Origin: a virus
Virus record (IMG/VR): IMGVR_UViG_3300042307_002096
Span: 14,041 to 78,040 of that record
Direction: 5' to 3' (one strand)
DNA length: 64,000 nucleotides
Part shown: piece after piece, positions 1 through 64,000 of the stretch
Layout of the letters: every line of letters starts with the position of its first letter
How positions within the stretch are numbered: position 1 is the stretch's first letter
Notes under the pieces: model-generated
Seen by the model: the letters and a program-made list of their open reading frames with translations, nothing else
The model's database searches: none
What the model was told of the DNA's origin: nothing
Program-made: the position numbers and the translations under genes

Positions 1-7
1 ATTTGTG

Positions 8-35
8 TTGACTTATATTTTATATAAATTAACAT
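8..35 (+). promoter_or_regulatory. sigma70-type promoter TTGACT-N16-TAACAT
   Basis: -35/-10 hexamers with 16-nt spacer; GTG start at 43 follows 7 nt later. The same layout recurs across the window. Confidence 0.6.
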
Positions 36-42
36 CAACGGT

Positions 43-582
43 GTGAATCAAGAACCATTATATCATATCGATACAACTCCCGAAGAAGACAAGTTGTTTC
101 AAGACATGCCGACAACCAAGTCTGACGCTCCTAAAAAAGGTGCATTTGCAAAAATATTTTGCATTGTTCTTAGCTTGCATGTTGCAGTAGCTGGCATCAT
201 AGGAATGAGCGCAACTAGCGCTAGCGCAAATGCAGCTTCAGAAAAATCTCAAAATTTGTCTTCTGTCACAGAGACGTTTGAGTCAACCAACTCAACTACA
301 TCAAAAATTGCTACTGTAGAGCCAACACCAAAACCAACGCCATTAAACACTCCTGCGCCTTTAAAAAAAGAACAGGCTACTACGAGCGCAAAAAAGTTAC
401 CAACAGCAACTCCACCAAAGTCAACTAACCTATTGTATACAAAAGAATATGTGGTCAAGCAAGGAGACACCATTTACAGCATTTCTAAAAAATACAAACT
501 TAGTGTGGACCGATTAATCAAAATAAATAACATCAAAGATGTCAATAAAATACAAATTGGACAAACTTTGAAGTTTATGTAA
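43..582 (+). CDS. membrane-anchored LysM peptidoglycan-binding protein
   Basis: N-terminal TM (FCIVLSLHVAVAGIIGM), P/T-rich linker, C-terminal LysM (YVVKQGDTIYSISKKY...NNI...IQIGQTL). Confidence 0.85.
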   Translation: MNQEPLYHIDTTPEEDKLFQDMPTTKSDAPKKGAFAKIFCIVLSLHVAVAGIIGMSATSASANAASEKSQNLSSVTETFESTNSTTSKIATVEPTPKPTPLNTPAPLKKEQATTSAKKLPTATPPKSTNLLYTKEYVVKQGDTIYSISKKYKLSVDRLIKINNIKDVNKIQIGQTLKFM

Positions 583-591
583 TTTGAAGCA

Positions 592-1398
592 ATGATCTTT
601 AAAAATTTCTTGTCCACACTGACAAAGCACAAAATATTTAACGACAAGGGACTAACGTTTAAAGGAGCTCTTACTGCTGTAATTATGTTGCATCTAGTTG
701 GTGCGGGATTTATTTATGGATATGTAAAGTACCAATCTTATAGATATCAAATCGTAAAACAAAAATACAACGAACGACTACAACAAGTAGATCCTAATAA
801 AATAGATTGGAATAACGATAAGTTAAAATTAAAAATAGTGGCTGTGCCTAGCCCAAAGCCAGCTATTAAAAAAACTAATGACACTAAATTTAACTATGCT
901 TTACCTATTAAAGCACTATCAGATGCTACATTGAATTTTTTTATTACAGTACAATCGACATTTAATGCAACTGTTGCTTTTGTTAATAAAGAAATCAATG
1001 ACTTAACAATAAAACAACAAAGGCCGCAAACAACAATTCCGACAAAGAAACAACAAAAAGAGACGCCGTGGAAATTAGCAGCAGATAATCGTCAAACAAA
1101 ACATACACAAGTAAAAAAAGTTGAACTTTCTGAAGCAGAAAAGCGATTAGCCAAGGTGCTGGAGCACGACAAGAAAAAAGCTAAAACTGAAACTATTACT
1201 ATTACAGTACCACCTTCTGTATCTAGATCTATTCCGCCTATAAAAATAAAAAACCCAGTGAATACAAGACCTTTAAACAATGACTGTTTGACAGAAAAAC
1301 AAATAATAAACTCAAACGAAATTAGCAGTCCTTTGAGGTATACCAGCGAAATTAATCAGCAAACAAGCGAGATAATACATACTTTTTACTCTTATTAA
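592..1398 (+). CDS. single-pass membrane protein, hypothetical
   Basis: 268-aa ORF; TM segment AVIMLHLVGAGFIYGY resembles that of the upstream gene. Confidence 0.6.
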   Translation: MIFKNFLSTLTKHKIFNDKGLTFKGALTAVIMLHLVGAGFIYGYVKYQSYRYQIVKQKYNERLQQVDPNKIDWNNDKLKLKIVAVPSPKPAIKKTNDTKFNYALPIKALSDATLNFFITVQSTFNATVAFVNKEINDLTIKQQRPQTTIPTKKQQKETPWKLAADNRQTKHTQVKKVELSEAEKRLAKVLEHDKKKAKTETITITVPPSVSRSIPPIKIKNPVNTRPLNNDCLTEKQIINSNEISSPLRYTSEINQQTSEIIHTFYSY

Positions 1399-1401
1399 AA
1401 T

Positions 1402-1659
1402 ATGAAAAATAATACACATCAACATAACTTCTTTAAATCGCAAATTACAGCAACCTTGGTTTCTATTTGGGCATTATTGCTACTAGTGGTAGCAATACTT
1501 TGGCCTCTTGGAGTAATTTGGGCAATGAATACACTTTTTGGTCTCGGTATTGCATACACATTTTGGAATTGGCTAGCGGCTACGGTTTTGATTTTTACCA
1601 TTCAAGGAGCTCTACGTATTTCTAAAAAAACAATTGATACTAGCAATTATGGAAAATAA
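1402..1659 (+). CDS. small membrane protein
   Basis: 85 aa with 2 hydrophobic segments. Confidence 0.6.
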   Translation: MKNNTHQHNFFKSQITATLVSIWALLLLVVAILWPLGVIWAMNTLFGLGIAYTFWNWLAATVLIFTIQGALRISKKTIDTSNYGK

Positions 1660-2173
1660 CATTGACAGGATTCTATACAGCGAACAAACTATTTTATCAA
1701 GACTGGACAGTCTTGGCTCACAAATTAGCAATGATTATCAAGGAAAAGATCTTACGGTAATAGCCATTATGAATGGCAGTATTATGTTTATGTCAGATTT
1801 GCTTAAACGAGTAAACATTCCTCTACAAATTGACTGTTGGAGCATTTCGAGTTATCATGGCTGTAAGTCGACAGGAACTATTAATTTTCGACAGCACGAA
1901 ATAGTCGATGTCACCAACAGACACGTGTTACTTTTAGATGATATCTTAGATTCTGGATTAACGCTACATACAATTAAAAATAAAATTTTTAATGAAACGC
2001 AAGCTTTGTCCATAAAATCTTGTGTGTTACTGTCTAAAAAAATTACACGAGCAGAAAATATTGAAGCAGATTATATTGGATTTAAAATAGACAACGAATT
2101 TGTTGTTGGCTATGGTTTAGATTACAATGAACATTATAGAAATTTACCATATATAGGGGTCTTAAAAAACTAG
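1649..2173 (+). CDS. hpt: hypoxanthine(-guanine) phosphoribosyltransferase
   Basis: PRPP-binding motif VLLLDDILDSGLTL; C-terminal FVVGYGLDYNEHYRNLPYIG. Confidence 0.92.
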   Translation: MENNIDRILYSEQTILSRLDSLGSQISNDYQGKDLTVIAIMNGSIMFMSDLLKRVNIPLQIDCWSISSYHGCKSTGTINFRQHEIVDVTNRHVLLLDDILDSGLTLHTIKNKIFNETQALSIKSCVLLSKKITRAENIEADYIGFKIDNEFVVGYGLDYNEHYRNLPYIGVLKN

Positions 2174-2208
2174 TTGACTGTCCGTTTTATTGAGTGATAA
2201 TATTAGCT

Positions 2209-3213
2209 ATGAAACTAGCAACAATTGAAACAATCAAATCGCTAAAGAAGCATCCAAACGCTGACAAGCTTGAAATTGCTCAGATTCTTGGCTGGCAATC
2301 AGTTGTCCAATCTGGGATACACAAAGAGGGAGATAAAGTCGTCTTTATTGTAATTGACTCGATTGTTCCTCGTTGTCAATGGTCCGAATTTTTAGTCGAT
2401 CAAAAAAATCCAGACAAACCAATTCGTTTGAAGATGATCAAGCTCAGAGGAGAACACTCTGCTGGTATTGTTATTCCGCTTAGTCAGCTTCCAGCTTCTT
2501 TTGAGTTGTATGATACTGGAACAGACGTTACTGAATTACTTGGCGTGCAAAAATATATTAAAGAACTTCCTGCTAGTCTTGGTGGAGAAAATGTTGGAAA
2601 CTTTCCTACACACATTGCTTCCAAAACAGACGAAGATAACGGATTGTCTGATCCTAAACTCGTAGAGGAAGTTATTAAACAACATTTAACCATTACTCAA
2701 AAATTGGATGGATCAAGCTGTACGGTTGTTGTAGAAGACGGAGTCATTACACAAGTTTGTTCTCGTAATTTATCAAAGAAAGAAACTGATAAGAGTGCAT
2801 TCTGGAATGCTGCAAAAAAACTTTCTATTTTGCCTGGATTTACTGGAGTTATCCAAGGAGAGCTTTGTGGACCTGGTATTCAGCAAAATACTCTTCGTCT
2901 TTCTGAGCCGGAACTTTTTGTATTTCAAGTTAAAAAACAAGACGGCAATTATATGAACTACCAAGAGATGAAAGGGTTCTGTAATGTGGAATTAAAATGC
3001 AATGTCGTGCCTCTTATTGTTGAAACGTCATTTGTTGGATGTGATACTGACGTGGCTATCTCAAAGCTTCAAGATCTGGCTGACCAACAATTACTTCCAA
3101 ACAAGAATCCAGCAGAAGGAATTGTAGTTCGCCCTACGGCTTATCCTAGGTCGTACGAGAGCCGGAGGCCACTGGGATTTAAAATTATTAACAGAAATTA
3201 TAAAGATACCTGA
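2209..3213 (+). CDS. ATP-dependent RNA ligase, DRB0094/Rnl2-like
   Basis: N-terminal OB-like HPNADKLE; motif I TQKLDGSS; QGELCGPGIQ; EGIVVR; C-terminal FKIIN. Confidence 0.85.
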   Translation: MKLATIETIKSLKKHPNADKLEIAQILGWQSVVQSGIHKEGDKVVFIVIDSIVPRCQWSEFLVDQKNPDKPIRLKMIKLRGEHSAGIVIPLSQLPASFELYDTGTDVTELLGVQKYIKELPASLGGENVGNFPTHIASKTDEDNGLSDPKLVEEVIKQHLTITQKLDGSSCTVVVEDGVITQVCSRNLSKKETDKSAFWNAAKKLSILPGFTGVIQGELCGPGIQQNTLRLSEPELFVFQVKKQDGNYMNYQEMKGFCNVELKCNVVPLIVETSFVGCDTDVAISKLQDLADQQLLPNKNPAEGIVVRPTAYPRSYESRRPLGFKIINRNYKDT

Positions 3214-3247
3214 TAAATAGGTACGAAACTTTGATCTTTGAAATTAT

Positions 3248-3711
3248 GGGGGTGTACTGGTTTCGACAAATGGTTGAAATTAAAAGTGCATGTAGAGGTT
3301 GATCGATGGCCTCTTTAAAAATCGATTAAAAAAACTAAACGCAGAATCTAATAATTCTGATCTCCTAACTGAAGCTGAATATATCTTCAACAACGCCGAC
3401 GAAATTCTCGCTGGTGCTGAAGAGTTTTCACTAGCAGCCTAAGAGCCTTATACTGGATCCTCTAAAAGTATTTGGAAAATGCAGAGGGGTTGCAGTGAGT
3501 AGGTGTCTAGCAACAGAAAAGCAACAAGACCTATCGGCAATGGATGTACGATAATATCCATAGGTAGACATAAAATACGCGGTTAGTACAACCAAACGAC
3601 CTAGTGTCCGTGTTACCGCAAGGTGATTGAAACGTTGAATGTACTCAAGCATGTGAAGATCTTTTAACGTAAGTTATTTGGACAGGGGTTCGATTCCCCT
3701 CACCTCCACCA
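3248..3711 (+). ncRNA. ssrA: tmRNA
   Basis: 5' GGGGGTGtactggtttcgac; 3' GACAGGGGTTCGATTCCCCTCACCTCCACCA; G3:U70 alanine acceptor pair; tag ORF 3341-3442 starts GCA and ends ...FSLAA-stop. Confidence 0.95.
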
Positions 3712-3737
3712 ATTTCAAATGATTAAATAAAATAAAA

Positions 3738-3828
3738 GGACAGATGGCAGAGTTGGTCTATTGCATCTGACTAGAAATCAGAAGTGCTCGAAAGGGCACC
3801 GTGGGTTCGAATCCTACTCTGTCCGCCA
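3738..3828 (+). tRNA. tRNA-Ser(AGA)
   Basis: GGACAGA/TCTGTCC acceptor, G73, anticodon arm TCTGA-CTAGAAA-TCAGA, long variable arm, TTCGAAT loop, CCA. Confidence 0.9.
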
Positions 3829-3829
3829 C

Positions 3830-3928
3830 TTATTTCTTTTTTTTATTAGCTCCTTTTTGAGAAGATTTGGAACCTGGTTGTTTTGGTTTCTTTTTTTCTT
3901 TTTTTTGTGAGAGATTTCCTTTAGCCAT
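3830..3928 (-). CDS. 32-aa lysine-rich peptide (not in ORF track)
   Basis: Translated by hand: MAKGNLSQKKEKKKPKQPGSKSSQKGANKKKK*; TAAGTA late-promoter-like box upstream. Confidence 0.5.
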   Translation of the reverse strand: MAKGNLSQKKEKKKPKQPGSKSSQKGANKKKK

Positions 3929-3985
3929 AGTAATATTACTTATTTTTTTCTTGACAATTTTTTTAATTCAACTAGTATATAAATC

Positions 3986-4297
3986 ATGCAACCAACCATC
4001 AAAACATTAAGGCAAAGTGGATATAAAGTGCGAGTGATTCATACTCGAAATTATAAGATCGTTAAAAAAATAAGCGGAGATCATTGTGAAATTTTGGCGC
4101 GAGGAGGAAGCACAACAATTCAAATTACAACTCCTGACAAAAAATACGATGCACAAGGAGTTGCTGAATGCTCCGACAAAGACAATTTTAGCAAAAAAAC
4201 CGGAAACTTTATTGCTGTTGGACGAGCACTAAAAGAACTAAAAGAAATGATGGAAAACGATTGCATTTCCAATGAAGATTTTAATAATATTGGTTGA
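3986..4297 (+). CDS. hypothetical phage protein
   Basis: 103 aa; preceded by TTGACA-N16-TAGTAT (3951-3978). Confidence 0.7.
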   Translation: MQPTIKTLRQSGYKVRVIHTRNYKIVKKISGDHCEILARGGSTTIQITTPDKKYDAQGVAECSDKDNFSKKTGNFIAVGRALKELKEMMENDCISNEDFNNIG

Positions 4298-4330
4298 TCT
4301 GTCCACTATTTAATAGTAGAGTATAAAAAC

Positions 4331-4558
4331 GCTCGAGTGGAGTAGAGCAGTTAAAGAAGACCTAGCTTCTATAAAATTCTAGAAAGATTTTTGAAAAATT
4401 AATTTTTACGCCTCCATGATGAAATTGGTAAACATTGTCGACTTAAAATCGACTGCTCTTGAGCTTCCCGGTTCGAATCCGGGTGGAGGTACCATTTTTT
4501 TTGTCAATTATTTATACAAAAAAAAAAAATTAAATTTCGAGTCCCTTCTCGAGTACCA
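4331..4558 (+). pseudogene. split tRNA remnant (Leu-like) flanking the tRNA-Leu(TAA) gene
   Basis: 5' GCTCGAGTGG (4331-4340) pairs with 3' TTCGAGTCCCTT-CTCGAGT-ACCA (4536-4558); the middle is unrelated sequence. Confidence 0.55.
4410..4494 (+). tRNA. tRNA-Leu(TAA)
   Basis: GCCTCCA/TGGAGGT acceptor, GTCGA-CTTAAAA-TCGAC, variable arm, CCA. Confidence 0.92.
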
Positions 4559-4568
4559 ATTTAACAAA

Positions 4569-4655
4569 GGGTTACTATACCGTTAAAGAGACGGTCCGGA
4601 CTGTAAATCCGGCATGCATCGCATTCGCTAGGAGCATTACCTAGGTGGCCCACCA
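4569..4655 (+). tRNA. tRNA-Tyr(GTA), non-canonical D and T loops
   Basis: GGGTTAC/GTGGCCC acceptor, CCGGA-CTGTAAA-TCCGG, T arm CTAGG-AGCATTA-CCTAG, CCA. Confidence 0.8.
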
Positions 4656-4658
4656 TAC

Positions 4659-4732
4659 GCGGGATTAGTTTAATGATAAAACAGGAGTTTTCCAAACTTC
4701 GGTTGGGAGTTTGATTCTCCCATCCCGCACCA
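4659..4732 (+). tRNA. tRNA-Gly(TCC)
   Basis: GCGGGAT/ATCCCGC acceptor, GGAGT-TTTCCAA-ACTTC, CCA. Confidence 0.88.
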
Positions 4733-4752
4733 TTTTACACAAACACACAATT

Positions 4753-4929
4753 ATGACACAAACAGAAAACACAACCGAAGGAAAAGTATATCAACTATGC
4801 CAGGAGCTAGATGATATCAAGAAGCGCAAAAAAGCTTTTGTTAAAGCCTATAACGTCGAAATTAGGCGCATTCAAGACGAAATTCAAGATATTCTTAATC
4901 CGGAAGAAGCTGTAGTAGAACTTCCATAA
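4753..4929 (+). CDS. small coiled-coil hypothetical protein
   Basis: MTQTENTTEGK... ORF between tRNAs; start moved downstream to avoid overlapping tRNA-Gly. Confidence 0.6.
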   Translation: MTQTENTTEGKVYQLCQELDDIKKRKKAFVKAYNVEIRRIQDEIQDILNPEEAVVELP

Positions 4930-4940
4930 ATAAACTAAAT

Positions 4941-5017
4941 AGACTTGTAGCTCAGTTGGTTAGAGCATCTCGTTGATAACGAGAGGGTCGTAGGTTCAAG
5001 TCCTACCAGGTCTACCA
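4941..5017 (+). tRNA. tRNA-Ile(GAT)
   Basis: AGACTTG/CAGGTCT acceptor, TCTCG-TTGATAA-CGAGA, CCA. Confidence 0.92.
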
Positions 5018-5022
5018 AGATT

Positions 5023-5097
5023 GCTCCCATAGTGTAACGGTTAGCACACCACCCTCTCACGGTGGTAGTAGGGGTTCGAATCCCCTTGGGAGTGCCA
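5023..5097 (+). tRNA. tRNA-Glu(CTC)
   Basis: GCTCCCA/TGGGAGT acceptor, CCACC-CTCTCAC-GGTGG, CCA. Confidence 0.92.
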
Positions 5098-5105
5098 TAC
5101 TATAT

Positions 5106-5252
5106 ATGAAGGTACAAAAAACAACTTCTGCCCAAATGCCCTTCAAAGACCACTTTAAAAAAGAACAACAAAAGAAAAAAGAGCAAGAAAAGAAAAAAGC
5201 TGTTGATAAGTCCGACAAAAAGACAGATAGTAATTTTATTGGATGGGCATAA
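5106..5252 (+). CDS. 48-aa lysine-rich peptide (not in ORF track)
   Basis: MKVQKTTSAQMPFKDHFKKEQQKKKEQEKKK...FIGWA* fills the inter-tRNA gap. Confidence 0.45.
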   Translation: MKVQKTTSAQMPFKDHFKKEQQKKKEQEKKKAVDKSDKKTDSNFIGWA

Positions 5253-5264
5253 GTAATTTCATAA

Positions 5265-5351
5265 CCCGGAGTGTGAGAAGTCTGGTATCTCAGTGCGCTC
5301 ATAACGCACCGCCTACGTGCCTCGCAGGTTCAAATCCTGCCTCCGGAACCA
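5265..5351 (+). tRNA. tRNA-Met(CAT), initiator-like (C1:A72 mismatch)
   Basis: CCCGGAG/CTCCGGA acceptor, GTGCG-CTCATAA-CGCAC, 14-nt variable region, CCA. Confidence 0.8.
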
Positions 5352-6090
5352 TTTGACAAAATTTGTTAAATTCTTGTTCAACAAATTTTTTATTAAATTT
5401 TCCTAAATCTTTTATAATGTACGGAACGTAACCGTTTTTTACAATTGCTAGTTGTTTTAAACGGTCTCGATTTTGAACTTGTAATAAAGAATGTCGTTTA
5501 GTTATTTGTTTATAATGCCAAGCACCGTTCCACAAAATTGCAATTTTAAAATCTGGTATTATAACATCAGCGTCCCATCCCTCAAACAAAGGCTCATTGT
5601 GAAGTACGTTTGCAAATTTGGCTTTACAAAGTTCATAAAAATATATTTCATTTTTGCTCCGTTTAATTTGTCTGGATGCGGAAACCAACCCTCCAATTCT
5701 AGCTCCTTCTTTTTTTCTTTGGGTCGAGCAACCTTCAGAACATGTTTTTCTTTTATGCAAAGATTCAATTTTCGTCTTACAAACAACGCACTCATACGTC
5801 TTCAATGTTTTTGCTTTATATTTTTTATATACTTTTTTTGTTGAAAAAGGAGTTGTCTTTGTTCGTTGTTTGTTATTAAAAGTTGCAGCACAAGAACGAG
5901 AGCAAAATTTTGTATTTTTTCCGTTATTTCTTAATTGCTGATAAGACAATATGCTGTTGCAGTTTAAGCAGCTTTTAGGATTAGATTTGTACTCTTCTAC
6001 TCTTTTTTGGTATTGTTCTTTTTGATACTTGCCGGCTCCATTGATATATCTATGGTCCGGTTTGTTGTTTAACTCTAATCTGTTTTTCAT
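5299..6090 (-). CDS. putative free-standing homing endonuclease (Zn-finger repeats plus Vsr/PD-(D/E)xK-like domain)
   Basis: CxxC...FCSRSC and CxxC...TCSEGC repeats, then RSKNE...WDADVII...AILWNGAWHY...RDRLK; antisense within the tRNA cluster. Confidence 0.7.
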   Translation of the reverse strand: MKNRLELNNKPDHRYINGAGKYQKEQYQKRVEEYKSNPKSCLNCNSILSYQQLRNNGKNTKFCSRSCAATFNNKQRTKTTPFSTKKVYKKYKAKTLKTYECVVCKTKIESLHKRKTCSEGCSTQRKKEGARIGGLVSASRQIKRSKNEIYFYELCKAKFANVLHNEPLFEGWDADVIIPDFKIAILWNGAWHYKQITKRHSLLQVQNRDRLKQLAIVKNGYVPYIIKDLGKFNKKFVEQEFNKFCQMVPEAGFEPARHVGGAL

Positions 6091-6229
6091 AATTATATTC
6101 GAGAGGACAGCTAGTTCTTAATCTGTCTAGTTTCTTTAAAGTTCGTACCTTTAAAGATTACTCTCATAAATTATTTATCTTTTTGTGTTGCAATTACAAG
6201 AATGTGTAAATAATTATATTCAATTAAAC

Positions 6230-6336
6230 GCCCTGTTAGCTCAGAGGTAGAGCAACGGTTTTGTGAGTTGTCAGCCTTTTGTCGGACAATTCTCATAAAC
6301 CGTCGGTCATCCGTTCAAATCGGATACGGGGCTCCA
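6230..6336 (+). tRNA. tRNA-Thr(TGT) with 32-nt insertion in the anticodon loop
   Basis: GCCCTGT/ACGGGGC acceptor, canonical D and T arms, ACGGT-TTTGT[6265-6296]AA-ACCGT, CCA. Confidence 0.8.
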
Positions 6337-6342
6337 ATTTAA

Positions 6343-6417
6343 TCCTAGGTAGCTCAGCGGAAGAGTCGTCGGCTGTTAACCGATTGGTCGTAGGTTCGAA
6401 TCCTACCCTAGGAGCCA
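6343..6417 (+). tRNA. tRNA-Asn(GTT)
   Basis: TCCTAGG/CCTAGGA acceptor, loop CTGTTAA, G73, CCA. Confidence 0.92.
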
Positions 6418-6484
6418 CGTCTGTTCGTCAGTTACTCAGTTGACTTGTCCGTCATTCAATAGTATCCTTATCTCATAATAAAAA

Positions 6485-6559
6485 GTCTCGATCGTTCAAC
6501 GGATAGGACAGAGCTCTTCTAAAGCCCTAATGTAGGTTCGATTCCTACTCGAGACACCA
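6485..6559 (+). tRNA. tRNA-Arg(TCT)
   Basis: GTCTCGA/TCGAGAC acceptor, loop CTTCTAA, CCA. Confidence 0.9.
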
Positions 6560-6573
6560 CTTTCTAAACACAC

Positions 6574-7674
6574 ATGACACTACCTACACTATACGCAAGA
6601 ACAAATACAGGAGCTATCCAACAATGGACTATTGAAGCTCATAATAACTCATACCGAACAACTTTTGGTCAAGTTGACGGTAAGCTTCAAACAACTAATT
6701 GGACAGAGTGCTATGAAACTAATACCGGGCGTTCTAATCAAAGAACACCAGAACAGCAAGCACTGTTTGAAGCTAAGGCTCTTTGGAAAAAGAAAAAGGA
6801 CTCAGGATATTTTGAAAGCGTTGATGAAATCGATAAGCCAACTTTTGTTGAGCCGATGTTAGCTAAAAATTACGAAGATTATAAAGACGCCATCAAATTT
6901 CCTGTTTTTAGTCAACCAAAGTTGGATGGCATTAGGTGTATTGTAACAAAGAATGGAATGTTCACGAGAAACGGAAAGTGTATAGAATCTTGTCCTCACA
7001 TCTTCAACGATCTGCAGAAATTTTTTGTTAATCAACCAACACTAGTGTTTGACGGAGAGCTCTACAATCACGATCTTAAGCATGACTTTAATAAAATTGC
7101 ATCTTTGGTAAAAAAGACCAAACCAACAATTGAAGATATTAAAGAATCTTTACAATTAGTTCAATATTGGATATATGATATAGTCGATACAAATAAATCG
7201 TTTAAGGAGCGAATTAAATGGATTATTGACAACATTCAAGGCAGTCATGATTTATCTTTAATTGCTGTTCCAACTGCTTTTCCTTCCGACCAACAACAAT
7301 TGGATAACTTTTACGAAGATTACACTAAACACGGTTTTGAAGGACAGATGATTCGTTTGGATACGAGATATGAAAACAAACGTTCAAAGAATCTTCTTAA
7401 GCGCAAAGAGTTTCAAGATAGAGAATACGTAATTCTTGATATTATTGAAGGGGAAGGAAACAAAGCCGGCATGGCCGGAGCCATGGTATTTCAAAACGAG
7501 CTCGGAATTAATTTTAATAGCAATATTAAGGGGTCTCGAGACTTTTTAAAAGAAATTTGGAAAAACAAAAACCAGTTGATCGGACAACAAGCTACTGTTA
7601 AATTCTTTAACTTAACTCCAGATAATAAAGTTCCAAGATTTCCTTATGTCATGTCTATCAGAAATTATGAATAA
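6574..7674 (+). CDS. ATP-dependent DNA ligase
   Basis: PMLA, QPKLDGIR, FDGELY, EGQMIR, LLKRK motifs; C-terminal OB fold ending PRFP. Confidence 0.92.
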   Translation: MTLPTLYARTNTGAIQQWTIEAHNNSYRTTFGQVDGKLQTTNWTECYETNTGRSNQRTPEQQALFEAKALWKKKKDSGYFESVDEIDKPTFVEPMLAKNYEDYKDAIKFPVFSQPKLDGIRCIVTKNGMFTRNGKCIESCPHIFNDLQKFFVNQPTLVFDGELYNHDLKHDFNKIASLVKKTKPTIEDIKESLQLVQYWIYDIVDTNKSFKERIKWIIDNIQGSHDLSLIAVPTAFPSDQQQLDNFYEDYTKHGFEGQMIRLDTRYENKRSKNLLKRKEFQDREYVILDIIEGEGNKAGMAGAMVFQNELGINFNSNIKGSRDFLKEIWKNKNQLIGQQATVKFFNLTPDNKVPRFPYVMSIRNYE

Positions 7675-7861
7675 ACCTATGTATAAAGTCGAACGAACAA
7701 CTGGGAAAGGTTGGTATGAAGTAATGCTATCTCCGTTTAAAACGCCAGAAGACACAGCAAGTTATATTAGCAAATATAAATGCTACTATCCAAAAGAAGA
7801 TCGGAAATATAAAATTACCAATCTTTTAACTGGCATTACAACGTTTTTTGACGCAAATTAA
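7667..7861 (+). CDS. hypothetical protein
   Basis: ORF overlapping the ligase stop. Confidence 0.55.
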   Translation: MNKPMYKVERTTGKGWYEVMLSPFKTPEDTASYISKYKCYYPKEDRKYKITNLLTGITTFFDAN

Positions 7862-8241
7862 ACGTAACCAAGATTGCGTAATCTTAAGAAGCGTTGTTTT
7901 CCTGTTTCAGGATAGATTGCAAAATTGCTGAACGGAATAGTTTCGGCAGTAACGGTTAAAGTGGCAGCGTTTGATGTTACGGTTGCTTGTGAAAAAGTAC
8001 CTGCAGCAGTTGCTGACAAAGCTGACACAGCCACAGTAAATGATTTGCCGTTATCTCCAATAACCGGATCAATAAAATAACTAGAGCTTGTGGCTCCTGC
8101 AATATTGACAGTATTGAGCTTCCATTGATAAGCATATGTAGCTGAAGCAAAGTCTGCTGAAGGAGTTACAGAAAAAGTGGAGTTTTGTCCAGGAATTGCT
8201 GATAGTGATACCGGTTGTGTGGAAATAATAACTGTTGCCAT
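7858..8241 (-). CDS. Ig-like domain protein (possible virion decoration)
   Basis: IISTQPVS...FSVT...YAYQWKLN...IAGATSSSY...TSNAATLTV is a typical Ig pattern; TAAATA box 5 nt upstream. Confidence 0.75.
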   Translation of the reverse strand: MATVIISTQPVSLSAIPGQNSTFSVTPSADFASATYAYQWKLNTVNIAGATSSSYFIDPVIGDNGKSFTVAVSALSATAAGTFSQATVTSNAATLTVTAETIPFSNFAIYPETGKQRFLRLRNLGYV

Positions 8242-8315
8242 ATTTTTATTTATCAAAAACGGACAATTTTTTTGTAGTTGAGCTGTCCAACTAGTTGGTA
8301 TATGATTATTACACA

Positions 8316-8864
8316 ATGAAGACAAAACAACGATTGGTCAAAGGAAACAAAGCAGCAATGATTAAAATTCAATCAAAACCTCTTACTGAGGAGCAAATTC
8401 AAGAATTTGTGAATTACTATAATAAAAACAAATCGTTTCCTGGCTCTAAAATTCCTTGTACTGTAACCGGAAAATTGACTACGTGCGTTGGACCGTGGAT
8501 GGTGAAAAAAATTAAAGAATTTGGTAGTCCTGAGAAGCTGCTCCGCAATTATAAATGCCGTGGAGCGCTAAAGACAGAAAGGCAAATAATTAAACCAGTG
8601 TGTACTAAAACTAAACGCAAAACTAAAATTCGTGAACTTAAAGACGAACAAAAAAATTGGAATATTCCAAAAGTTAAATTTGCTCCACCACGACCGTTGA
8701 CAGCACTAGAGCTTACCGAGACTTCAAAAACTTCATGTCTCCGTCCTGACATATTTCTCACAAACGGCCGACACTGCGAAGGTTGCAAATATTACGATAT
8801 TTGCGTCAATCGACTCAAATGTCTTCCAAAGTGGATTAATGAGGACAAAAAAAAGAAAAAATAA
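8316..8864 (+). CDS. basic Cys-containing hypothetical protein
   Basis: ORF with CxxC...C cluster. Confidence 0.6.
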   Translation: MKTKQRLVKGNKAAMIKIQSKPLTEEQIQEFVNYYNKNKSFPGSKIPCTVTGKLTTCVGPWMVKKIKEFGSPEKLLRNYKCRGALKTERQIIKPVCTKTKRKTKIRELKDEQKNWNIPKVKFAPPRPLTALELTETSKTSCLRPDIFLTNGRHCEGCKYYDICVNRLKCLPKWINEDKKKKK

Positions 8865-8866
8865 CG

Positions 8867-9097
8867 TTGCAAAATAATTTAGCAGATTTAGAATATACAC
8901 AAATGAATAATACATACGAACAACCAATGCTGTTTCCTGATATGAGTCCTATTAATGGATATCAAAAATATCAAATTAAAAACTATGATGATCCAACATT
9001 TGGCATTACACTAAACATTAATGAGGATCAAGATCCCGAAACGTTGGCTCTAGAGAGTCTTGGATATTTTGTGGTATCTGAAAATTTTATTGACTGA
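8867..9097 (+). CDS. hypothetical protein
   Basis: ORF track; start uncertain. Confidence 0.5.
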   Translation: MQNNLADLEYTQMNNTYEQPMLFPDMSPINGYQKYQIKNYDDPTFGITLNINEDQDPETLALESLGYFVVSENFID

Positions 9098-9102
9098 ACG
9101 AC

Positions 9103-9315
9103 ATGTTAAATTCTATTGCTTCGTTTTTGCTCGATCATCCTCCTCTTGATGAAATAGGAGGACCTGTAACAGAAGTTATAGAAAATTATCGATATGGTTT
9201 GATATCAAAAGAAGAAGCTTGTTACATGCTCAATACTAAATTTAAATTTTTTTTAGAAAAATGTTATAAACAACAGGAAGAAATTCAGCAGTTGAGTTTT
9301 GAATATGATTCATAA
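9103..9315 (+). CDS. hypothetical protein
   Basis: ORF track. Confidence 0.5.
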   Translation: MLNSIASFLLDHPPLDEIGGPVTEVIENYRYGLISKEEACYMLNTKFKFFLEKCYKQQEEIQQLSFEYDS

Positions 9316-9386
9316 ATAGTGCACACTCTCGACGAAAGCCAAATAGCTTAGCATTAAAAAATAAACCAATTTGCCTAAGTATGATT

Positions 9387-9992
9387 ATGCACGACATAAT
9401 CAAGGTTTTTTTGGTTTTAAGTTTGGTTTTATTTACAACTTCTTGTACTGTATATACAGAAAAACAATCAGAAGCATTGTCGAGCTCAATATATGCAGCT
9501 AAGGACTCCATGGATGTGGCTAGAATTGATTTAGCTGACAAATATGTTGCTGAATCAACAAGACTTGTTAAACCACCCAAAAAAAGAATTGACATTCAAT
9601 CCGTATATAAAAAAAGCGTAGATATTTCGTCTAATGGCAAATTAAATCAAGCGAGTGTTGTTAAGCAAAGAGTAGTAGTTATTCCCGAAAAATATAGAAC
9701 TGATGCAGTAATTGTTGTTAGTTCTGCTGAATATCAAAAGTTATTAGAAGACAAAGAAACGTACGAACAAATTAAAAAAGACAATTTGAGTTTAGTTGAG
9801 GTTAAAGCAGCAGTCGACAGCGAACTAATTCGACAAACGGACAATAGAGATAAGATGGTTAATGATCTCAATATAATGCAAAAAAAATTAATTGAGAAAG
9901 ATTTGGCTATACTTCGTCGCAATATTTTTATTGTTGCGTTGATTGGAACAATTGGTGCAGGTGCTTATTTAAGATTGAAAGGAATATTATAA
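9387..9992 (+). CDS. putative unimolecular spanin (lipoprotein with C-terminal TM)
   Basis: Signal peptide with lipobox-like FTTS-C, coiled coil, C-terminal TM IFIVALIGTIGAGAYL; first gene of the lysis cluster; TAAGTA box 5 nt upstream. Confidence 0.6.
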   Translation: MHDIIKVFLVLSLVLFTTSCTVYTEKQSEALSSSIYAAKDSMDVARIDLADKYVAESTRLVKPPKKRIDIQSVYKKSVDISSNGKLNQASVVKQRVVVIPEKYRTDAVIVVSSAEYQKLLEDKETYEQIKKDNLSLVEVKAAVDSELIRQTDNRDKMVNDLNIMQKKLIEKDLAILRRNIFIVALIGTIGAGAYLRLKGIL

Positions 9993-10423
9993 TGTTTCCA
10001 TTTATAAAAAACATAACATTGTCAGCTATTGCTTTTTTAAGCAGTAACAAAGTTCCTCCAAACACACCGCCAGAGGATTGTGATAGGTTAAAATCAATAA
10101 ATCACATGGAATCTAAAAAATTCTTTATTGTGTTAACATCTGTTTTTATTCTTGCTTTTTTTTATTTTGTTAGCGTTGGTGTGCTATTCATGTTACCTCA
10201 TAATGCACCTGAATTTGTTAGTGGTTTTGTAACGCTGTTTTCAAAAACAATTGAAATTTTAGCTGTTGTTATAGCTTCGTATGTTGGAGCACAAGCTGTT
10301 GTTGATTTAAAATACGCTAGCAATTCTAGTGCTTCTTTAGCAGGGGATACGCACACAGAAAACACACAAAATGTTACTGTGATACAAACAAACATGAAAG
10401 AGGATGATTATGAACTCGTCTAA
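9992..10423 (+). CDS. putative holin
   Basis: Two TM segments, acidic C-terminus, immediately upstream of the endolysin. Confidence 0.55.
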   Translation: MFPFIKNITLSAIAFLSSNKVPPNTPPEDCDRLKSINHMESKKFFIVLTSVFILAFFYFVSVGVLFMLPHNAPEFVSGFVTLFSKTIEILAVVIASYVGAQAVVDLKYASNSSASLAGDTHTENTQNVTVIQTNMKEDDYELV

Positions 10424-11027
10424 GCCTTCTGAAAAAACATTAGAATTACTACTCCGGTATGAAGTTGGTGGAGGTAAGCCATATTATGAAAAATATCTTT
10501 CAAAATTTACTTGGCCTGGCGGAGCATCAGGACCAACAATTGCTATTGGAGTAGATTGTGCTTATTATTCAGAAAGTGAATTATTTAAAATATTTTCATT
10601 TCTTCCAAAAAATCAATTAATTCAAGTTCAAGGAGCTTCGGGAAAATCTGGAGAAAAGGGAAGGTTGTATACGGTTAAATTAAGAGCTGCAGGAATTACT
10701 GTAACTTGGGATAAAGCTCTTGAAATTTTTGAGCAACTTACGTGGCCAAAATTCACAAAATTAGCAGAAAAAACGTTTCCTGGATTGGAAAATTTGCACC
10801 CAGATGCTTACGGAGCCATTATATCTTTGGTGTTTAATAGAGGCACAAGTCTTGTTGGAGAAAAGCGAAAGGAAATGGCTAACATTAAAAATTTGATTTC
10901 TACAAAAAAATACAAACAAATTGCACAAGAGGTTCGTAACATGAAACGTATTTGGGTTGGAAAGGGTTTGGACGGTTTGATAGAAAGAAGAGAATCTGAG
11001 GCAAGATTAATTGAATCAGTCATATGA
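10410..11027 (+). CDS. endolysin (lysozyme-fold muramidase)
   Basis: YEVGGG...WPGGASGPTIAIGVD, AIISLVFNRG, GLIERRESEARL. Confidence 0.85.
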   Translation: MNSSKPSEKTLELLLRYEVGGGKPYYEKYLSKFTWPGGASGPTIAIGVDCAYYSESELFKIFSFLPKNQLIQVQGASGKSGEKGRLYTVKLRAAGITVTWDKALEIFEQLTWPKFTKLAEKTFPGLENLHPDAYGAIISLVFNRGTSLVGEKRKEMANIKNLISTKKYKQIAQEVRNMKRIWVGKGLDGLIERRESEARLIESVI

Positions 11028-11941
11028 ATAAAACGCCTAAAAAAAAGTTGACTTCGTGCGAAAATGAAGAAATTTTAAAAAGCATCGAAACTAGACAAAA
11101 TTCTTTGAATAGCTTGTCTAAATATTTGTCAGAATTAGAAAGTCAGCTTGCTTTGGTGTTTGCTTCGTCACCTGATATAATCGTGTTCTTAGATCAAGAT
11201 TCTACGATATTAAAAATAAGTGATGCAGCTTTTACTATATTGGGTTATACACGATCAGATTTAGTTGGTAGGCCAATATGGGATTTTATTGATTCAGAAG
11301 ATGCTATAGAAACTCGTAAAAAATTTTTAGAATTAAGAGAAAAAAAAGTAATGTACTTTGATGGGCAAAAAGCACTCGTCAATCATTGGATATCTAAAAG
11401 CGGAAACAAAGTAAAGTTAGTATGGAGATTTTCTTTGTGTGACGAGAGAGAAAATCAAACAATTGGTATTGCATCTGACATTACTCAGTTTAGTCCAAAT
11501 AATGCTTATAGCTATAAATTGCTAGAAAAAGCAGTAGAGTCTTCAACAGACGGAATTGTGATTACAGATGCACAACACCCGGACAATGTAATGGTGTATG
11601 TTAATAGCGCTTTTGAGAAAATTACGGGATATACGAGTAACGAATTAATAGGCAACAACTGCAGAATGCTGCAGACGGACGACACAAAAAGTTCCAGAGC
11701 ACTTAAAACTCTGAGATCTTGTATTAAATCCGGAAAAAATTGCGACGTATTGCTGCAAAATAAAAGAAAAAACGGAGAAGTATTTTATTCTAGATTAGCA
11801 ATATCGGCTGTTATTGAACACGGAGTAGTTGTTAACTTTATTGGAGTAGTCAGGGATATAACAGATAAAATTGACGTAAAATATGAGTGGTCTCCAAACG
11901 CAGAAAGCGGATTTATACATTTAAGCAATCGCCATGAATAA
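11024..11941 (+). CDS. PAS + LOV-type PAS sensor protein without effector domain
   Basis: PAS1 (SPDII...ILGYTRSDLVG...SDIT); PAS2 DGIVITDAQHPDNVMVYVNSAFEKITGY...GNNCRMLQ...NKRKNGE...RDIT matches the LOV GxNCRFLQ signature. Confidence 0.88.
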   Translation: MNKTPKKKLTSCENEEILKSIETRQNSLNSLSKYLSELESQLALVFASSPDIIVFLDQDSTILKISDAAFTILGYTRSDLVGRPIWDFIDSEDAIETRKKFLELREKKVMYFDGQKALVNHWISKSGNKVKLVWRFSLCDERENQTIGIASDITQFSPNNAYSYKLLEKAVESSTDGIVITDAQHPDNVMVYVNSAFEKITGYTSNELIGNNCRMLQTDDTKSSRALKTLRSCIKSGKNCDVLLQNKRKNGEVFYSRLAISAVIEHGVVVNFIGVVRDITDKIDVKYEWSPNAESGFIHLSNRHE

Positions 11942-12338
11942 CAAATTTGAACAAAGCAACATAAATCATTATGAAGGGAACGGCTGGTCTAAATATCAGC
12001 TGATGGTGTTGCAACAATTAGAAGACCATCACAGATTGTTGCAAAATCTAAACAAAGATATTAATGAGTTAAGACAAGCAAACGCAGTGTCAGATACAGA
12101 GCTAAAAATGTGGAGATCTCAAACAATGATTACCGTTCAAAAGTTGGAAGAGGAAGTTGATGAAATACTGTATGATGAAAAAGGACTAAACTCTAAAGTA
12201 TCAACAATTGAGAGAGAGCTGAATATAGAAGAACAAGCAAGTACTAAATGGAAGGCCACATTGGCTCTTTATGGTTCTATAGCAGTATTTTTACTAAATA
12301 CCATTGTGCAAATAGTTACAGCATATATTAAAAAGTAA
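11934..12338 (+). CDS. coiled-coil protein with C-terminal TM helix
   Basis: Heptad-rich body; TM LALYGSIAVFLLNTIVQIVTAYI; overlaps the PAS-LOV stop. Confidence 0.7.
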   Translation: MNNKFEQSNINHYEGNGWSKYQLMVLQQLEDHHRLLQNLNKDINELRQANAVSDTELKMWRSQTMITVQKLEEEVDEILYDEKGLNSKVSTIERELNIEEQASTKWKATLALYGSIAVFLLNTIVQIVTAYIKK

Positions 12339-12339
12339 T

Positions 12340-12528
12340 ATGTTTTTTATTGGCAATCAAGGGCCTGTAATTGAAAGGGATCCAACCATTCAACAGCTTA
12401 AACAAAATGTTGCTGATAGATTGTGGGATATTGTTAAAGAAGAACCAGTAAGTACACAAGAAAATAAAATAAAATTTGTGTCTTTCGAAGATGCTTTAAA
12501 CGAATTAATTGCTGTAAATAGTCTTTGA
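12340..12528 (+). CDS. hypothetical protein
   Basis: 62-aa ORF 1 nt after the previous stop. Confidence 0.5.
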   Translation: MFFIGNQGPVIERDPTIQQLKQNVADRLWDIVKEEPVSTQENKIKFVSFEDALNELIAVNSL

Positions 12529-12599
12529 TTGTTTAATTTTTTTTTTTGTTGCCTTGTTTGTTTAATTGCCGTATAGTGGTCCTTGTAACAATCAAACAT

Positions 12600-13448
12600 A
12601 TGACTACACTAACACTTGAACAAGCCACGACAATAGTCCCAGCAATTGGAGCAAATTCCCCATCCGACCGCGTATCCAATCGCTATCAATTTGTGTCGAC
12701 CCGAGACATTCTTGAACGTGTACAGCAAGACGGGTGGACAATTACGAACGCAACCGCTCAAAACCGTTCTCCTTATGCTCAACACCGAATCACTTTGGTA
12801 CACCAAAATGATCTCAGTACAGCAAATGATTCTAATTCAGAGGGTATTCCTCGTATTGAAATGTTTAACTCTCATGACCGAAGCAAACGGTTGATGTTTG
12901 CAATTGGTTTTTTTCGTTTTGTTTGTTCAAACGGTCTTATTGTAGCTTCCGGTCCTGCTGAAACAATTCGAATTAAGCATCGTTTTTCAGGAGACCGTTT
13001 GTCTGAAATTATGGAGCAAGTTTCTCAAATTTCTAGTCGTTTTCCTACAATTCAAAATACAATTAATAATTTTAAGTCCCGCGAGATGGCTGAAGATGAG
13101 CAAGTTTTGTTTGCTCAATACGCAATTAAGGGTCGTTTTAATTATCGACCAGCAATGCCTAAACGTTTTCAAGATACAGAACGTACCGTAGAACGGCTTT
13201 TGCAATCACGTCGAGATGCTGATTCTGGTAATTCCGTTTGGCAGGTATACAACCGCGTTCAAGAAAACCTTATTAGTGGCATGGAGGGTTTCTCCCGTCC
13301 TATCCGAGGATATTTTGACAACGTTCGAGTAAACCAACTTTTGTGGAAAGGTGCTGAAACCACGCTTCGGTTTGACAAACAACAACTCCGCTCTGCATTA
13401 ATGGATCTTATTACTAAAGACGGCAAAAAAAATAAAATATCTGCTTGA
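12600..13448 (+). CDS. DUF932/DUF945 family protein
   Basis: SNRYQFVST, NSHD...AIGFFRFVCSNGLI, WQVYNRVQENL, NQLLW motifs. Confidence 0.8.
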   Translation: MTTLTLEQATTIVPAIGANSPSDRVSNRYQFVSTRDILERVQQDGWTITNATAQNRSPYAQHRITLVHQNDLSTANDSNSEGIPRIEMFNSHDRSKRLMFAIGFFRFVCSNGLIVASGPAETIRIKHRFSGDRLSEIMEQVSQISSRFPTIQNTINNFKSREMAEDEQVLFAQYAIKGRFNYRPAMPKRFQDTERTVERLLQSRRDADSGNSVWQVYNRVQENLISGMEGFSRPIRGYFDNVRVNQLLWKGAETTLRFDKQQLRSALMDLITKDGKKNKISA

Positions 13449-13482
13449 TAAAAATAAAAGAATAATTCTTAAGCTTCTGAAT

Positions 13483-13698
13483 ATGACTAGAGGAAAGATT
13501 CAATATTATTTTAAAGGAATAAAAATGAAAGAAGAGCCAGGAATTGTAGTTAACTCTACTTGTTGTGAAGTAACTGTTTCTAGGGATATTGATGGACAAA
13601 TAATAAATTTTGTTCATCAAGAAGGTAAGTGGTTGTTGTCAGGCAATACAACTTCTAATAGTCTTCTATTTGGCACTCAGTTTATTTTTAATCATTAA
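13483..13698 (+). CDS. hypothetical protein
   Basis: ORF track. Confidence 0.5.
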   Translation: MTRGKIQYYFKGIKMKEEPGIVVNSTCCEVTVSRDIDGQIINFVHQEGKWLLSGNTTSNSLLFGTQFIFNH

Positions 13699-14127
13699 AT
13701 GAAATTTTTTAACCAGAAGCTTACCAAAAAACAGCTTAGAGTGACAATTTGCAAGTTTGCTAAACAAATAGGTGTAAAAAAAGTAATTTTTAATAATAAC
13801 GGAAAAAATGTTAACGGTACATACAATTCGAAAACGCAAGTATTGTACCTCAACAACAAACAGATTAAATCCAGAATGTTGTGTACGTTTTTTCATGAAC
13901 TTGGACATCATACAGCAGTTGAGCAAAATAAATGGAAAAAATATCACCATTGCTTAGTTCCGTTTATGACAGTGGATGCAATTTTTAATATTGAAAATAA
14001 AATAGATCAAATTGGTAAAAAACTTTGGCACAAACACGTTGACATCAAACAGTGGGGGATGTATAAATACGGGTATCCAAAATCACAAAAAAATAATATT
14101 ATAAAAAATTTTATCAGCAAACAATAA
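13699..14127 (+). CDS. HExxH metallopeptidase-like protein
   Basis: TFFHELGH motif with downstream Glu. Confidence 0.6.
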   Translation: MKFFNQKLTKKQLRVTICKFAKQIGVKKVIFNNNGKNVNGTYNSKTQVLYLNNKQIKSRMLCTFFHELGHHTAVEQNKWKKYHHCLVPFMTVDAIFNIENKIDQIGKKLWHKHVDIKQWGMYKYGYPKSQKNNIIKNFISKQ

Positions 14128-14342
14128 TGAGTAACCTAACAGCATACGTATACAAAGATGGAGACAAATTTTATTTTGACTCCGAAAACTACAACGATAA
14201 TGGACTAAGTCTGTCAATTGATTACGAAGACGGAGACATGATTAAGTGGACTTGGGAAGGCAAAAAAATGACGGGAATTTTGAGAGAAGAAGGTCGAAAT
14301 CTAGGTCTCTTTGCCATTGAAAATACGATGGTTCACGGATGA
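14127..14342 (+). CDS. hypothetical protein
   Basis: Coupled ORF (TAATG). Confidence 0.55.
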   Translation: MSNLTAYVYKDGDKFYFDSENYNDNGLSLSIDYEDGDMIKWTWEGKKMTGILREEGRNLGLFAIENTMVHG

Positions 14343-15133
14343 GAGTATTTACAGAACTATCAATTTTTAACAGAATCACATTTGTTGAAAAAACACATTC
14401 TTACTTGATAGACGGACAACCAGCAAATAAATTGTCTGTCACGAGGTTGTTAAAAAAATTTAAAAAAGAATTTGATAAACAGGGTTCTGCAGAGCGAGTT
14501 GCTAAAAGGACAAGAACAACAGTGCAAGCCGTATTGGCTGATTGGGAGCTTGGTAATCTTTATTCAACTACGTTGGGATCAATGCTGCACAAATATATTG
14601 AAAATTATTATTGCAACAAGCGTGTAGAATTCGAGGGAAATTTTAATGGGCTGGGGTTTGATGAAAAAAAGAAAATTGGTGAAACTCTACCAACACTAAT
14701 TGGTTATTTTCAAAATTTTTATAACGACAACAAACATTTAATTTGCGTTAAAACCGAAATTGTGCTCGGTGACATCAATGACACTAAGGTTTGTGGTATG
14801 TCAGATCTTCTTTGTTATAACACAGAAACAGATCAATTAGAGATATTAGACTTTAAGACGAACAAACGAATGGAAAAAAAGAGTCCATATGGAGATTTAT
14901 TTTATCCATTTGATGATATGTCCGAAGGCGAAATTAATGAATATACAATACAGTTAAACACATACAAATATTTTGTAGAAAAATACACAAATTTAAAAAT
15001 CGATAAACTAAAAATTGTTTGGTTTAATGTCGTGAACGACAATTATAAAATTTTCGAGCTAGAGGATATTCAGCCAAAAATTAAATTAATGTTTGATAAA
15101 TTCAAAGCAGCTTCTTTATTTGAAGAACAATAA
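14339..15133 (+). CDS. PD-(D/E)xK (RecB/Cas4-like) exonuclease
   Basis: LSVT, GSMLHKYIE, GMSDLL...ILDFKT, YTIQLNTY. Confidence 0.8.
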   Translation: MRVFTELSIFNRITFVEKTHSYLIDGQPANKLSVTRLLKKFKKEFDKQGSAERVAKRTRTTVQAVLADWELGNLYSTTLGSMLHKYIENYYCNKRVEFEGNFNGLGFDEKKKIGETLPTLIGYFQNFYNDNKHLICVKTEIVLGDINDTKVCGMSDLLCYNTETDQLEILDFKTNKRMEKKSPYGDLFYPFDDMSEGEINEYTIQLNTYKYFVEKYTNLKIDKLKIVWFNVVNDNYKIFELEDIQPKIKLMFDKFKAASLFEEQ

Positions 15134-15464
15134 ACAACGATAATATATACACTGGTGCTGCTATAATAATATTAGAACACACTAGAGCAGACATAACAGA
15201 TAACCAAAATATTAAACAAAGTGGGCAACTAACCATCTTTAATATAAACTTGAAATATCTATTATTTGAGCCCAATGAAAGATCGTATAAAAAATCAGGA
15301 AAATATTTAGTCGGGTCATTTTTAATAAAAGAAGTGTATTTTAGTCTAACATTTTCAGCAATTTTTAATAGCTGACTGTAGTGAATAAACCAATCCGTAT
15401 AAAACCAAATAATTGATATTGCAGAAATCCAAAATGTGCAGTAAAAAATTTCTACAATTAGCAT
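15102..15464 (-). CDS. membrane protein with CPLC motif
   Basis: Hydrophobic segments flanking SCPLCLIFW. Confidence 0.55.
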   Translation of the reverse strand: MLIVEIFYCTFWISAISIIWFYTDWFIHYSQLLKIAENVRLKYTSFIKNDPTKYFPDFLYDLSLGSNNRYFKFILKMVSCPLCLIFWLSVMSALVCSNIIIAAPVYILSLFIVLQIKKLL

Positions 15465-15483
15465 AAATAAATATAACTTAATT

Positions 15484-15876
15484 ATGAAATTTGATGATCT
15501 ATACAACAGAGTGGTTTTTGTCGAGCAAGAAAATACAGAGGTTGCTCATCCGGATGATTTTAATGACGTCGAGCCAATGCCTCTTGCTGAGCCATCTTTA
15601 GAGTCAGACGAACCTGCTCTAGCAGCCGACACTCAAGCAACTTCAGGACTTACTGATTATATCAAATTAACGTTAGATTTTGTTAAAAAGTTACAAGACT
15701 CGGATGGAGGAGAGTCTTTACAAACATTAGTAAAGCGTTTGGATTTTCCTGGTTCTGGGTTTGATGGTATTAGTTCAGGAATGAGTTCAAAAATTTTAGC
15801 CGCAGTCAAAGCTGTCCAAGACGTTACAGCTGAACTAGTTTCTCGCAACATTCACGCTGCTAAAAACAACTCTTGA
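15484..15876 (+). CDS. hypothetical, possible internal head protein
   Basis: N-terminus MKFDDLYNRVVFVE; TAAATA upstream. Confidence 0.55.
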   Translation: MKFDDLYNRVVFVEQENTEVAHPDDFNDVEPMPLAEPSLESDEPALAADTQATSGLTDYIKLTLDFVKKLQDSDGGESLQTLVKRLDFPGSGFDGISSGMSSKILAAVKAVQDVTAELVSRNIHAAKNNS

Positions 15877-15906
15877 TTAATTTAGGTATTCACGTATCTT
15901 AAAAAC

Positions 15907-16923
15907 GTGGAGCTAAATCAAGAATTTCTTATAGAGACGTTTTATTCTTATTGCAAAAGACCTTTGCATAGGAAGTATCAGAACGTTTTTAATGCAGAAT
16001 GTCCCGTTTGTAAGGAAGGAAAGTCCGCCGGTAGATCTAGGCGTTTATTTTATTTTCCTCATAAGCAGTATTTCTTTTGTCATAATTGTTCTAAGTCCTG
16101 GAAACCTTTTGAATGGGTCAAAGAAGTAACTACTCTTACTGTTCCAGAAATTATAAAAAGAAATAACGAAAAATCCGGAGAGATTACAAAATACACAAAA
16201 CTCAACAAAGTTACTCCTTTAAGTGCTAACTTTGTTATACCTGATCTTCCAGAAAGTAGTATTGAGCTCACAGACCCAACTCAAGTAGAGTTTTATAAAG
16301 ACAATAAGTTTATTAAATTAGCTTTAGAGTATTGTCAAAACAGACGATTGTTGACAGCTGTTAATACATGCAAACGGTTTTTCTTGTCATTAGAAGACAA
16401 AGTACATAAAAACCGTTTGGTTATTCCTTTTTATGATAATTCAAATAAGGTAGTATGTTACCAAACCCGATCTTTAACTAAACACCAATTTCCTAAATAC
16501 CTGACAAAGTTTGGAGAAAAAGAATTATTTGGAACTAATAACATTGATTCAGAAATTCCTTATGTTTTTGTTTTCGAAGGTCCAATTGATTCTATGTTCG
16601 TAAAAAATGGAGTAGCAATGGCTTCTTTAGCACCTACTGAAAAGCAAATGCAGCAGTTAAGCAATTTGTTTGGTTATGAGCAAATTTATGTTTTTGATAA
16701 CGACAAAAATAATAAACAGACAGCTAAGAAAATTGAAAAGTATATTAAAGAAGGAAAAAGGATCTTTATTTGGCCAAAAGAATTTTCCAAGTTTAAAGAC
16801 TTCAATGAAGTTTGTTGCAATTTAGGATTAGATGAAATTCCGTGGAAGTTTGTTTTGAAGAATTCTGCAGAAGGACCAGAAGCATTAATAAAGCAAAAAC
16901 TTCTTAGGTCCCAGCCATTTTAG
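15907..16923 (+). CDS. DNA primase (T4 gp61-like)
   Basis: Zn finger CPVC...FFCHNC; TOPRIM EGPIDS and VFDND; KDFNE. Confidence 0.9.
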   Translation: MELNQEFLIETFYSYCKRPLHRKYQNVFNAECPVCKEGKSAGRSRRLFYFPHKQYFFCHNCSKSWKPFEWVKEVTTLTVPEIIKRNNEKSGEITKYTKLNKVTPLSANFVIPDLPESSIELTDPTQVEFYKDNKFIKLALEYCQNRRLLTAVNTCKRFFLSLEDKVHKNRLVIPFYDNSNKVVCYQTRSLTKHQFPKYLTKFGEKELFGTNNIDSEIPYVFVFEGPIDSMFVKNGVAMASLAPTEKQMQQLSNLFGYEQIYVFDNDKNNKQTAKKIEKYIKEGKRIFIWPKEFSKFKDFNEVCCNLGLDEIPWKFVLKNSAEGPEALIKQKLLRSQPF

Positions 16924-18454
16924 TTCCAAGCATACCAGCTTGAGCTATTTGAGTTGCTGCTCCAAGTTTTCCTGACCAATCCGTTGGTTCTCCTTCTCGA
17001 ATATAATTTCCTAAGTCTCGAATTTTGTTTATTAAGTCTTCAGCTGAATCGTTTCCGGATTTGGATTGAACGTCGATATTAGCTAACGTATACCCTCCTT
17101 TAGGTATTGACATGTTTTGTTCGCTCGAAGAAAGAGATGAGTCTGTAGTATTAATAGGGGTATCGGTTTGTGTTTGTTCGCTCGAAGAAAGAGATGAGTC
17201 TGTAGTATTACTGGGGGTATCAGTTTGTGTTTGTTTGCTTTTTGAAGAAGCCTGAGTAGCAGCGTTTTGCAATAAAGAATTAAACGAATCGTTCTTGTTG
17301 CTCGAAAGAGATAGTACAGAAGCTGAAGGACTTGACATTCCTGTCAATTTTAATAATTCTTCCTCAGAAATTTTAGCTATTTCTTGGTTCTGTGTTTGGT
17401 TTATTACTGTAATAGTTTTATTAATTTTATCATGAATAATTTGTGTTTTTTCGTCCCCAATATTAGGGCCGGCCATGATGGATTTAGTAGCTGTCGCTTC
17501 TGTTAAAATTTTGCAGTAGTTTAATACAGATCTATTAAAATTTGACAAACGTTTTTCAAAAACAAAATTACCATCTTTAAGTGTATTTTTTACAAATATT
17601 TCTAAATTATTTGGTTTAATTGTGTCAGAAGCAAATTGTGCGACTTGATTGTTATAATATTTGCGAATAGCATTTCCGAGTTCCAACAATTTTTCGACTG
17701 AAGCCTTATCGTAAAGTCTTGCGTATTTTCCTTTTATGAGTTGGCCTCCTCCTGCATAAGAGTTAATATTTCCATATAAAATGTCGTTTATAAATGAATT
17801 TGCGGCTGGTACCGTGTTCATTGGATCTCTAACTTTTTTGCGAGCCGACAGCAATCCTAGTACTGTTGTGTAAATACTTGCTTTTGGATCTTTTAAATAT
17901 TTTTCTAAAGCTAATTCTCCTATAACGTTTTCGGTTAATTTTTTGCGAAGACCTGATTCCAGCATGCGAGCTTGAACAGTCAATGATGAGTAATCTAATG
18001 GCCATCCATTTTCTTTGGCTTGTTTATTAAAATATTCTATATATTCGTTAATACTTTCGGTTTGCTGCTCAATATTTATTACGCTTAAATTTTTTTCAAA
18101 ATCATTAAACAGCGCTTTGTTTTTGCCGCTTAATTTTTGCACAATGTACAAAATAAAATCCACGAGAGGAAATGCCTCAACATACCGTGTAAACGGCGCA
18201 ATTGTAAGTTGGTTTTTGTCAGCAGATTGTCTTATTGTTGATATAAGTGTTTTTAAATCATTCGTGCTTTGGAGAACTGGTTTTTTATAAATTTTTTGAT
18301 ACGCAGAATTAAATAGTTCATACGGTGTTTGATTATTATTAATTTTTGTTTCGGCAAAAAACCCATAACTAAGATCAGAAGAGCTACTGGTGGTCTGAAT
18401 CACTTCCTCAACCTCGTTCAACAAACTTTCAACAATGCTTTCAAAATCAATCAT
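16904..18454 (-). CDS. large hypothetical, possible internal virion protein
   Basis: Starts MIDFESIVESLLNE; TAATTA box 5 nt upstream; contains S/T-rich repeat. Confidence 0.6.
   Translation of the reverse strand: MIDFESIVESLLNEVEEVIQTTSSSSDLSYGFFAETKINNNQTPYELFNSAYQKIYKKPVLQSTNDLKTLISTIRQSADKNQLTIAPFTRYVEAFPLVDFILYIVQKLSGKNKALFNDFEKNLSVINIEQQTESINEYIEYFNKQAKENGWPLDYSSLTVQARMLESGLRKKLTENVIGELALEKYLKDPKASIYTTVLGLLSARKKVRDPMNTVPAANSFINDILYGNINSYAGGGQLIKGKYARLYDKASVEKLLELGNAIRKYYNNQVAQFASDTIKPNNLEIFVKNTLKDGNFVFEKRLSNFNRSVLNYCKILTEATATKSIMAGPNIGDEKTQIIHDKINKTITVINQTQNQEIAKISEEELLKLTGMSSPSASVLSLSSNKNDSFNSLLQNAATQASSKSKQTQTDTPSNTTDSSLSSSEQTQTDTPINTTDSSLSSSEQNMSIPKGGYTLANIDVQSKSGNDSAEDLINKIRDLGNYIREGEPTDWSGKLGAATQIAQAGMLGTKMAGT
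17117..17234. repeat. 57-bp in-frame tandem duplication (19 aa)
   Basis: ttgttcgctcgaagaaagagatgagtctgtagtatta... at 17117 and 17174; encodes QTQTDTPxNTTDSSLSSSE twice. Confidence 0.9.
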
Positions 18455-18508
18455 TATGTTAATTATCATTTTGAGGTGAAAATTGCACACAAACTATTAA
18501 ATAAGAAT

Positions 18509-18808
18509 ATGACAAAGACGTTCGATCAAATTTGCAAAGGAATTCTTGGAGAGATGGTGACTACTCCCACGACACCTACAGTGACTCCGGGACAGACTCC
18601 AAAGCCAGGAACGCCAGCTCCTAGTCAACTAACTACACAAAATCAGCAAAATTCTTCTCATGACCTTCCAGAAGAAGTTACTAAATTGTTCATCGCTGCT
18701 AAAACTCCACAAGAAGTCAATGCTGCTTATTTAAAGCTTCAAGAGCTAAACAAAACAAAACCAACTCAGCCTGCACCACAACCAAATGCAGCCAACCAAC
18801 AAGCCTAA
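18509..18808 (+). CDS. P/T/Q-rich hypothetical, possible internal head protein
   Basis: MTKTFDQICKGILGE; TAAATA at 18498-18503. Confidence 0.6.
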   Translation: MTKTFDQICKGILGEMVTTPTTPTVTPGQTPKPGTPAPSQLTTQNQQNSSHDLPEEVTKLFIAAKTPQEVNAAYLKLQELNKTKPTQPAPQPNAANQQA

Positions 18809-19403
18809 GACTCAAAGAAGTCGTTGCACTTTTTGCGGATCTACGGATCGAGGCAAAGGATGTCGATTTGGTCCTCATGGAGTACATTTTCATCCAGATG
18901 ATACAACAAAATGTGCATATTGCGGGTCATCGGATTACGGAAAAGGTTGTAGAATAAATCCAACAAGCAATTTGCATATTCACGGTTCGGTTTATAATAA
19001 TATGTACAAAGAAACAGTTCAAAGCTTCTTAGATAACAATATATTGCTGAAAGAACTTAAAAAAAATTACAAAGAATTTCAATGTTACGCTTTAGGTATT
19101 ATTGATGAAAACGGAAACAAGATTAAAAATCCTGTAACAGAGTCAGAACAACTTTCGTATACCCCATTTACTAAAACTGTTTTAAAACTTAAAAAGTACC
19201 TTGGTTCTAAAATAGAATTAATGGAAGCAAGTGAGTGTTTGGATACAGCAATCAATCTTAATGAAAACATTGAACATTATAAAAAAGTTTTGATGTATCA
19301 AGATAAAGTGGAATCTATTGTTAACGAATTATATAAAACATTAGATGAAGCTCAGCAGGATGGATTACCTTTAGAAGATATTAAAAAGTTAGTAAAAGCT
19401 TAA
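18786..19403 (+). CDS. protein with tandem Cys/His metal-binding repeats
   Basis: CxxCGS.D.GKGC.......HxH present twice; C-terminal YALGIIDENG segment. Confidence 0.65.
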   Translation: MQPTNKPKTQRSRCTFCGSTDRGKGCRFGPHGVHFHPDDTTKCAYCGSSDYGKGCRINPTSNLHIHGSVYNNMYKETVQSFLDNNILLKELKKNYKEFQCYALGIIDENGNKIKNPVTESEQLSYTPFTKTVLKLKKYLGSKIELMEASECLDTAINLNENIEHYKKVLMYQDKVESIVNELYKTLDEAQQDGLPLEDIKKLVKA

Positions 19404-19413
19404 ATAAAATTAT

Positions 19414-19722
19414 ATGAAATTCCAATTTGATCAATTAGTATTAGAGTTATTAAAGGAAAACAAAAATTATGATCCAGGAGCTGATGGGTATTTAGAATCA
19501 AAAAATTTCAATTTAACTAAAGAAATTAAAGAAACCGTAGCAAGTATGCTCAAAGGAGAGTTTTCCTTACATGGAGTATATAACACGGACATAATTCAAA
19601 ATCTCAGATTTGAAGAAGGAGTTATTAAAGGTACGCACTTTACTGGCGGCAATTTTGCTTGTAAGCTTAATAATATTAAGCCACAAAACGTATCCGTAGC
19701 AGTTAAAAATAAAACAAAGTAA
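19414..19722 (+). CDS. hypothetical, possible internal head protein
   Basis: MKFQFDQLVLELLKE; TAAATA at 19401-19406. Confidence 0.55.
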   Translation: MKFQFDQLVLELLKENKNYDPGADGYLESKNFNLTKEIKETVASMLKGEFSLHGVYNTDIIQNLRFEEGVIKGTHFTGGNFACKLNNIKPQNVSVAVKNKTK

Positions 19723-19770
19723 GGGTTAGTAAAAGCTTGACATAAACAAGAAGTATTGTAAACTTCTTAC

Positions 19771-20052
19771 ATGTCTAAAGAAACATTAAACATCACACTC
19801 ACAGAAGAAGGTCTTGCTTCAGTAATTTCCGCTTTGCTTTTTTCTTGTTCCGTCAACGTCACTTCAAATACAAACGAAGAATATCAGCAAGAATTGTTTG
19901 CTGTAGCTAAACAACTCAAAAAAGTTAAGCCAGATATCAAGCTTGACAATATCCAATTTTTGAAGGAAGATGATTATGAGGACTCACTTTCTGCTGATCT
20001 TTTGAAAGAATTTAAAAATAATTTAGAAGTGACTTCGTTTGATAATATTTGA
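19771..20052 (+). CDS. hypothetical protein
   Basis: Preceded by TTGACA-N16-TAAACT (19737-19764). Confidence 0.6.
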   Translation: MSKETLNITLTEEGLASVISALLFSCSVNVTSNTNEEYQQELFAVAKQLKKVKPDIKLDNIQFLKEDDYEDSLSADLLKEFKNNLEVTSFDNI

Positions 20053-20053
20053 T

Positions 20054-20500
20054 ATGGGAAATTATACTTCTACTAAAATTATTGAATTGGGTTCTTGTGC
20101 TTTTAGGCAATGGAAAGCTGACGGAACTCATTGTCGGTTCTTGCATGGGTATCGCTTGATGGCTAAGTTTTGGTTTGAATGTTCTGAATTAGATCACCGC
20201 AATTGGGGAGTCAATTTTGGAGGACTGAAAGAACTCAAACAAATCCTTCAAAAGCAATTTGATCATACTTTATGTATATCTGCTGATGATCCTCTTCTTG
20301 CTATATTTAAAATGTTGGACGGACAAGGTGGGTGCGAACTCCGAATTATGGATGGTGTAGGAATTGAAAAAACAGCAGAGTGGTGTTTTAATGCAGCTCA
20401 ATTATTTTTAGAATCAAACGAAGAAACCCGCAATCGTTGCTGGGTTTCAAAAGTAGAAGTTTGGGAACATGAACAAAACAGTGCAATTTATACAAAATAA
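20054..20500 (+). CDS. queD: 6-carboxy-5,6,7,8-tetrahydropterin synthase
   Basis: HCRFLHGY, NFGGLK...FDHT, VEVWEH.QNSA. Confidence 0.88.
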   Translation: MGNYTSTKIIELGSCAFRQWKADGTHCRFLHGYRLMAKFWFECSELDHRNWGVNFGGLKELKQILQKQFDHTLCISADDPLLAIFKMLDGQGGCELRIMDGVGIEKTAEWCFNAAQLFLESNEETRNRCWVSKVEVWEHEQNSAIYTK

Positions 20501-20507
20501 AAAAAAT

Positions 20508-21272
20508 ATGGATAACAACACAGAAGAAAATTATTTGCTGATTAGTGACGATGGACCTGGTTTTTTTACAATTGAGGGAGAAGGCGAGTACGTAGGACAA
20601 CCGAGCGTTTTTATGAGATTGTTTGGTTGCAATCTTTCTTGCAAAGCATTCGTTTCAGAGAGTTCCCCTTATGGGTGTGATTCTTTTATTTCTTGGTCAA
20701 AAAAGAACAAATATTCGTTTGAAGAAATTTTTAATTTTTACGAAGAAAAGAATTTTATTGAACATCTTAGAAATAGAGCTATTTTTAAAATTACAGGAGG
20801 AGAACCTACACTCAGACAAGAACCGTTACTCAAATTTATTGACGCTTTTGTCATCCGTTACGGTTTTATTCCAAGAATTGATTTTGAAACCAATGCTACC
20901 ATTCAACCTGATGAACGTTGGGTTACTAAGTTTGGAGCAACCTTCACAACATCTCCAAAATTAACTACAAACGGAGATCCAGAAGAAAAAACATACAAAC
21001 CAGAAGTTCTCAAATGGCATGTTGATCACAATTCGGGTTTTAAATTTGTCATTACTTCAGATCGGGACATTGAAGAAATTTGGAGAAAGTATGTAGAGGA
21101 TTTTGAGGGTATCAACGTACCATTACAACGCATTTGGTTTATGCCTTGTTGCGGTTCAAGAGAAGAACACATTGAAAGAGCACAAGCTGTAGTAGAATAT
21201 GCAAAAGCAATGCATGTCAATTTTAGTCCTCGTCTTCACTTACTCGTTTATGACATGGCACTCAAGGTTTGA
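20508..21272 (+). CDS. queE: 7-carboxy-7-deazaguanine synthase (radical SAM)
   Basis: TIEGEG..GQPSVFMRLFGCNLSC...GCD, ITGGEP, ETN, SPK, SPRLH. Confidence 0.9.
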   Translation: MDNNTEENYLLISDDGPGFFTIEGEGEYVGQPSVFMRLFGCNLSCKAFVSESSPYGCDSFISWSKKNKYSFEEIFNFYEEKNFIEHLRNRAIFKITGGEPTLRQEPLLKFIDAFVIRYGFIPRIDFETNATIQPDERWVTKFGATFTTSPKLTTNGDPEEKTYKPEVLKWHVDHNSGFKFVITSDRDIEEIWRKYVEDFEGINVPLQRIWFMPCCGSREEHIERAQAVVEYAKAMHVNFSPRLHLLVYDMALKV

Positions 21273-21302
21273 TTTAATTTAAAACATCTTTAAATAAACT
21301 TT

Positions 21303-21974
21303 ATGAAAATCGCATTGATGGGTGCTCACTGTGTAGGGAAATCTACATTAATTGAAGAATTTATTAAACATTGGCCAATGTACAAAAAGCCAGAAAAAAC
21401 TTACAGAGACATTATTAAGGAAAAAAATCTTAATATTAATATGCAAGGAGACAAAGAGTCACAAAGAGCAATTCTTAATGCCTTAGTTGATGAAGCTCAG
21501 CTTGCGAGTACGTCTGACGACAAACATATTATTTTTGATAGATGCCCAGTAGACAACATTGCTTATACACTCTGGCATTACGCAAAAGGGACGGAAGGAT
21601 TTACTCCGGAGTTTGTAATGACTTGCAAGGACATTGCGGCTCTTTCCTTGAAACATATTGATCTTATTTTTTATGTTCCAGCTCGTAAAGAAATTCCTAT
21701 TACTCCGAGAGAAGGAAGAGAAACAAACGAAGCATTTCGAGAAGAAATTGACAATATTTTTGACTCATTGGTAGAGTCTTACGAAAAAAATACTGGAGCA
21801 TTTTTTCCTTCAGAAGATTGTCCTGCTGTGATTCGTCTTGAAGGTCCACCAGATATGAGAATTCCTCAGATCAAGCTTTATATTAAAGACAATGGTAACT
21901 GCTTTGGAGAAGAAGATGGTTCTTTAATTGACGCTTCTAAGGTTGTATTAGACGCAGAAAAACAACCTTTTTAA
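21303..21974 (+). CDS. P-loop nucleotide kinase-like protein
   Basis: Walker A GAHCVGKST, IIFDRCPVDNIAY. Confidence 0.7.
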   Translation: MKIALMGAHCVGKSTLIEEFIKHWPMYKKPEKTYRDIIKEKNLNINMQGDKESQRAILNALVDEAQLASTSDDKHIIFDRCPVDNIAYTLWHYAKGTEGFTPEFVMTCKDIAALSLKHIDLIFYVPARKEIPITPREGRETNEAFREEIDNIFDSLVESYEKNTGAFFPSEDCPAVIRLEGPPDMRIPQIKLYIKDNGNCFGEEDGSLIDASKVVLDAEKQPF

Positions 21975-22393
21975 GTAGTAGGTTTTAACTTTAACCTCAA
22001 AGCAAAGTCATTAAACTTCCTTTGAGGTTTTTGTCGTTTAAGGCTGTTTTCAGCAGCGCTTTCAAGGTCTGGAGAATTAAGATCAAACTTACCACAATAT
22101 GGTATTGGAAGCTGGCTCATCATTCCGTCAAAATAACTATCTACAAAGTTGCCAATCCTTTTTGTAATAGCTTTTTTAGAAATACACAACACTTTTGGAA
22201 ACGGACTTTGGGTTGTTTTATAAGTGGATTCAATACTCTTAAAACAAAATCCTAGAATAATACGTCTTCCATCTGCACTGTTAAGTTGAATGTTATTTTT
22301 ACGAGCAAAATCAGTAGCAAATCTCAATCCTTGTTCAAAAGAAGGATAAATATCAATTACACAAATTCTGGATTTTGGAAATGTTTTGATCAT
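21971..22393 (-). CDS. hypothetical protein
   Basis: Coupled to the adjacent minus-strand gene. Confidence 0.55.
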   Translation of the reverse strand: MIKTFPKSRICVIDIYPSFEQGLRFATDFARKNNIQLNSADGRRIILGFCFKSIESTYKTTQSPFPKVLCISKKAITKRIGNFVDSYFDGMMSQLPIPYCGKFDLNSPDLESAAENSLKRQKPQRKFNDFALRLKLKPTT

Positions 22394-22809
22394 AGCTTAA
22401 AGTTTTTAGGTGGCTTACCAATACGCACGTTTAATATACCATTATAGAAATGCTCACTTAATATTACGTCTTGTTCAATTTGACGCTTTATTTCTTTATA
22501 TCCCAATTCCCATTTAGATCCACCCCACTCTAAAATAGTAAATGTAAATTTGTCTTTGCCATACTTAGCAATATCTTCGTTTAGCTCTTTTGACGAGCCA
22601 GTATAAGTCTTCCAATCGCTTTCCTTATGGTCAATACGGTTTCTTGTCTTTCCTTTCAATGGTTTTCTTTTAACTCGAGAAATGCATTGTTTTTTGCCAA
22701 TGTATTTTTTGGGTTCCGTCAACGCGTTGTTGCTGATTTCGTAAATGAAACCAAAAGCCTCTTGATTATAGTTCAATCCTTCAGCAAGTTGCCAGTGTCC
22801 TAAATCCAT
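22390..22809 (-). CDS. GIY-YIG endonuclease (T4 endonuclease II/DenA-like)
   Basis: GFIY...KYIGKK, ESDWKTYTGSS, E...FYN. Confidence 0.8.
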   Translation of the reverse strand: MDLGHWQLAEGLNYNQEAFGFIYEISNNALTEPKKYIGKKQCISRVKRKPLKGKTRNRIDHKESDWKTYTGSSKELNEDIAKYGKDKFTFTILEWGGSKWELGYKEIKRQIEQDVILSEHFYNGILNVRIGKPPKNFKL

Positions 22810-22815
22810 AAAAAT

Positions 22816-23043
22816 TTATTTGGATTTCTTTTTGTTTTTGGATTTTTTCTTGCGCTTGTTCATACCGGAGCGTGTAATAACCCCACCAAATAAACTTTTG
22901 GGAGTGCGAGCATCTCCGGGAGCATAATTATCCCCGCTAAATTCAGTGGCAGTAGCTCCAACGTTTGGTCCAAAAGCGGATCCAGCTCCACCAGCAACTA
23001 CGTCTTCGTTAAGGACTTCTTCAACTATTTTTTGAAATTCCAT
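22816..23043 (-). CDS. small protein with basic C-terminal tail, possible internal head protein
   Basis: MEFQKIVEEVLNE; TAATTA box 5 nt upstream. Confidence 0.6.
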   Translation of the reverse strand: MEFQKIVEEVLNEDVVAGGAGSAFGPNVGATATEFSGDNYAPGDARTPKSLFGGVITRSGMNKRKKKSKNKKKSK

Positions 23044-23098
23044 AAAAGTAATTAAGAAAAATAGTTGACAATTATACTAAGTAAACGATATTAACTAC

Positions 23099-23437
23099 AT
23101 CACTGTTAGTGCCACCCAAAGCGTAATAGCGGGGCTTAGTAGTAAGATAAACAAACAGGAGTCAGTGATTAATAAATTAAAAACACATCTCGAAGTGCGC
23201 TAATTGCGTGACCGTTGTTTAGCATTTTTGCTAGGACCGCTCAAGCCAGCCCTTATAGGACAACCGAGGGGGCATACTAATCACAAGATTTTTTGAAGCT
23301 TGTTACACCCGACTGAGACTCGTTTTATACGGAGTATTAAAGATTGGAGGTTTTCCCTAATAACGGGGGACCTCCCTCCTTCAATCTGAATTGCCGGAAT
23401 ATAAAGATATATTATAAAAGGGCGGGAGAAAGAAAAG
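23099..23437 (+). ncRNA. candidate structured non-coding RNA (or origin-associated transcript)
   Basis: ORF-free and GC-richer than its flanks; promoter TTGACA-N16-GATATT (23065-23092); several hairpins. Confidence 0.4.
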
Positions 23438-23476
23438 TAGATTTTTTATTTTTTTGGTTTATTGTTTATAAATTAA

Positions 23477-23890
23477 ATGGAAGAAAATACCTCTAAAGAT
23501 TTGTTTATTGAATACCATCAAAAGATAGAAGAATTTCTTAAAATTGATGAATTGAATATGAAAGACGCACAAATGGCTCTTCCTTCAGTTAGGCATTATT
23601 GGGTTGGACGTTTAATGTTCCATAAACAACAAATCAACAAACTCAAAAAGGCTAAAGAAAAAGCTACAAAAACCCTTCGTGTAAAATTAGAAAATGAATC
23701 TCCTATTGGGTTGAGTCCAAAAACAATTGCTGAATCTATTTCTAAGCATGAAATAATGCAAAAAATTGATGATCAAATTATTGACAATGAATTGCTCGTG
23801 GAGTATTTGACCAAAGTAGAATCTAATTTTAGAGATGCTCAATACGGAATGAACAATCTTACAAAAATTATCACGCTAGAAACAACATAA
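23477..23890 (+). CDS. uvsY: recombination mediator UvsY-like
   Basis: Size, helical character and position directly before uvsW. Confidence 0.65.
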   Translation: MEENTSKDLFIEYHQKIEEFLKIDELNMKDAQMALPSVRHYWVGRLMFHKQQINKLKKAKEKATKTLRVKLENESPIGLSPKTIAESISKHEIMQKIDDQIIDNELLVEYLTKVESNFRDAQYGMNNLTKIITLETT

Positions 23891-25329
23891 TGGAAGTAAT
23901 TTTTGATTTTGATACGGTTGCTAGAAAACCTAAAATCATTTCCGAATATCTTGATCAGATCAGGGAACATTTTTCAATTGAAGATAAAGCTCTAGTATTC
24001 CTAAGAAAAAGAACAGGCCGAAATATGCCAGTCAGAAAATACGCAATATCCAACAAAGGATATTTCGACCTTCCTTTTTTTGATGAAATTTGTAATGAAA
24101 TTAAAATAAACTTTCCGTCATTGCAAATAAAAGTTACTTCTAAACTTACAGAAAAAATTAACGCAAACCCTATAGCTGATCAGCACGTACCTCTTAATTT
24201 AACCCCTAGAGATTATCAAACAGAATCAGCAAACGAGGCTTTGCGTAAAGGTAAGGGCATAATTGTGCTTCCAACATCTGCAGGAAAGACACTTGTAATT
24301 GCTCTCATTGCTTCAACAATCCTTAAAGAAAAGGATTATAATATACTTGTCCTTGTTCCAGATATTCAATTGGTTCAACAAACGTATCAGGATTTTTTAG
24401 ATTACGGTATTTCAAAAGACTTAATTTCTAAATGGACAGGAAATTATGAATTTTCCCCAACTAAAATTGTTGTTGCTAACAATCAAATATTGCTTTCAAA
24501 AAAACAAAATACCGATATTTTGGAAAGATTTCAAACAATTATATGCGATGAGTGCCATAAAATTTCCACGGCACATAAAATTTCAAATCTTGTTAAATCT
24601 TTAAAAGCGGAACATATGTTTGCGTTTACGGGTTCGTTGCCAGAAAGTAAATTTGATGTGTGGACAATTAATAGAATTTTTGGATCTGTGATTTATTATA
24701 AAAAATCAATTGAATTAAGACAAGATAAGTTTATTTCAAAAGTAAGAGTTGTTGCTCTTGAATTAAATTACAAAAACATTCCGCAATTCACAAAGCCTTC
24801 AATGTCAGAACCCACAGCTGGATACGAAGAAGAAACTACATGGTTGCACACAAATGAATATAGAAATTCTGTTATCGCAAAACTTATAAACAAGCTTGAA
24901 ACAAACACACTTGTTCTTGTTGATCGTATTGTACATGGAGAACATTTGCTGGAATTTTTGAAAACTACAACAAACAAACAAATATTTTTTATTCAAGGTT
25001 CTGTTGAGGTAGAAGAGCGAGAAAAAATGAGAGCTTTAATGGAAGAAACCTCTGGTGTTGTATGTATTGCTATTTCTAAAATATTTTCTACTGGTATTTC
25101 AATTAAAAATTTGCATAATATAATTTTTGCATCTATCGGAAAAGCTCGTATTAAAATTATTCAATCAATTGGAAGAAGTTTGCGTTTGCATCACACTAAA
25201 CAAATTGCTACTATTTTTGACATAGCAGATGTGTGTTTAAAATACGGATACACTCATTTTGAGGAAAGAAAGCGTTTATATGAAACGGAAAATATTCCAT
25301 TAATTTCTTCTGAGCTTGTTGAAAAATAA
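23890..25329 (+). CDS. uvsW: SF2 helicase UvsW
   Basis: PRDYQ, PTSAGKT, DECH, FSTGISIK, QSIGRSLR. Confidence 0.92.
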   Translation: MEVIFDFDTVARKPKIISEYLDQIREHFSIEDKALVFLRKRTGRNMPVRKYAISNKGYFDLPFFDEICNEIKINFPSLQIKVTSKLTEKINANPIADQHVPLNLTPRDYQTESANEALRKGKGIIVLPTSAGKTLVIALIASTILKEKDYNILVLVPDIQLVQQTYQDFLDYGISKDLISKWTGNYEFSPTKIVVANNQILLSKKQNTDILERFQTIICDECHKISTAHKISNLVKSLKAEHMFAFTGSLPESKFDVWTINRIFGSVIYYKKSIELRQDKFISKVRVVALELNYKNIPQFTKPSMSEPTAGYEEETTWLHTNEYRNSVIAKLINKLETNTLVLVDRIVHGEHLLEFLKTTTNKQIFFIQGSVEVEEREKMRALMEETSGVVCIAISKIFSTGISIKNLHNIIFASIGKARIKIIQSIGRSLRLHHTKQIATIFDIADVCLKYGYTHFEERKRLYETENIPLISSELVEK

Positions 25330-25356
25330 TACAATACATATATAATCCACTTTTAC

Positions 25357-25845
25357 ATGAATCCAGCCATACCGCAAAAAAGAGTCCGAAGAACAAAAGA
25401 GGAATTGAAAGATGTTTATATTGATCCGACTGAAATGGAAACATTAATAGAGCAATATTATGCTTCTGAGGAAGATATTATTTCCGAACGTCTTGCTGAA
25501 ATGATTCAAATGATTGCAGTACGCTTAGGTCTTGCGCGTAATTTTTATTCGTATAGTTTCAAAACCGAGATGCAAGGAGATGCCATTGTCAAAATGATGA
25601 CTGCGCTAAGGCGCAAGCGGTTCAAGTGTAATTCTGGGTACAATCCATTTTCTTATTTTACTAAAGTTGCTTATCACGCTTTTCAAAATTGCATTAAGAA
25701 AAACAAAAAAGATTTTGAAACGCTTAAACGATACCAAGAAGAAATATACGAAAATCATGTTTGTAGTGGGTATATTCCCTCTAGAAAAAATACACACAAT
25801 ATTTCTAGCGACGATTATACACAAAACGGTCACTATGAAGGTTAA
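25357..25845 (+). CDS. late sigma factor (T4 gp55-like)
   Basis: NFYSYSFK.EM.GDA and NPFSYFTKVAYHAF motifs. Confidence 0.85.
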   Translation: MNPAIPQKRVRRTKEELKDVYIDPTEMETLIEQYYASEEDIISERLAEMIQMIAVRLGLARNFYSYSFKTEMQGDAIVKMMTALRRKRFKCNSGYNPFSYFTKVAYHAFQNCIKKNKKDFETLKRYQEEIYENHVCSGYIPSRKNTHNISSDDYTQNGHYEG

Positions 25846-26893
25846 TCCTAAAAACAATAAAGTTCTTTTTTTCTCAGATTTGCATTTGGGGGTGCATCAA
25901 AATTCCCAAACCTGGCACAAGATTTGTTTAGATCTTGCTGAGTGGATTAATGTAGTAATGAAAGAACAAAAGCTAGATACTATATTTTTTGCTGGTGACG
26001 TATTTCATGATCGACATGAAATTGGTGTTAACACTCTTCATACTGCAAAAAAATTCTTTGATACGCTAAAAGAATATCAAATTCACATTGTTCCTGGTAA
26101 CCATGATGCGTTTTTGTCATCAACAGTTGAAGTCAATTCGGTAGAAATTCTTGAACAAACAAACATCCATGTTTACACTAATCCAACCACTATAGAAGTT
26201 AATGATAAACTTGTCACGTTTTGCCCGTGGAAAACAGTTGTAAAAGATCTTGAAAAGGTTGATATGTTAGTTGGTCATTTTGAAATTGCTAACTTTAAAA
26301 TGAATGCCACAAAAATTTGTGATCACGGAGATTCATCTACGGATCTTTTAGAAAAAGCAAATGCTGTAATAACGGGACATTTTCACTATAAAGAAACCAG
26401 AAATTATGAAGGGAATAAATACGTAATGTATTTGGGTTCTCCATATGAAATGGATTTTGGAGATCGAGATCAACAAAAAGGAGTCACTGTTATTGATTTT
26501 GATGATTTAACTAAATTTGAATTTATTGAGAACAATATTACTCCAAAACATTTTCGATTAAAAATTTCAGAGCTAGTTCAGAAAAAATATCAAGATTTGC
26601 CAGCTCTTATTAAGGGTAATATTATTAGTGTGTATGTTGATATTAAAATAGACACATTAACTCTTGATTTGCTAATATCTAAATTAACTCAATACGGACC
26701 ATTGCAATTTAGAACTGAGTTTAATATTTTAGATACTGCTCAAATTGATACTAAAGATGTTAAAAAGTTATCTATCGATATTGAAACAGCTTTTCATGAA
26801 TTTGTAGATCATGTTGACACTAGAGCTACCAAAAAAGAAGTACTTGATAAATGTCTAGAGTTGTATAAATTATGTCAAACATCTCATGAGTAA
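25835..26893 (+). CDS. recombination endonuclease subunit (gp47, Mre11/SbcD-like)
   Basis: SDLHLG, GDVFH, GNHD, GHFH, YLGSP. Confidence 0.9.
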   Translation: MKVNPKNNKVLFFSDLHLGVHQNSQTWHKICLDLAEWINVVMKEQKLDTIFFAGDVFHDRHEIGVNTLHTAKKFFDTLKEYQIHIVPGNHDAFLSSTVEVNSVEILEQTNIHVYTNPTTIEVNDKLVTFCPWKTVVKDLEKVDMLVGHFEIANFKMNATKICDHGDSSTDLLEKANAVITGHFHYKETRNYEGNKYVMYLGSPYEMDFGDRDQQKGVTVIDFDDLTKFEFIENNITPKHFRLKISELVQKKYQDLPALIKGNIISVYVDIKIDTLTLDLLISKLTQYGPLQFRTEFNILDTAQIDTKDVKKLSIDIETAFHEFVDHVDTRATKKEVLDKCLELYKLCQTSHE

Positions 26894-27737
26894 TACAAAA
26901 GAAAAAATTGGGGTCGGTATCGTGACTCATGAAAGGTTAAATTATTTAAAAACTTTGTTGGAATCGTTGCTTCCTTGCAGAGATGTCATTGACGAACTTG
27001 TGGTAGTTAATGACGGAAAACCAATTGATAACTTTAAATTAAAATTTGGAGAATGGCTACAAAATGAAACCAATCAAGGTGTTGCTAAGTCCAAAAACAG
27101 AGCAATGAAGCATCTTTTTGATAAAGATTGTGATTATATTTTTATCATCGAAGATGACATGATAATTAAAGATAATTCAATTTTTCAAAAATATGTGGAA
27201 GCTCATAAGGTTAGCGGTATACATCACTTCAATTACGGCCCTGGTTCTCCATTTAACCGCAAACAAACTATTAAAGACTTTGATTTGCACAATAGACACT
27301 TGCTTGACGAGAAAACTGAACCAAACCCAAAACTAATTGTAGATTATAAAGTGTGCAAAATTGCACTATACGAGCACACTGTTGCTATGTTCTCATTTTT
27401 TACAAAAACCTTGTTAAAGCAAGGTTTAGGTTATATGTGTGAGGATTTTGATAATTGTTGGGAACATGTGTCAAGTACAAACTACATTATTAGAGCAGGA
27501 TATCATCCTCCGTTTTGGTGGTTTGCTGATTTAGCTAATAGCCACGATTTAATTACAGAGGCTCCTGGAGCAATTGAAAACTCGTCAATTGCTAAAGATA
27601 AATCCGAATGGATGAAGAAAGTAATGGCTGGCAGAGAAATTTACAAAACCAAGCATGGGTACTATCCAAATCAACCTCCTTTGTATACTGAAGAGCAAGT
27701 TATAGAAGTTTTAAAACAATTAAAGAAAAATAAATGA
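26886..27737 (+). CDS. glycosyltransferase, GT2-like
   Basis: VVVNDG, NQGVAKSKN, IEDD. Confidence 0.8.
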   Translation: MSNTKEKIGVGIVTHERLNYLKTLLESLLPCRDVIDELVVVNDGKPIDNFKLKFGEWLQNETNQGVAKSKNRAMKHLFDKDCDYIFIIEDDMIIKDNSIFQKYVEAHKVSGIHHFNYGPGSPFNRKQTIKDFDLHNRHLLDEKTEPNPKLIVDYKVCKIALYEHTVAMFSFFTKTLLKQGLGYMCEDFDNCWEHVSSTNYIIRAGYHPPFWWFADLANSHDLITEAPGAIENSSIAKDKSEWMKKVMAGREIYKTKHGYYPNQPPLYTEEQVIEVLKQLKKNK

Positions 27738-28510
27738 ACGAAATTATTACATTTGGAAAAGGATATAATCTAAGTCCAGGCATTAAAGTATTTGTAAAAA
27801 GTGCAAAACAATTTTGCAATAAGCTAACAATTATCTGCTCGAGTTTAACTTCCGAATTAATGGAATTTTTAAAACAAAATGAAGTTAATATTGTAAGCGC
27901 TGACGATATTGCTAAAACTCACAACGTACAAATTAATATTTCTCCTTATACACTAAAGGTTATTTTCTTTTACTTGTATTGCAAACATTATTGTACTAGT
28001 AGTAATGTGTATTTGTGCGATTTTACTGATGTTTGTTTTCAAAAAAATTTATTTGAAATAATTGCAAACGAAAAGCCCTATGTGACAAGTGAAAACTATT
28101 TGATTGCAAATTGCCAAACCAATACTACTTGGATTAATCTTTGTTATAATGCAGATATTTATAATCTTCTTAAAAAATACGAAATTGTTAATGGTGGGAG
28201 CATTCTCGGAAAACTGCCTTTAACTATCGATTTGCTTAAAGAAATGTGTATAGACATGACACAAATTATTTCGAGAATCGGGAACTATCAAAACATTGAT
28301 CAGGCTTCGTTAAACAAAGTAGTTTATTTTGATCAAGCTCGTTATAATATTTTAAACAACTTAGAAATAGCAAATCTAGCTCATTTTGGAAATGCTGATA
28401 CAGTATTAGAAAAAAATAAAGTATGTATTAATAAAAAACAACCATACGTACTTCATCAATACGATGTTATTAAACCTTTAGAAAATTTTTTATATGAGCA
28501 ATTTAACTAA
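27734..28510 (+). CDS. GT-A fold glycosyltransferase-like protein
   Basis: DFTDVCFQ, NGGSILG, DQASLN, HQYD. Confidence 0.6.
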   Translation: MNEIITFGKGYNLSPGIKVFVKSAKQFCNKLTIICSSLTSELMEFLKQNEVNIVSADDIAKTHNVQINISPYTLKVIFFYLYCKHYCTSSNVYLCDFTDVCFQKNLFEIIANEKPYVTSENYLIANCQTNTTWINLCYNADIYNLLKKYEIVNGGSILGKLPLTIDLLKEMCIDMTQIISRIGNYQNIDQASLNKVVYFDQARYNILNNLEIANLAHFGNADTVLEKNKVCINKKQPYVLHQYDVIKPLENFLYEQFN

Positions 28511-29243
28511 TAAGTTTGATGTAATTGTTTTGTCATTAGCTGTTGACAAACAAACATTCGAAACCACTAAAACTTGTGTAGATTCGTATATTAGCACAGC
28601 TGATGAGCTTATTAATAAAATTTATGTCGTTGAAACTAATCAGGAATTTGATGAAGATTACAATCAACCAAAAGTTGAAGTAATAAAGCCAGGGGAGCAA
28701 TTTAATTACAACAAATTTTATAATATTGCGTTGGAAAAATGCGAGGCTGAATTTATTATCGGTCCAAATAACGACTTAATAATTCAACCAAATTGCTTGC
28801 AAACAATTGTTAAGGAATTTAATAATACCAATGCAATTCAGTCAATTTCGCCAATTGATAGAAACTGGCACAGACATACAAAAATGTATTTGCCGTCTGA
28901 AAATAAAATTTACTATGGAACAGAGGTGTCTTTACATATGTATGGTTGTATTTTTTGTTGCAGAAGATCTGTTTTTGAAAAAATTGGTTATCTGGATGAA
29001 ACATTTTACTTCTTTTACCAAGACAACGACTATGTCATGTCACTGGAAAGGTGCGGCTTGCTTCACGGGGTTCATACAGGTGCAAGAGTAACTCATCAAT
29101 CAGGTCATTCGAACAAATATGCTGAAGAGCGACTCCAGTACACTCCAAAAAATATGAACGATCAAGGCAATCTTTTGGCTAACAAATGGAATAGCGAACC
29201 GTTTAAATCCGGAGGTTATAAACAATTTAGACAATACAAATGA
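28494..29243 (+). CDS. glycosyltransferase, GT2-like
   Basis: FNYNKFYN, NNDL, IGYLDE.F.FFYQDND. Confidence 0.8.
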   Translation: MSNLTNKFDVIVLSLAVDKQTFETTKTCVDSYISTADELINKIYVVETNQEFDEDYNQPKVEVIKPGEQFNYNKFYNIALEKCEAEFIIGPNNDLIIQPNCLQTIVKEFNNTNAIQSISPIDRNWHRHTKMYLPSENKIYYGTEVSLHMYGCIFCCRRSVFEKIGYLDETFYFFYQDNDYVMSLERCGLLHGVHTGARVTHQSGHSNKYAEERLQYTPKNMNDQGNLLANKWNSEPFKSGGYKQFRQYK

Positions 29244-30190
29244 AAACAATTGCATTTCATTCTAATCAATTAGGCATTAGAGGGACGGAAGTTGCTTTAT
29301 ATGATTATGCTCTTTATAATGAAGAAATTTTAAACAATAAATCATACATTATTTCTTGCGCAAAAGCAGATCTTGCTACTTTAAAAAAATTTCAAAATAA
29401 ATTTGAAGTATTTTTGTACGATCAATTTCATGATTGTTTTGATTTTGTTAAAGACAAAAATATTGAATATGTGTATTATATTAAAGCTGGAGATAACGAC
29501 GGAAAAATAATTCCTAAGGTTAAAAATTTAATTCATGTTGTATTTCAAAACAAAGACGTGCATGGAGACAAATACGCATATATTTCAAATTGGTTAGCCA
29601 ACAAAATGAATATGGAAAGCAGTTATGTACCTCATATTGTTTCTTTACCGGAACCAGAAACAAATTACAGAAAACAATTAGGTATTTCCAAAAAAAATAT
29701 CGTTATTGGAAGATACGGAGGATACGATGAATTTGATCTTCCGTTTGTTCATAAAGAAATTTATAATATATTGCAATTAAGAAGCGATATTAAATTTTTG
29801 TTTATGAATACAAGACCGTTTGGACCAGAACATTCAAATATTATTTACATCAACGGAACTCACAACATTCAAAACAAGTCTAATTTTATTAATACATGTG
29901 ATTATATGATTCACGGAAGAAATCATGGAGAAAGTTTTGGTTTAGCAATTTGTGAATTTTTGTATGGCGGAAAACCTGTTATTAGTTGGAAAGACGGATT
30001 AGATAGACACCACATTGAATTGTTAAAAAACAAAGGAATATGGTACGAGAATTCAATTCAATTATATAATATTCTTATTAACCTTGATAAACAATACAAA
30101 GATATTACATCAAGTGATTGTAAAATGTTAGTTAAACAATTTTCCCCAAAAAACGTTATGGACCGTTTTAATAAAATATTTTTGCAATGA
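29240..30190 (+). CDS. glycosyltransferase, GT-B (GT4-like)
   Basis: RGTE N-terminal motif; GESFGLAICE.L..GKPVI. Confidence 0.8.
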   Translation: MKTIAFHSNQLGIRGTEVALYDYALYNEEILNNKSYIISCAKADLATLKKFQNKFEVFLYDQFHDCFDFVKDKNIEYVYYIKAGDNDGKIIPKVKNLIHVVFQNKDVHGDKYAYISNWLANKMNMESSYVPHIVSLPEPETNYRKQLGISKKNIVIGRYGGYDEFDLPFVHKEIYNILQLRSDIKFLFMNTRPFGPEHSNIIYINGTHNIQNKSNFINTCDYMIHGRNHGESFGLAICEFLYGGKPVISWKDGLDRHHIELLKNKGIWYENSIQLYNILINLDKQYKDITSSDCKMLVKQFSPKNVMDRFNKIFLQ

Positions 30191-31044
30191 AAATTTTATA
30201 TTTGACTAAAGGAGATCACGTAGATTATCAAAATGATTGTTTGCTTATCGGATTTAAAGAATTATTTGGATCAGATGTAGTGGATTACAATAAGCAATCT
30301 CACAATTACGTTACATATGATGAGCAAGCAGCTAAAAGTTTGTACGGAATGGGAATGTCCGTTACAAGAATACTACCGGATTTAGAAGTAGATAGAACAG
30401 ACATTACTGCTAAAATTAAAAATAAATATTTTGATTATATTGTATACGGCTCGATTTGGAGATGTAACGACTACATTCAAACAATTCTTGAATATTACCC
30501 AAAACATAAGGTTATTGTTGTTGATGGAGAAGACGAATCCAATATTCACAAAATTTTTGATTTAGGAATTTTATACTTTAAAAGAGAATTGCAATATAAG
30601 CATGAAAGATTGTTTCCAATATCTTTTGCTATACCTACCTCTAAAGTAAATTTTATCAAAAATAAAACAAGAGATATTGCTATCTGTAATCCTGCAGACC
30701 GCTCAACTTACATTTATAAAAATGAAAAAGATTATTATGAAGGTTATCAAGAGTCTCGTATTGGTATTACTATGAAAAAAGCCGGCTGGGATTGTATGCG
30801 GCATTATGAAATTTTGGCTAATGGTTGTTTACCATATTTCATTAATATTGATAAGTGTCCTAATTTTACGATGACGTCTTTTCCAAAACAATTATGCATA
30901 GATTTAATCAATAATGCAAAAAATGTTAATGCTCAAACATTATATGATCAATTTGCTGACAAATTCGAGAATCATTTGTTAACGCACAATACCACGAATG
31001 CTTTAGCAAAATACGTAACTAATTGTTTGTTAACTAACATATGA
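30187..31044 (+). CDS. glycosyltransferase-like protein
   Basis: GWDCMRHYEILANGCLPYF resembles GT-B C-terminal motifs; cluster context. Confidence 0.55.
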   Translation: MKILYLTKGDHVDYQNDCLLIGFKELFGSDVVDYNKQSHNYVTYDEQAAKSLYGMGMSVTRILPDLEVDRTDITAKIKNKYFDYIVYGSIWRCNDYIQTILEYYPKHKVIVVDGEDESNIHKIFDLGILYFKRELQYKHERLFPISFAIPTSKVNFIKNKTRDIAICNPADRSTYIYKNEKDYYEGYQESRIGITMKKAGWDCMRHYEILANGCLPYFINIDKCPNFTMTSFPKQLCIDLINNAKNVNAQTLYDQFADKFENHLLTHNTTNALAKYVTNCLLTNI

Positions 31045-31655
31045 CAACAAACGTATTTTATCATTTATCTTCTTTAAATGATTACAAAGCGCGGTTTTGC
31101 TCTACTTACGAAAAGATCATGAAGAGTGGATTACTTGACAAGATTAATAACTTCTTTGTTATTACAGACTCTACTTCTGCTCATTTTTTAAATATGTTAA
31201 ACGTCAATGTTATTAAGGTTGACAGCTTAATGGCGAGCGAGCGCCCAACGTTAATGTTTTTAAAAAATTTTGCTTTAGAGAATGAAGGATACAGTTTATA
31301 TTTGCATTGTAAAGGTTCGTCTCGACCATACGATCAACGTATTCAGGATTGGATAAATATGCTTGAGTATTTTTGCATTGAGCAATTTGAACGATGTATT
31401 GAAGAGTTAAAAAACAATTATAATGTTGTAGGATGCAATTTTAAAAAAGATGCTGATGAGCCACATTTTTCTGGTAATTTTTGGTGGGCCAATAACAATT
31501 ATCTTGCTACACTACCAGAATTAAATTCTGACGATAGAATAAGATGCGAAATGTGGATAGGTAAAGGAGTAAATTTAAAAGCTAAAACCTTACACGATTC
31601 ACCAATAAACCACTATAACAAAACATATCCAGCCAGTAAATATACAACAAATTAA
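31041..31655 (+). CDS. hypothetical protein in glycan-modification cluster
   Basis: YLHCKG, HFSGNFWWA, EMWIG motifs; cluster context. Confidence 0.5.
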   Translation: MTTNVFYHLSSLNDYKARFCSTYEKIMKSGLLDKINNFFVITDSTSAHFLNMLNVNVIKVDSLMASERPTLMFLKNFALENEGYSLYLHCKGSSRPYDQRIQDWINMLEYFCIEQFERCIEELKNNYNVVGCNFKKDADEPHFSGNFWWANNNYLATLPELNSDDRIRCEMWIGKGVNLKAKTLHDSPINHYNKTYPASKYTTN

Positions 31656-31659
31656 CATT

Positions 31660-32253
31660 ATGGAAAGAACAGAAATTATTAATCGTCTTATTGCAAAACA
31701 CAACTACAAAAATTATCTTGAAATAGGAGTTCAATACGGTCACAATTTTAGAGACATAAATTTACCAAGAAAATGCAAAACCGCTGTTGATATTAAAAAG
31801 CAAATTCTAGATTTTGAATATTTTCTAGACCACGAGACCACGAGTGACGAATTTTTCAAACAAAATACAAAAAAATACGACATTATTTTTATTGACGGGG
31901 ACCATAGCTTCGAACAATCATATTTAGACGTAACAAATGCTTTGCAGTGTTTAAATCTTGAAGGAACTATTGTTTGCCACGATTGCTATCCAACAACAGA
32001 AGAGCTTGCTAGCTTTAGTTTTATGGGAACGGTATACAAGACCATTTTAAAGTTGCGGATGACAAGAACTGATTTAAATATTTTTGTTGTAAATACTGAT
32101 TGTGGTTGCGGAGTAATACAACGTTGTGCTCCGCAAGAAAAACCACCCGTTCAACATGATGAATCATTATATGTTTACAAAAATTTTATAACAAGAGCAA
32201 AAGAATATTTAAATTTAAAAGAAACCAGCGAGTTTATTTCAACGTTAAATTAA
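31660..32253 (+). CDS. class I SAM-dependent methyltransferase
   Basis: YLEIGV, DIIFIDGDH, IVCHD. Confidence 0.85.
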   Translation: MERTEIINRLIAKHNYKNYLEIGVQYGHNFRDINLPRKCKTAVDIKKQILDFEYFLDHETTSDEFFKQNTKKYDIIFIDGDHSFEQSYLDVTNALQCLNLEGTIVCHDCYPTTEELASFSFMGTVYKTILKLRMTRTDLNIFVVNTDCGCGVIQRCAPQEKPPVQHDESLYVYKNFITRAKEYLNLKETSEFISTLN

Positions 32254-32259
32254 TAAATT

Positions 32260-32808
32260 ATGATTAATAAAGAAAAATGGACCTTGAAAAGAAGAGATGG
32301 CGTATCTTCAGCATGGAAAGGTTTGGAAGATTACATCAATCCAATTATTAAGAATTTTAACATACAACCCAACACTGCCTTAGAATTTGGAGTAGATCTT
32401 GGTTACAGTGCTGATATTTTTTCACAAGTATTTAATAAAGTTGTTGGGGTTGATTCGTTTATTGGAGACGTTCACATTAGACACGAGCAAGGAGATGGTT
32501 TTTATCACTCTGTTAAAAATTCTTTTATTGACACAAACGTAGAAATCATTAGATCCTCTTTTGAAGACTTTATTGCGAATAACAAAAATCAATATGATTT
32601 AGTTCATATAGATATTGTTCATGAATATGCTCCAACTTTTGCATGTGCTGACTGGGCTATTCAACACAGTAATGTAGTTATTTTACATGACACTGTTTCA
32701 TTTCCGGAAATTTATAAAGTCTGTGAAGATATTTCCTGTAAACACAACGCTAAATTTTACAACATAACTGATCATTTTGGTTTGGGAATTCTATACAAAA
32801 ATAGTTGA
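32260..32808 (+). CDS. class I SAM-dependent methyltransferase
   Basis: LEFGVDLGYS, DLVHIDIVH, ILHD. Confidence 0.8.
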   Translation: MINKEKWTLKRRDGVSSAWKGLEDYINPIIKNFNIQPNTALEFGVDLGYSADIFSQVFNKVVGVDSFIGDVHIRHEQGDGFYHSVKNSFIDTNVEIIRSSFEDFIANNKNQYDLVHIDIVHEYAPTFACADWAIQHSNVVILHDTVSFPEIYKVCEDISCKHNAKFYNITDHFGLGILYKNS

Positions 32809-32840
32809 AAAATAAAATAGCTACTGTACTCTAGTAACAG

Positions 32841-34637
32841 ATGCGATTTATTACGTTTAAAACCCTCGAAGGTAGAAATTTTTTATCTTTTGGAGACAGT
32901 CTTGTTCATGTTGATTTAAGGCCAGGCGTTAACGCTATTATTGGTACCAATTACGACAAAGAAGATTCTAAAAACGGAGCTGGTAAATCTAGTATTACCG
33001 AATTACTTTACTATTCGTTGTATGGCAATACGCTTCGAGAAATTTCTAAAGATCATATTCAAAATAGTTTAACTAAAAAACGTTGTGAAGTATCATTAGA
33101 ATTTGACGTCACCTCAAATAGTGTGACTGATTCTTATAAAATTGTAAGGATGCTTAATCCAACAAAATGTTTGCTTCTTAAAAACGGACAAGATGTAACT
33201 AGATCAACTCTTGCTAAAACAAATGCTTTAATTCAAGAATTAATTCATACTCCAGCTACAGTTTTTCAAAACTCAGTTATTATGTCAGTAAATACTGCAT
33301 TGCCGTTTATGGCTCTGCCAAAAACAGACAAAAGAAAGTTTATTGAAAGCGTTCTTGGACTTGAAGTATTTACTCAAATGGTTCTTAAAGCCAGAGATGA
33401 TTATAGTATCGCCAAAAAAGATTATGAAATAGCTTATACAAAATTTGAACAAACTCAAACAGAACTTGCTTTTAATCAATCTCAATTTGATAACTATAAA
33501 ACGTTAAAAACAGAACGTCTAAATAAATTAAACGATAAAAAAACTACTCTCTTAGGTGATATCCAAAATCTTAAATCTAAAATTGCTAAATTTGACACTC
33601 TAACAACAGAAGAGGATAAAAATAAAATTGTACATTTTGAAGAACAACTTTGTGAGTTAAGTGAAAAGAAAAGCAATTTACAATCTAAAATTAACGTAAT
33701 TCAAACTGAAATTAATTCCGAAAACAAACAAATAAAAAATTTACAAACAAATAAAGATACATGTCCAACATGCTCAAGAGAATATTCCGAAGAGCATGTA
33801 GTGCACGTATCCAATTTAATTGCTAACCATAATCTTAATATTGAAAAATTTTCCAAAGCAGAAGGTAAGGTCAAAGAGTCGTTATTAAAAATTGAAAACG
33901 ACATTACTAATATTCAAGCTACTAAAAAAATTTGTGCAGAAAATATAGATCAAATTAAACAACTCATTAGCAACAATAAATCATTTGAATTAAGCATTAA
34001 TCATTTAGAGTCAAATTTAAAGGACGTAGAAGAAGATATTGAGGTTGTTGCTAAGGAGCAAAACAATGAACTTAAAGGAAAAATTACTACTTTAAAAACA
34101 ACAACTGATGAACTTCAACAAAAAGTAGATAAGCTAAATAACGACTTAAATGTGTTAGAAACCGTAAAGTTTGTTATTTCAGAAGAAGGAATTAAATCAT
34201 TTATTGTAAAAAAAATTCTTAAAGTATTAAATTCGAGACTGGCATTTTATCTTAAAAAGCTTGAAGCAAATTGTCTTTGCCAATTTAACGAATTTTTTGA
34301 CGAAGAAATTATTGATGAAAGCTCAAACCAAAAATCATATTTTAATTTTTCTGGTGGAGAGCGCAAACGAATTGATTTAGCTTGTTTATTTGCTTTTGCT
34401 GACATTCGCAGACTTCAAGGAGATGTTAATTTTAGTACCGTATTTTATGACGAACTTCTTGATTCGTCTTTGGACGATAAAGGCGTCTCATTAACTCTTA
34501 AAGTTCTTCGGGAACGTTTTAATGAAAATAACGAATCTTGTTATATTATTACTCACAGAGGACCTGAAGTAACAACAAAAGCAGAGCATACGATCCATGT
34601 AATAAAACGCAATGGTATCTCAGCTGTTTCGTGCTAG
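32841..34637 (+). CDS. recombination ATPase subunit (gp46, Rad50/SbcC-like)
   Basis: NFLSFG, NGAGKS, CPTC hook, FSGGE, YDE; own promoter TTGAAA-N16-TACTCT (32805-32832). Confidence 0.92.
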   Translation: MRFITFKTLEGRNFLSFGDSLVHVDLRPGVNAIIGTNYDKEDSKNGAGKSSITELLYYSLYGNTLREISKDHIQNSLTKKRCEVSLEFDVTSNSVTDSYKIVRMLNPTKCLLLKNGQDVTRSTLAKTNALIQELIHTPATVFQNSVIMSVNTALPFMALPKTDKRKFIESVLGLEVFTQMVLKARDDYSIAKKDYEIAYTKFEQTQTELAFNQSQFDNYKTLKTERLNKLNDKKTTLLGDIQNLKSKIAKFDTLTTEEDKNKIVHFEEQLCELSEKKSNLQSKINVIQTEINSENKQIKNLQTNKDTCPTCSREYSEEHVVHVSNLIANHNLNIEKFSKAEGKVKESLLKIENDITNIQATKKICAENIDQIKQLISNNKSFELSINHLESNLKDVEEDIEVVAKEQNNELKGKITTLKTTTDELQQKVDKLNNDLNVLETVKFVISEEGIKSFIVKKILKVLNSRLAFYLKKLEANCLCQFNEFFDEEIIDESSNQKSYFNFSGGERKRIDLACLFAFADIRRLQGDVNFSTVFYDELLDSSLDDKGVSLTLKVLRERFNENNESCYIITHRGPEVTTKAEHTIHVIKRNGISAVSC

Positions 34638-34668
34638 ATTAAAATCAACACACCTTTTAAATAACACT

Positions 34669-35898
34669 ATGACCACACCTGTTCAACTAGGCATTCAAAA
34701 TCTTCCTGGAGCTCCAATGGGCATTCCTCTTGGCGTGCCAACTCAAACTTACTTAAACTCAACTCCAGCACCAAAATCTGAGTTGCCTCCTCCAGAAGTA
34801 CCATCTCAAGGACTAAAAAGAGCGTTGAACTATCTAGCTGATTATGGTGGATGTGGTTATTATCGCTGCATTGCTCCAAATCTTTTATTGAATTTGCACG
34901 AAAAGGCTGTCGTGATAGAATCGACGGCAATGATTTTAGATCCTAAATTTTACGGAACAGTAGAAGCAGTTAAACTTCAAAGACAGGCTACTCCTAACCA
35001 AAGAGACTTTGTTAAAATGTTAAAACAAATATCATCACACAAACCGCTTAAATTGATATATGAAGTAGATGATGTAATTTTTGCTGAAGATATTCCATTA
35101 TATAATCGCAATAGATCCGCATTTACTGCTCCAGAAATTCAAAATTCCATTAAAGAAATTTTGTCTATGATGGATGAAATTGTCGTTACTTGTGATTATT
35201 TTAAAGATTATATGATTGAAAAATCAGGTAATAAAAACGTAACTGTTGTTCCTAATTATTTAATGAAATGGTGGTTTGATCGCTATTACAACCTTGGTGA
35301 CCTGGTTAAAAAATACGACAAAAATAAGAAGAAGCCAATTGTTGCTATTTTTGCATCAGGGACTCATTGCGATGTAGCAAATCAAGCAAATCAACAAGAC
35401 GATTTTGCTCACGTCGTACAGCATATTATTAAAACAAGAACCGAATTTAACTGGCATTTTTACGGATCATTTCCTTTAACGCTAAAACCGTACATTGATA
35501 ACGGGCAGATAAAATTTTTTCCGTGGACCAAATTGCCTGATTTTCCGCAAGCTGTAGCTAATTCCGGAGCACAAATTACGTTTGCAGCGCTGCAAGAAAA
35601 TAATTTTAATTTATGTAAAAGCAATATCAAGCTTATTGAGTCTGGAGCTATAGGATTACCTTGCGTATGTCCTGACATGGCTACATATAAAGACGCATTT
35701 TTAAAATACAAAACGGGAGATGAATTTATAGATTGCTTAAAAACAGCTCTAAAAAATCAAACAGTATATGCAGATTTTTGCAAAAAATCTCGAGCTTACG
35801 CTGAAAAATTTTGGCTAGATGATGAGAAAAATTTAATGAAACATCATGAAATTTATTTTACTCCTCATGGGTCACCGGAACGCAAATATATAGCTTGA
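34669..35898 (+). CDS. GT-B glycosyltransferase-like protein
   Basis: GCGYYR, YEVDD, FNLCKSNIKLIE.GAIGLP. Confidence 0.7.
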   Translation: MTTPVQLGIQNLPGAPMGIPLGVPTQTYLNSTPAPKSELPPPEVPSQGLKRALNYLADYGGCGYYRCIAPNLLLNLHEKAVVIESTAMILDPKFYGTVEAVKLQRQATPNQRDFVKMLKQISSHKPLKLIYEVDDVIFAEDIPLYNRNRSAFTAPEIQNSIKEILSMMDEIVVTCDYFKDYMIEKSGNKNVTVVPNYLMKWWFDRYYNLGDLVKKYDKNKKKPIVAIFASGTHCDVANQANQQDDFAHVVQHIIKTRTEFNWHFYGSFPLTLKPYIDNGQIKFFPWTKLPDFPQAVANSGAQITFAALQENNFNLCKSNIKLIESGAIGLPCVCPDMATYKDAFLKYKTGDEFIDCLKTALKNQTVYADFCKKSRAYAEKFWLDDEKNLMKHHEIYFTPHGSPERKYIA

Positions 35899-35929
35899 TT
35901 TTGTTAATTTTTTTGGTATTATAAAACGC

Positions 35930-38482
35930 ATGTATAGAGCTGCATGCTATAACCCTTTTAATGAATCTGTGTTTCTCCGAACATGGTCCGAAGAAGGAGT
36001 TCGAATTGATACGGAAATTTCTTTTCGTCCTTATTTGTATTTGGAAAAAGATGGAGCTGAAGATGCAATGTCCATCTTTAAGACTTCTTTAACAAAAAAA
36101 TCTTTTAGAAATAGTATTGAACGCAGAAAATTTGTAGACAATACATCCAATAAAAGAATATTTCACAATCTTGGCCCAGAGCAGCAATTTTTAATTGAAA
36201 TGTATAAGGATCAAAACGGAGATCCTTCATTTTCACAATTTCCTTTAAAAGTGTTCTTATTGGATATTGAAGTCGATACAACACTTGATTCGTCCTTTCC
36301 TACTCCAGAACGAGCAGCAGTGCCAATTAATTTAATTACTATTTACGATACTCTTACTAAATCTACTCACACATGGGGGTTGGAAAAGCAATATACTCCA
36401 ACATTACCCGATTGCATATATCACCGTTGCAAGAATGAACAAGATTTAATTCTACAATTTGTCGACTTTTGGAAAAGCGATTATCCAGACATTGCATCTG
36501 GTTGGAATAGCAGTGGCTTTGATTTTCCGTATATTATTAACAGATTTATGAAATTATTTGGAGAGGATTTTATAAATCAACTTTCTCCTGTTGGAGTTGT
36601 AAGAGGCAGAAAGGTATTTACCGACATGGGTAAAGAGGTAACAGTGTGGTCAATTGGTGGAGTATCGTTGATTGACTATATGGATTTGTATAAAACGTTT
36701 TCGCCTGGAGAAAAAGAATCTTTTAGCTTAAATTATATTTCAGAACTTGAGTTGGGAGAAGGTAAAATTGCATTCAATGCAGTTAGTTTAGGAGAGCTAG
36801 CTCATACGGACTGGAAATTGTTTGTTGACTACAACATACAAGACGTACACTTGCTTGTTAAGTTGGAAGAAAAGCTTAAATTTTTGGAAATTGCTCGAAT
36901 GCTTTCTTACAAAGGATGTACTAACTTTGAATCAGCTTTAGGAAAAGTTTCAATAGTAACAGGAGCTGTTGCTATACAAGCACATAAACAAGGATTTATT
37001 ATTCCAACATTTTCTAATAAACAAGAAAGAGAATCTTATGAGGGTGGATTTGTCAGAGACCCAGAAAAAGGAATACAAAAATCTATTGTCAGTTTTGACG
37101 TGAACTCACTTTACCCAAACACTATCATTACTCTCAATATTTCTCCGGAAACTAAAATTGGCAAAGTTGTTACAGGAGAGGTTGGAATAACTCCAGAAGT
37201 CACCATACGGCTAGTAAACGGAAAACTTCATACGCTAACCTCAGATAAATTTAAGTCATTTTTAATAAAGGAGCAAATTTCGTTATCTAAAGCTGGTGTA
37301 ATGTATTCACAAAAAACAAAAGGAGTAATTCCAAATTTGATTGATCAAATTTACGAGGAACGCGTTAATACAAAAAAACAATTAACTAAACTTAAAAAAA
37401 CAGGAAAAAAAGACAAGGATAGTTTGTTGAAGCTCACATATTATGATACGTTACAATATACGCTAAAAATTCTTTTAAATTCAATTTACGGTACATTTGC
37501 AAACAAACATTCTTCGTTAATGGACATTGATCACGCAATGTCTATTACCGTTACTGGGCAAAATGTATCAAAAGCTGGCGGTCATATTTTGGATGATTTT
37601 GTAAAACAAAAATACAATGTAAACGAATCAATTACTAAATATGGAGATACGGATTCAGTTTATATATCCATAGACTCAATTCTCAAAAAACAAAATATTG
37701 AGTTAGTTGTTAATGGTATTATTAATCCAAAAGTTCATGAAATTGTTGACGAGTTAGATAGGCATGTTAATACAGAAATTTTGAATTGGGCTCGAAATGA
37801 ATTGTTTTCGATAGATCCGCGATTTGTATTTAAACGAGAAGTTATTTCAGATGTAGGAATTTTTCTTCAAAAAAAGCGATACATTCTTCATATATTGGAC
37901 GAGGAAGGTGTTGCGGTAAATAAATTTAAGTATACTGGAATTGAATTAGTTCGTTCTACAACTCCAAAAAAAGTTAAAAAATTTATCGAGAATATTATTC
38001 AAACTGCTCTTCTTACACAAAATTTAAAACAAACAAATGAAGTGTATAGACAAGGATATTCTGATTTTTTGAATTTAGATCCTAATGATGTTGCTGCAAG
38101 AACTTCAATTAACAATTTACAAAAATATTCAGAAGGAGCTTCTTTATATAAATTTAAAAACGCCACACCTTCCCATGTTAAAGGAGCTATTGCTTATAAT
38201 ATTCTTATTAAAGAATTAAAAATTGACGATAAATTTGAAGAGATTCAAACAGGACAAAAAGTCAAAAAATTATATTGTGCAAAAAACAAGTACGGATTGG
38301 ATGCCATTACATATGTGTCGTCATTGCCTACAGAGTTTGGGATTACTATTGATTGGGATAAAATGTTTATGAAATTGGTTACTCAACCAACGGAGCGTTT
38401 GTACGAAGCAATTGGTTGGTCGTTACCGGAAATAGGAAAAGAAGTTCAAACTGATTTATTTGAAATGTTTGGTATGAGTTAA
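35930..38482 (+). CDS. family B DNA polymerase (gp43-like)
   Basis: Exo DIE and GWN..FD; DVNSLYP; KILLNSIYG; YGDTDS. Confidence 0.96.
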   Translation: MYRAACYNPFNESVFLRTWSEEGVRIDTEISFRPYLYLEKDGAEDAMSIFKTSLTKKSFRNSIERRKFVDNTSNKRIFHNLGPEQQFLIEMYKDQNGDPSFSQFPLKVFLLDIEVDTTLDSSFPTPERAAVPINLITIYDTLTKSTHTWGLEKQYTPTLPDCIYHRCKNEQDLILQFVDFWKSDYPDIASGWNSSGFDFPYIINRFMKLFGEDFINQLSPVGVVRGRKVFTDMGKEVTVWSIGGVSLIDYMDLYKTFSPGEKESFSLNYISELELGEGKIAFNAVSLGELAHTDWKLFVDYNIQDVHLLVKLEEKLKFLEIARMLSYKGCTNFESALGKVSIVTGAVAIQAHKQGFIIPTFSNKQERESYEGGFVRDPEKGIQKSIVSFDVNSLYPNTIITLNISPETKIGKVVTGEVGITPEVTIRLVNGKLHTLTSDKFKSFLIKEQISLSKAGVMYSQKTKGVIPNLIDQIYEERVNTKKQLTKLKKTGKKDKDSLLKLTYYDTLQYTLKILLNSIYGTFANKHSSLMDIDHAMSITVTGQNVSKAGGHILDDFVKQKYNVNESITKYGDTDSVYISIDSILKKQNIELVVNGIINPKVHEIVDELDRHVNTEILNWARNELFSIDPRFVFKREVISDVGIFLQKKRYILHILDEEGVAVNKFKYTGIELVRSTTPKKVKKFIENIIQTALLTQNLKQTNEVYRQGYSDFLNLDPNDVAARTSINNLQKYSEGASLYKFKNATPSHVKGAIAYNILIKELKIDDKFEEIQTGQKVKKLYCAKNKYGLDAITYVSSLPTEFGITIDWDKMFMKLVTQPTERLYEAIGWSLPEIGKEVQTDLFEMFGMS

Positions 38483-38490
38483 ATAACATT

Positions 38491-38769
38491 ATGTATGCTG
38501 CTGAACAACTTTTTCAGGCGCTTTCATACGAAGAGCTCTATTACACTCTTCGAAGCATTGCTGATGAAGATTCGTATTTTGATGATTTTTTAGACAATAA
38601 AATTTTAGAAGATTTTTTGTACATGCTGGAAATTTATGATATATTATTTTTATCTTCAGATGGCAGAGTATTGCTTACGCAAAAAGGAGAAAAGGTTTTG
38701 CAGTATGTCGGGCGCATTGTTGATTTAGATAAAATTAATAATAAGGTAAAAAGGAAAAAATATGAGTAA
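38491..38769 (+). CDS. hypothetical protein
   Basis: TAAATA 5 nt upstream. Confidence 0.6.
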   Translation: MYAAEQLFQALSYEELYYTLRSIADEDSYFDDFLDNKILEDFLYMLEIYDILFLSSDGRVLLTQKGEKVLQYVGRIVDLDKINNKVKRKKYE

Positions 38770-39118
38770 CACTAACAAAGAGCTTACGGTCTTCCTGGAC
38801 AATATTGGAAGAACAATTATTGGAAAAATTACAAAACAAGATGGCACTACATTGTCTATTGAGAATCCAGCATTGGTTCACATTCAAGCCAATTCTCAAA
38901 CAAGCCAACTTCAACTTCAAATTCTTCCTTTGTTTTTCAAAGAATTCCAATCAGATAGAAATCAACCAACAGTTTGGAATTTTAAAAAAGCAAATATTAC
39001 AACATCCGAGTCTATTCCTTTTGCACCACAGTTTGCTGCGCAATATGAACAGTTGTTTGCTGCTGCTCAACCGGCTCAAAATGAACCTAAAGTAGTCCGA
39101 TTATTTGATGACGAATAA
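38762..39118 (+). CDS. hypothetical protein (possible Sm-like beta fold)
   Basis: GRTIIGK...IENPA pattern. Confidence 0.55.
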   Translation: MSNTNKELTVFLDNIGRTIIGKITKQDGTTLSIENPALVHIQANSQTSQLQLQILPLFFKEFQSDRNQPTVWNFKKANITTSESIPFAPQFAAQYEQLFAAAQPAQNEPKVVRLFDDE

Positions 39119-39140
39119 TTTAGTTTAAGAGTCAACTGCG

Positions 39141-39172
39141 AAAAAAAGACCTCTTCAGGGGTCTTTTTTTTT
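39141..39172 (+). terminator. intrinsic terminator, potentially bidirectional
   Basis: AAAAAAAGACCTC-TTCA-GGGGTCTTTTTTTTT. Confidence 0.85.
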
Positions 39173-39210
39173 GTTGAAAAGAAAAATAAAGAAGGGATAG
39201 TATCAATTGT

Positions 39211-40365
39211 ATGGCTAAAATTAAAAAAAATAACAATGACGACGACTTAAAAGACTCCGTTACTAATTCAATTCAAGATGCTTTTAAAATATTGGACAAA
39301 CTTAATTCTAATGCAGCTTTTTTGGACAACAATAGTTTGTCCACTGTCAACGAATGGATTGATACGGGTTCATATGCCCTTAATGCAATTATTTCCGGAT
39401 CCCTTTTTGGAGGAGTGCCAATGGGCAGACTTACTGCGTTTATTGGAGCAGAAAGCTGTGGAAAAACTTTAATGGCCAACAAAATTATGGCCAATGCTCA
39501 AAAGAAAGGAATGTATGTTGCTTATTTTGATACAGAAGGAGCACTAGATGAAGCAACAGCTAAAAGATTGGGTTGTGATACATCAAAAATTAAGCATGTT
39601 CCCTCAGAAATCACAGAGCAATGTCGAAATGAAATTGTGCAATTTTTAGATTCAATTTTAACAAACAATCTACAAGGAAAAGTTTTAATTGTTATTGACT
39701 CTCTTGGAAATTTAATTACATCTCAAGAAAAAAAGAAAATCGAGGAGGGGTCAGAAACATTGGATATGGGAAATAGAAGCAAACAGTTAAAAAGCTTGAT
39801 GCGTGCCGTAACTCACGCTGCAGCGAAAGCAAATTGTCCTGTAATTTTTACGAACCACGTTTATGAAGATCCTTCGCAACTTCACCCTTCCGCAATTAAA
39901 AAGCAAGCAGGAGGATCTGGACCTCTTTATATGTCTTCTGTAATTGTTCAAATGGCAAAGAAAACAGAACGAGCTGAAGATTCAAAAAACAAAGATGCTA
40001 ATACGGAAACTACTCTTATTTCCAAAGGAATTAACGGCGTTACTTTAAGAGCACTTACTACCAAAAACCGCTTTGTGACCCCATTTTTGGAAATTGAAAT
40101 GTATTTAAATTTTCGTACTGGTTTAAATAAATTTTCCGGTCTTCTTGAAATGGCCGAAGGATATGGAGTTATAGAGCGCCGCGGCCACCAATTTGCGTTT
40201 CAAGGAGAGCTACTTGGTTATTACAAAGATTGGAAAGAAGACGAAACAGTTTGGGATAAAATTCTTCCAGTATTAGAAAAAAAGCTTCAAACTGAATTGT
40301 GCTTTAAAAACGAATCTCAAATTGAGGAAGAAGAAAACGAAGCCCAATGCGAAGTTTGTGATTAA
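39211..40365 (+). CDS. uvsX: RecA-like recombinase UvsX
   Basis: IDTGSYALN, GAESCGKT, FDTE, VIDSLG, KNRF. Confidence 0.92.
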   Translation: MAKIKKNNNDDDLKDSVTNSIQDAFKILDKLNSNAAFLDNNSLSTVNEWIDTGSYALNAIISGSLFGGVPMGRLTAFIGAESCGKTLMANKIMANAQKKGMYVAYFDTEGALDEATAKRLGCDTSKIKHVPSEITEQCRNEIVQFLDSILTNNLQGKVLIVIDSLGNLITSQEKKKIEEGSETLDMGNRSKQLKSLMRAVTHAAAKANCPVIFTNHVYEDPSQLHPSAIKKQAGGSGPLYMSSVIVQMAKKTERAEDSKNKDANTETTLISKGINGVTLRALTTKNRFVTPFLEIEMYLNFRTGLNKFSGLLEMAEGYGVIERRGHQFAFQGELLGYYKDWKEDETVWDKILPVLEKKLQTELCFKNESQIEEEENEAQCEVCD

Positions 40366-40415
40366 ATATTTAAGGCTAAAGCAATTATTTTAATGCTAAA
40401 GCCTTAAATAAAAGC

Positions 40416-41513
40416 ATGAATCTCATCGAAGCTAAATTTATTGAATCAGGATTGAAATACAAATCCAATTTTGAAGTGTCAAAATTAACCAATATTGTTG
40501 CGCACGAGCAACAAAAAAATTGCAATCAATACTACAAATGGTATGCAACGTATGAAAATATAGTATACCCAATTAATTTAACTAGAAACAAAACATTTTT
40601 AATTGATGTTTTTTGTAACGAGTGCGACAAAATAATTAAAAAGGATGCTAGATTAAGCTCAATGTTCACGTTTTCTATTTGCTGTGAGAGCAATTTAAAG
40701 TATTCAGAGTCTTTTTCTGTCCGATGCAAAAAATGTTCTAGCAGGAAAAACGGGTCAGAAACCGTGCAAAAAGGAGTTAATACTCGTCTACAACGTTATG
40801 GGTGTGCATATACGTTTCAAATGCCAAATTATGCTAGAGACGCTCACATAACTAAAACGTTGAAATACGGAGTTGATTATAAAAAAATTTGTTCAAAAAA
40901 GGGACAAAAGAGGTATTTCGATAAAACAGGTTATAATCACAACATGAAAAACCCTGAATGTGTAAATGTTCACAAACAAAAAAGAAAACAGACTATTTTA
41001 AATTGGACACCAGAACGTAAAACAGAAATAAATACAAAAAGGTTATTATCATATCAAAAAGAAAGTTCGGATGGTCTTTTTGGAAAAAAAAGTAAAAATC
41101 CTAGAAGCAAAATATCTATAGATTTTTACGAACAATTTTACAAAGCAACCGACTATTCGATATGCATTGAAGAACAAATTGGTAGATATATTGTAGATTT
41201 TTTAATACCAAATATGTGTATTATTGAATTTTATGGTACATTTTGGCATGCAGATCCAAGAAAATACAAAGCTGGTGACATCCTTAAGCGAGGAAATAGT
41301 GAAAAATATCATGTAACAGCTCAAGAAGTATGGCAAAAAGATTACGAAAGAATCACAGAATTAGTGGAAAACACTAAACTTCCTTGTATAATTGTTTGGG
41401 AGAATGATTATAGAAAAAACAAAGGAGCGACAATCCAAACCGTTTTGCAAAAAATAATAAAATTTAAAAACATCCACTTAGCACAGAATGAGCAAAGAAC
41501 CAATTCCATCTAA
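40416..41513 (+). CDS. putative free-standing homing endonuclease (Vsr-like C-terminal domain)
   Basis: T.L.RYG/KYG repeats; YIVDFL...IIEFYGTFWHADP...VWE; inserted between uvsX and the helicase. Confidence 0.75.
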   Translation: MNLIEAKFIESGLKYKSNFEVSKLTNIVAHEQQKNCNQYYKWYATYENIVYPINLTRNKTFLIDVFCNECDKIIKKDARLSSMFTFSICCESNLKYSESFSVRCKKCSSRKNGSETVQKGVNTRLQRYGCAYTFQMPNYARDAHITKTLKYGVDYKKICSKKGQKRYFDKTGYNHNMKNPECVNVHKQKRKQTILNWTPERKTEINTKRLLSYQKESSDGLFGKKSKNPRSKISIDFYEQFYKATDYSICIEEQIGRYIVDFLIPNMCIIEFYGTFWHADPRKYKAGDILKRGNSEKYHVTAQEVWQKDYERITELVENTKLPCIIVWENDYRKNKGATIQTVLQKIIKFKNIHLAQNEQRTNSI

Positions 41514-42846
41514 ACTAGATTTAGATTTTTTCGAAAATATATTACTATTCAATGCTCTTACAGATCAAGAATATTTGAGTTCTATTATTGGTTATATAGA
41601 TCCGTCTTTTTTTACTGATAAGAGTATTGGAAAAGTAATTGGGGGAATTAGTAAATTTTTCACAGAAAGAGGAACTGTTCCAACTATTACGGAAATTAAA
41701 GCCAGATTAACTTCAGAAGAAGACAAAAAAGCTCTAGCTGACGTTAAGCCAAAAATAGCACAACTCGAAGGACCGTTCAACAAAGAAGAGCTTATTGAAA
41801 ACACAGAGAAGTTTCTTAAAGAACGGTGTGTTTACAAAACAATTCTTAATGTAGCGGAGAAGTTTTCGGATCAATCTTTTTCTATTGAAGAAGTACTAGT
41901 AGATTTTGAAAAAGCTTATAACATCACTCTAAAAGAAAATCTTGGGCATTGGTATTTCGAAGATGTAGACAAGCACATTAAAGACCTAATAACCGTTTAT
42001 AATCCAATTCCAACAGGATGGGATTTTTTTGATAACAAAACCGAAGGAGGGTTGTTTCCAAAAACTTTGACTGTGTTTGCAGGACAAGTTAATGTCGGCA
42101 AATCAATTGTTCTCGGAAACATTGCGACGAATATGCTTCTTGCTGATAAGAATGTTTTGTTAATATCTTTGGAAATGTCGGAGTTTATGTACTCTAAACG
42201 TATTAGTACTCAACTTACTCAAATTCCTCATAACGATCTTAAAACATTTACTGACGAGCTTAAAGAACAATTGTTGCATATTAAGAAAAATATTAACAGC
42301 AAATTGGTTGTAAAGGAATATCCACCAAAAACTGTTACTGTTCGTCATATTGATTCATTTATGACAAAGTTGAAGCATAAGGGATTTAGTCCTGATATTG
42401 TGGTGATTGATTATATTAATCTTATTCATCCAATTGCTAAGAATCTTAATTCATATGAATCGGTTAAGGAAATTGCTGAACATTTGAGAGCATTATCATT
42501 CAAGTACAACATACCAATTGTTTCAGCAACTCAGTTGAATAGAGGCAGCTTTAATACAGCGTCTCCAGGAATGGAAGGTATTTCTGAGAGCATTGGCCTT
42601 GCTGCTACCTGTGATGTGATATGCTCGCTTTGGCAAGAAGAAGAAGACAGAGAGCTGGGAGTTATTAACATGGGAATGCAGAAAAATAGGTTTGGTCCTA
42701 ATTTTGGTAGTGCAGCATTTAAGTGCAATTATAACACACTGACACTTAAAGAAACAAATTCTGATTATTTTGAAGCAGATGGAGACTCAACAGAAGACAC
42801 TGTAAAAAATGCTGATAGAGCACTAAATAGTCTAATCGATGAATAA
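41488..42846 (+). CDS. replicative helicase (gp41/DnaB-like)
   Basis: IPTGW, GQVNVGKS, SLEMSE, IDYI, ATQLNR, KNRFG. Confidence 0.92.
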   Translation: MSKEPIPSKLDLDFFENILLFNALTDQEYLSSIIGYIDPSFFTDKSIGKVIGGISKFFTERGTVPTITEIKARLTSEEDKKALADVKPKIAQLEGPFNKEELIENTEKFLKERCVYKTILNVAEKFSDQSFSIEEVLVDFEKAYNITLKENLGHWYFEDVDKHIKDLITVYNPIPTGWDFFDNKTEGGLFPKTLTVFAGQVNVGKSIVLGNIATNMLLADKNVLLISLEMSEFMYSKRISTQLTQIPHNDLKTFTDELKEQLLHIKKNINSKLVVKEYPPKTVTVRHIDSFMTKLKHKGFSPDIVVIDYINLIHPIAKNLNSYESVKEIAEHLRALSFKYNIPIVSATQLNRGSFNTASPGMEGISESIGLAATCDVICSLWQEEEDRELGVINMGMQKNRFGPNFGSAAFKCNYNTLTLKETNSDYFEADGDSTEDTVKNADRALNSLIDE

Positions 42847-43723
42847 CCAAAAAATACAAGTTTTTACTCATTTAGATTTGGATGGTGTGGTGAGTTATCT
42901 AGTTCTTTGCTGGCTTTATGGGAAAAAATTAGATGTAATCGGAACTACTCCAATGAAGCTTGAACAAGATTATGACAAGCTTATTGCATCAGGAAAAACT
43001 TGGGACAAATTATATTTTTTAGATTTAGATGTTTCTAAAATTGGGGAAAAGGTTGACCAGAAAACTACTGTAATTCTTGATCATCACAAAACAAATGTAT
43101 ATCAATTTAAAAATGCAATTGCTAGAATTTATAATGAGACTAGCTGCGCAAAATTAATTTATGATACGTTTTTTAAAGCCGCAGGAAAAACAATCAATTC
43201 TGCTCAAAAAACTCTTATTGCTTTGGCAGATGATTGGGATTCTAATACAAAAGCTACTCCTTTGTCAGAAAGCTTAAACATTGTATATCATTCAATGTCA
43301 GATAAATTTAATTCGTTTGTTGAAGATTATTACGAAGGATTCAAGCCTTTTGATAAATTTAAAGAAAACACAATTCTTCTTTATAAAAAACACCGCAAAG
43401 AATATATTGACACCCTAAACCCATTTTTTGGCAATATCGAATTCGAAGGACAAAAAAATATAAAAGTCGGTGCTGTATTTTGCAATAAGTTTGTGCAAGA
43501 ATGCTGCGATTGGTTGTTTAGGAGATTTGAAGTGGATGTCGCAATTGCTGTTTTGATTGATCAAAAAAGAATTGCTGTTCGCCGAAGCTCTAACAACACA
43601 ACAGTGGATGTTTCTAAATTTGTTCAACGAATTGCCTCTGGTGGCGGACATGAAGCCGCTGCTGGTGGAAATCTTACTGACGAATTTATTGAATTCACAA
43701 AAATGTTGAAGCCTTTAAATTAA
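42839..43723 (+). CDS. DHH/DHHA1 phosphoesterase
   Basis: THLDLDG, LDHHK, GGGHEAAAGG. Confidence 0.85.
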   Translation: MNNQKIQVFTHLDLDGVVSYLVLCWLYGKKLDVIGTTPMKLEQDYDKLIASGKTWDKLYFLDLDVSKIGEKVDQKTTVILDHHKTNVYQFKNAIARIYNETSCAKLIYDTFFKAAGKTINSAQKTLIALADDWDSNTKATPLSESLNIVYHSMSDKFNSFVEDYYEGFKPFDKFKENTILLYKKHRKEYIDTLNPFFGNIEFEGQKNIKVGAVFCNKFVQECCDWLFRRFEVDVAIAVLIDQKRIAVRRSSNNTTVDVSKFVQRIASGGGHEAAAGGNLTDEFIEFTKMLKPLN

Positions 43724-43739
43724 CGCCTAAGTAGCTTAA

Positions 43740-44120
43740 ATGCCACAGGATAACATTACCGGGTTGGAACATTCTAATGCGTCTCCTGTCGATCAAATTC
43801 TCATGAGAGAGTTTGTAGACGGAGCTTTAAAAGCAGGATCATTAATATCAATGATCGAAAATAAAAAAATTAACACTACTATGTTATTTTCATTGCTTTT
43901 AGAAAAATCTGAATATCAAGAATTTTTTACTGAGATTACTTCTTCTGATTCTTTCAAAGAATCAATATTTACACTGTTGCTTTTATATCCAAATTTAGTA
44001 AAATCAAAGATTACAAAATCTGTAGTAAGAAAATTAAATGGCAAACCAAAGTCAAATTACCGAGCTGGAAAAGCACCTATTCAACAAACACTTAGCGGTA
44101 TCAAGAAGCGAAAAAAATAA
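43740..44120 (+). CDS. hypothetical protein
   Basis: TAAGTA box upstream. Confidence 0.55.
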   Translation: MPQDNITGLEHSNASPVDQILMREFVDGALKAGSLISMIENKKINTTMLFSLLLEKSEYQEFFTEITSSDSFKESIFTLLLLYPNLVKSKITKSVVRKLNGKPKSNYRAGKAPIQQTLSGIKKRKK

Positions 44121-44715
44121 ACCGTTTAAACTCAAAAAGGATTTTTCCAATATCGTAGATACCGACAAACACAAATTTTTAAAAAGAATTTCTACTCTAT
44201 TCGAAAAGCACCCGGAAATTAATCCGGATTTATTTTTTAAAGCACCATATAAATTGTACCCAGATGTAGAATATTTTGGTTTAGATTACTTTTCTACAAT
44301 GCGAGCAGTCAAGTCGTATACGACCTATAAAAAACAAATATTTTTACAGGATCCAGACAGTCAATTAGAACAAATTAAAGAATCGTTGACGTTTATTACA
44401 AAGTTTTGTATTGAAAATAACATATATTTTCACCAATACCCACAACACCGTTCTTCTGATTTATTTACGTGGATGCAACATTACAAACAAAATAAAATTA
44501 ACATTTACAGCGTTATGGGGTTTCCTAATATATTTTCTTCTGCTAAGAGCTTGGCAGAAGATGTTCAAAAATTCTTTGTTAGCGAATTTATAGATCAATT
44601 TCAAAATCTTTATATTTTGTATAACAAATCAGCAGAGCTCAAACCATACATCCAAAAAATAACACCTGTTCTTTCAAATTTTGTTGAAAAACAGTTGACC
44701 AAACCAACAAACTAG
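44038..44715 (+). CDS. hypothetical; positional candidate for a gp59-like helicase loader
   Basis: Size and position immediately before the SSB gene only. Confidence 0.4.
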   Translation: MANQSQITELEKHLFNKHLAVSRSEKNKPFKLKKDFSNIVDTDKHKFLKRISTLFEKHPEINPDLFFKAPYKLYPDVEYFGLDYFSTMRAVKSYTTYKKQIFLQDPDSQLEQIKESLTFITKFCIENNIYFHQYPQHRSSDLFTWMQHYKQNKINIYSVMGFPNIFSSAKSLAEDVQKFFVSEFIDQFQNLYILYNKSAELKPYIQKITPVLSNFVEKQLTKPTN

Positions 44716-44736
44716 TCTATTATTAAAAACGAAATT

Positions 44737-45690
44737 ATGAGTATTAACACTAAATCAATGTTCGAAGCAATCAAGCAATCTCTTTCCTCAGATAAGAAGG
44801 AAGGTAACGGAAACGGTCTTTATAAAGAAATTATGAAGTTTTCCGCTGGTAATACATATCAGGTCCGCTTGGTACCAAATCCAAATTCTCCTAAAGAGAC
44901 AATCTTTCATTATTACAATCACGGCTGGAATTCTAACGCGACAGGCAAGTATGTGACAGCACTTTGTCCAACTACATTTGGAGATACGTGCCCAATTGAT
45001 GCTTATTATCTAAAAACATACCGTACTGGTACCGAATCAGAAAAAGAAGCAGCTCGTGTTTTGTCGCGAAAAGAAGCCTGGATGGTTAACGTATATGTTA
45101 TTTCAGATCCAGAAAATCCCGAGAACGAAGGAAAGGTTAAAATTCTTCGTTACGGAAAAGAGCTAGCTAAAATTATTGACTCTGCTCTTGAAGGAGATGA
45201 TGCTGCAGAATTTGGAGTCGAGAAGGTATTTGACACTGCTAATGGGAGTACACTTCGTATTAAGTGCGAAAGCCGTACTGGTGCTGGCCGTGGAAACAAG
45301 CAAATGGTTACGTATGCTTCCTCTAAGTTCTTGGCGCCAACTGCACTGGATCTAGATGAAACTGCTATCGAACAAATTTACGGCACAGTACATGACCTTA
45401 AAGCTGTAAACAAGCAAACTACTCCAGCTGAAATGCAACGCTTGCTTGACGAACATTTCTTTAATTTGACTACAGGTTCTGTAGTTGAAGATGATTCTGA
45501 CGATGAATATGCTCCAATTCGTAACGAAAAGCCCTCGTCAGTTAAGAAAACAGCAGAAGTAATTGAGAGCGTTTTTGAAGATGTTGAAACACCATTTAAA
45601 CCTGCTGCTAAAATTTCCGCAAAAGAAGAAATTAATGAAACAGACGAGTCCACTGATGAAGCTTTGAAAAAATTGCTTGCTGATCTGTAA
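44737..45690 (+). CDS. single-stranded DNA-binding protein (gp32-like)
   Basis: HGW, CPTTFG..CPI, NVYVISDPENPENEGKV, acidic tail ending LLADL. Confidence 0.9.
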   Translation: MSINTKSMFEAIKQSLSSDKKEGNGNGLYKEIMKFSAGNTYQVRLVPNPNSPKETIFHYYNHGWNSNATGKYVTALCPTTFGDTCPIDAYYLKTYRTGTESEKEAARVLSRKEAWMVNVYVISDPENPENEGKVKILRYGKELAKIIDSALEGDDAAEFGVEKVFDTANGSTLRIKCESRTGAGRGNKQMVTYASSKFLAPTALDLDETAIEQIYGTVHDLKAVNKQTTPAEMQRLLDEHFFNLTTGSVVEDDSDDEYAPIRNEKPSSVKKTAEVIESVFEDVETPFKPAAKISAKEEINETDESTDEALKKLLADL

Positions 45691-45712
45691 TATTAGATTA
45701 ATCTTTAAAAAT

Positions 45713-46360
45713 ATGGAACTACTTAAAAAAGCTAACGGTAATATTGTTCGTACAGCAGAAGAAAAAGCTCATATGATTGAGCAAGCTGCTGAATATTATG
45801 GAAAATTTTTGACCTCTTTGGGTTTTGATTGGGCAGCTGATCCTCATTCTGCAAACACTCCTCGCAGAGTTGCTAAAGCATGGGTGAATGATTTAATTTC
45901 CGGGTCAATCAGCCCAGAACCAGAAGTTACTGCATTTCCCAACGATGAAGGTTATACCGGTTTGATTTGTCAGACTCGCATTCCAGTAGTTAGTATGTGT
46001 GCTCATCACAATTTGATGTTTTCGGGAGTTTGTCACGCGGCTTACATCCCTGGTAAAAGCATAACTGATATGGTTATTGGTTTGAGTAAACTTAATCGTA
46101 TTGTAGACTTTTACTCCAGACGGCCAAACATTCAAGAGAGTTTGACAAAGCAGATTCACGATCATATTAACCGGCTGTGTATAGGTAATAGAGGAACAGC
46201 TGTTGTAATTGAGAGTCAACACAATTGTGTAAAGTGCCGAGGAATCAAGCATGACAGCGTCATGAAAACTAGCCAAATGTCTGGCTACTTTTTTTCCAAC
46301 GAAATTGGTACAAGGCAAGAGTTCTTTAATTTGATTGATCACAGCAGATTTGGATCATAA
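45713..46360 (+). CDS. folE: GTP cyclohydrolase I
   Basis: TPRRVAK, SMCAHH, GLSKLNR, IQE, HNC..CRG. Confidence 0.93.
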   Translation: MELLKKANGNIVRTAEEKAHMIEQAAEYYGKFLTSLGFDWAADPHSANTPRRVAKAWVNDLISGSISPEPEVTAFPNDEGYTGLICQTRIPVVSMCAHHNLMFSGVCHAAYIPGKSITDMVIGLSKLNRIVDFYSRRPNIQESLTKQIHDHINRLCIGNRGTAVVIESQHNCVKCRGIKHDSVMKTSQMSGYFFSNEIGTRQEFFNLIDHSRFGS

Positions 46361-46441
46361 ATTAGTCTAGATCACAAATGCCCTTTAATGACCAACAATA
46401 TCATTGACTTATTTAAAAATTCATTTAAACTTATCCGCAAT

Positions 46442-46900
46442 ATGTTTACAGAAGACAACCTCGCCACAGCTCAAATAGCTCAATTATTTGGCTCTGAACT
46501 ACTCAAAGTGCAACAAAACGCTACTACTGATTCAGGTTCTCAGCCCAATATTGTCAACATCGATCCAAAGCAATTTCTTGTAAATGCTCCTCAATATCAG
46601 TCTGCAAAGAAAATAGAAGAGCAGCGTCTTATTCAGATGTTGCAAAGAGAAGCTGAACTGGCGTGCCCGTTGCCTGATTCTGGTTCTTCTCCTTTGCTCT
46701 CTGTTGATCCAGTGCCAGTAGTTCCTGTCAGCACAATTAACTCTCCACTCACAAATCGAACAATAACTCCTATTGGTGCGGATAATTCAACTGGGGAAGT
46801 TTGGGAAAAAATTAACAAAAATCTTGAACGTATTGCAAACCGACTGGAAAATGTTGACATAACTATCAAGAAAAAAAGGGCAAAACGTACCACCAAATGA
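46442..46900 (+). CDS. hypothetical protein
   Basis: Preceded by TTGACT-N16-TAAACT. Confidence 0.6.
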   Translation: MFTEDNLATAQIAQLFGSELLKVQQNATTDSGSQPNIVNIDPKQFLVNAPQYQSAKKIEEQRLIQMLQREAELACPLPDSGSSPLLSVDPVPVVPVSTINSPLTNRTITPIGADNSTGEVWEKINKNLERIANRLENVDITIKKKRAKRTTK

Positions 46901-47613
46901 AGCTAACTATTAATAAAAACGATTTTGTTAATAACGTTCTAGGACCTGTTTCTAAGCTTGCTGACAATCTTTTGTTGGAGTTTGTGCAAGACACAAAAGC
47001 CAAGACGATGGTTAATTCGTCAGACAATTCTGTAATTCTTCTTGGAAGTGTTCCTTGTCAAGTTAAGGAACCATTTAAATGTGTAATTCCTGATTGCAAA
47101 ACTTTTTTAAGATTGTTTTCAGGAATTGAGAAAGAAACGATCACTTTAGAAGTGGAGTCAAACGTAATTAAATACCAAGACATTTCCTTTTCTTTCAAGT
47201 ATCATTTACTTGACGAGAGTTATATTGTAAATAAAAAATCAATTAGTGAAGAAAAACTCAATCAGTTAGTATACGATACTGTTTTTGTGATGACCAAACA
47301 AAAGCTTTCTGAAATTATTAAATTCAACAGTATAGTTCCGGATGCAGAAAAGCTTTATTTTATTTCTGAAAACAACAAAATTTTAGCAAAACTAGGAGAC
47401 GAACAAAAAGCTAATACAAACGAAATCGTTACAGAAATTAGTAGCGAATTTAGTGGAAAACATTTGACCGAAAAGTTTCCGATTAATATTCAAAATATTC
47501 TTTTGTTTTCTTTTAGTTCAGAAGAAATTAAAATTAGTATTAACCATCAACTTAAAGTCTTTAAGTTTGAGAGTCCTCTTTTAAGTTATATTGTATCTGG
47601 ACTTGTAAAGTAA
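46897..47613 (+). CDS. sliding clamp (gp45-like), tentative
   Basis: About 240 aa with a two-domain alternating pattern; replication context. Confidence 0.55.
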   Translation: MKLTINKNDFVNNVLGPVSKLADNLLLEFVQDTKAKTMVNSSDNSVILLGSVPCQVKEPFKCVIPDCKTFLRLFSGIEKETITLEVESNVIKYQDISFSFKYHLLDESYIVNKKSISEEKLNQLVYDTVFVMTKQKLSEIIKFNSIVPDAEKLYFISENNKILAKLGDEQKANTNEIVTEISSEFSGKHLTEKFPINIQNILLFSFSSEEIKISINHQLKVFKFESPLLSYIVSGLVK

Positions 47614-47631
47614 ACAGCCTAAATAAATTTT

Positions 47632-47973
47632 ATGGCTAATAAACTAACAACTCTTGGATATACACTTAAACGTTTTCGTGATTCTGGGTACATGGCAAAT
47701 AAATTATTTGCTGAATACAGAGACTTAGATCCAAGAGCTTGGACAATAATGATCGAACCAAACGTGGCTTCTGTTTTTTGTACATGTTACATAAACGACC
47801 CATATATTGGTGAAACATTTTTTGAGCTCTATGATGGAAATCAATACATTCCCGGTAGACTTAAGATTCAAACATCATCATTCGAGGTTATTGTTGAACA
47901 TCTAGTAAAATACGGCATTATTGGTAGCAAAGCTTCTCAAAAAGAAGAGCCATTGAAAAACTCAACCTTCTAG
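47632..47973 (+). CDS. hypothetical protein
   Basis: TAAATA upstream. Confidence 0.6.
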   Translation: MANKLTTLGYTLKRFRDSGYMANKLFAEYRDLDPRAWTIMIEPNVASVFCTCYINDPYIGETFFELYDGNQYIPGRLKIQTSSFEVIVEHLVKYGIIGSKASQKEEPLKNSTF

Positions 47974-47985
47974 CTAAATAGGTCT

Positions 47986-48321
47986 ATGGCAACGCCCAAA
48001 AAGAAAACTGTAAAGAAGACACTACACCCATCTTCTGAATCAAACATTCCAAAAGCAGAAAAAATTAATATAGAACAACTGTTTGAGCAAGCCGTACTAA
48101 GACACAAAAAAGACGAGCTATTAGATAAAAAAGTTAAACACAAGGAAATAGCTCATCTTTCTTTAATTGCTGAAGAATATTTAAGCAGCTTTGCCTTAAT
48201 TGGATTTTCCTTGCAAGATGAAGAGGTTGTAGTATTTAACGTGCCAACCCGAAAAGACGAAGCAGCACTAGCTGATTTATTAAGAGCCACGTTTATTGAC
48301 ATGGCTAGTAATCGTCCCTAA
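47986..48321 (+). CDS. hypothetical protein upstream of terminase
   Basis: TAAATA at 47975-47980. Confidence 0.6.
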   Translation: MATPKKKTVKKTLHPSSESNIPKAEKINIEQLFEQAVLRHKKDELLDKKVKHKEIAHLSLIAEEYLSSFALIGFSLQDEEVVVFNVPTRKDEAALADLLRATFIDMASNRP

Positions 48322-48329
48322 TTACTTCC

Positions 48330-50342
48330 ATGCTGGAAGATAACGCAGAAGAACAAAAAGGACGTAGAGGCCGTCCTAAGGGATCAAAAAATAAACCTAA
48401 AAGAGGCCGTCCTAAAGGATCAACAATTTCCAAAAAACCAACTCTGAGTCTCAAAAAAGAGACAAAGCTCAATAAAATTGGGGTTGCAGAAAACTCAACA
48501 ACGTACAAATCAGAAGAAGATGCATTAAATTCGGTTTTAGACGAAAATAAATTTACGGAAGCTGGGTACAATACCGACACAAATAAAATAATTAACCAAG
48601 AGCCTGTTGATTCTTCTTACTATTACAGAGGATCCAAGCACGTTCCTGTAGCCGGAGCTCAATATGAGTTTACAGCGGACATGGTTGAAGAGCTAAGAAG
48701 ATGCAAAAACAGCGTCGTGTATTTTGCTGAAAATTTCTTTTATATTGTTAGTTTAGATAGAGGCAAGGAAAAAATTAAATTATATAATGCCCAAAAACAA
48801 ATGCTGGAAAATATGGTATCTCATAGATTTACAGCAAATTTAGCATCCAGACAAAGTGGTAAAACTTCTCTTTTAACTATATTTGCTTTATGGATGGTTT
48901 GCTTTAACGACGACCATAGAGCAGCAATTGTTGCTAACAAAGAAGCAACAGCCATTAATATTTTTAAACGCGTGAGGATGGCATACGAACAGCTTCCAAA
49001 TTATATTAAGCCTGGTGTTAAAGATTATGGAAAGACTGGAATGACTCTTGGCAACGATTCAAGTATTATAGTTTCTACAACTACTGCTACATCGATCCGC
49101 GGTGACAGTCTTAATACCATTTGTTTGGATGAAGCGGCGTTTATTGAACCTCATTTGCTTGAAGAGTTTTGGGCATCAGTTATTCCAGCAATTTCTTCTG
49201 GTAAAAATTCTAAAATTTTAATGGTGTCTACACCAAATGGCGTAGGTAATAAATTTTATGAAATATTTTCCGGAGCCGAAAGCGGCAAGCTACCTCAATG
49301 GAAAGCATCAAGAATTGATTGGTGGGATAGACCAGAAAGAGATGAAAATTGGAAGCAAGACATGATTGCTGTACTTGGTTCAGAAGAAAAATTTCAACAA
49401 GAATTTGGCAATATGTTTTTAGATGATGCCGCCGCTGCAGTTGGAGCATCTATTATTGAACGATTTAAAACGCAAAAAATAAATCCTATTTGGTCATCAG
49501 ATGATGGAGAGTATGTAGTATTTGAATATCCAGATAGTAACAGATTATATGTAGTTGGCGTTGATGTTGGAGAAGGTATCGGCAGAGCTTCGTCTGTAGC
49601 TCAAATTTTAGACGTAACAGACCTCCAAAATATTAAACAAGTAGCTGTGTACGGTTCTGCTAAAATTGAACCATATCACTTTGCTAATAAACTGTCGGTT
49701 ATTGGTCAATCATGGGGATTGCCTCCAATTTTAATCGAAAGAAATAATTGTGGAGCTCAAGTCATTGATGCATTACATCACAATCACAATTACGAAAAAA
49801 TTGTATCATATTCTAAGATTTCAGAGCAAGACAAATATAATAAAACAAGAAACATGGGTGTTCTTTCCCATACAAATATTCGTTTTGATGGTATCCAAAA
49901 TATGAGGTATTGGATTAACCATCTCCAAACTGTACACATAAATGATCCTCAAACAATTTCCGAATTTGAAACGTTTGTCAGATTTCCTAATGGGACATAT
50001 AGAAAAAGAAATGATAATTTTTTTGATGATAGAGTAATGGCTTTAGTGTGGGCTTTGTTCATTTTGGAATCGGAAATTTGTCAGCAATATTTTGAAATTA
50101 TTGACTACGACATGCAACACAAGCCAATGCAGATTAAAACTAACGGGTTTTGGGAAAAAATAGAACAGTTTTACGAACTCAAAGAATTGAGCAAACTTTC
50201 GACAGTTATTCCAAAACCAAACTCTTCAGCAAATGACGCCACTTTCCCAACACTTGGTGTAACCAACAAAGATATAGAGTTGGGAGATAAGTATGAAGCA
50301 GATCTACATGAATTATTAGAACAAGGTTACGAATTTTTATAA
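48330..50342 (+). CDS. terminase large subunit (gp17-like) with N-terminal AT-hook motifs
   Basis: SRQSGKT, LDEAAF, STPNG, VDVGEG, IERN, DDRVMA; RGRPKGS twice at the N-terminus. Confidence 0.93.
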   Translation: MLEDNAEEQKGRRGRPKGSKNKPKRGRPKGSTISKKPTLSLKKETKLNKIGVAENSTTYKSEEDALNSVLDENKFTEAGYNTDTNKIINQEPVDSSYYYRGSKHVPVAGAQYEFTADMVEELRRCKNSVVYFAENFFYIVSLDRGKEKIKLYNAQKQMLENMVSHRFTANLASRQSGKTSLLTIFALWMVCFNDDHRAAIVANKEATAINIFKRVRMAYEQLPNYIKPGVKDYGKTGMTLGNDSSIIVSTTTATSIRGDSLNTICLDEAAFIEPHLLEEFWASVIPAISSGKNSKILMVSTPNGVGNKFYEIFSGAESGKLPQWKASRIDWWDRPERDENWKQDMIAVLGSEEKFQQEFGNMFLDDAAAAVGASIIERFKTQKINPIWSSDDGEYVVFEYPDSNRLYVVGVDVGEGIGRASSVAQILDVTDLQNIKQVAVYGSAKIEPYHFANKLSVIGQSWGLPPILIERNNCGAQVIDALHHNHNYEKIVSYSKISEQDKYNKTRNMGVLSHTNIRFDGIQNMRYWINHLQTVHINDPQTISEFETFVRFPNGTYRKRNDNFFDDRVMALVWALFILESEICQQYFEIIDYDMQHKPMQIKTNGFWEKIEQFYELKELSKLSTVIPKPNSSANDATFPTLGVTNKDIELGDKYEADLHELLEQGYEFL

Positions 50343-50343
50343 T

Positions 50344-50964
50344 ATGTCTGATGCAACTTGCACAAATCCACAATTACAATCTCCTTTAAACCGGTCTTCA
50401 AAAGACAAGTTTATTATGATTTTGGATTTACCTTACGTATTAAAATCAAAATCTGTAACAGATCCTCTTATAGATATCAATCCTTTGCAAATAAGCATTT
50501 TTGGTACAATAGTTCCGGACATAATAGTTCCAGAAGTAGATGTTAGATACGCTGGCCAAAATTTTCATCTTTCTACGTATACAAGGCCAAATTATCCTCC
50601 ATTAACAATAAATTTTGTCGTAGATAACGATTATAAAAATTATTATGTTTTATGGAAATGGCTAGACGCCATGAATATTGCTTTAGAAAGTTTTTATGGA
50701 GGTAATGATCAACTTAATGGTGACGAACGTGTGATGGTTGGAAGTCAATTTGAATATCAAACTACATTTAGTATAGTAGCTTTGAATGAATACAATGAGC
50801 CTGCATTGGAATTTAAGTACAGCAAGGCTTTTTTATCAACTTTAGGAGGAATTAATTACTCCTATAGAGACGGAGAAATAATTGAAGCTTCTGCTCAGTT
50901 TCATTTTAGTCAGCTGGATGTCATAAAAAACCAACCAAAAACCAACATAATACAGCAATCTTAA
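50344..50964 (+). CDS. tail completion/tube terminator (gp3-like)
   Basis: YPPLTINFVVDNDYKNY..LWKWL pattern of the gp3/gp19 fold; context. Confidence 0.7.
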   Translation: MSDATCTNPQLQSPLNRSSKDKFIMILDLPYVLKSKSVTDPLIDINPLQISIFGTIVPDIIVPEVDVRYAGQNFHLSTYTRPNYPPLTINFVVDNDYKNYYVLWKWLDAMNIALESFYGGNDQLNGDERVMVGSQFEYQTTFSIVALNEYNEPALEFKYSKAFLSTLGGINYSYRDGEIIEASAQFHFSQLDVIKNQPKTNIIQQS

Positions 50965-50984
50965 AAAAAATGTCTTAGATTAGA

Positions 50985-50990
50985 TAAATA
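50985..50990 (+). promoter_or_regulatory. T4-like late promoter TAAATA
   Basis: Upstream of the sheath gene; same box at 18498, 34658, 38480, 40405, 47975, 53163 and 56049; gp55-like gene present. Confidence 0.7.
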
Positions 50991-50996
50991 AACTAT

Positions 50997-53150
50997 ATGG
51001 CAAGAATTATTAACTCACCCGGTGTTCAAATAACAGAAAAAGATCTTTCTCTTAGAACAGAACTTCCAGCAGGAACACAAGTAGTCGTTCCAGGATTTGC
51101 ATCTCAAGGCCCAACCTCGGAGCCAATTATGATTACTTCGACTAGTGAACTCGAATCAATCTACGGTATTCCTACTACACCAGCTGAACGTTATTTTTAT
51201 TATTCTTGCAAAGAAGTTTTAAATTCTCCAGCCGTCCTTAATACAATTCGTCTTCCATATGGAGCAGGCACTGGTTCTGATTATTCAAATTCATACAGCG
51301 CTTTATTTTATCCAATGCTTTCTGCAGGAACAGCGTCTGATGCAGTAAGCGCCTGGGAAATTGGAGCTCCAACTCATTATCCTTTAAGTCAAACAGAGTA
51401 CGATCAACTAATTCAAGGAAATTTTGATTGGACTGGAACAAGCAGTGTTAATCTTGATTTGACAGCAGGAGAAGTTACTGCTGGATTTTTTATCTTAAAC
51501 GATCTACAAACTGTTATTAATGAAGGAGCAGAAGGATATTATATTGGATTTGCTGACAACTTGTCAGTTTCTACAAATTCCCCAAATTTTGATTCAATTA
51601 AATTAGCCACAACTCTTTCTGCAGAAAACGGTGATTTTGTATTGTTGTCATCAACTCGTTTAGATTTTGCTTTATCAGCAACTAAAATAGATTCTGATAA
51701 TGGCCTTCTTTCTGTTTCAGAAAGCCTCGAAAAAGTAGGATTTATTGGTTTTGAAACTGATTCTTATCAAGATCATCTTTCTTTAGGCGTATTTAAGATT
51801 CGCAAATCTACTACAGATGCAACTCTTCTTACTCTAGCGTCTTACGAAAAATACCTTGGTTCGTTCAATTATAACAGAAAGCAAGTCAGTCAAAATGGCG
51901 GCATTCTTTCTAATGCATTTATTGAAGACGCTATCAACAACGGTTCTCCAACAATTAAAGTATTCATTAACCCATTTATCTCACAATTATTTAATTGGGC
52001 TGTTAATTCAACTGCTCCTACAACTAGAATTACCGTACGAGAAGCAGCAAAGTCTTTGTATCCTGTTGGTGTATATACTCCAGACACACAAGCAATTAAT
52101 ACCACTAAAGTAATTGGAAGCGTGCCTGGTAAACTAGACAAAGTTCTTCGTACTCTCGAAAATATTGAAGACACCACAGTTGATGTTTTGGTTGATGCTG
52201 GTCTTTCGACTATCTATTCTACAACAAGACAAACATTCACTGAAGCAGAAGGATCGTTTGATGACACAACCTACATTGAAGCAATTAGCAGCATCAATTT
52301 TGATTCTGATGGTAGTCTTGCAGACGACTGGAGAAGCGTTGTTAACGTATTAGTAAATTTTTCAGAAAACACTCGTCAAGACTGCTTCACTATTATTGAT
52401 CCTCCTCGCTCCGTCTTTATTAGTGGTAAAGACACAAAAGTAATCAACATTGACGGTAAGACATTTACCTCAAACATATATAATCCTCTTAAAACATGTG
52501 TTAATGGACTCGAAACAAATTACGCAGCAGCATATGCAAATTGGGTTAAAAATACTGATTTGTTTACTACCAGAAACATATGGCTTCCGTTTTCAGGATA
52601 TGCTGCAGCAGTTTTTGCTAGAAGTGATGCCTCATCAAACACATGGTCTGCTCCAGCAGGTTTAAATAGAGGCTCATTTGATAACGTTATCGATATTGCT
52701 TTTAATCCAAATTCAAAACAACGTGACAGGCTTTATGAAATTGCAACTAACCCTGTTGTATTGTTTAGTGGAGACGGATTCTCAATATTTGGTCAAAAAA
52801 CTCTTCAAAACAAACCAACTGCGTTCGATCGCATTAACGTTCGCAGACTATTTTTGACTCTTGAAAGAGCAGTCCGCAAAACACTCAAATATTTTGTATT
52901 TGAACCAAATACCGAATTTACACGTTTAAGAGTTAAAAATACAATTACTCCTATCTTTGACTTTGCCAAAAATACTGAAGGAGTGTACGACTATTTAATT
53001 GTGGTGGATGAAAGAAACAATACTCCGGATACAATTGATAATAATGAAATGATCGTAGATATCTATTTAAAACCAGTACGTACAGCTGAATTTATTCTAG
53101 TAAACTTTATTGCTACACGTACCGGTCAAAATTTCCAAGAATTAATTTAA
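50997..53150 (+). CDS. tail sheath protein (gp18-like)
   Basis: SPGVQITEKD, WSAPAGLNRG, GQKT...DRINVRRLF, FVFEPN, KPVRTAEFI. Confidence 0.95.
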   Translation: MARIINSPGVQITEKDLSLRTELPAGTQVVVPGFASQGPTSEPIMITSTSELESIYGIPTTPAERYFYYSCKEVLNSPAVLNTIRLPYGAGTGSDYSNSYSALFYPMLSAGTASDAVSAWEIGAPTHYPLSQTEYDQLIQGNFDWTGTSSVNLDLTAGEVTAGFFILNDLQTVINEGAEGYYIGFADNLSVSTNSPNFDSIKLATTLSAENGDFVLLSSTRLDFALSATKIDSDNGLLSVSESLEKVGFIGFETDSYQDHLSLGVFKIRKSTTDATLLTLASYEKYLGSFNYNRKQVSQNGGILSNAFIEDAINNGSPTIKVFINPFISQLFNWAVNSTAPTTRITVREAAKSLYPVGVYTPDTQAINTTKVIGSVPGKLDKVLRTLENIEDTTVDVLVDAGLSTIYSTTRQTFTEAEGSFDDTTYIEAISSINFDSDGSLADDWRSVVNVLVNFSENTRQDCFTIIDPPRSVFISGKDTKVINIDGKTFTSNIYNPLKTCVNGLETNYAAAYANWVKNTDLFTTRNIWLPFSGYAAAVFARSDASSNTWSAPAGLNRGSFDNVIDIAFNPNSKQRDRLYEIATNPVVLFSGDGFSIFGQKTLQNKPTAFDRINVRRLFLTLERAVRKTLKYFVFEPNTEFTRLRVKNTITPIFDFAKNTEGVYDYLIVVDERNNTPDTIDNNEMIVDIYLKPVRTAEFILVNFIATRTGQNFQELI

Positions 53151-53173
53151 CAACCAGCTAGATAAATAATATT

Positions 53174-53806
53174 ATGTCAATTCAAAAATTCTACAATCAA
53201 GCAGCTCAAAGAGACTTTGCAAGAGTATTTCAATTTCGTGTGTCTCAATTTGGCAATGTAAACTTTAACGACAATCACTTGGTATACGTAGAAACTGCAA
53301 CTCTTCCAGGAAGAACAATTACAAACGTTCCTGTTACCTACATGGGCTTAGATTTCAATGTTCCCGGTACCGTAAAATATCCAGGCTCCGCTGGCTATTC
53401 TGTAGTGTTCCGTTGTGATCAAAATTATGATATCCGTGCAGCTTTAGAAGCAGCGACTTTTGCTGCTTTTGATGAGACGACATCTACTGGGGACTACAAC
53501 ACTCCTTCTCCAGGATCTTTATTGGTATTAGAATTACTTGATAAAGGTGGAGACAATGTACAAAAAGTTGCTCCGAGAGTAGTTCGTACATATGTTCTTG
53601 TTGGAGCTTATGTGCAATCTATTGCTGACGCTGGATATGACATTAAAGACACAGGAACAATACAAACAGTAACAACTTCAATTGCATATCAATACTGGTA
53701 CTCATATGCAGGAGCTAGAATTACTCAACCACGCCTAGGCCCAAGCCAATTTGGTGGAGCTGGAATTCAAGTCAGCCCAGGTAGCCCATGGGGATCAAGA
53801 AGATAA
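53174..53806 (+). CDS. tail tube protein (gp19-like)
   Basis: Follows the sheath; TATLPG...V.YMG....PG pattern. Confidence 0.8.
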   Translation: MSIQKFYNQAAQRDFARVFQFRVSQFGNVNFNDNHLVYVETATLPGRTITNVPVTYMGLDFNVPGTVKYPGSAGYSVVFRCDQNYDIRAALEAATFAAFDETTSTGDYNTPSPGSLLVLELLDKGGDNVQKVAPRVVRTYVLVGAYVQSIADAGYDIKDTGTIQTVTTSIAYQYWYSYAGARITQPRLGPSQFGGAGIQVSPGSPWGSRR

Positions 53807-53821
53807 AATTATTTTTGACAA

Positions 53822-54190
53822 ATGGAAAAAATAATTTTAAATTTAATTAAACTCCAAAATCAATTAAGAATTAATCACTGGCAAACAGAAAGCTACGCTC
53901 AACATAAAGCGTTTGCAAAAGCTTATGAGGGGTTGGGGGGTTTACTGGACAGTTTAGTTGAAGTGCATCAAGGCAAATATGGTAGAATTTCCTATCCATC
54001 TCCTGCTTCTGTCGAATTGGTTAATATGAGTGATCTTGATATTAATAGCGTTCTTGTTGAGGTAACTGATTATCTTTCTTCGGAATTTAATAATGAAGTT
54101 GATCAAGAAAAGGACACTGATTGTCTCAACATTAGAGATTCTATTCTTCAAGAACTCAATCAATTAAAATATCTTTTGACTTTAAAATAA
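53822..54190 (+). CDS. ferritin/Dps-like four-helix protein (DUF5856-like)
   Basis: HWQTESYAQHKA...Y....D..VE...G; ends LKYLLTLK. Confidence 0.7.
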   Translation: MEKIILNLIKLQNQLRINHWQTESYAQHKAFAKAYEGLGGLLDSLVEVHQGKYGRISYPSPASVELVNMSDLDINSVLVEVTDYLSSEFNNEVDQEKDTDCLNIRDSILQELNQLKYLLTLK

Positions 54191-54240
54191 TTGAGTCATT
54201 CAAAAGTTGAATATTTTCTAAGTCAACCTACATTGCAATA

Positions 54241-54639
54241 ATGGCTATATACAAAAATACAAAAATAACACAAGAATTTTTAGACCTTAATTCAAGTGCT
54301 TATTTTGTATTTGGAGACAATCTAGAAAGATGGGGACGTGGTGGAGCAGCAAAGTTAAGAGACCATCCTCGTTCAATTGGGTTTATTACTAAAAAATTTC
54401 CAGATAATAAAGATGAATCTTTTTATAAGCCAGAAGAATATAGTCCAGTATTTTTTGAAGAACTACAAAAACTCAAAATGTTTATTGAACAACGTCCAGA
54501 AAAAACTTTTTATATTTCACAGCTTGGTGGCGGTCTTGCTAACAAATTCCGTATTTGGCAAAAGTTAGTCAGCCATAATTTGACAAAAGCATTGGAAAAG
54601 TACAATAACGTTGTATTTTGTTGGGAAGAAAATTTTTAA
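54241..54639 (+). CDS. macrodomain-like phage protein
   Basis: FVFGDN...G.GGAA, LGGGLA; promoter TTGAAT-N16-TACATT. Confidence 0.55.
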   Translation: MAIYKNTKITQEFLDLNSSAYFVFGDNLERWGRGGAAKLRDHPRSIGFITKKFPDNKDESFYKPEEYSPVFFEELQKLKMFIEQRPEKTFYISQLGGGLANKFRIWQKLVSHNLTKALEKYNNVVFCWEENF

Positions 54640-54688
54640 TTTAAATAGATACAATTCAAGTTTTTTTTGTTGTTTAGATAAAAAATGA

Positions 54689-54928
54689 ATGTATACTTTA
54701 AGTGTGCTATATAAAAAATCTAAAACCACCATTAAGTTTGTATATGAACATGAAGGACTAAATAATGATTACTTTTCTATTCCTCCAACAAAAATAGCGT
54801 ATACAATTGACGGAGAATCAAGCATACACGAATGCATCACAGCTTTTGAAAATTTTTTACTTGGTTGTGGTTATCGTTTAAACAAAGGAGAAACAATTGA
54901 TATTGTAGAGGATTTCAATAATGTCTAA
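54689..54928 (+). CDS. hypothetical protein
   Basis: FENFLLGCGY motif; ORF track. Confidence 0.55.
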   Translation: MYTLSVLYKKSKTTIKFVYEHEGLNNDYFSIPPTKIAYTIDGESSIHECITAFENFLLGCGYRLNKGETIDIVEDFNNV

Positions 54929-55193
54929 TTTTTCCTTTGATGACTATCAAGCTCTTTTTGAATTGGGGTTGTTTGATCAGGATCCTGCAGTAAAAGTTCT
55001 TGATGAATTTACTATATGTCCTACATCTTTGGCTGGACTAGTGACAGCATTGTTTGAAACGGTAATGAAATCTGTTCCGGATGAAGATCAAATTGAATAC
55101 GAAGCTAAATTTAATTCTTCCCTTAAAATTTTAATGCAAGAACGCTTTAATTACGATATAACCATCAAATATCCTGATGATTGTGAAGAATAA
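54921..55193 (+). CDS. hypothetical acidic protein
   Basis: ORF track. Confidence 0.55.
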   Translation: MSNFSFDDYQALFELGLFDQDPAVKVLDEFTICPTSLAGLVTALFETVMKSVPDEDQIEYEAKFNSSLKILMQERFNYDITIKYPDDCEE

Positions 55194-55596
55194 AAGAATT
55201 TCATGGGAGGAATATGCCTTAAAGATTGCTAGTGTTGCTTCCGAGCGTTCCGAAGATCCTAGAACAAAAGTGGGTTGTTGTCTTTTGCGGCACGATCACA
55301 CTATAGCAAGTTTAGGGTATAACGGAGCTCCTTCTGGCGTTGAGATTGATTGGGAGAACAGAGAGGAAAAACACAAACGAGTCATACATGCAGAAATTAA
55401 TGCGCTAAGAATGATTAAGTCTGGGGAATGTTATATAGCCGCTATAACACATACACCTTGTAATGATTGTTTAAAATCATTAGCAGCATATGGGATAAAA
55501 AAAGTTGTATATAAAGTCACGTACGCCTCTGCGGAAAATTATAATCCGCATGTGATAGCAAAAGATTTTGGAATAGAGTTAGTTCAATTATTTTAG
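55177..55596 (+). CDS. dCMP deaminase
   Basis: RSEDP.TKVG, GYNG, HAE.NA, PCNDC. Confidence 0.88.
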   Translation: MIVKNKRISWEEYALKIASVASERSEDPRTKVGCCLLRHDHTIASLGYNGAPSGVEIDWENREEKHKRVIHAEINALRMIKSGECYIAAITHTPCNDCLKSLAAYGIKKVVYKVTYASAENYNPHVIAKDFGIELVQLF

Positions 55597-55622
55597 TTAT
55601 ATTTAATTTTTTTTTTAATTTA

Positions 55623-56051
55623 ATGAAATTAATTGCAAGCAAGTCTTATTTTAAGCGTCTTGAAGACATTGCTCTTTCGTTAATTGATTGGAGCGATCCA
55701 ATTCGTTGCAGGCATTTTTCTTTTATTCTTAACAAGAAAAAAATTGTAGCTATTGGAATAAACCAACAAAAAACTCATCCAACACATCTAAAAAATAGAA
55801 AAGTATCATTAAGAACCGGAGAAGATTTTTCGGATCAAAAACATACTTGTAGCGAATTTAGCGCCATTATTAAACTCAAAAATTTGACTAATATAGATAC
55901 AAAAAAATGTACTTTGGTTAATTTGAGATATGACAGAAACAAAAAACTCGCATTAGCATCTCCGTGTATGTCATGCATAAGTTTGCTTAAATATCACGAG
56001 TTTAAAAAAATAATTTGGACAGACAACAGCGGAAATTATGTTAATGAATAA
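55623..56051 (+). CDS. zinc-dependent deaminase-fold protein, substrate unknown
   Basis: IVAIGIN, HTCSE, ASPCMSC. Confidence 0.7.
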   Translation: MKLIASKSYFKRLEDIALSLIDWSDPIRCRHFSFILNKKKIVAIGINQQKTHPTHLKNRKVSLRTGEDFSDQKHTCSEFSAIIKLKNLTNIDTKKCTLVNLRYDRNKKLALASPCMSCISLLKYHEFKKIIWTDNSGNYVNE

Positions 56052-56059
56052 ATACTAAT

Positions 56060-56899
56060 ATGGTCCGTTTTGCTGATTTTTATAAAATATTAACAGAAGC
56101 TAAATTTAGAACTTTGTCGAAAAATATTGCTTCTCAAGCAGATCATATTGCTAATCTATATTTAGATTTTATAAAACAATTAACTCCTAAAATAGAAAAA
56201 GCACTTTTGAGTCAACCATTAAATCCGTTTTGGCGAGATTATTTTAAATTAAACAAAAACAACGTGCAATTTTTATTCAAGCTAACTCAATCTAAATTCA
56301 AAGATTTAGAAACAAACAAAATGGTGACATATAATGTATATGTTGCGTTTGGGGAGGATAGTAACGATTATGCTATTTGTGACACAGAATACAAAATAAT
56401 TGTAATATACGACAATGCCTGTAGATCGTTATCAAAAGAAAAACTTGCAACAATCATTGTTCATGAAATTACTCACGGCTTTCAACAATACAAACATTAC
56501 ACAAAAAAATATCAAAACTTAAAGACGCAAAAATCCGCAAAAGCTCAAAAAAAAGCTAGTACCTTGTATCACAAAGAACCAGTTGAATTTGATGCTTTTA
56601 CTACAGAACTTTCGTATGCAATTAGAAAAGAACATCAGCGAATTAAAAGCAATATCATTAATTCTAAATTACCCGAAACTAAAAAATTGATGGAAAAAAA
56701 GCTAGAAAAATTTTTGCTAGAGTTAAAACTTTTTATTCAATCTCCTCTAGATACATATTTTGTACACAAAGAACTTTCTTTGCCATCCAGTTTAAGTGGT
56801 TTTGAAGATCTGTTAGAAAGCATACAACAAGACCCAAAATTGTGGAAATCGTTTAAAACAAAAATGGTAAACTTATACAACGAGTTGATAACACCTTAA
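56060..56899 (+). CDS. HExxH metalloprotease-like, possible internal head protein
   Basis: MVRFADFYKILTE; IVHEITHGFQ...Y...PVEFDA; TAAATA upstream. Confidence 0.6.
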   Translation: MVRFADFYKILTEAKFRTLSKNIASQADHIANLYLDFIKQLTPKIEKALLSQPLNPFWRDYFKLNKNNVQFLFKLTQSKFKDLETNKMVTYNVYVAFGEDSNDYAICDTEYKIIVIYDNACRSLSKEKLATIIVHEITHGFQQYKHYTKKYQNLKTQKSAKAQKKASTLYHKEPVEFDAFTTELSYAIRKEHQRIKSNIINSKLPETKKLMEKKLEKFLLELKLFIQSPLDTYFVHKELSLPSSLSGFEDLLESIQQDPKLWKSFKTKMVNLYNELITP

Positions 56900-57029
56900 T
56901 GTTGTTTAATTAATAATAATGAATGGTCCATCTATAATAGACAAAATAGGCTGGTTTATTCTTTTGTGTGGAATGCTTATTACGCTAGCTCATAGTGTAA
57001 TAAAAATAATTTATGTATTATAACAAGCA

Positions 57030-58004
57030 ATGAATATTTTAATAACAGGTGGTCATGGTTTTATTGGGAGCAATTTTATTAAGAATGTAATTGATAATCC
57101 TAACGTCAATTGCATTGTAAACGTCGATTGTCCGTCACGTCTTTCGTCAGCTGCCGATTTAAAAAATGTAAGCTCTTTTAACTTACATCCAAAATATAAT
57201 TTTTATGATTTATGGTTAGAAACGATTTCAGGTTCAATTAAAGGTGGGTCATTTAGACAAATTTTAAAAAAGCATGAAATCACTCACATTATTCACTTTG
57301 CTGCTGAAACGCATGTTGATAATTCCATTTTTGATCCAGCAAGATTTATTCAATCTAATATAGTAGGAACTTTTAATTTGTTGGAATTTGTAAGGGAATT
57401 TCCACATATTCGCTTTCATCATATTTCTACCGACGAAGTTTATGGAAGTTTAGGAGAGACAGGTAAATTTACAGAAACTACTCCATACGCTCCAAACTCT
57501 CCATACTCTGCATCCAAAGCATCAAGCGATATGTTAGTTAGAGCGTATTTTCATACATATAAGCTGTTTGTAACTATTTCTAACTGTTCGAACAACTATG
57601 GACCAAACCAACATAAAGAAAAATTTATTCCTGTTGTTATCAATTCCATTTTAAATAATAAAAAAATTCCAGTTTACGGTACAGGAACCAATGTCAGAGA
57701 TTGGATTTATGTAGATGATCACTGTGATGCTATTTGGACAATTGTAACGCAAGGTATGATTGGAGAAACATATAATGCTGGAGGAGATTGCGAAAAAACT
57801 AATCTACAAATTATTAGAGACATATGTGATGTCATGGAGGTTAATCCAAATAACTATATTTCTTTTGTAGAGGACCGTAAGGGACATGATTTTCGGTATG
57901 CTATTGATAATTTTAAAATAAATACTAATCTCGGCTGGAAACCAAAAATTTCTTTTTCCGAGGGAATTAAAAAAACCGTGGATTTTTACATTAACAAATT
58001 ATGA
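57030..58004 (+). CDS. rfbB: dTDP-glucose 4,6-dehydratase
   Basis: TGGHGFIG, AAETHVDNS, STDEVYG, PYSASK, NCSNNYGP, RDWIYVDDH, DRKGHDFRY. Confidence 0.93.
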   Translation: MNILITGGHGFIGSNFIKNVIDNPNVNCIVNVDCPSRLSSAADLKNVSSFNLHPKYNFYDLWLETISGSIKGGSFRQILKKHEITHIIHFAAETHVDNSIFDPARFIQSNIVGTFNLLEFVREFPHIRFHHISTDEVYGSLGETGKFTETTPYAPNSPYSASKASSDMLVRAYFHTYKLFVTISNCSNNYGPNQHKEKFIPVVINSILNNKKIPVYGTGTNVRDWIYVDDHCDAIWTIVTQGMIGETYNAGGDCEKTNLQIIRDICDVMEVNPNNYISFVEDRKGHDFRYAIDNFKINTNLGWKPKISFSEGIKKTVDFYINKL

Positions 58005-58261
58005 ACATCGATCAAATTATTGAACAAATTGGAACAGCTTTAGAAAATTTTGAATTTAGCACAATTTCAGAAGAAATTAAAGTGTCCGCACTAAACGAAG
58101 CAAACCAAATTTTGTATCCATTAAAAGAGCAAGGAGTAATTGAAGACTATCAATTTGCTGTTAGTTCTATTGGAAATATTATTGATGTATCAGTTTTTAT
58201 TAAAGAGTTACCTGACCAAGAATTTAGTCGTTGGGATTTGACTATTACAAACCAAAGTTGA
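58001..58261 (+). CDS. hypothetical protein
   Basis: ORF track. Confidence 0.5.
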   Translation: MNIDQIIEQIGTALENFEFSTISEEIKVSALNEANQILYPLKEQGVIEDYQFAVSSIGNIIDVSVFIKELPDQEFSRWDLTITNQS

Positions 58262-58311
58262 CATTCACAGCTTAGTGTAGTATATTTAAGTTTGGGCCAA
58301 ACTTAAATATT

Positions 58312-58599
58312 ATGGAAAACATTATCAAAGAAATTACAGAATTAACAAAAGAGTGGTATTTTTTAATTGGACCTGGACACCACAAAGATAAAGATTGTCA
58401 TTGGTATGTAGAGACAAAATGGAGTTACGGCCATCCTCCAACATATACAGTTCGACATTGGGGGTATATTCTAGATTATCTTGAAAAAGAATACAGTTCA
58501 TATGAAGAGGCGCTTGTTGGATTAAAAGACATGTTGATAGGATACATAAAACAAGAAAAGAAAGACCAAGAAGAGGCCCGTGGAGAAGATGGATGGTAA
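58312..58599 (+). CDS. hypothetical protein
   Basis: TTGACA promoter at 58258. Confidence 0.6.
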   Translation: MENIIKEITELTKEWYFLIGPGHHKDKDCHWYVETKWSYGHPPTYTVRHWGYILDYLEKEYSSYEEALVGLKDMLIGYIKQEKKDQEEARGEDGW

Positions 58600-58600
58600 T

Positions 58601-59308
58601 ATGAAAACATTAAACAAAGAAACCCCAATTTTATTTCTAGGAGATCATCATGGGGAATGGGATCTTGTTTTTAATATTATAATATCTAAAAAAATAGACA
58701 ATTGTTACATTATTTGTGTTGGAGATGGTGGAGAGGGATTTATTCATAAAGAAAAACAACTAAGACAGTTTGAACTTTTAAATAATCGTTTTAAAAAATA
58801 TAACATAGAATACAAAAGCATAAGAGGAAATCACTCAGATCCATCTTATTTTCAAGGACTTGATAGAGTTTCTTTGAGTAACTTTGAACTGATTGAAGAT
58901 TACACAATAGCCGAATATAATGGTAAAAAAATTCAATTCATTGGTGGTGCTGTTTCTATTGATAGAACATCTAGAACCGAAGGACGTTCTTATTGGAAAG
59001 GAGAAGCTGTTAATTTTGAAAAAGACAAGTGCGAAAAAGTAGATATTCTGGTAACTCATACTGCTCCTTCTTGGTGCTTTCCGCAACAGTTTAATGAAAG
59101 GGTTTATGGTTGGGCAAGAGAAGATGCTTATTTACTAGAAGATCTAACCGAAGAACGAGCAATTATGGATGAAATTTGTAAACTTTGTAAACCAAGAACT
59201 CATCTATACGGACACTTTCATAGTTCTTGGACCGAAAGAGTAAATGGCTGTGTGCATAAACTTTTGGATATTAATGAAATTTGGGAGAATTCTTCTTATG
59301 ATTCTTAA
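58601..59308 (+). CDS. calcineurin-like metallophosphoesterase
   Basis: GDHHG, GD, RGNH, THTAP, YGHFH. Confidence 0.85.
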   Translation: MKTLNKETPILFLGDHHGEWDLVFNIIISKKIDNCYIICVGDGGEGFIHKEKQLRQFELLNNRFKKYNIEYKSIRGNHSDPSYFQGLDRVSLSNFELIEDYTIAEYNGKKIQFIGGAVSIDRTSRTEGRSYWKGEAVNFEKDKCEKVDILVTHTAPSWCFPQQFNERVYGWAREDAYLLEDLTEERAIMDEICKLCKPRTHLYGHFHSSWTERVNGCVHKLLDINEIWENSSYDS

Positions 59309-59531
59309 AAGAATAAGTAACATAATGGAGGAAGCAGTTACAACTACAGAATTTTCATTCTATAATTCTTCTTTATATAAAGAATTCTTAGAAGAAAAAG
59401 AGGAAATTTTAAAGCATAAATGGCTAGAGAGCGAAAAAAAGGGATATGATATTGGGTATAGCGCTGCTCTAATCGATTGGATTTTAAAACACAGAAGCGA
59501 CTGGAGAAAATATAAAAACGATGAAAAATAG
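59298..59531 (+). CDS. DUF4032-like small protein
   Basis: SSLYKEF..E.EEILKHKWLESEK.GYDIG...AL.DW. Confidence 0.7.
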   Translation: MILKRISNIMEEAVTTTEFSFYNSSLYKEFLEEKEEILKHKWLESEKKGYDIGYSAALIDWILKHRSDWRKYKNDEK

Positions 59532-59624
59532 AACAAAAAAGGCCTTAGCAGTAGCAATATTTTTTCTAGCATCAATTTGTTATTTTTGGTTGATGTTTTT
59601 TGCAAAGTAGTATAGTATTATTAG

Positions 59625-60713
59625 ATGAAGGTTAGTCTTCCTACAAAAGAGGAATTTTGCGTTAGAGATTGCGTTATTGCAAATACCGCTTGCAAATTAG
59701 TTTTCCCTTTTAAAATTGACGTCAAATGGAACGAGCAAAATAAAATATTTCGCTCATCTATTTGGACAAATGACGGAGAGCTTGTCAGCGGATCATTTAA
59801 AAAATTTACAAATCTTGGTGAACAACCAGAATTTGAACCGCTTGATATCGACTCCGACATTGAATTTATCCACAAGTTAGATGGATCAACTCTGATTGTT
59901 TCAAAGTTTAAAAGAGAGCTAATTGTTAGAACAAGAGGAACACACGATGCAACTATTTTGGATAATGGCGACGAGATTCCTTTTTTAAAACAAAAATATC
60001 CTTTGGTTTTTGATAATAGCCTTTTGAATAGCGAGCAATATTCAATTGTTTGCGAATGGTATTCACCAAGAAATGTTATAGTTGAAAGAGAAGCAGAAGA
60101 ACCAACTCTTTGGCTTACTGGAGTAATAAAGCATGAAGACTATTCTTATCTACCTCAAAAACAATTAGATAGTCTTGCCTCGGAATGGAAATTAGAAAGA
60201 CCACTTCGATATCACTTTAATTCACTATCCTCAATGATTGAATCTGTCAATCAATGGAAGAAAGGAGAAGGGATTGTCATTTATGGCAATAACGGACAGG
60301 TACTCAAGAAAACCAAATCTGATCGTTATCTTCTTCTGCACAAGATTAAATCACAATTAAATTCTACTAAAAACCTTATTGAATTTTATATAGAAAAAGA
60401 AATGCCCTCCGCAGAAGATTTTTATAAAATAATTGAAACTGATTTTGATTATGAAATTGCTTTTCAATTAAAAGATGAGATTAAAAAAATTTGTGAAGCG
60501 GGGGAAAAATCAAAAAAATATATTGATTATGTTCTAGAAGTAGTGCATGATATCAGAAAAGTGGAAACCAGAAAAGAACAAGCACTAATGATTAAAGGAA
60601 ATTTTAAAGAAAATTCCTCATTTGTATTTTCTGTTTTAGATGGTAAAATAATAACAAAAGAACAGTGGGCAAAACTTATAAATCAAAATTATGAAAGCCA
60701 AAGAACTAATTGA
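59625..60713 (+). CDS. RNA ligase (T4 Rnl1-like)
   Basis: KKFTNLGE, motif I KLDGS, EGIVI, KKTKSDRY. Confidence 0.75.
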   Translation: MKVSLPTKEEFCVRDCVIANTACKLVFPFKIDVKWNEQNKIFRSSIWTNDGELVSGSFKKFTNLGEQPEFEPLDIDSDIEFIHKLDGSTLIVSKFKRELIVRTRGTHDATILDNGDEIPFLKQKYPLVFDNSLLNSEQYSIVCEWYSPRNVIVEREAEEPTLWLTGVIKHEDYSYLPQKQLDSLASEWKLERPLRYHFNSLSSMIESVNQWKKGEGIVIYGNNGQVLKKTKSDRYLLLHKIKSQLNSTKNLIEFYIEKEMPSAEDFYKIIETDFDYEIAFQLKDEIKKICEAGEKSKKYIDYVLEVVHDIRKVETRKEQALMIKGNFKENSSFVFSVLDGKIITKEQWAKLINQNYESQRTN

Positions 60714-60900
60714 AGTATTACAAAAACTAGATCCAGAAACACTCATACTTGTAGATGGTTATGAAGCAGATTACGATACCCCTGAAGAAGCTGTAGAAAC
60801 AATAGTGTGCGAACAACATACCGAATGGCATTATGGTGATTATCAAATTTGCCAGAAAGAAGATCCGGCCGCGATAAAAGCAATTCTATTGTCGCGTTAA
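60691..60900 (+). CDS. hypothetical protein
   Basis: MK.KELIE.LQK.DPE...LVDGYE pattern common in phages. Confidence 0.6.
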   Translation: MKAKELIEVLQKLDPETLILVDGYEADYDTPEEAVETIVCEQHTEWHYGDYQICQKEDPAAIKAILLSR

Positions 60901-60904
60901 ACGT

Positions 60905-61294
60905 ATGAATATTAATTTTGAAATACCTGATATTGAAATAATTAGCGAAAAAAAATGCACAGAACTTGGAATACAACAATCGTCCAGATTTACAATGAAA
61001 CATACTGAAACCTTTATGAGCAAGGTTGAAGAATATGTTTTGCTTTTAGGATTGCACTGTCCCAATATGTATCCTATATTTACCTCCCTTTTGGTAGAAG
61101 GAAAGATAGAAGTGCAATTTAAAAACTATATTGAGAGATTGGTTTTAGTACAGCGCCTGGAAAACATTAACATCAGAAATGCTTTTGAAATTTTCGAAAA
61201 AACTAAAGAAGTAATAGCATGGAGAATGAATCATCCAGAAACTTCTTCAGAACACACGCAACGGATTATAATCCAAAATAGAAGAAACTTATGA
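60905..61294 (+). CDS. hypothetical protein
   Basis: ORF track. Confidence 0.55.
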   Translation: MNINFEIPDIEIISEKKCTELGIQQSSRFTMKHTETFMSKVEEYVLLLGLHCPNMYPIFTSLLVEGKIEVQFKNYIERLVLVQRLENINIRNAFEIFEKTKEVIAWRMNHPETSSEHTQRIIIQNRRNL

Positions 61295-61677
61295 AAATAA
61301 AAAACACACTATTAGCACTAATTGGAGCTAGCTTGATGTCTTGCTCTAACACACCAAAGAATACAGAAGCTTGGATGGCAAACCAAAAAAATGCCTGCCT
61401 TCCGACAGCAATTGCGTTTAGGGAAGGTTTGAGAAAATATGATGTATGGTCGGAGGTTTTGAGATACGAATGGATTGACGCGAAAACCAAAAAAGCAAAA
61501 GGTCATGCTATAGTTGCTTATATGTACCCAAAAGGAAAAAACCAGCTATGGACTTACGATTTTTGGGGCAGTTATAGGGTCAGGGCTTTTAAAGATGACC
61601 CATTACAAATAGCCAGAGAAGCCGTAAAAGTTCGTTACGAAGATAGAGACGTTTACCTTGCAGAATTTATAAAATAA
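61291..61677 (+). CDS. lipoprotein, possibly with a Cys-His-Asp (papain/transglutaminase-like) triad
   Basis: Lipobox LMSC; NAC...GHA...YD. Confidence 0.55.
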   Translation: MKIKNTLLALIGASLMSCSNTPKNTEAWMANQKNACLPTAIAFREGLRKYDVWSEVLRYEWIDAKTKKAKGHAIVAYMYPKGKNQLWTYDFWGSYRVRAFKDDPLQIAREAVKVRYEDRDVYLAEFIK

Positions 61678-61680
61678 TTT

Positions 61681-61956
61681 ATGTATTTTAATTTTTTAAT
61701 AAGAAACTTTTGCAAACCAAGAAAAAAATTTAAAAAGTATTTTTCCTTTTACAAACAGCTTTCCAAATACAAAAATGTAGAATTTGAAACGTGTTACTCA
61801 GGATACAGCATTTTTCAATTTGAGTTAGATTTTTGTCCAATTGCAAAAGATCATGGCGGTTTAAGTTTAACTTTAAATTTTTTGGGATTTGAAGCAGGCC
61901 TGAGAATTTATGATTCCAGACATTGGGATTATAAAAATTGGTCTTGGGAAGAATGA
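61681..61956 (+). CDS. hypothetical protein
   Basis: ORF track. Confidence 0.55.
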   Translation: MYFNFLIRNFCKPRKKFKKYFSFYKQLSKYKNVEFETCYSGYSIFQFELDFCPIAKDHGGLSLTLNFLGFEAGLRIYDSRHWDYKNWSWEE

Positions 61957-61993
61957 TATTGACATAGTTGTAAAATATATTAATATTAGAAGT

Positions 61994-62503
61994 ATGGATA
62001 AAGAAATTGAATTAGAACTTGTAAAAAAATACCCTAAAATTCTTAGAGATTATAAAGGTGATCCAATGCAAACATGCATGGCATGGGGTGTGGATACGGA
62101 ACGCGGGTGGTACGATCTTCTCGACAAGTGCATGGAGAAACTTCAATACTTTTGTGATTTTTGTACAAAAAATGGTAATCCAATTCAAGTTGTAGCAACA
62201 ACCATCAAGGAGAAGTATGGAACGCTCAGTTTTTATTATAGTGGAGAAGGTGGAACAAAAATAGATTGGGATATCATCGACGATATTATTTCTCAAACAG
62301 AAAGGCATTCTGCTCAAGTTTGTGAAGTTTCTGGAGAATATGGTCTTCTTTGTTCAAAAGGAGGTTGGTATAAGACTCTTTGTTATGAAGAAGCAAGAAA
62401 ACTAGGATATAAAGCTTGCGACGAATCAACCGAAGCTTATTGGAAAGAAAAAGACGCAAAAGGAGAAAAAAATGACGACCACGAAGAACTTGGAACAGCT
62501 TGA
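61994..62503 (+). CDS. hypothetical phage protein
   Basis: GW...IKEKYGTL.FY...CEV.G...GW..TLC; promoter TTGACA-N16-TAATAT (61959-61986). Confidence 0.7.
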   Translation: MDKEIELELVKKYPKILRDYKGDPMQTCMAWGVDTERGWYDLLDKCMEKLQYFCDFCTKNGNPIQVVATTIKEKYGTLSFYYSGEGGTKIDWDIIDDIISQTERHSAQVCEVSGEYGLLCSKGGWYKTLCYEEARKLGYKACDESTEAYWKEKDAKGEKNDDHEELGTA

Positions 62504-62837
62504 AGAGTTTGCATTTTATGAAAGCGGATTATCCGTCGACGGATGTTTGCAAAAATTAGATTCTTATACACTTGAAGCCATTGAAAGATATGGTAGAATT
62601 CTTGTACAAAAACAAAAAGAAAACTTTATAGAAGGATTTCAAGGAACTTGTTATTGCTGTGAACCCGTGGGCATTCTTAATCAAAAACTTGAAGAAGCAG
62701 CAAGAAAACTTTACGGAGTGGTTCTCCATTTAAACGCAGTAGCACAAGATAAACCAATCGTAGTTGTTGGAGAAAGCCTATACAACGAAACAGTAGATGC
62801 TATTAAAGCATATGAAGATTATGAATCAAATTTTTGA
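62472..62837 (+). CDS. hypothetical protein
   Basis: ORF track. Confidence 0.55.
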   Translation: MTTTKNLEQLEEFAFYESGLSVDGCLQKLDSYTLEAIERYGRILVQKQKENFIEGFQGTCYCCEPVGILNQKLEEAARKLYGVVLHLNAVAQDKPIVVVGESLYNETVDAIKAYEDYESNF

Positions 62838-62985
62838 AAAAATTTTATTCTTTCTGATTGTAGTTGTGATGCTATTATCGGCTTGTTTTTTTAATTATTA
62901 TATACAAACACAAAGCAATTTAGATATGGAGGAACTAAATGAAATGGTTGAAAAGGAAATACAAGAAACTCATGGAAAAAACTAA
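62821..62985 (+). CDS. small membrane protein
   Basis: Single TM. Confidence 0.45.
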   Translation: MNQIFEKILFFLIVVVMLLSACFFNYYIQTQSNLDMEELNEMVEKEIQETHGKN

Positions 62986-63241
62986 ATACAAATTCGTAGA
63001 AACTACGGGATGTACGGCATTTAATTTTACAGTAAACGGCAAGCAATTTTTGGAAGTTTCAGATCAAGAGTATGACGAAATGCTAGATTATATTTTTGTA
63101 AAAATTAAAGAAGGCATCAATGAACAAACAATTCCTCTAGAAGAAGTTGTAAAATTGTTTCAGTATGATGATTATGAACATGATCCAGAGCCTTGCGGCC
63201 AATGTTTCGACACGATTTCGACAACAACTTGGAACATATGA
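62972..63241 (+). CDS. hypothetical protein
   Basis: ORF track; coupled to the next gene (ATGA). Confidence 0.55.
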   Translation: MEKTKYKFVETTGCTAFNFTVNGKQFLEVSDQEYDEMLDYIFVKIKEGINEQTIPLEEVVKLFQYDDYEHDPEPCGQCFDTISTTTWNI

Positions 63242-63507
63242 TTAAAGAACTAATATACCAAATATCTGGCTTGCTAATGACATTTTGTTACTTGTTTTGC
63301 ACAATACCTCAAATTATTAAAACAATTAAAACAAAATCAGCCAAAGATATATCAGTTGGTTCTTTGGGCTTGGTAGTTTCGGGTCATATATTTTCTATTG
63401 TATATGCAACATTTGGGAGCAATAATATTTGGGTTTTTATTTGTGCGTTGGGCGGTCTTTTATTGACAACTACTATGTTAATTCTTTGGAACAAATACGG
63501 AAAATAA
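63238..63507 (+). CDS. SemiSWEET/PQ-loop family membrane protein
   Basis: 89 aa, 3 TM, IPQIIKTIKTKSAKDIS signature. Confidence 0.85.
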   Translation: MIKELIYQISGLLMTFCYLFCTIPQIIKTIKTKSAKDISVGSLGLVVSGHIFSIVYATFGSNNIWVFICALGGLLLTTTMLILWNKYGK

Positions 63508-63511
63508 TATT

Positions 63512-64000
63512 ATGATTTTAGCACTATCTGATCTACATTTAGGTAGCCCAATCTGTCAAGCAAGTTTGACTCTACATCTATTAGAAAACGAAAAATACGA
63601 TACTCTAATAATATGCGGAGACTTGTTAGATAGTTACAATATTCACAGACTTTGCAAAACACAATGGAAAGTTCTTTCGGCTTTAAGAAAAATTTCAAAA
63701 AATAAAAAATGTATTTTTATTAAAGGTAATCACGATAAGGATTTAGAGACAATTTCGGCTCTCCTAGGCTTTGAATTTGTGGACGAATACATTCAGGAAA
63801 TTAATAGAAAAAAAATTCTTTTCACTCACGGAGACAAGTTTGATTTTTTTATTACCGCTAGACCATTTCTAACTGAACTTGCTTCTGGTGTATACTATCT
63901 TCTGCAAAAGTTAGACAAGAAACAAAAACTTACAAGAAAGCTTAAAACCAAGATTAAAACCTGGCACGGCGCGGCGCACGACTTAACCGTTCGAATTGCT
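63512..64000 (+). CDS. LpxH-like metallophosphoesterase (truncated by window end; not in ORF track)
   Basis: Translated by hand: MILALSDLHLGS...CGDLLD...KGNHD...FTHGDKFD. Confidence 0.8.
   Translation, partial: MILALSDLHLGSPICQASLTLHLLENEKYDTLIICGDLLDSYNIHRLCKTQWKVLSALRKISKNKKCIFIKGNHDKDLETISALLGFEFVDEYIQEINRKKILFTHGDKFDFFITARPFLTELASGVYYLLQKLDKKQKLTRKLKTKIKTWHGAAHDLTVRIA

Follow-up and report, generated by a model that had tools for sequence, protein, structure and literature searches.

Introduction

How could a phage obtain a working tRNA from a gene whose anticodon loop is broken by a hairpin of only 32 nt? This question is raised by the window, a 64,000-nt stretch of an IMG/VR virus record, in which a tRNA gene at 6230-6336 is interrupted directly within its anticodon. 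To our knowledge, bacterial and phage tRNA introns are taught as self-splicing group I introns, and protein-only tRNA splicing is taught as a hallmark of archaea and eukaryotes. A group I intron has a P3-P9 core, is usually longer than 200 nt, ends in a 3'-terminal G and carries a U.G pair at the 5' splice site. The archaeal and eukaryal tRNA intron is marked by a bulge-helix-bulge, in which two 3-nt bulges are separated by 4 bp. Group I introns have been described in the anticodon loops of bacterial and phage tRNAs (PMC3984707). In the Lak megaphages, "enigmatic" introns occur in tRNA genes, including tRNA-Thr(TGT), and the mechanism of their removal was not reported (Devoto et al., 2019; PMC6784885).

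Genomic context of the interrupted gene

The window is part of a 78-kb contig (G000), for which CheckV estimates a completeness of 37%. It encodes a family B DNA polymerase, a T4-type terminase, a tail sheath protein and gp32, together with a UvsX-like RecA, a gp41-like helicase and a SegE-like nuclease, and all metagenomes carrying the sequence are from lakes or freshwater, with no RNA run among them. By gene content and sample origin, the source is a T4-like myovirus of lake water. Its host is taken to be bacterial because the phage has a tmRNA, a LysM protein and T4-like genes. The interrupted gene stands in an array of tRNA genes that is bordered by an RNA ligase gene on one side and an ATP-dependent DNA ligase gene on the other (Table 1).

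Table 1. Features of the window that bear on the interrupted tRNA gene.
Feature	Position	Strand	Remarks
NgrRnl-like (Rnl5-type) ATP-dependent RNA ligase	2194..3213	+	PF21189 and PF09414: N-terminal OB domain and nucleotidyltransferase
tmRNA and nine or ten tRNA genes	3248-6559		array bordered by the two ligase genes
tRNA(CAU), 87 nt, long variable arm	5265..5351	+	in place of the 72-nt tRNA-Met(CAU) of G005
Vsr-like (PD-(D/E)xK) endonuclease (predicted), N-terminal Cys-rich modules	5299..6090	-	phrog_1271 'HNH endonuclease', E = 1.6e-8
tRNA-Thr(UGU), 5' exon	6230..6263	+	acceptor 5' strand, D arm, anticodon stem 5' strand, U32 U33 U34 G35
Hairpin insert (putative mini-intron), 32 nt	6264..6295	+	homologues in L013, L064, L066, L067, L117
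tRNA-Thr(UGU), 3' exon	6296..6336	+	U36, A37 A38, anticodon stem 3' strand, variable loop, T arm
End of the 3' exon	within 6296..6336	+	acceptor 3' strand, U73, encoded CCA
ATP-dependent DNA ligase	6574-7674
T4 Rnl1-type RNA ligase (anticodon-loop repair ligase family)	59625..60713	+	PF09511, E = 1.3e-14

Identity of the interrupted tRNA-Thr gene

An earlier note on this DNA had described the locus as a tRNA whose anticodon loop contains a 32-nt hairpin, and the sequence bears this out: Rfam RF00005 matches 6230-6333 with 52.3 bits (gathering score 29) and about 35 extra bases in the anticodon loop. ARAGORN skipped the gene in its default mode and found it in intron mode with a misnamed anticodon; standard bacterial tRNA finders thus miss hairpin-interrupted genes. 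The 107-nt RNA is predicted to fold as a cloverleaf in which the anticodon arm is a single long helix (-40.3 kcal/mol, z = -4.0), and none of 200 shuffled sequences was equally stable. The interrupted gene recurs with 0 differences on contigs of three further metagenome runs from lake water (X2, X3 and X4), which shows that the gene is real DNA and rules out an assembly artefact. Across four DNA runs, no contig lacking the insert at this locus was seen.

The proposed identity as tRNA-Thr(UGU) was confirmed by comparison with uninterrupted genes. An exact-pattern scan of IMG/VR retrieved about 25 near-identical phage tRNA genes that have the D arm, the anticodon stem (ACGGT/ACCGT) and the variable loop in common with the window gene, and their loop, TTTGTAA, is that of tRNA-Thr(UGU). 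In the window gene, the 7-nt loop UUUGUAA with the anticodon UGU appears only after conceptual removal of 6264-6295. The Thr-type acceptor pairs G1:C72 and C2:G71 are present, and every copy starts with GCC and ends with GGC. The two closest relatives by DNA ligase (G004 and G005, 77-79% identity) have the order Met-Thr(UGU)-Asn-Arg-ligase, and the window has the interrupted gene followed by Asn-Arg-ligase, which places it in the syntenic Thr slot. In a blastn comparison with G005, the segments 6237-6264 and 6296-7675 flank one T of the uninterrupted tRNA-Thr of that phage, which identifies the window gene as the orthologue of tRNA-Thr(UGU). A second tRNA-Thr gene was found neither in the 78-kb record nor in the interrupted records G001 and G002, and the commonest Thr codon is ACA.

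A family of hairpin inserts with a fixed junction

Pattern scans that allowed a long loop showed five more phage tRNA-Thr genes to be interrupted at this site by a homologous insert of 29-32 nt. These are L013 (on the same contig as L063), L064, L066, L067 and L117/L118, the last with a different anticodon stem (GCGGT/ACCGC). All inserts have an 8-bp core in common, GAGUUGUC/GACARUUC, which in two of them reads UAGUUKUC/GACGAUUA. The sequence of this core helix is conserved beyond pairing alone, and the loop is variable in both sequence and length. L065 was rejected as a member of the family: it copies only part of the anticodon arm, carries another insert, of 20 nt, and is located downstream of an intact tRNA-Thr. 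Scans of IMG/VR and of one genome per GTDB species revealed no further tRNA context for the insert motif, and the matches outside the family were coding or repeat sequence (e.g., L185). Within these collections, the insert family looks rare and confined to tRNA-Thr.

The junction is ambiguous by one base in five copies, in which a U stands on both sides. The placement at 6265-6296 given in the earlier note yields the same product as 6264-6295 for this reason, and the exact position was settled by a homologue. In L117 an A follows UUUG, and the only way to restore UGU is to join UUUG to UAA. This puts the insert between G35 and U36, at 6264-6295, and identifies the bulged U of the precursor as U36 proper. 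All six interrupted genes allow TTTG+TAA to be restored, with U36, A37 and A38 invariant. A different excision, which would have left a CAT loop, had also been considered in the earlier note; it has to be abandoned, as the last seven loop bases differ among the homologues (CTCATAA, CACTTAA, CACGTAA, AACGTAA and CTTATAA).

Predicted structure and constraint on the RNA

The core helix of the window insert is formed by 6265-6272 with 6285-6292, beyond which there are an A.G apposition, a G:C pair and the variable loop, and 6294-6295 pair with G35 and U34. The same minimum-energy fold was obtained for all six anticodon arms: 7 bp, which are the anticodon stem plus 32:38 and 33:37, then the bulged U36, about 11 stacked pairs and the loop. 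Folded alone, the window arm has z = -4.5, and the six arms range from -4.5 to -5.8.

Covariation of the insert in related phages had been put forward as a check. The hairpin is conserved, 98% of the cells are paired in a five-sequence alignment, and the tRNA bodies are fully paired in all copies. With one exception, the changes in the helix preserve pairing (G:C to U:A once, U:A to U.G three times at two positions), and one G.U in the insert helix is kept in all copies. Since G.U pairs exist only on the RNA sense strand, the constraint acts on the RNA and not on a DNA palindrome. Strong covariation among the interrupted genes was also detected in the acceptor stem (4/7 pairs) and the T stem (5/5 pairs), which indicates sound tRNA bodies, and part of this divergence may predate the insertion if the spread was recent. 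Judged from its sequence and predicted fold, the insert is unable to splice itself and is kept by selection at the RNA level.

The uninterrupted alleles and L117 place one junction on each strand of the helix. The two are offset by 2 bp such that a 3' overhang would result, and about 11 stacked pairs would separate the cut from the loop. Bacterial RNase III leaves 2-nt 3' overhangs with 5'-phosphate and 3'-hydroxyl ends and acts on a helix of minimum 11 bp (PMC1540722). The predicted fold has the geometry of such a substrate, that is, a helix of about two turns, at least 11 bp to the loop and the 2-bp offset. The hairpin substrates T7 R1.1 and minimal uR1.1 (Pertzev and Nicholson, 2006; PMC1540722) resemble it as looped helices of about 20 bp with about 11 pairs between cut and loop and a 2-bp offset, the window cuts being inferred, and differ from it in that a bulged base flanks one inferred cut of the window insert. 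In the window copy, the bulged U is beside one scissile bond and a U.U opposition is beside the other, which could hinder cutting. No match to the RNase III domain (PF00636) was found in the 78-kb record (37% complete); RNase III, if it is the cutter, would therefore be that of the host.

Patchy distribution of the insert

Outside the insert, the interrupted genes are nearer to uninterrupted genes than to one another. The tRNA body of L067 is 98.5% identical to the uninterrupted L022, that of L013 is 93.8% identical to L016, that of the window 90.8% to L026 and that of L066 82.5% to L027. Among themselves, the interrupted bodies reach only 74-81% identity, against 82-98% with uninterrupted ones. 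The insert has thus moved between alleles or has been precisely lost many times. It is apparently mobile, and its distribution is like that of mobile introns. The sample behind this comparison consists of six sequences with four or five tRNA bodies, from three independent phage lineages with usable flanks; the comparison records are mostly fragments (8-66% complete), and G005 is complete (217 kb, terminal repeats).

RNA ligases in the interrupted records

Two RNA ligases are encoded in the window. The NgrRnl-like enzyme matches the Naegleria RNA ligase (PDB 5cot) with E = 2.9e-33, and the Rnl1-type enzyme matches the T4 Rnl1 structures 2c5u and 5tt6 with E about 5e-5. The Rnl1 homologue of G002 and G003 is 46% identical and is clustered with a P-loop kinase and an NgrRnl-like ligase; in the 78-kb record (G000, 37% complete), no AAA_33 kinase was found. 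G005 retains only a C-terminal remnant of Rnl1, with a stop codon. The NgrRnl-like ligase is present in G001, G002 and G003 and absent from the complete G005.

The interrupted records were compared with 24 records that carry an uninterrupted tRNA-Thr of the sequence type of the window. The NgrRnl-like ligase is present in all four interrupted records versus 2 of the 24, and Rnl1 occurs in 5 of the 24, including G015, a sister of G001. The ligases are at most permissive for the insert and have another job, RNA repair, because they are also found in phages without it. Conversely, among the records compared, the insert is found only on an RNA-ligase background. The idea that nucleases and phage ligases remove the insert, already present in the earlier note, thereby gains circumstantial support on the ligase side: the insert is restricted to records with the NgrRnl-like ligase, Rnl1 is also present in the window and in G002/G003, and both ligases are lost from the complete uninterrupted relative.

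An ORF-by-ORF comparison (about 120 ORFs) showed that only the NgrRnl-like ligase and the Vsr-like nuclease are present in G001 and G002 and absent from G005. Two sister contrasts agree with these counts. The window has the insert, the nuclease and the ligases, and G005 has none of them; G001 has the insert and the nuclease, G015 has neither, and the ligases are present in both.

A Vsr-like endonuclease beside the tRNA gene

The earlier note mentioned neither the neighbouring endonuclease gene nor the patchy, mobile-like distribution of the insert. The 3' end of the endonuclease gene overlaps the tRNA(CAU) gene, and the two form one cassette. Relative to G005, the DNA from this tRNA(CAU), at 5265, through the nuclease gene is novel, followed by 28 conserved exon bases and then the insert. 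The protein has more than 800 homologues, and the family lacks a Pfam domain. Its AlphaFold model (pLDDT 83.5) was matched by Foldseek to Vsr (1vsr, probability 1.00, TM 0.57 on the target) and to I-Bth0305I (3r3p, probability 0.90, TM 0.58), with E-values of only about 6e-3 to 0.1, and conserved acidic and His residues are seen in the family alignment. On the basis of this model, the protein is probably a free-standing homing endonuclease.

The nuclease gene is present in 4/4 interrupted records versus 0/24 uninterrupted ones. From the insert it is 140 nt away in the window, measured from its start, 0.33 kb in G002 and 0.4-1.2 kb in G001, where it occurs in duplicated or degenerate copies; around L064, which has the insert, no nuclease gene was found within 1-1.5 kb. 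All phages that bear the nuclease with an intact tRNA-Thr(UGU) have other anticodon-stem sequences. A quick IQ-TREE phylogeny places the three nucleases from interrupted phages within one group of 10 rows, which has weak support and is not a clade exclusive to them.

At the level of the family, a tRNA(CAU/UAU) abuts the 3' end of the nuclease ORF in 35 of 60 non-redundant loci, and 13 of 48 adjacent tRNAs are 83-100 nt long. By these neighbourhoods, and taken over the whole family, the usual partner of the nuclease is a tRNA(CAU) gene and not tRNA-Thr. In neighbouring loci, ARAGORN also predicted many inserts of group I size.

A model for excision, sealing and spread

The reading that we favour, with a probability of about 0.4, is that the insert is a mobile, protein-dependent mini-intron that would be cut out by RNase III, sealed by a phage ligase and spread together with an endonuclease. 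From the insert family, its junction and fold, the constraint on the RNA, the patchy distribution and the gene associations, we infer the following steps. In the precursor, the anticodon stem and the insert would together form a helix of about 20 bp. This helix would be cut after G35 and before U36 by a double-strand-specific nuclease, most likely the RNase III of the host, and a hairpin with a 2-nt 3' overhang would be released; RNase III is proposed because the 2-bp offset, the 2-nt 3' overhang and the roughly 11 pairs are its marks. The exon ends, a 3'-hydroxyl and a 5'-phosphate, would be kept together by the tRNA body. Such ends are direct substrates of Rnl1- and Naegleria-type ATP-dependent ligases, and the natural substrate of Rnl1 is a tRNA broken in the anticodon loop. 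The same use of 5'-phosphate and 3'-hydroxyl ends is described for phage ATP-grasp ligases (PMC7824862). An ATP-dependent RNA ligase of the phage, Rnl1-type and/or NgrRnl-like, could then reseal the 7-nt loop UUUGUAA and give the mature 75-nt tRNA-Thr. As DNA, the insert probably interrupts the sequence that the neighbouring endonuclease targets and so would shield the gene of the phage itself, and the insert and the endonuclease gene would be copied together into uninterrupted alleles of co-infecting phages (collaborative homing).

Alternative explanations

The tight link between insert and nuclease could also mean that the insert is an unspliced selfish scar, which guards the DNA from the homing endonuclease and kills a dispensable tRNA, so that the gene is in effect a pseudogene. 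The contiguity of nuclease cassette, 5' exon and insert as one block relative to G005 agrees with this, and phage tRNAs are often dispensable. Nevertheless, we regard a scar as unlikely. A DNA spacer needs neither pair-preserving helix changes, which include the RNA-only G.U, nor a drifting loop beside them, and it would not explain why the UGU loop can always be rebuilt around an invariant U36, A37 and A38, why the tRNA bodies are perfectly paired in all copies or why the insert occurs only in ligase-bearing phages. Moreover, the interrupted gene is the sole tRNA-Thr and reads the commonest Thr codon of the phage. The conserved tRNA body, the masked anticodon and the sequence-level conservation of the insert helix would equally suit an RNA that acts unspliced, its anticodon arm long and closed. 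Such an RNA might, for instance, divert a host anticodon nuclease or another tRNA-binding defence protein as a decoy, and the RNA-repair gene set of the phage implies a conflict over tRNAs. Yet a decoy leaves unexplained the seven reconstitutable loop bases, the RNase III register of the junctions, the ordinary tRNA-Thr in the same slot of the relatives and the lack of any other tRNA-Thr, and we consider it decidedly improbable.

Two further readings accept removal of the insert and assign it to another agent. The Vsr-like protein itself might be the endoribonuclease that excises the hairpin and, with the ligases, make up a self-contained splicing system of the phage. Nuclease and ligase are the only two genes that follow the phyletic pattern of the insert, the nuclease does so without exception in the 4 and 24 records compared, its fold matches include RAP-domain mitoribosome proteins and FASTKD4, which are RNA-binding relatives of Vsr, and conservation of the helix at the sequence level is expected for a sequence-specific protein. 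Against this, the best fold matches, Vsr and I-Bth0305I, are DNA enzymes, nearly all of the more than 800 family members lie in phage tRNA arrays without a hairpin-interrupted tRNA-Thr, the Cys-rich N-terminal modules and the degenerate copies of G001 are typical of homing endonuclease genes, and L064 has no nuclease copy nearby; this role for the protein thus appears quite unlikely. An intron of the archaeal and eukaryal bulge-helix-bulge type, to which the earlier note had likened the insert, or a degenerate group I intron is extremely improbable, even though the position in the anticodon loop and the pairing with the anticodon are found in many such introns. The fold has a single 1-nt bulge in otherwise continuous pairing instead of a 3-4-3 bulge-helix-bulge, the junction is at 35/36 and not at 37/38, the host is bacterial, and EndA (PF01974) has no match in the 78-kb record (37% complete), so that the likeness does not hold. 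The exclusion of a group I intron, on the other hand, stands: the insert has 32 nt and the wrong form, it ends in A (T in the other register) and not in a terminal G, and no Rfam intron or ribozyme matched at E <= 1 in 3000-7500.

Two other candidates were rejected. A DNA hairpin element of the IS200/REP type does not fit, as terminal repeats and a target duplication are lacking and the pairing depends on G.U; an internal terminator does not fit, as no U run follows the hairpin.

Relation to known systems

The mini-intron proposed here has several partial counterparts. Like the window insert, the introns of the Lak megaphages are non-group-I inserts in phage tRNAs, have alleles with and without the insert and are near-identical across samples. 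The RNase III register and the links to RNA ligase and endonuclease that we describe for the window insert are unreported in the Lak paper (PMC6784885). Furthermore, the Lak tRNA-Thr insert was described as tRNA-shaped, whereas the family of the window is a plain hairpin of 29-32 nt at 35/36.

On the side of cutting, intervening sequences of bacterial 23S rRNA are excised by RNase III. The rRNA pieces stay unjoined, whereas a tRNA that is cut in its anticodon has to be resealed. On the side of sealing, T4 uses Pnkp and Rnl1 to repair tRNA after attack by an anticodon nuclease. The resemblance is that of a T4-like phage with an Rnl1-type ligase, and in G002 the ligases are clustered with a P-loop kinase. 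In T4, however, the break is host damage in a host tRNA, whereas in the window a phage tRNA would be cut twice, in a programmed way, to remove 32 nt. An overview of tRNA repair in T4 is available (PMC7824862).

As to spread, collaborative homing has been described for F-CphI with the psbA intron of cyanophage S-PM2 and for T4 mobE with I-TevIII (PMC6083498, PMC2790892, PMC2988022). As in these pairs, a free-standing nuclease gene lies 0.14-1.2 kb from a non-coding insert, the two are jointly present or absent between sister phages, and the site of insertion is a highly conserved sequence. In contrast to these pairs, the partner in the window is not a self-splicing group I intron and its nuclease is predicted from the fold. 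SegB in the tRNA cluster of T4 can likewise be likened to the free-standing nuclease of the window. The group I introns of tRNAs are similar in their anticodon-loop site, their mobility and their association with homing endonucleases, but they are ribozymes of at least 200 nt with a terminal G, compared with 32 nt here.

In open-access papers and bioRxiv, no description was found of hairpin introns in phage tRNAs, of such introns with an RNase III register or of tRNA splicing by RNase III and a ligase in bacteria or phages. What appears to be new here, from comparison of the sequences, is the 35|36 junction fixed by a homologue, the sister-phage contrasts that link the insert to the endonuclease, and the background restricted to RNA-ligase phages.

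Implications

Tentatively, and as a statement we would still bet against, phages may possess a protein-dependent tRNA splicing of their own, with mobile, RNase III-shaped hairpin introns of 25-35 nt that would be resealed by Rnl1/Rnl5 ligases and spread by homing. Such an enzyme-driven cutting and rejoining in the bacterial world is directly testable with two or three proteins and one transcript. If the model is true, tRNA splicing would come in three kinds, the two others being group I self-splicing and the EndA/ligase route. The RNA ligases of phages would then gain a housekeeping role beside repair, and the presence of several ligases in T4-like phages would be explained. It would also mean that a homing endonuclease can use a non-catalytic insert as an immunity device.

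RNA Repair Genes in Related Phages

In G002, a related phage whose tRNA-Thr is also interrupted, an RNA-repair gene cluster was found. It codes for two ligases, one of the Rnl1 type and one NgrRnl-like, and for an AAA_33 P-loop kinase, and it also contains three small unknown ORFs. In G005, the closest complete relative, with an uninterrupted tRNA-Thr, the gene for the Rnl1-type ligase is reduced to its C-terminal third, which carries an in-frame TGA. The Rnl1-type ligase thus looks to have been recently lost from this insert-free phage.

Table. Locations of the features described in this part.
Feature	Location	Strand	Remark
RNA-repair gene cluster	L194:8295-11913 (= G002:27295-30913)	one strand throughout	related phage with interrupted tRNA-Thr
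Rnl1-type ligase gene remnant	G005:76966-77292 (within L204/L205)		syntenic place
tmRNA, full	window 3248-3711		115.9 bits; tag ends ...EEFSLAA
tRNA-Ser, unusual anticodon AGA (A34)	window 3738-3828		
Double-PAS-domain protein	window 11024-11941	+	
SegE-like GIY-YIG endonuclease gene	window 22390-22809	-	PF19835, E 3.8e-26
tRNA(CAU), long variable arm	window 5265-5351	+	at 3′ end of Vsr-like endonuclease gene
tRNA(CAU), long variable arm	L013:10808-10891	-	at 3′ end of Vsr-like endonuclease gene
tRNA(CAU), long variable arm	L117:3300-3392	-	at 3′ end of Vsr-like endonuclease gene
tRNA(CAU), long variable arm	L119:3053-3135		at 3′ end of Vsr-like endonuclease gene

Further Inserts, Observed and Predicted, in Phage tRNA Genes

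Short contigs from two other lake metagenomes (runs X4 and X5) cover window 6237-6311 of the interrupted gene, and they differ from the window copy by eight differences and three small deletions in the hairpin loop; therefore, further alleles of the insert circulate in these lakes. At the phage locus L065, a stray segment (L065:219-263) repeats the D-stem and anticodon arm but has neither acceptor nor T arm. It follows an intact tRNA-Thr(UGU) at a distance of approximately 140 nt, carries a different insert of 20 nt, and may be a recombination relic. In phage arrays with the Vsr-like nuclease family, ARAGORN in intron mode predicted many further interrupted tRNAs (L109:5122-5235, L106, L123, L127, L136, L141, L154, L166, L167 and L183). 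Most of these predicted inserts are 200-550 nt long, which is the size of group I introns, and a few are short, among them a 36-nt hairpin predicted in L109 within a gene that resembles tRNA-Lys(CUU).

Other Genes of the Window

The window also encodes a tmRNA, and tmRNAs with related tags are present in the relatives. Its SegE-like GIY-YIG endonuclease gene also occurs in G005. The product with two PAS domains is unusual in phage.

A Long-Armed tRNA at the Vsr-Like Endonuclease Gene

A tRNA of 83-100 nt, with CAU as its anticodon and with a long variable arm, overlaps or abuts the Vsr-like endonuclease gene at its 3′ end. Across the non-redundant loci of this nuclease family, a tRNA(CAU/UAU) is positioned directly at the ORF end in 35 of 60, and the same slot in G005 holds an ordinary tRNA-Met(CAU) of 72 nt. 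The long variable arm may be a harmless insertion, shielding the gene from the Vsr-like nuclease.

Follow-up and report, generated by a model that had tools for sequence, protein, structure and literature searches.

In an uncultured large T4-like phage, the genes for a spanin-like protein, a holin-like protein and an endolysin are followed by two overlapping genes, one encoding a protein with a LOV-type PAS domain and the other a coiled-coil protein with a C-terminal membrane helix. We tentatively suggest, as the most likely reading, that this pair may be an accessory module for the timing of lysis and that, in this phage, its LOV input may still be functional. The window, i.e. the whole stretch of DNA that was analysed, comprises 64,000 nucleotides of IMG/VR record IMGVR_UViG_3300042307_002096, and all positions given are those of the window. 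A preliminary description of this sequence had proposed a light- or redox-gated lysis by a LOV sensor, a reading that is partly supported by the present analysis.

Organization of the lysis cassette

Five genes abut or overlap each other behind a TAAGTA box at position 9376, all exactly where the preliminary description had placed them, and a small ORF begins 1 nt past the end of the fifth gene:

9376-9381, + strand: TAAGTA box, putatively late-promoter-like (read from the sequence; a similar box in relatives)
9381-9992, + strand: u-spanin-like protein, 203 aa, alternative start at 9387 (architecture and position)
9992-10423, + strand: holin-like protein, 143 aa, two TM helices (ORF, TM segments, alignment)
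10404-11027, + strand: endolysin, GH24-type lysozyme, 207 aa (Pfam Phage_lysozyme and PHROG endolysin matches)
11024-11941, + strand: helix-PAS-PAS(LOV-like) protein, predicted cytoplasmic, 305 aa (Pfam PAS_9, AF2)
11934-12338, + strand: coiled-coil protein, predicted tail-anchored, 134 aa (ORF, TM segment, AF2)
12340-12528, + strand: small conserved ORF, 62 aa (homologues in related cassettes)

The spanin and holin genes meet in TAATG, the holin and endolysin genes overlap by 20 nt, the endolysin and PAS genes share ATGA, and the PAS and coiled-coil genes overlap by 8 nt. No terminator-like site with a convincing stem was found between the five genes. The TAAGTA box overlaps the ATG at 9381 and lies 5 nt before the ATG at 9387. 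In the window, TAA[AGT]TA is present at most 16 nt upstream of 13 of the 70 ORF starts, with about 1.6 expected, and relatives keep a TAAGTA or TAAATA box upstream of the spanin gene; the late-promoter-like role attributed to the box is therefore a reasonable reading, although a putative one. The TAAGTA hexamer by itself is weak evidence, and a scan for sigma-70 promoters, which returned fewer sites than shuffled sequence, was uninformative.

The 62-aa ORF has no family match in Pfam or PHROGs. Its homologues in relatives are found behind the coiled-coil gene, immediately behind the endolysin gene or in front of the holin gene, and it accompanies the lysis cassette whether or not the PAS pair is there.

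The lysis proteins

The spanin-like protein has hydrophobic segments at residues 1-27 and 175-199, the latter a C-terminal TM helix, and a coiled coil in the middle; its N-terminal signal ends in a conserved Cys (TTSC, followed by TVYTEKQSEAL). As no Pfam match was obtained, its likely u-spanin role is deduced from architecture and position: the lipoprotein signal with Cys, the C-terminal TM helix and the location in a lysis cassette, as in the unimolecular spanins of the T1 gp11 type, are all present here, with no homology to T1 gp11 itself. Homologues with 33-65% identity occupy the same slot in relatives, while other relatives carry a gene pair for a lipoprotein and a membrane protein instead.

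The holin-like protein has TM segments at residues ~41-71 and 75-107, a conserved VPPNTP segment near the N-terminus and an acidic C-tail. It fits the class II layout of two TM helices and a charged C-tail, encoded next to the endolysin gene. No named holin family of Pfam or PHROGs was matched, the Atlas neighbours of the protein are unnamed viral clusters, and hhalign found no relation between its family and SPP1 gp26. Related holins are encoded at no fewer than 148 loci in viral contigs, always with the endolysin gene directly downstream. A search of G000 and G003 for Phage_holin_T, which took in a complete relative, gave no match, so that no T-type holin of the T4 kind was seen; this is weak evidence since the control set gave no signal.

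The endolysin passes the threshold of Pfam PF00959 Phage_lysozyme (E 8.4e-6, 26.6 bits, cut-off 22.3), matches PHROG endolysins and is without signal or SAR segment. The RI and RIII antiholin families were absent among the Pfam and PHROG matches of all five proteins. The gene set was rightly recognized as a lysis cassette, and its best explanation is a late-transcribed cassette for a Gram-negative host, consisting of a u-spanin, a two-TM holin and a cytoplasmic GH24 endolysin, with an optional module of two genes at the 3' end.

The helix-PAS-PAS protein

The following features were located in the gene of the 305-aa protein:

11054-11167, + strand: N-terminal long helix, residues 11-48 (AF2, conservation)
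11168-11488, + strand: PAS1, generic PAS, residues 49-155 (Pfam, AF2)
11516-11869, + strand: PAS2, LOV-type domain, residues 165-282 (PDB sequence matches, Foldseek)
11651-11674, + strand: GNNCRMLQ, residues 210-217 (residue mapping)
11660-11662, + strand: Cys213, adduct position (residue mapping)
11789-11791, + strand: Ser256, canonically Asn (residue mapping)
11849-11851, + strand: Val276, canonically Gln (residue mapping)
11870-11917, + strand: conserved C-terminal tail KYEWSPNxESGF, residues 283-298 (conservation)

In Pfam the protein matched only PAS families (PAS_9, E 7.6e-33, in two stretches). No output domain was found there, in agreement with the earlier view of a sensor that lacks a kinase or other output. 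The N-terminal coiled coil noticed before is a long helix in the AF2 model (pLDDT 79), which places it at residues 11-48, PAS1 at 52-152, PAS2 at 177-278 and strands of the C-tail at 287-299. PAS1 is without a cofactor signature and, among PDB sequences, resembles generic PAS domains most (E 3e-7 and weaker). PAS2 gave 141 PDB sequence matches at E <= 0.001, the top one at E 1.6e-23; nearly all of the best 60 of these come from LOV domains or from receptors that contain one. Foldseek aligned PAS2 to LOV structures with rmsd 1.3-2.1 Å and 34-38% identity.

The motif GNNCRMLQ with the photoactive Cys was confirmed as residues 210-217, and N212, R214, Q217 and N246, which are core contacts of the flavin, have been retained. 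A published LOV filter (PMC9098866) asks for at least 8 of the 9 YtvA residues G59, N61, C62, R63, F64, L65, Q66, N94 and N104, and the phage protein scores 7/9, below this threshold, with Met for F64 and Ser for N104. The active-site Gln (YtvA Q123, in strand I-beta) is Val276 here; none of the family members carries Gln there, S, V or I standing in its place across the phage family. What remains of the LOV assignment made earlier is a LOV-derived domain that keeps its Cys, the signature being incomplete. Natural LOV receptors without the Gln still signal (PMC9098866) and YtvA N104 mutants retain the photocycle (PMC4161478).

Over the LOV core, PAS2 is 34-45% identical to the short LOV proteins PpSB1-LOV and PpSB2-LOV of Pseudomonas putida (3sw1, 7a6p, 5luv) and to LOV-GGDEF 8c05. 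It has in common with the short LOV proteins the PDNxxxYxNxxF motif and NCRxLQ with the adduct Cys; the phage protein likewise has no fused enzymatic output, so signalling would go via helices or tails and protein contacts. Unlike them, it is phage-encoded, has an extra N-terminal long helix and a generic PAS1, and has the active-site Gln replaced by Val and the second Asn by Ser; the strand-forming tail KYEWSPNxESGF takes the position of the J-alpha output helix. The phage family resembles the LOV-deltaQ receptors (Dietler et al. 2022, PMC9098866) in lacking the Gln and in having S, V or I in its place, and 17 of 110 phage homologues pass the LOV filter (>=8/9). The published LOV-deltaQ set, however, consists of cellular receptors with enzymatic outputs, and many of the phage homologues have lost the flavin pocket.

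Conservation in the PAS family

At least 158 homologues of the 305-aa protein were found, each of ~300 aa, metagenomic and almost all viral. A DNA search of the phage collection gave no match to the locus; a protein search returned LOV-domain matches only, in short unannotated 'Listeria phage' records and one faecal contig, which cover at most 41% of the protein, and no cultured phage with the PAS gene was found in this collection. In a complete relative of 217 kb the only PAS protein is the family member.

It is conceivable, although rather unlikely, that the pair modulates lysis while the LOV domain is a relic. The PAS-PAS protein would then be blind to light and serve the coiled-coil protein as a scaffold or adaptor, or it would respond through PAS1 to some other intracellular cue, and Cys213 would have no photochemical role. 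Several patterns point in this direction, beginning with the 7/9 score and the loss of the Gln described above. Among 110 homologues the flavin core and Cys are intact in 42, the Cys is missing in 20 and the core is broken in 48. Few positions of the family vary as much as those of the flavin contacts and the Cys (entropy 1.8-2.6 bits, against a mean of 1.49 for PAS2), which are less conserved than the domain on average. On the family tree the Cys state changes at least nine times, a repeated and independent decay during which the gene is retained. The most conserved parts of the protein are instead the N-helix (mean entropy 1.02 bits) and the C-tail (0.99 bits), in which W289, G296 and F297 are invariant. 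Even in the window's own clade one member (P0015) has lost the whole motif.

Other observations count against a relic. On the deepest branch and in several inner clades, 8-9 of the 9 LOV residues have been retained, from which we infer that the ancestor had a proper LOV domain. In the clade of the window NCRxxQ is kept in 21 of 22 members, at an overall identity of 75-82%, and the Gln-less and N104-mutant LOV proteins cited above still work.

The coiled-coil protein

The 134-aa protein has the N-terminal motif YEGNGWSKYQxxVLQQLxDH and a TM helix at residues ~109-132 (nt 12258-12329), and in its AF2 model (pLDDT 83) residues 20-133 form a single helix. A periplasmic, RI-like location was also considered for the coiled-coil domain, but the absence of a signal sequence at the N-terminus led us to reject it. 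Wherever a locus has room for it, the coiled-coil gene comes after the PAS gene, which was never seen without it; the coiled-coil gene does occur without PAS, in L111, where a PAS remnant is kept, and in L122-124. Such an asymmetry would be expected of a membrane effector to which a sensor has been added. Fused PAS-coiled-coil forms were not found, the homologues of the PAS protein being of ~300 aa only and longer coiled-coil homologues being absent. A complex prediction for the PAS protein with coiled-coil residues 1-108 (alignments A1 and A3) scored 0.00, which counts neither way. More widely, the protein belongs to a family of NGWxxYQ tail-anchored proteins with 76 clusters.

The architecture is that of the partners of two-TM holins in Bacillus phages. 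In PBSX (XhlA/XhlB/XlyA) and SPP1 (gp24.1/gp25/gp26), a protein with one C-terminal TM segment and a two-TM holin flank or adjoin the endolysin, as they do here (PMC6316719, PMC5589764). Helix and TM segment match, but homology is not significant: PHROG XhlA-type 'hemolysin' was weakly matched by 10 of 37 family members (best 1.2e-5) and Pfam XhlA (PF10779) by 2 of 37 (E 0.045), 3 of 44 remote relatives matched XhlA (best 9e-5), and hhalign with SPP1 gp24.1 gave a probability of 26%, which is not significant. Neither the PF10779 cut-off nor the profile comparisons thus support a place of the protein in the XhlA family. Moreover the host is here Gram-negative and spanins are present, and the 134-aa protein has a longer coiled coil than XhlA and gp24.1, its own NGWSKYQ motif, a link to a PAS sensor, and is optional rather than required.

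Association with lysis genes in relatives

In dozens of metagenomic loci the sensor is again linked to lysis genes and to the downstream coiled-coil/TM protein; its place in the lysis operon, as first described, is not peculiar to this phage. The order endolysin-PAS-coiled coil was found in ~20 distinct loci, with a GH24 or M15_4 endolysin (the latter with or without PG_binding_1) and either spanin type. The PAS gene is usually behind the endolysin gene, of which three unrelated types are involved (GH24, M15_4, GH108), and the linkage survives swaps of endolysin type and of spanin type as well as one inversion. In L024 a GH108 endolysin and a holin homologue are encoded convergently to the pair, and in one arrangement the coiled-coil gene alone lies ~2 kb from an M15 endolysin.

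The pair is nevertheless optional. It is absent from 66 of the 73 related holin-endolysin cassettes with room for it, one of which has a holin 87-88% identical, and at least ten flips between presence and absence are seen on the holin tree. The pair is therefore not needed for lysis, and the holin shows no visible co-adaptation to it. In two diverged lineages (L006/L008/L125 and L031) the pair adjoins an HNH endonuclease gene and lysis genes are not nearby.

These data are relevant to a rather doubtful alternative, namely that the pair has nothing to do with the timing of lysis and is a mobile accessory module (serving e.g. superinfection exclusion, anti-defence or host manipulation) that sits in a permissive, late-expressed slot. 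The pair is present or absent among close relatives, always in the same slot, and the genes behind the endolysin vary widely between relatives, which indicates that this slot is a recombination boundary. Its location beside the HNH endonuclease, off lysis genes, in three loci of diverged lineages and its lack of homology to known lysis regulators would also suit such a module. A module of this kind would be less expected to associate with holin or endolysin in four arrangements (GH24; M15_4; GH108 and holin, convergent; coiled coil alone near M15), to overlap the endolysin gene translationally, or to include a partner protein with the architecture of known holin partners.

It is very improbable that the 134-aa protein serves the holin as an indispensable second subunit, in the manner of XhlA and XhlB, with the PAS protein only its chaperone; a single C-terminal TM protein beside a two-TM holin, flanking the endolysin, does mirror SPP1 genes 24.1-25-26, and the weak XhlA-type matches agree, but XhlA membership is not supported and this candidate was rejected as most cassettes of the same holin family are without the protein.

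Proposed role of the pair

We return to the accessory lysis-timing module, which we rank first among the explanations but regard as a serious possibility rather than as the probable case. The 134-aa protein would be tail-anchored in the inner membrane with its long coiled coil facing the cytoplasm. PBSX XhlA and SPP1 gp24.1, each the single-TM partner of a two-TM holin, serve as the model here: the 134-aa protein would act on the holin in the membrane, shifting the time of hole formation. The 305-aa helix-PAS-LOV protein would be its cytoplasmic regulator, binding via the N-helix and/or the C-tail. In this phage the 305-aa protein would probably still hold a flavin, and blue light, through the Cys213 adduct, or the flavin redox state would change its conformation and tune the timing of lysis. 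Gene order, domain identities, co-occurrence and conservation patterns are observations, whereas the membrane topology, the protein contacts, the flavin binding, the photocycle and the effect on lysis belong to the proposal.

Besides the LOV identity of PAS2 with its Cys, the retained flavin contacts and the recurrent linkage described above, this explanation is favoured by the overlap of the PAS gene with both the endolysin stop and the coiled-coil start, by the XhlA/gp24.1 architecture of the 134-aa protein together with the weak XhlA-type matches, and by the strong conservation of the N-helix and C-tail, as would be expected of interaction surfaces. The lack of significant homology to XhlA, gp24.1 or any known antiholin weighs against it, as does that of a fused form. 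Against light gating in particular stand the optional nature of the pair, the two lineages off lysis genes and the poor conservation of the flavin and Cys positions. We consider it quite unlikely that the protein is the first natural viral LOV photoreceptor and, via its membrane partner, gates holin triggering by daylight or flavin redox state.

A comparison can be made with T4, in which holin T is controlled by the antiholins RI (periplasmic) and RIII (cytoplasmic) (PMC8385771, PMC11413866): in this T4-like phage too, accessory proteins might adjust holin timing when a signal is received, and RIII is a precedent for a cytoplasmic lysis regulator. There is no sequence relation, the regulation proposed here is inferred, and the signal would be intracellular (flavin, light, redox) instead of superinfection.

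Significance

The timing of lysis is a central fitness trait of phages. To our knowledge its only well-understood sensory control is the lysis inhibition of T-even phages, which responds to superinfection. The preliminary description knew of no LOV-type sensor tied to phage lysis genes, and no published example was found in the literature.

Even if the LOV domain is blind, the helix-PAS-PAS proteins are a new large family, almost all viral, coupled to a tail-anchored coiled-coil protein, and the NGWxxYQ tail-anchored proteins are also a new family. The decay of LOV residues with the protein kept is a natural experiment on the function of a LOV scaffold without photochemistry. Gene order and sequence suggest that the moment of lysis may be tied to light or the state of the cell. 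If this is true, the phage would have a sensory input to lysis of a kind not described before, a flavin/LOV sensor on the lysis cassette being a new class of input (light, day-night cycle, energy state of the cell). The pair would then provide optogenetics with a compact natural system of LOV-to-membrane-protein signalling, and the finding would bear on how aquatic viruses shape microbial turnover.

Source phage and lysis cassette

The source, a 78-kb IMG/VR virus record of which the window takes bases 14041-78040, is about 37% complete by CheckV estimate. A relative that shares this locus has a complete genome of 217 kb, with terminal repeats. The window has a GC content of 33% and carries T4-type replication and structural genes, encoding a family-B DNA polymerase, UvsX, a DnaB-like helicase, the large terminase and the tail sheath; the polymerase shows only about 31% identity to that of any cultured T4-like phage. 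Reading of the ORFs and of the sequence placed all the features of the preliminary description where it had positioned them.

Features located in the window
3248-6559, tmRNA (464 nt) and eight tRNA genes (ARAGORN), clustered 5' of the DNA ligase gene
9381-9992, u-spanin-like protein, 203 aa, lipoprotein-type N-terminus and C-terminal TM helix
9992-10423, holin-like protein, 143 aa, two TM helices
10404-11027, endolysin, above the Pfam Phage_lysozyme threshold
11024-11941, PAS protein, 305 aa, two PAS domains
11934-12338, coiled-coil/TM protein, 134 aa, one C-terminal TM helix
12340-12528, sixth ORF, 62 aa, soluble, starting 1 nt past the coiled-coil gene, containing ..VSFEDAL.EL..
12546-13448, DUF932 protein (E 2e-27), 3' of the cassette
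16904-18490, minus strand, 528-aa ORF without PHROG match, amid an otherwise plus-strand region

The first five cassette genes overlap successively by 1, 20, 4 and 8 nt. The 203-aa protein, in which a conserved Cys is followed by TVYTEKQSEAL, has the predicted architecture of a unimolecular spanin. The TAAGTA box described at the head of the operon is by itself weak evidence. The sequence TAA[AGT]TA lies at most 16 nt upstream of 13 of the 70 ORF starts in the window (about 1.6 expected), including those at 40416, 47986, 48330, 50997, 53174 and 56060; these ORFs are mostly structural genes, terminase and sheath among them, and relatives have a similar box 5' of the spanin gene. It is a candidate late-promoter motif, and because it is so near the ATG the transcripts may have very short leaders.

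The sixth ORF accompanies the lysis cassette, being found 3' of the coiled-coil gene in the window, directly 3' of the endolysin in relatives without the PAS/coiled-coil pair, and 5' of the holin in some M15-type cassettes (L059, L064, L082, L093 and L095 are among the loci with it); its product may be another small lysis-associated protein. The holin C-terminal tail (window 10300-10423, holin family alignment A2) tracks the endolysin type, reading ..KEDDYEL with GH24 lysozyme and ..KDDxSYAPxxW.. with M15 peptidase, which suggests either a recombination breakpoint in the 3'-terminal part of the gene or an endolysin-matched holin tail. The DUF932 protein keeps 68-79% identity in relatives. The tag of the window tmRNA is unusually long: EAEYIFNNADEILAGAEEFSLAA (ARAGORN).

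The PAS-LOV protein and its family

The AlphaFold model of the 305-aa protein (pLDDT 79) consists of a long helix (residues 11-48), PAS1 (52-152), PAS2 (177-278) and a short strand-forming C-terminal tail. Pfam returns the two PAS domains only, in agreement with the earlier statement that no output domain is present. PAS1 is a generic PAS domain by its PDB sequence matches. Of the best 60 of 141 such matches for PAS2 (top E 1.6e-23), nearly all are to LOV domains or to receptors containing one, among them LOV-GGDEF 8c05, Pseudomonas putida short LOV proteins, aureochrome, phototropin and YtvA; superposition of the model on LOV structures gives 1.3-2.1 A at 34-38% identity. PAS2 is, on these matches, LOV-derived, as had been proposed, and the photoactive Cys is retained. 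The YtvA positions G59, N61, C62, R63, L65, Q66, R79 and N94 are kept, and F64, N104 and the active-site Q123 are replaced by Met, Ser256 and Val276. The claimed flavin-binding signature holds as regards the adduct Cys but is incomplete, since the active-site Gln is replaced and the protein scores 7 on the 9-residue LOV filter of Dietler et al. 2022 (PMC9098866), whose threshold is 8. About 350 natural LOV receptors without this Gln exist, one of them shown to signal (Dietler et al. 2022, PMC9098866), and N104 mutants of YtvA are stable with a photocycle changed only moderately (PMC4161478), which makes a working flavin photosensor in this phage plausible but not established.

At least 158 homologues, 44-82% identical and all of about 300 aa, are present in a large protein database, on contigs up to 224 kb. 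A search of about 185,000 prokaryotic species, with one representative genome per species, gave a single match, on a 5-kb contig binned into a MAG and with phage-like neighbours; the family is effectively viral. Comparison of 110 full-length members shows the photochemical positions to be some of the most variable in the domain (entropy 1.8-2.6 bits; PAS2 mean 1.49), and conservation to be highest in the N-terminal helix (1.02 bits) and in the tail KYEWSPNxESGF at the C-terminus (0.99 bits). Cys and core flavin contacts are intact in 42 of the 110, the contacts are kept with Cys changed to Gly, Ala or Thr in 20, and the flavin core is broken in 48; the active-site Gln is in none of the members compared. 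As the intact signature (8-9 of 9) occupies the deepest branch and scattered inner clades, and the Cys state switches at least 9 times on the family tree, the ancestor was a proper Gln-less LOV whose photochemistry was lost repeatedly while the gene was retained. This decay would suit a module that regulates lysis with a blind, relic LOV domain; for the phage studied here we think that unlikely, and in its own clade 21 of 22 members keep the motif residues N, C, R and Q.

The coiled-coil partner protein

The 134-aa protein is predicted to form one long helix continuing into the TM segment. As no signal sequence is present, its coiled coil is expected in the cytoplasm, the compartment of the PAS protein. 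An exhaustive profile search gave 76 clusters of small proteins that have in common an N-terminal motif (NGWxxYQxLVLxxLxxH), a coiled coil that varies and a TM helix at the C-terminus. XhlA-type matches were recurrent and sub-threshold, and profile comparisons did not support membership in the XhlA/gp24.1 family. The likeness to PBSX XhlA and SPP1 gp24.1 is one of architecture (single TM); these partner proteins, encoded at the flank of the endolysin gene, act together with a 2-TM holin (PMC6316719; PMC5589764), and by analogy the partner may work in a similar way. One remote member of the NGWxxYQ family (alignment A4) matches HATPase_c (E 1.3e-6); a separate scan gave a PHROG 'kinase' match for one member, the same or another.

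Gene neighbourhood and optional status of the pair

Across 32 loci on viral and metagenome contigs, the coiled-coil/TM gene comes next after the PAS gene wherever the contig permits. The LOV-endolysin-holin synteny raised in the preliminary description recurs in the main clade, where a holin homologue and an endolysin lie 5' of the PAS gene; the endolysin is a GH24-type lysozyme or an M15_4 peptidase with or without PG_binding_1, and the spanin slot holds a unimolecular type or a two-gene pair of lipoprotein and membrane protein. At L024 (46% identity) the opposite strand carries a GH108 endolysin and a holin homologue, both in convergent orientation to the pair. The association is therefore preserved across three unrelated endolysin types and one inversion. 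It does not extend to the L006/L008/L125 and L031 lineages, in which the flanks examined around the pair contain no lysis genes, the 81-kb and 97-kb records yielded no holin homologue, and the pair adjoins an HNH endonuclease.

Features located in related loci
L006 5303-5929, L031 4023-4646, L125 69-692 and L122 3197-3838, all minus strand, HNH endonuclease genes directly 5' of the pair or of the coiled-coil gene alone
L111 1895-2083, PAS remnant ORF, 62 aa, between endolysin and coiled-coil gene, start of the N-helix only (..LLLQTIKTRQIELRKLS..)

The HNH genes beside the module in these diverged lineages hint at its transfer together with a homing endonuclease. That the pair is a mobile element unrelated to lysis, placed at a recombination boundary, seems to us rather improbable, given the preserved association. 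A small lipoprotein gene lies nearby in three of the four HNH loci.

The pair is optional to the cassette. A search of viral contigs with the holin alignment yielded at least 148 loci; among 73 with at least 2.5 kb downstream, drawn from the best 80, neither gene is present in 66, the coiled-coil gene only in 4 and both in 3. L036, with a holin 87-88% identical to that of the window, has no pair, L064 and L084/85 have the backbone seen in the window (spanin, holin, lysozyme, small ORF, DUF932) without the pair, and presence of the pair flips at least 10 times on the holin tree. An obligatory second holin subunit, as the coiled-coil protein might be taken to be, is contradicted by this optional status and is very improbable.

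L111 has the coiled-coil gene without PAS, and its remnant is a deletion leftover, a sign that the sensor was lost recently and the membrane partner kept. L122-124 also have the coiled-coil gene without PAS; there it adjoins an HNH gene and lies about 2 kb away from an M15 endolysin. A PAS gene without the coiled-coil gene was never seen in the loci examined. That only the coiled-coil gene was seen alone is in keeping with a membrane effector to which a sensor has been added.

Proposed role in lysis

Full-text literature searches found no account of a LOV or PAS protein occurring naturally in the lysis cassette of a phage, as the preliminary description had supposed. We tentatively take the pair to be an accessory module that tunes holin triggering, which is the best reading of the sequences. 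In this scheme the tail-anchored coiled-coil protein would exert the effect at the membrane under the control of the PAS-LOV protein in the cytoplasm, and in this phage the likely input would be the flavin state, set by blue light or redox.
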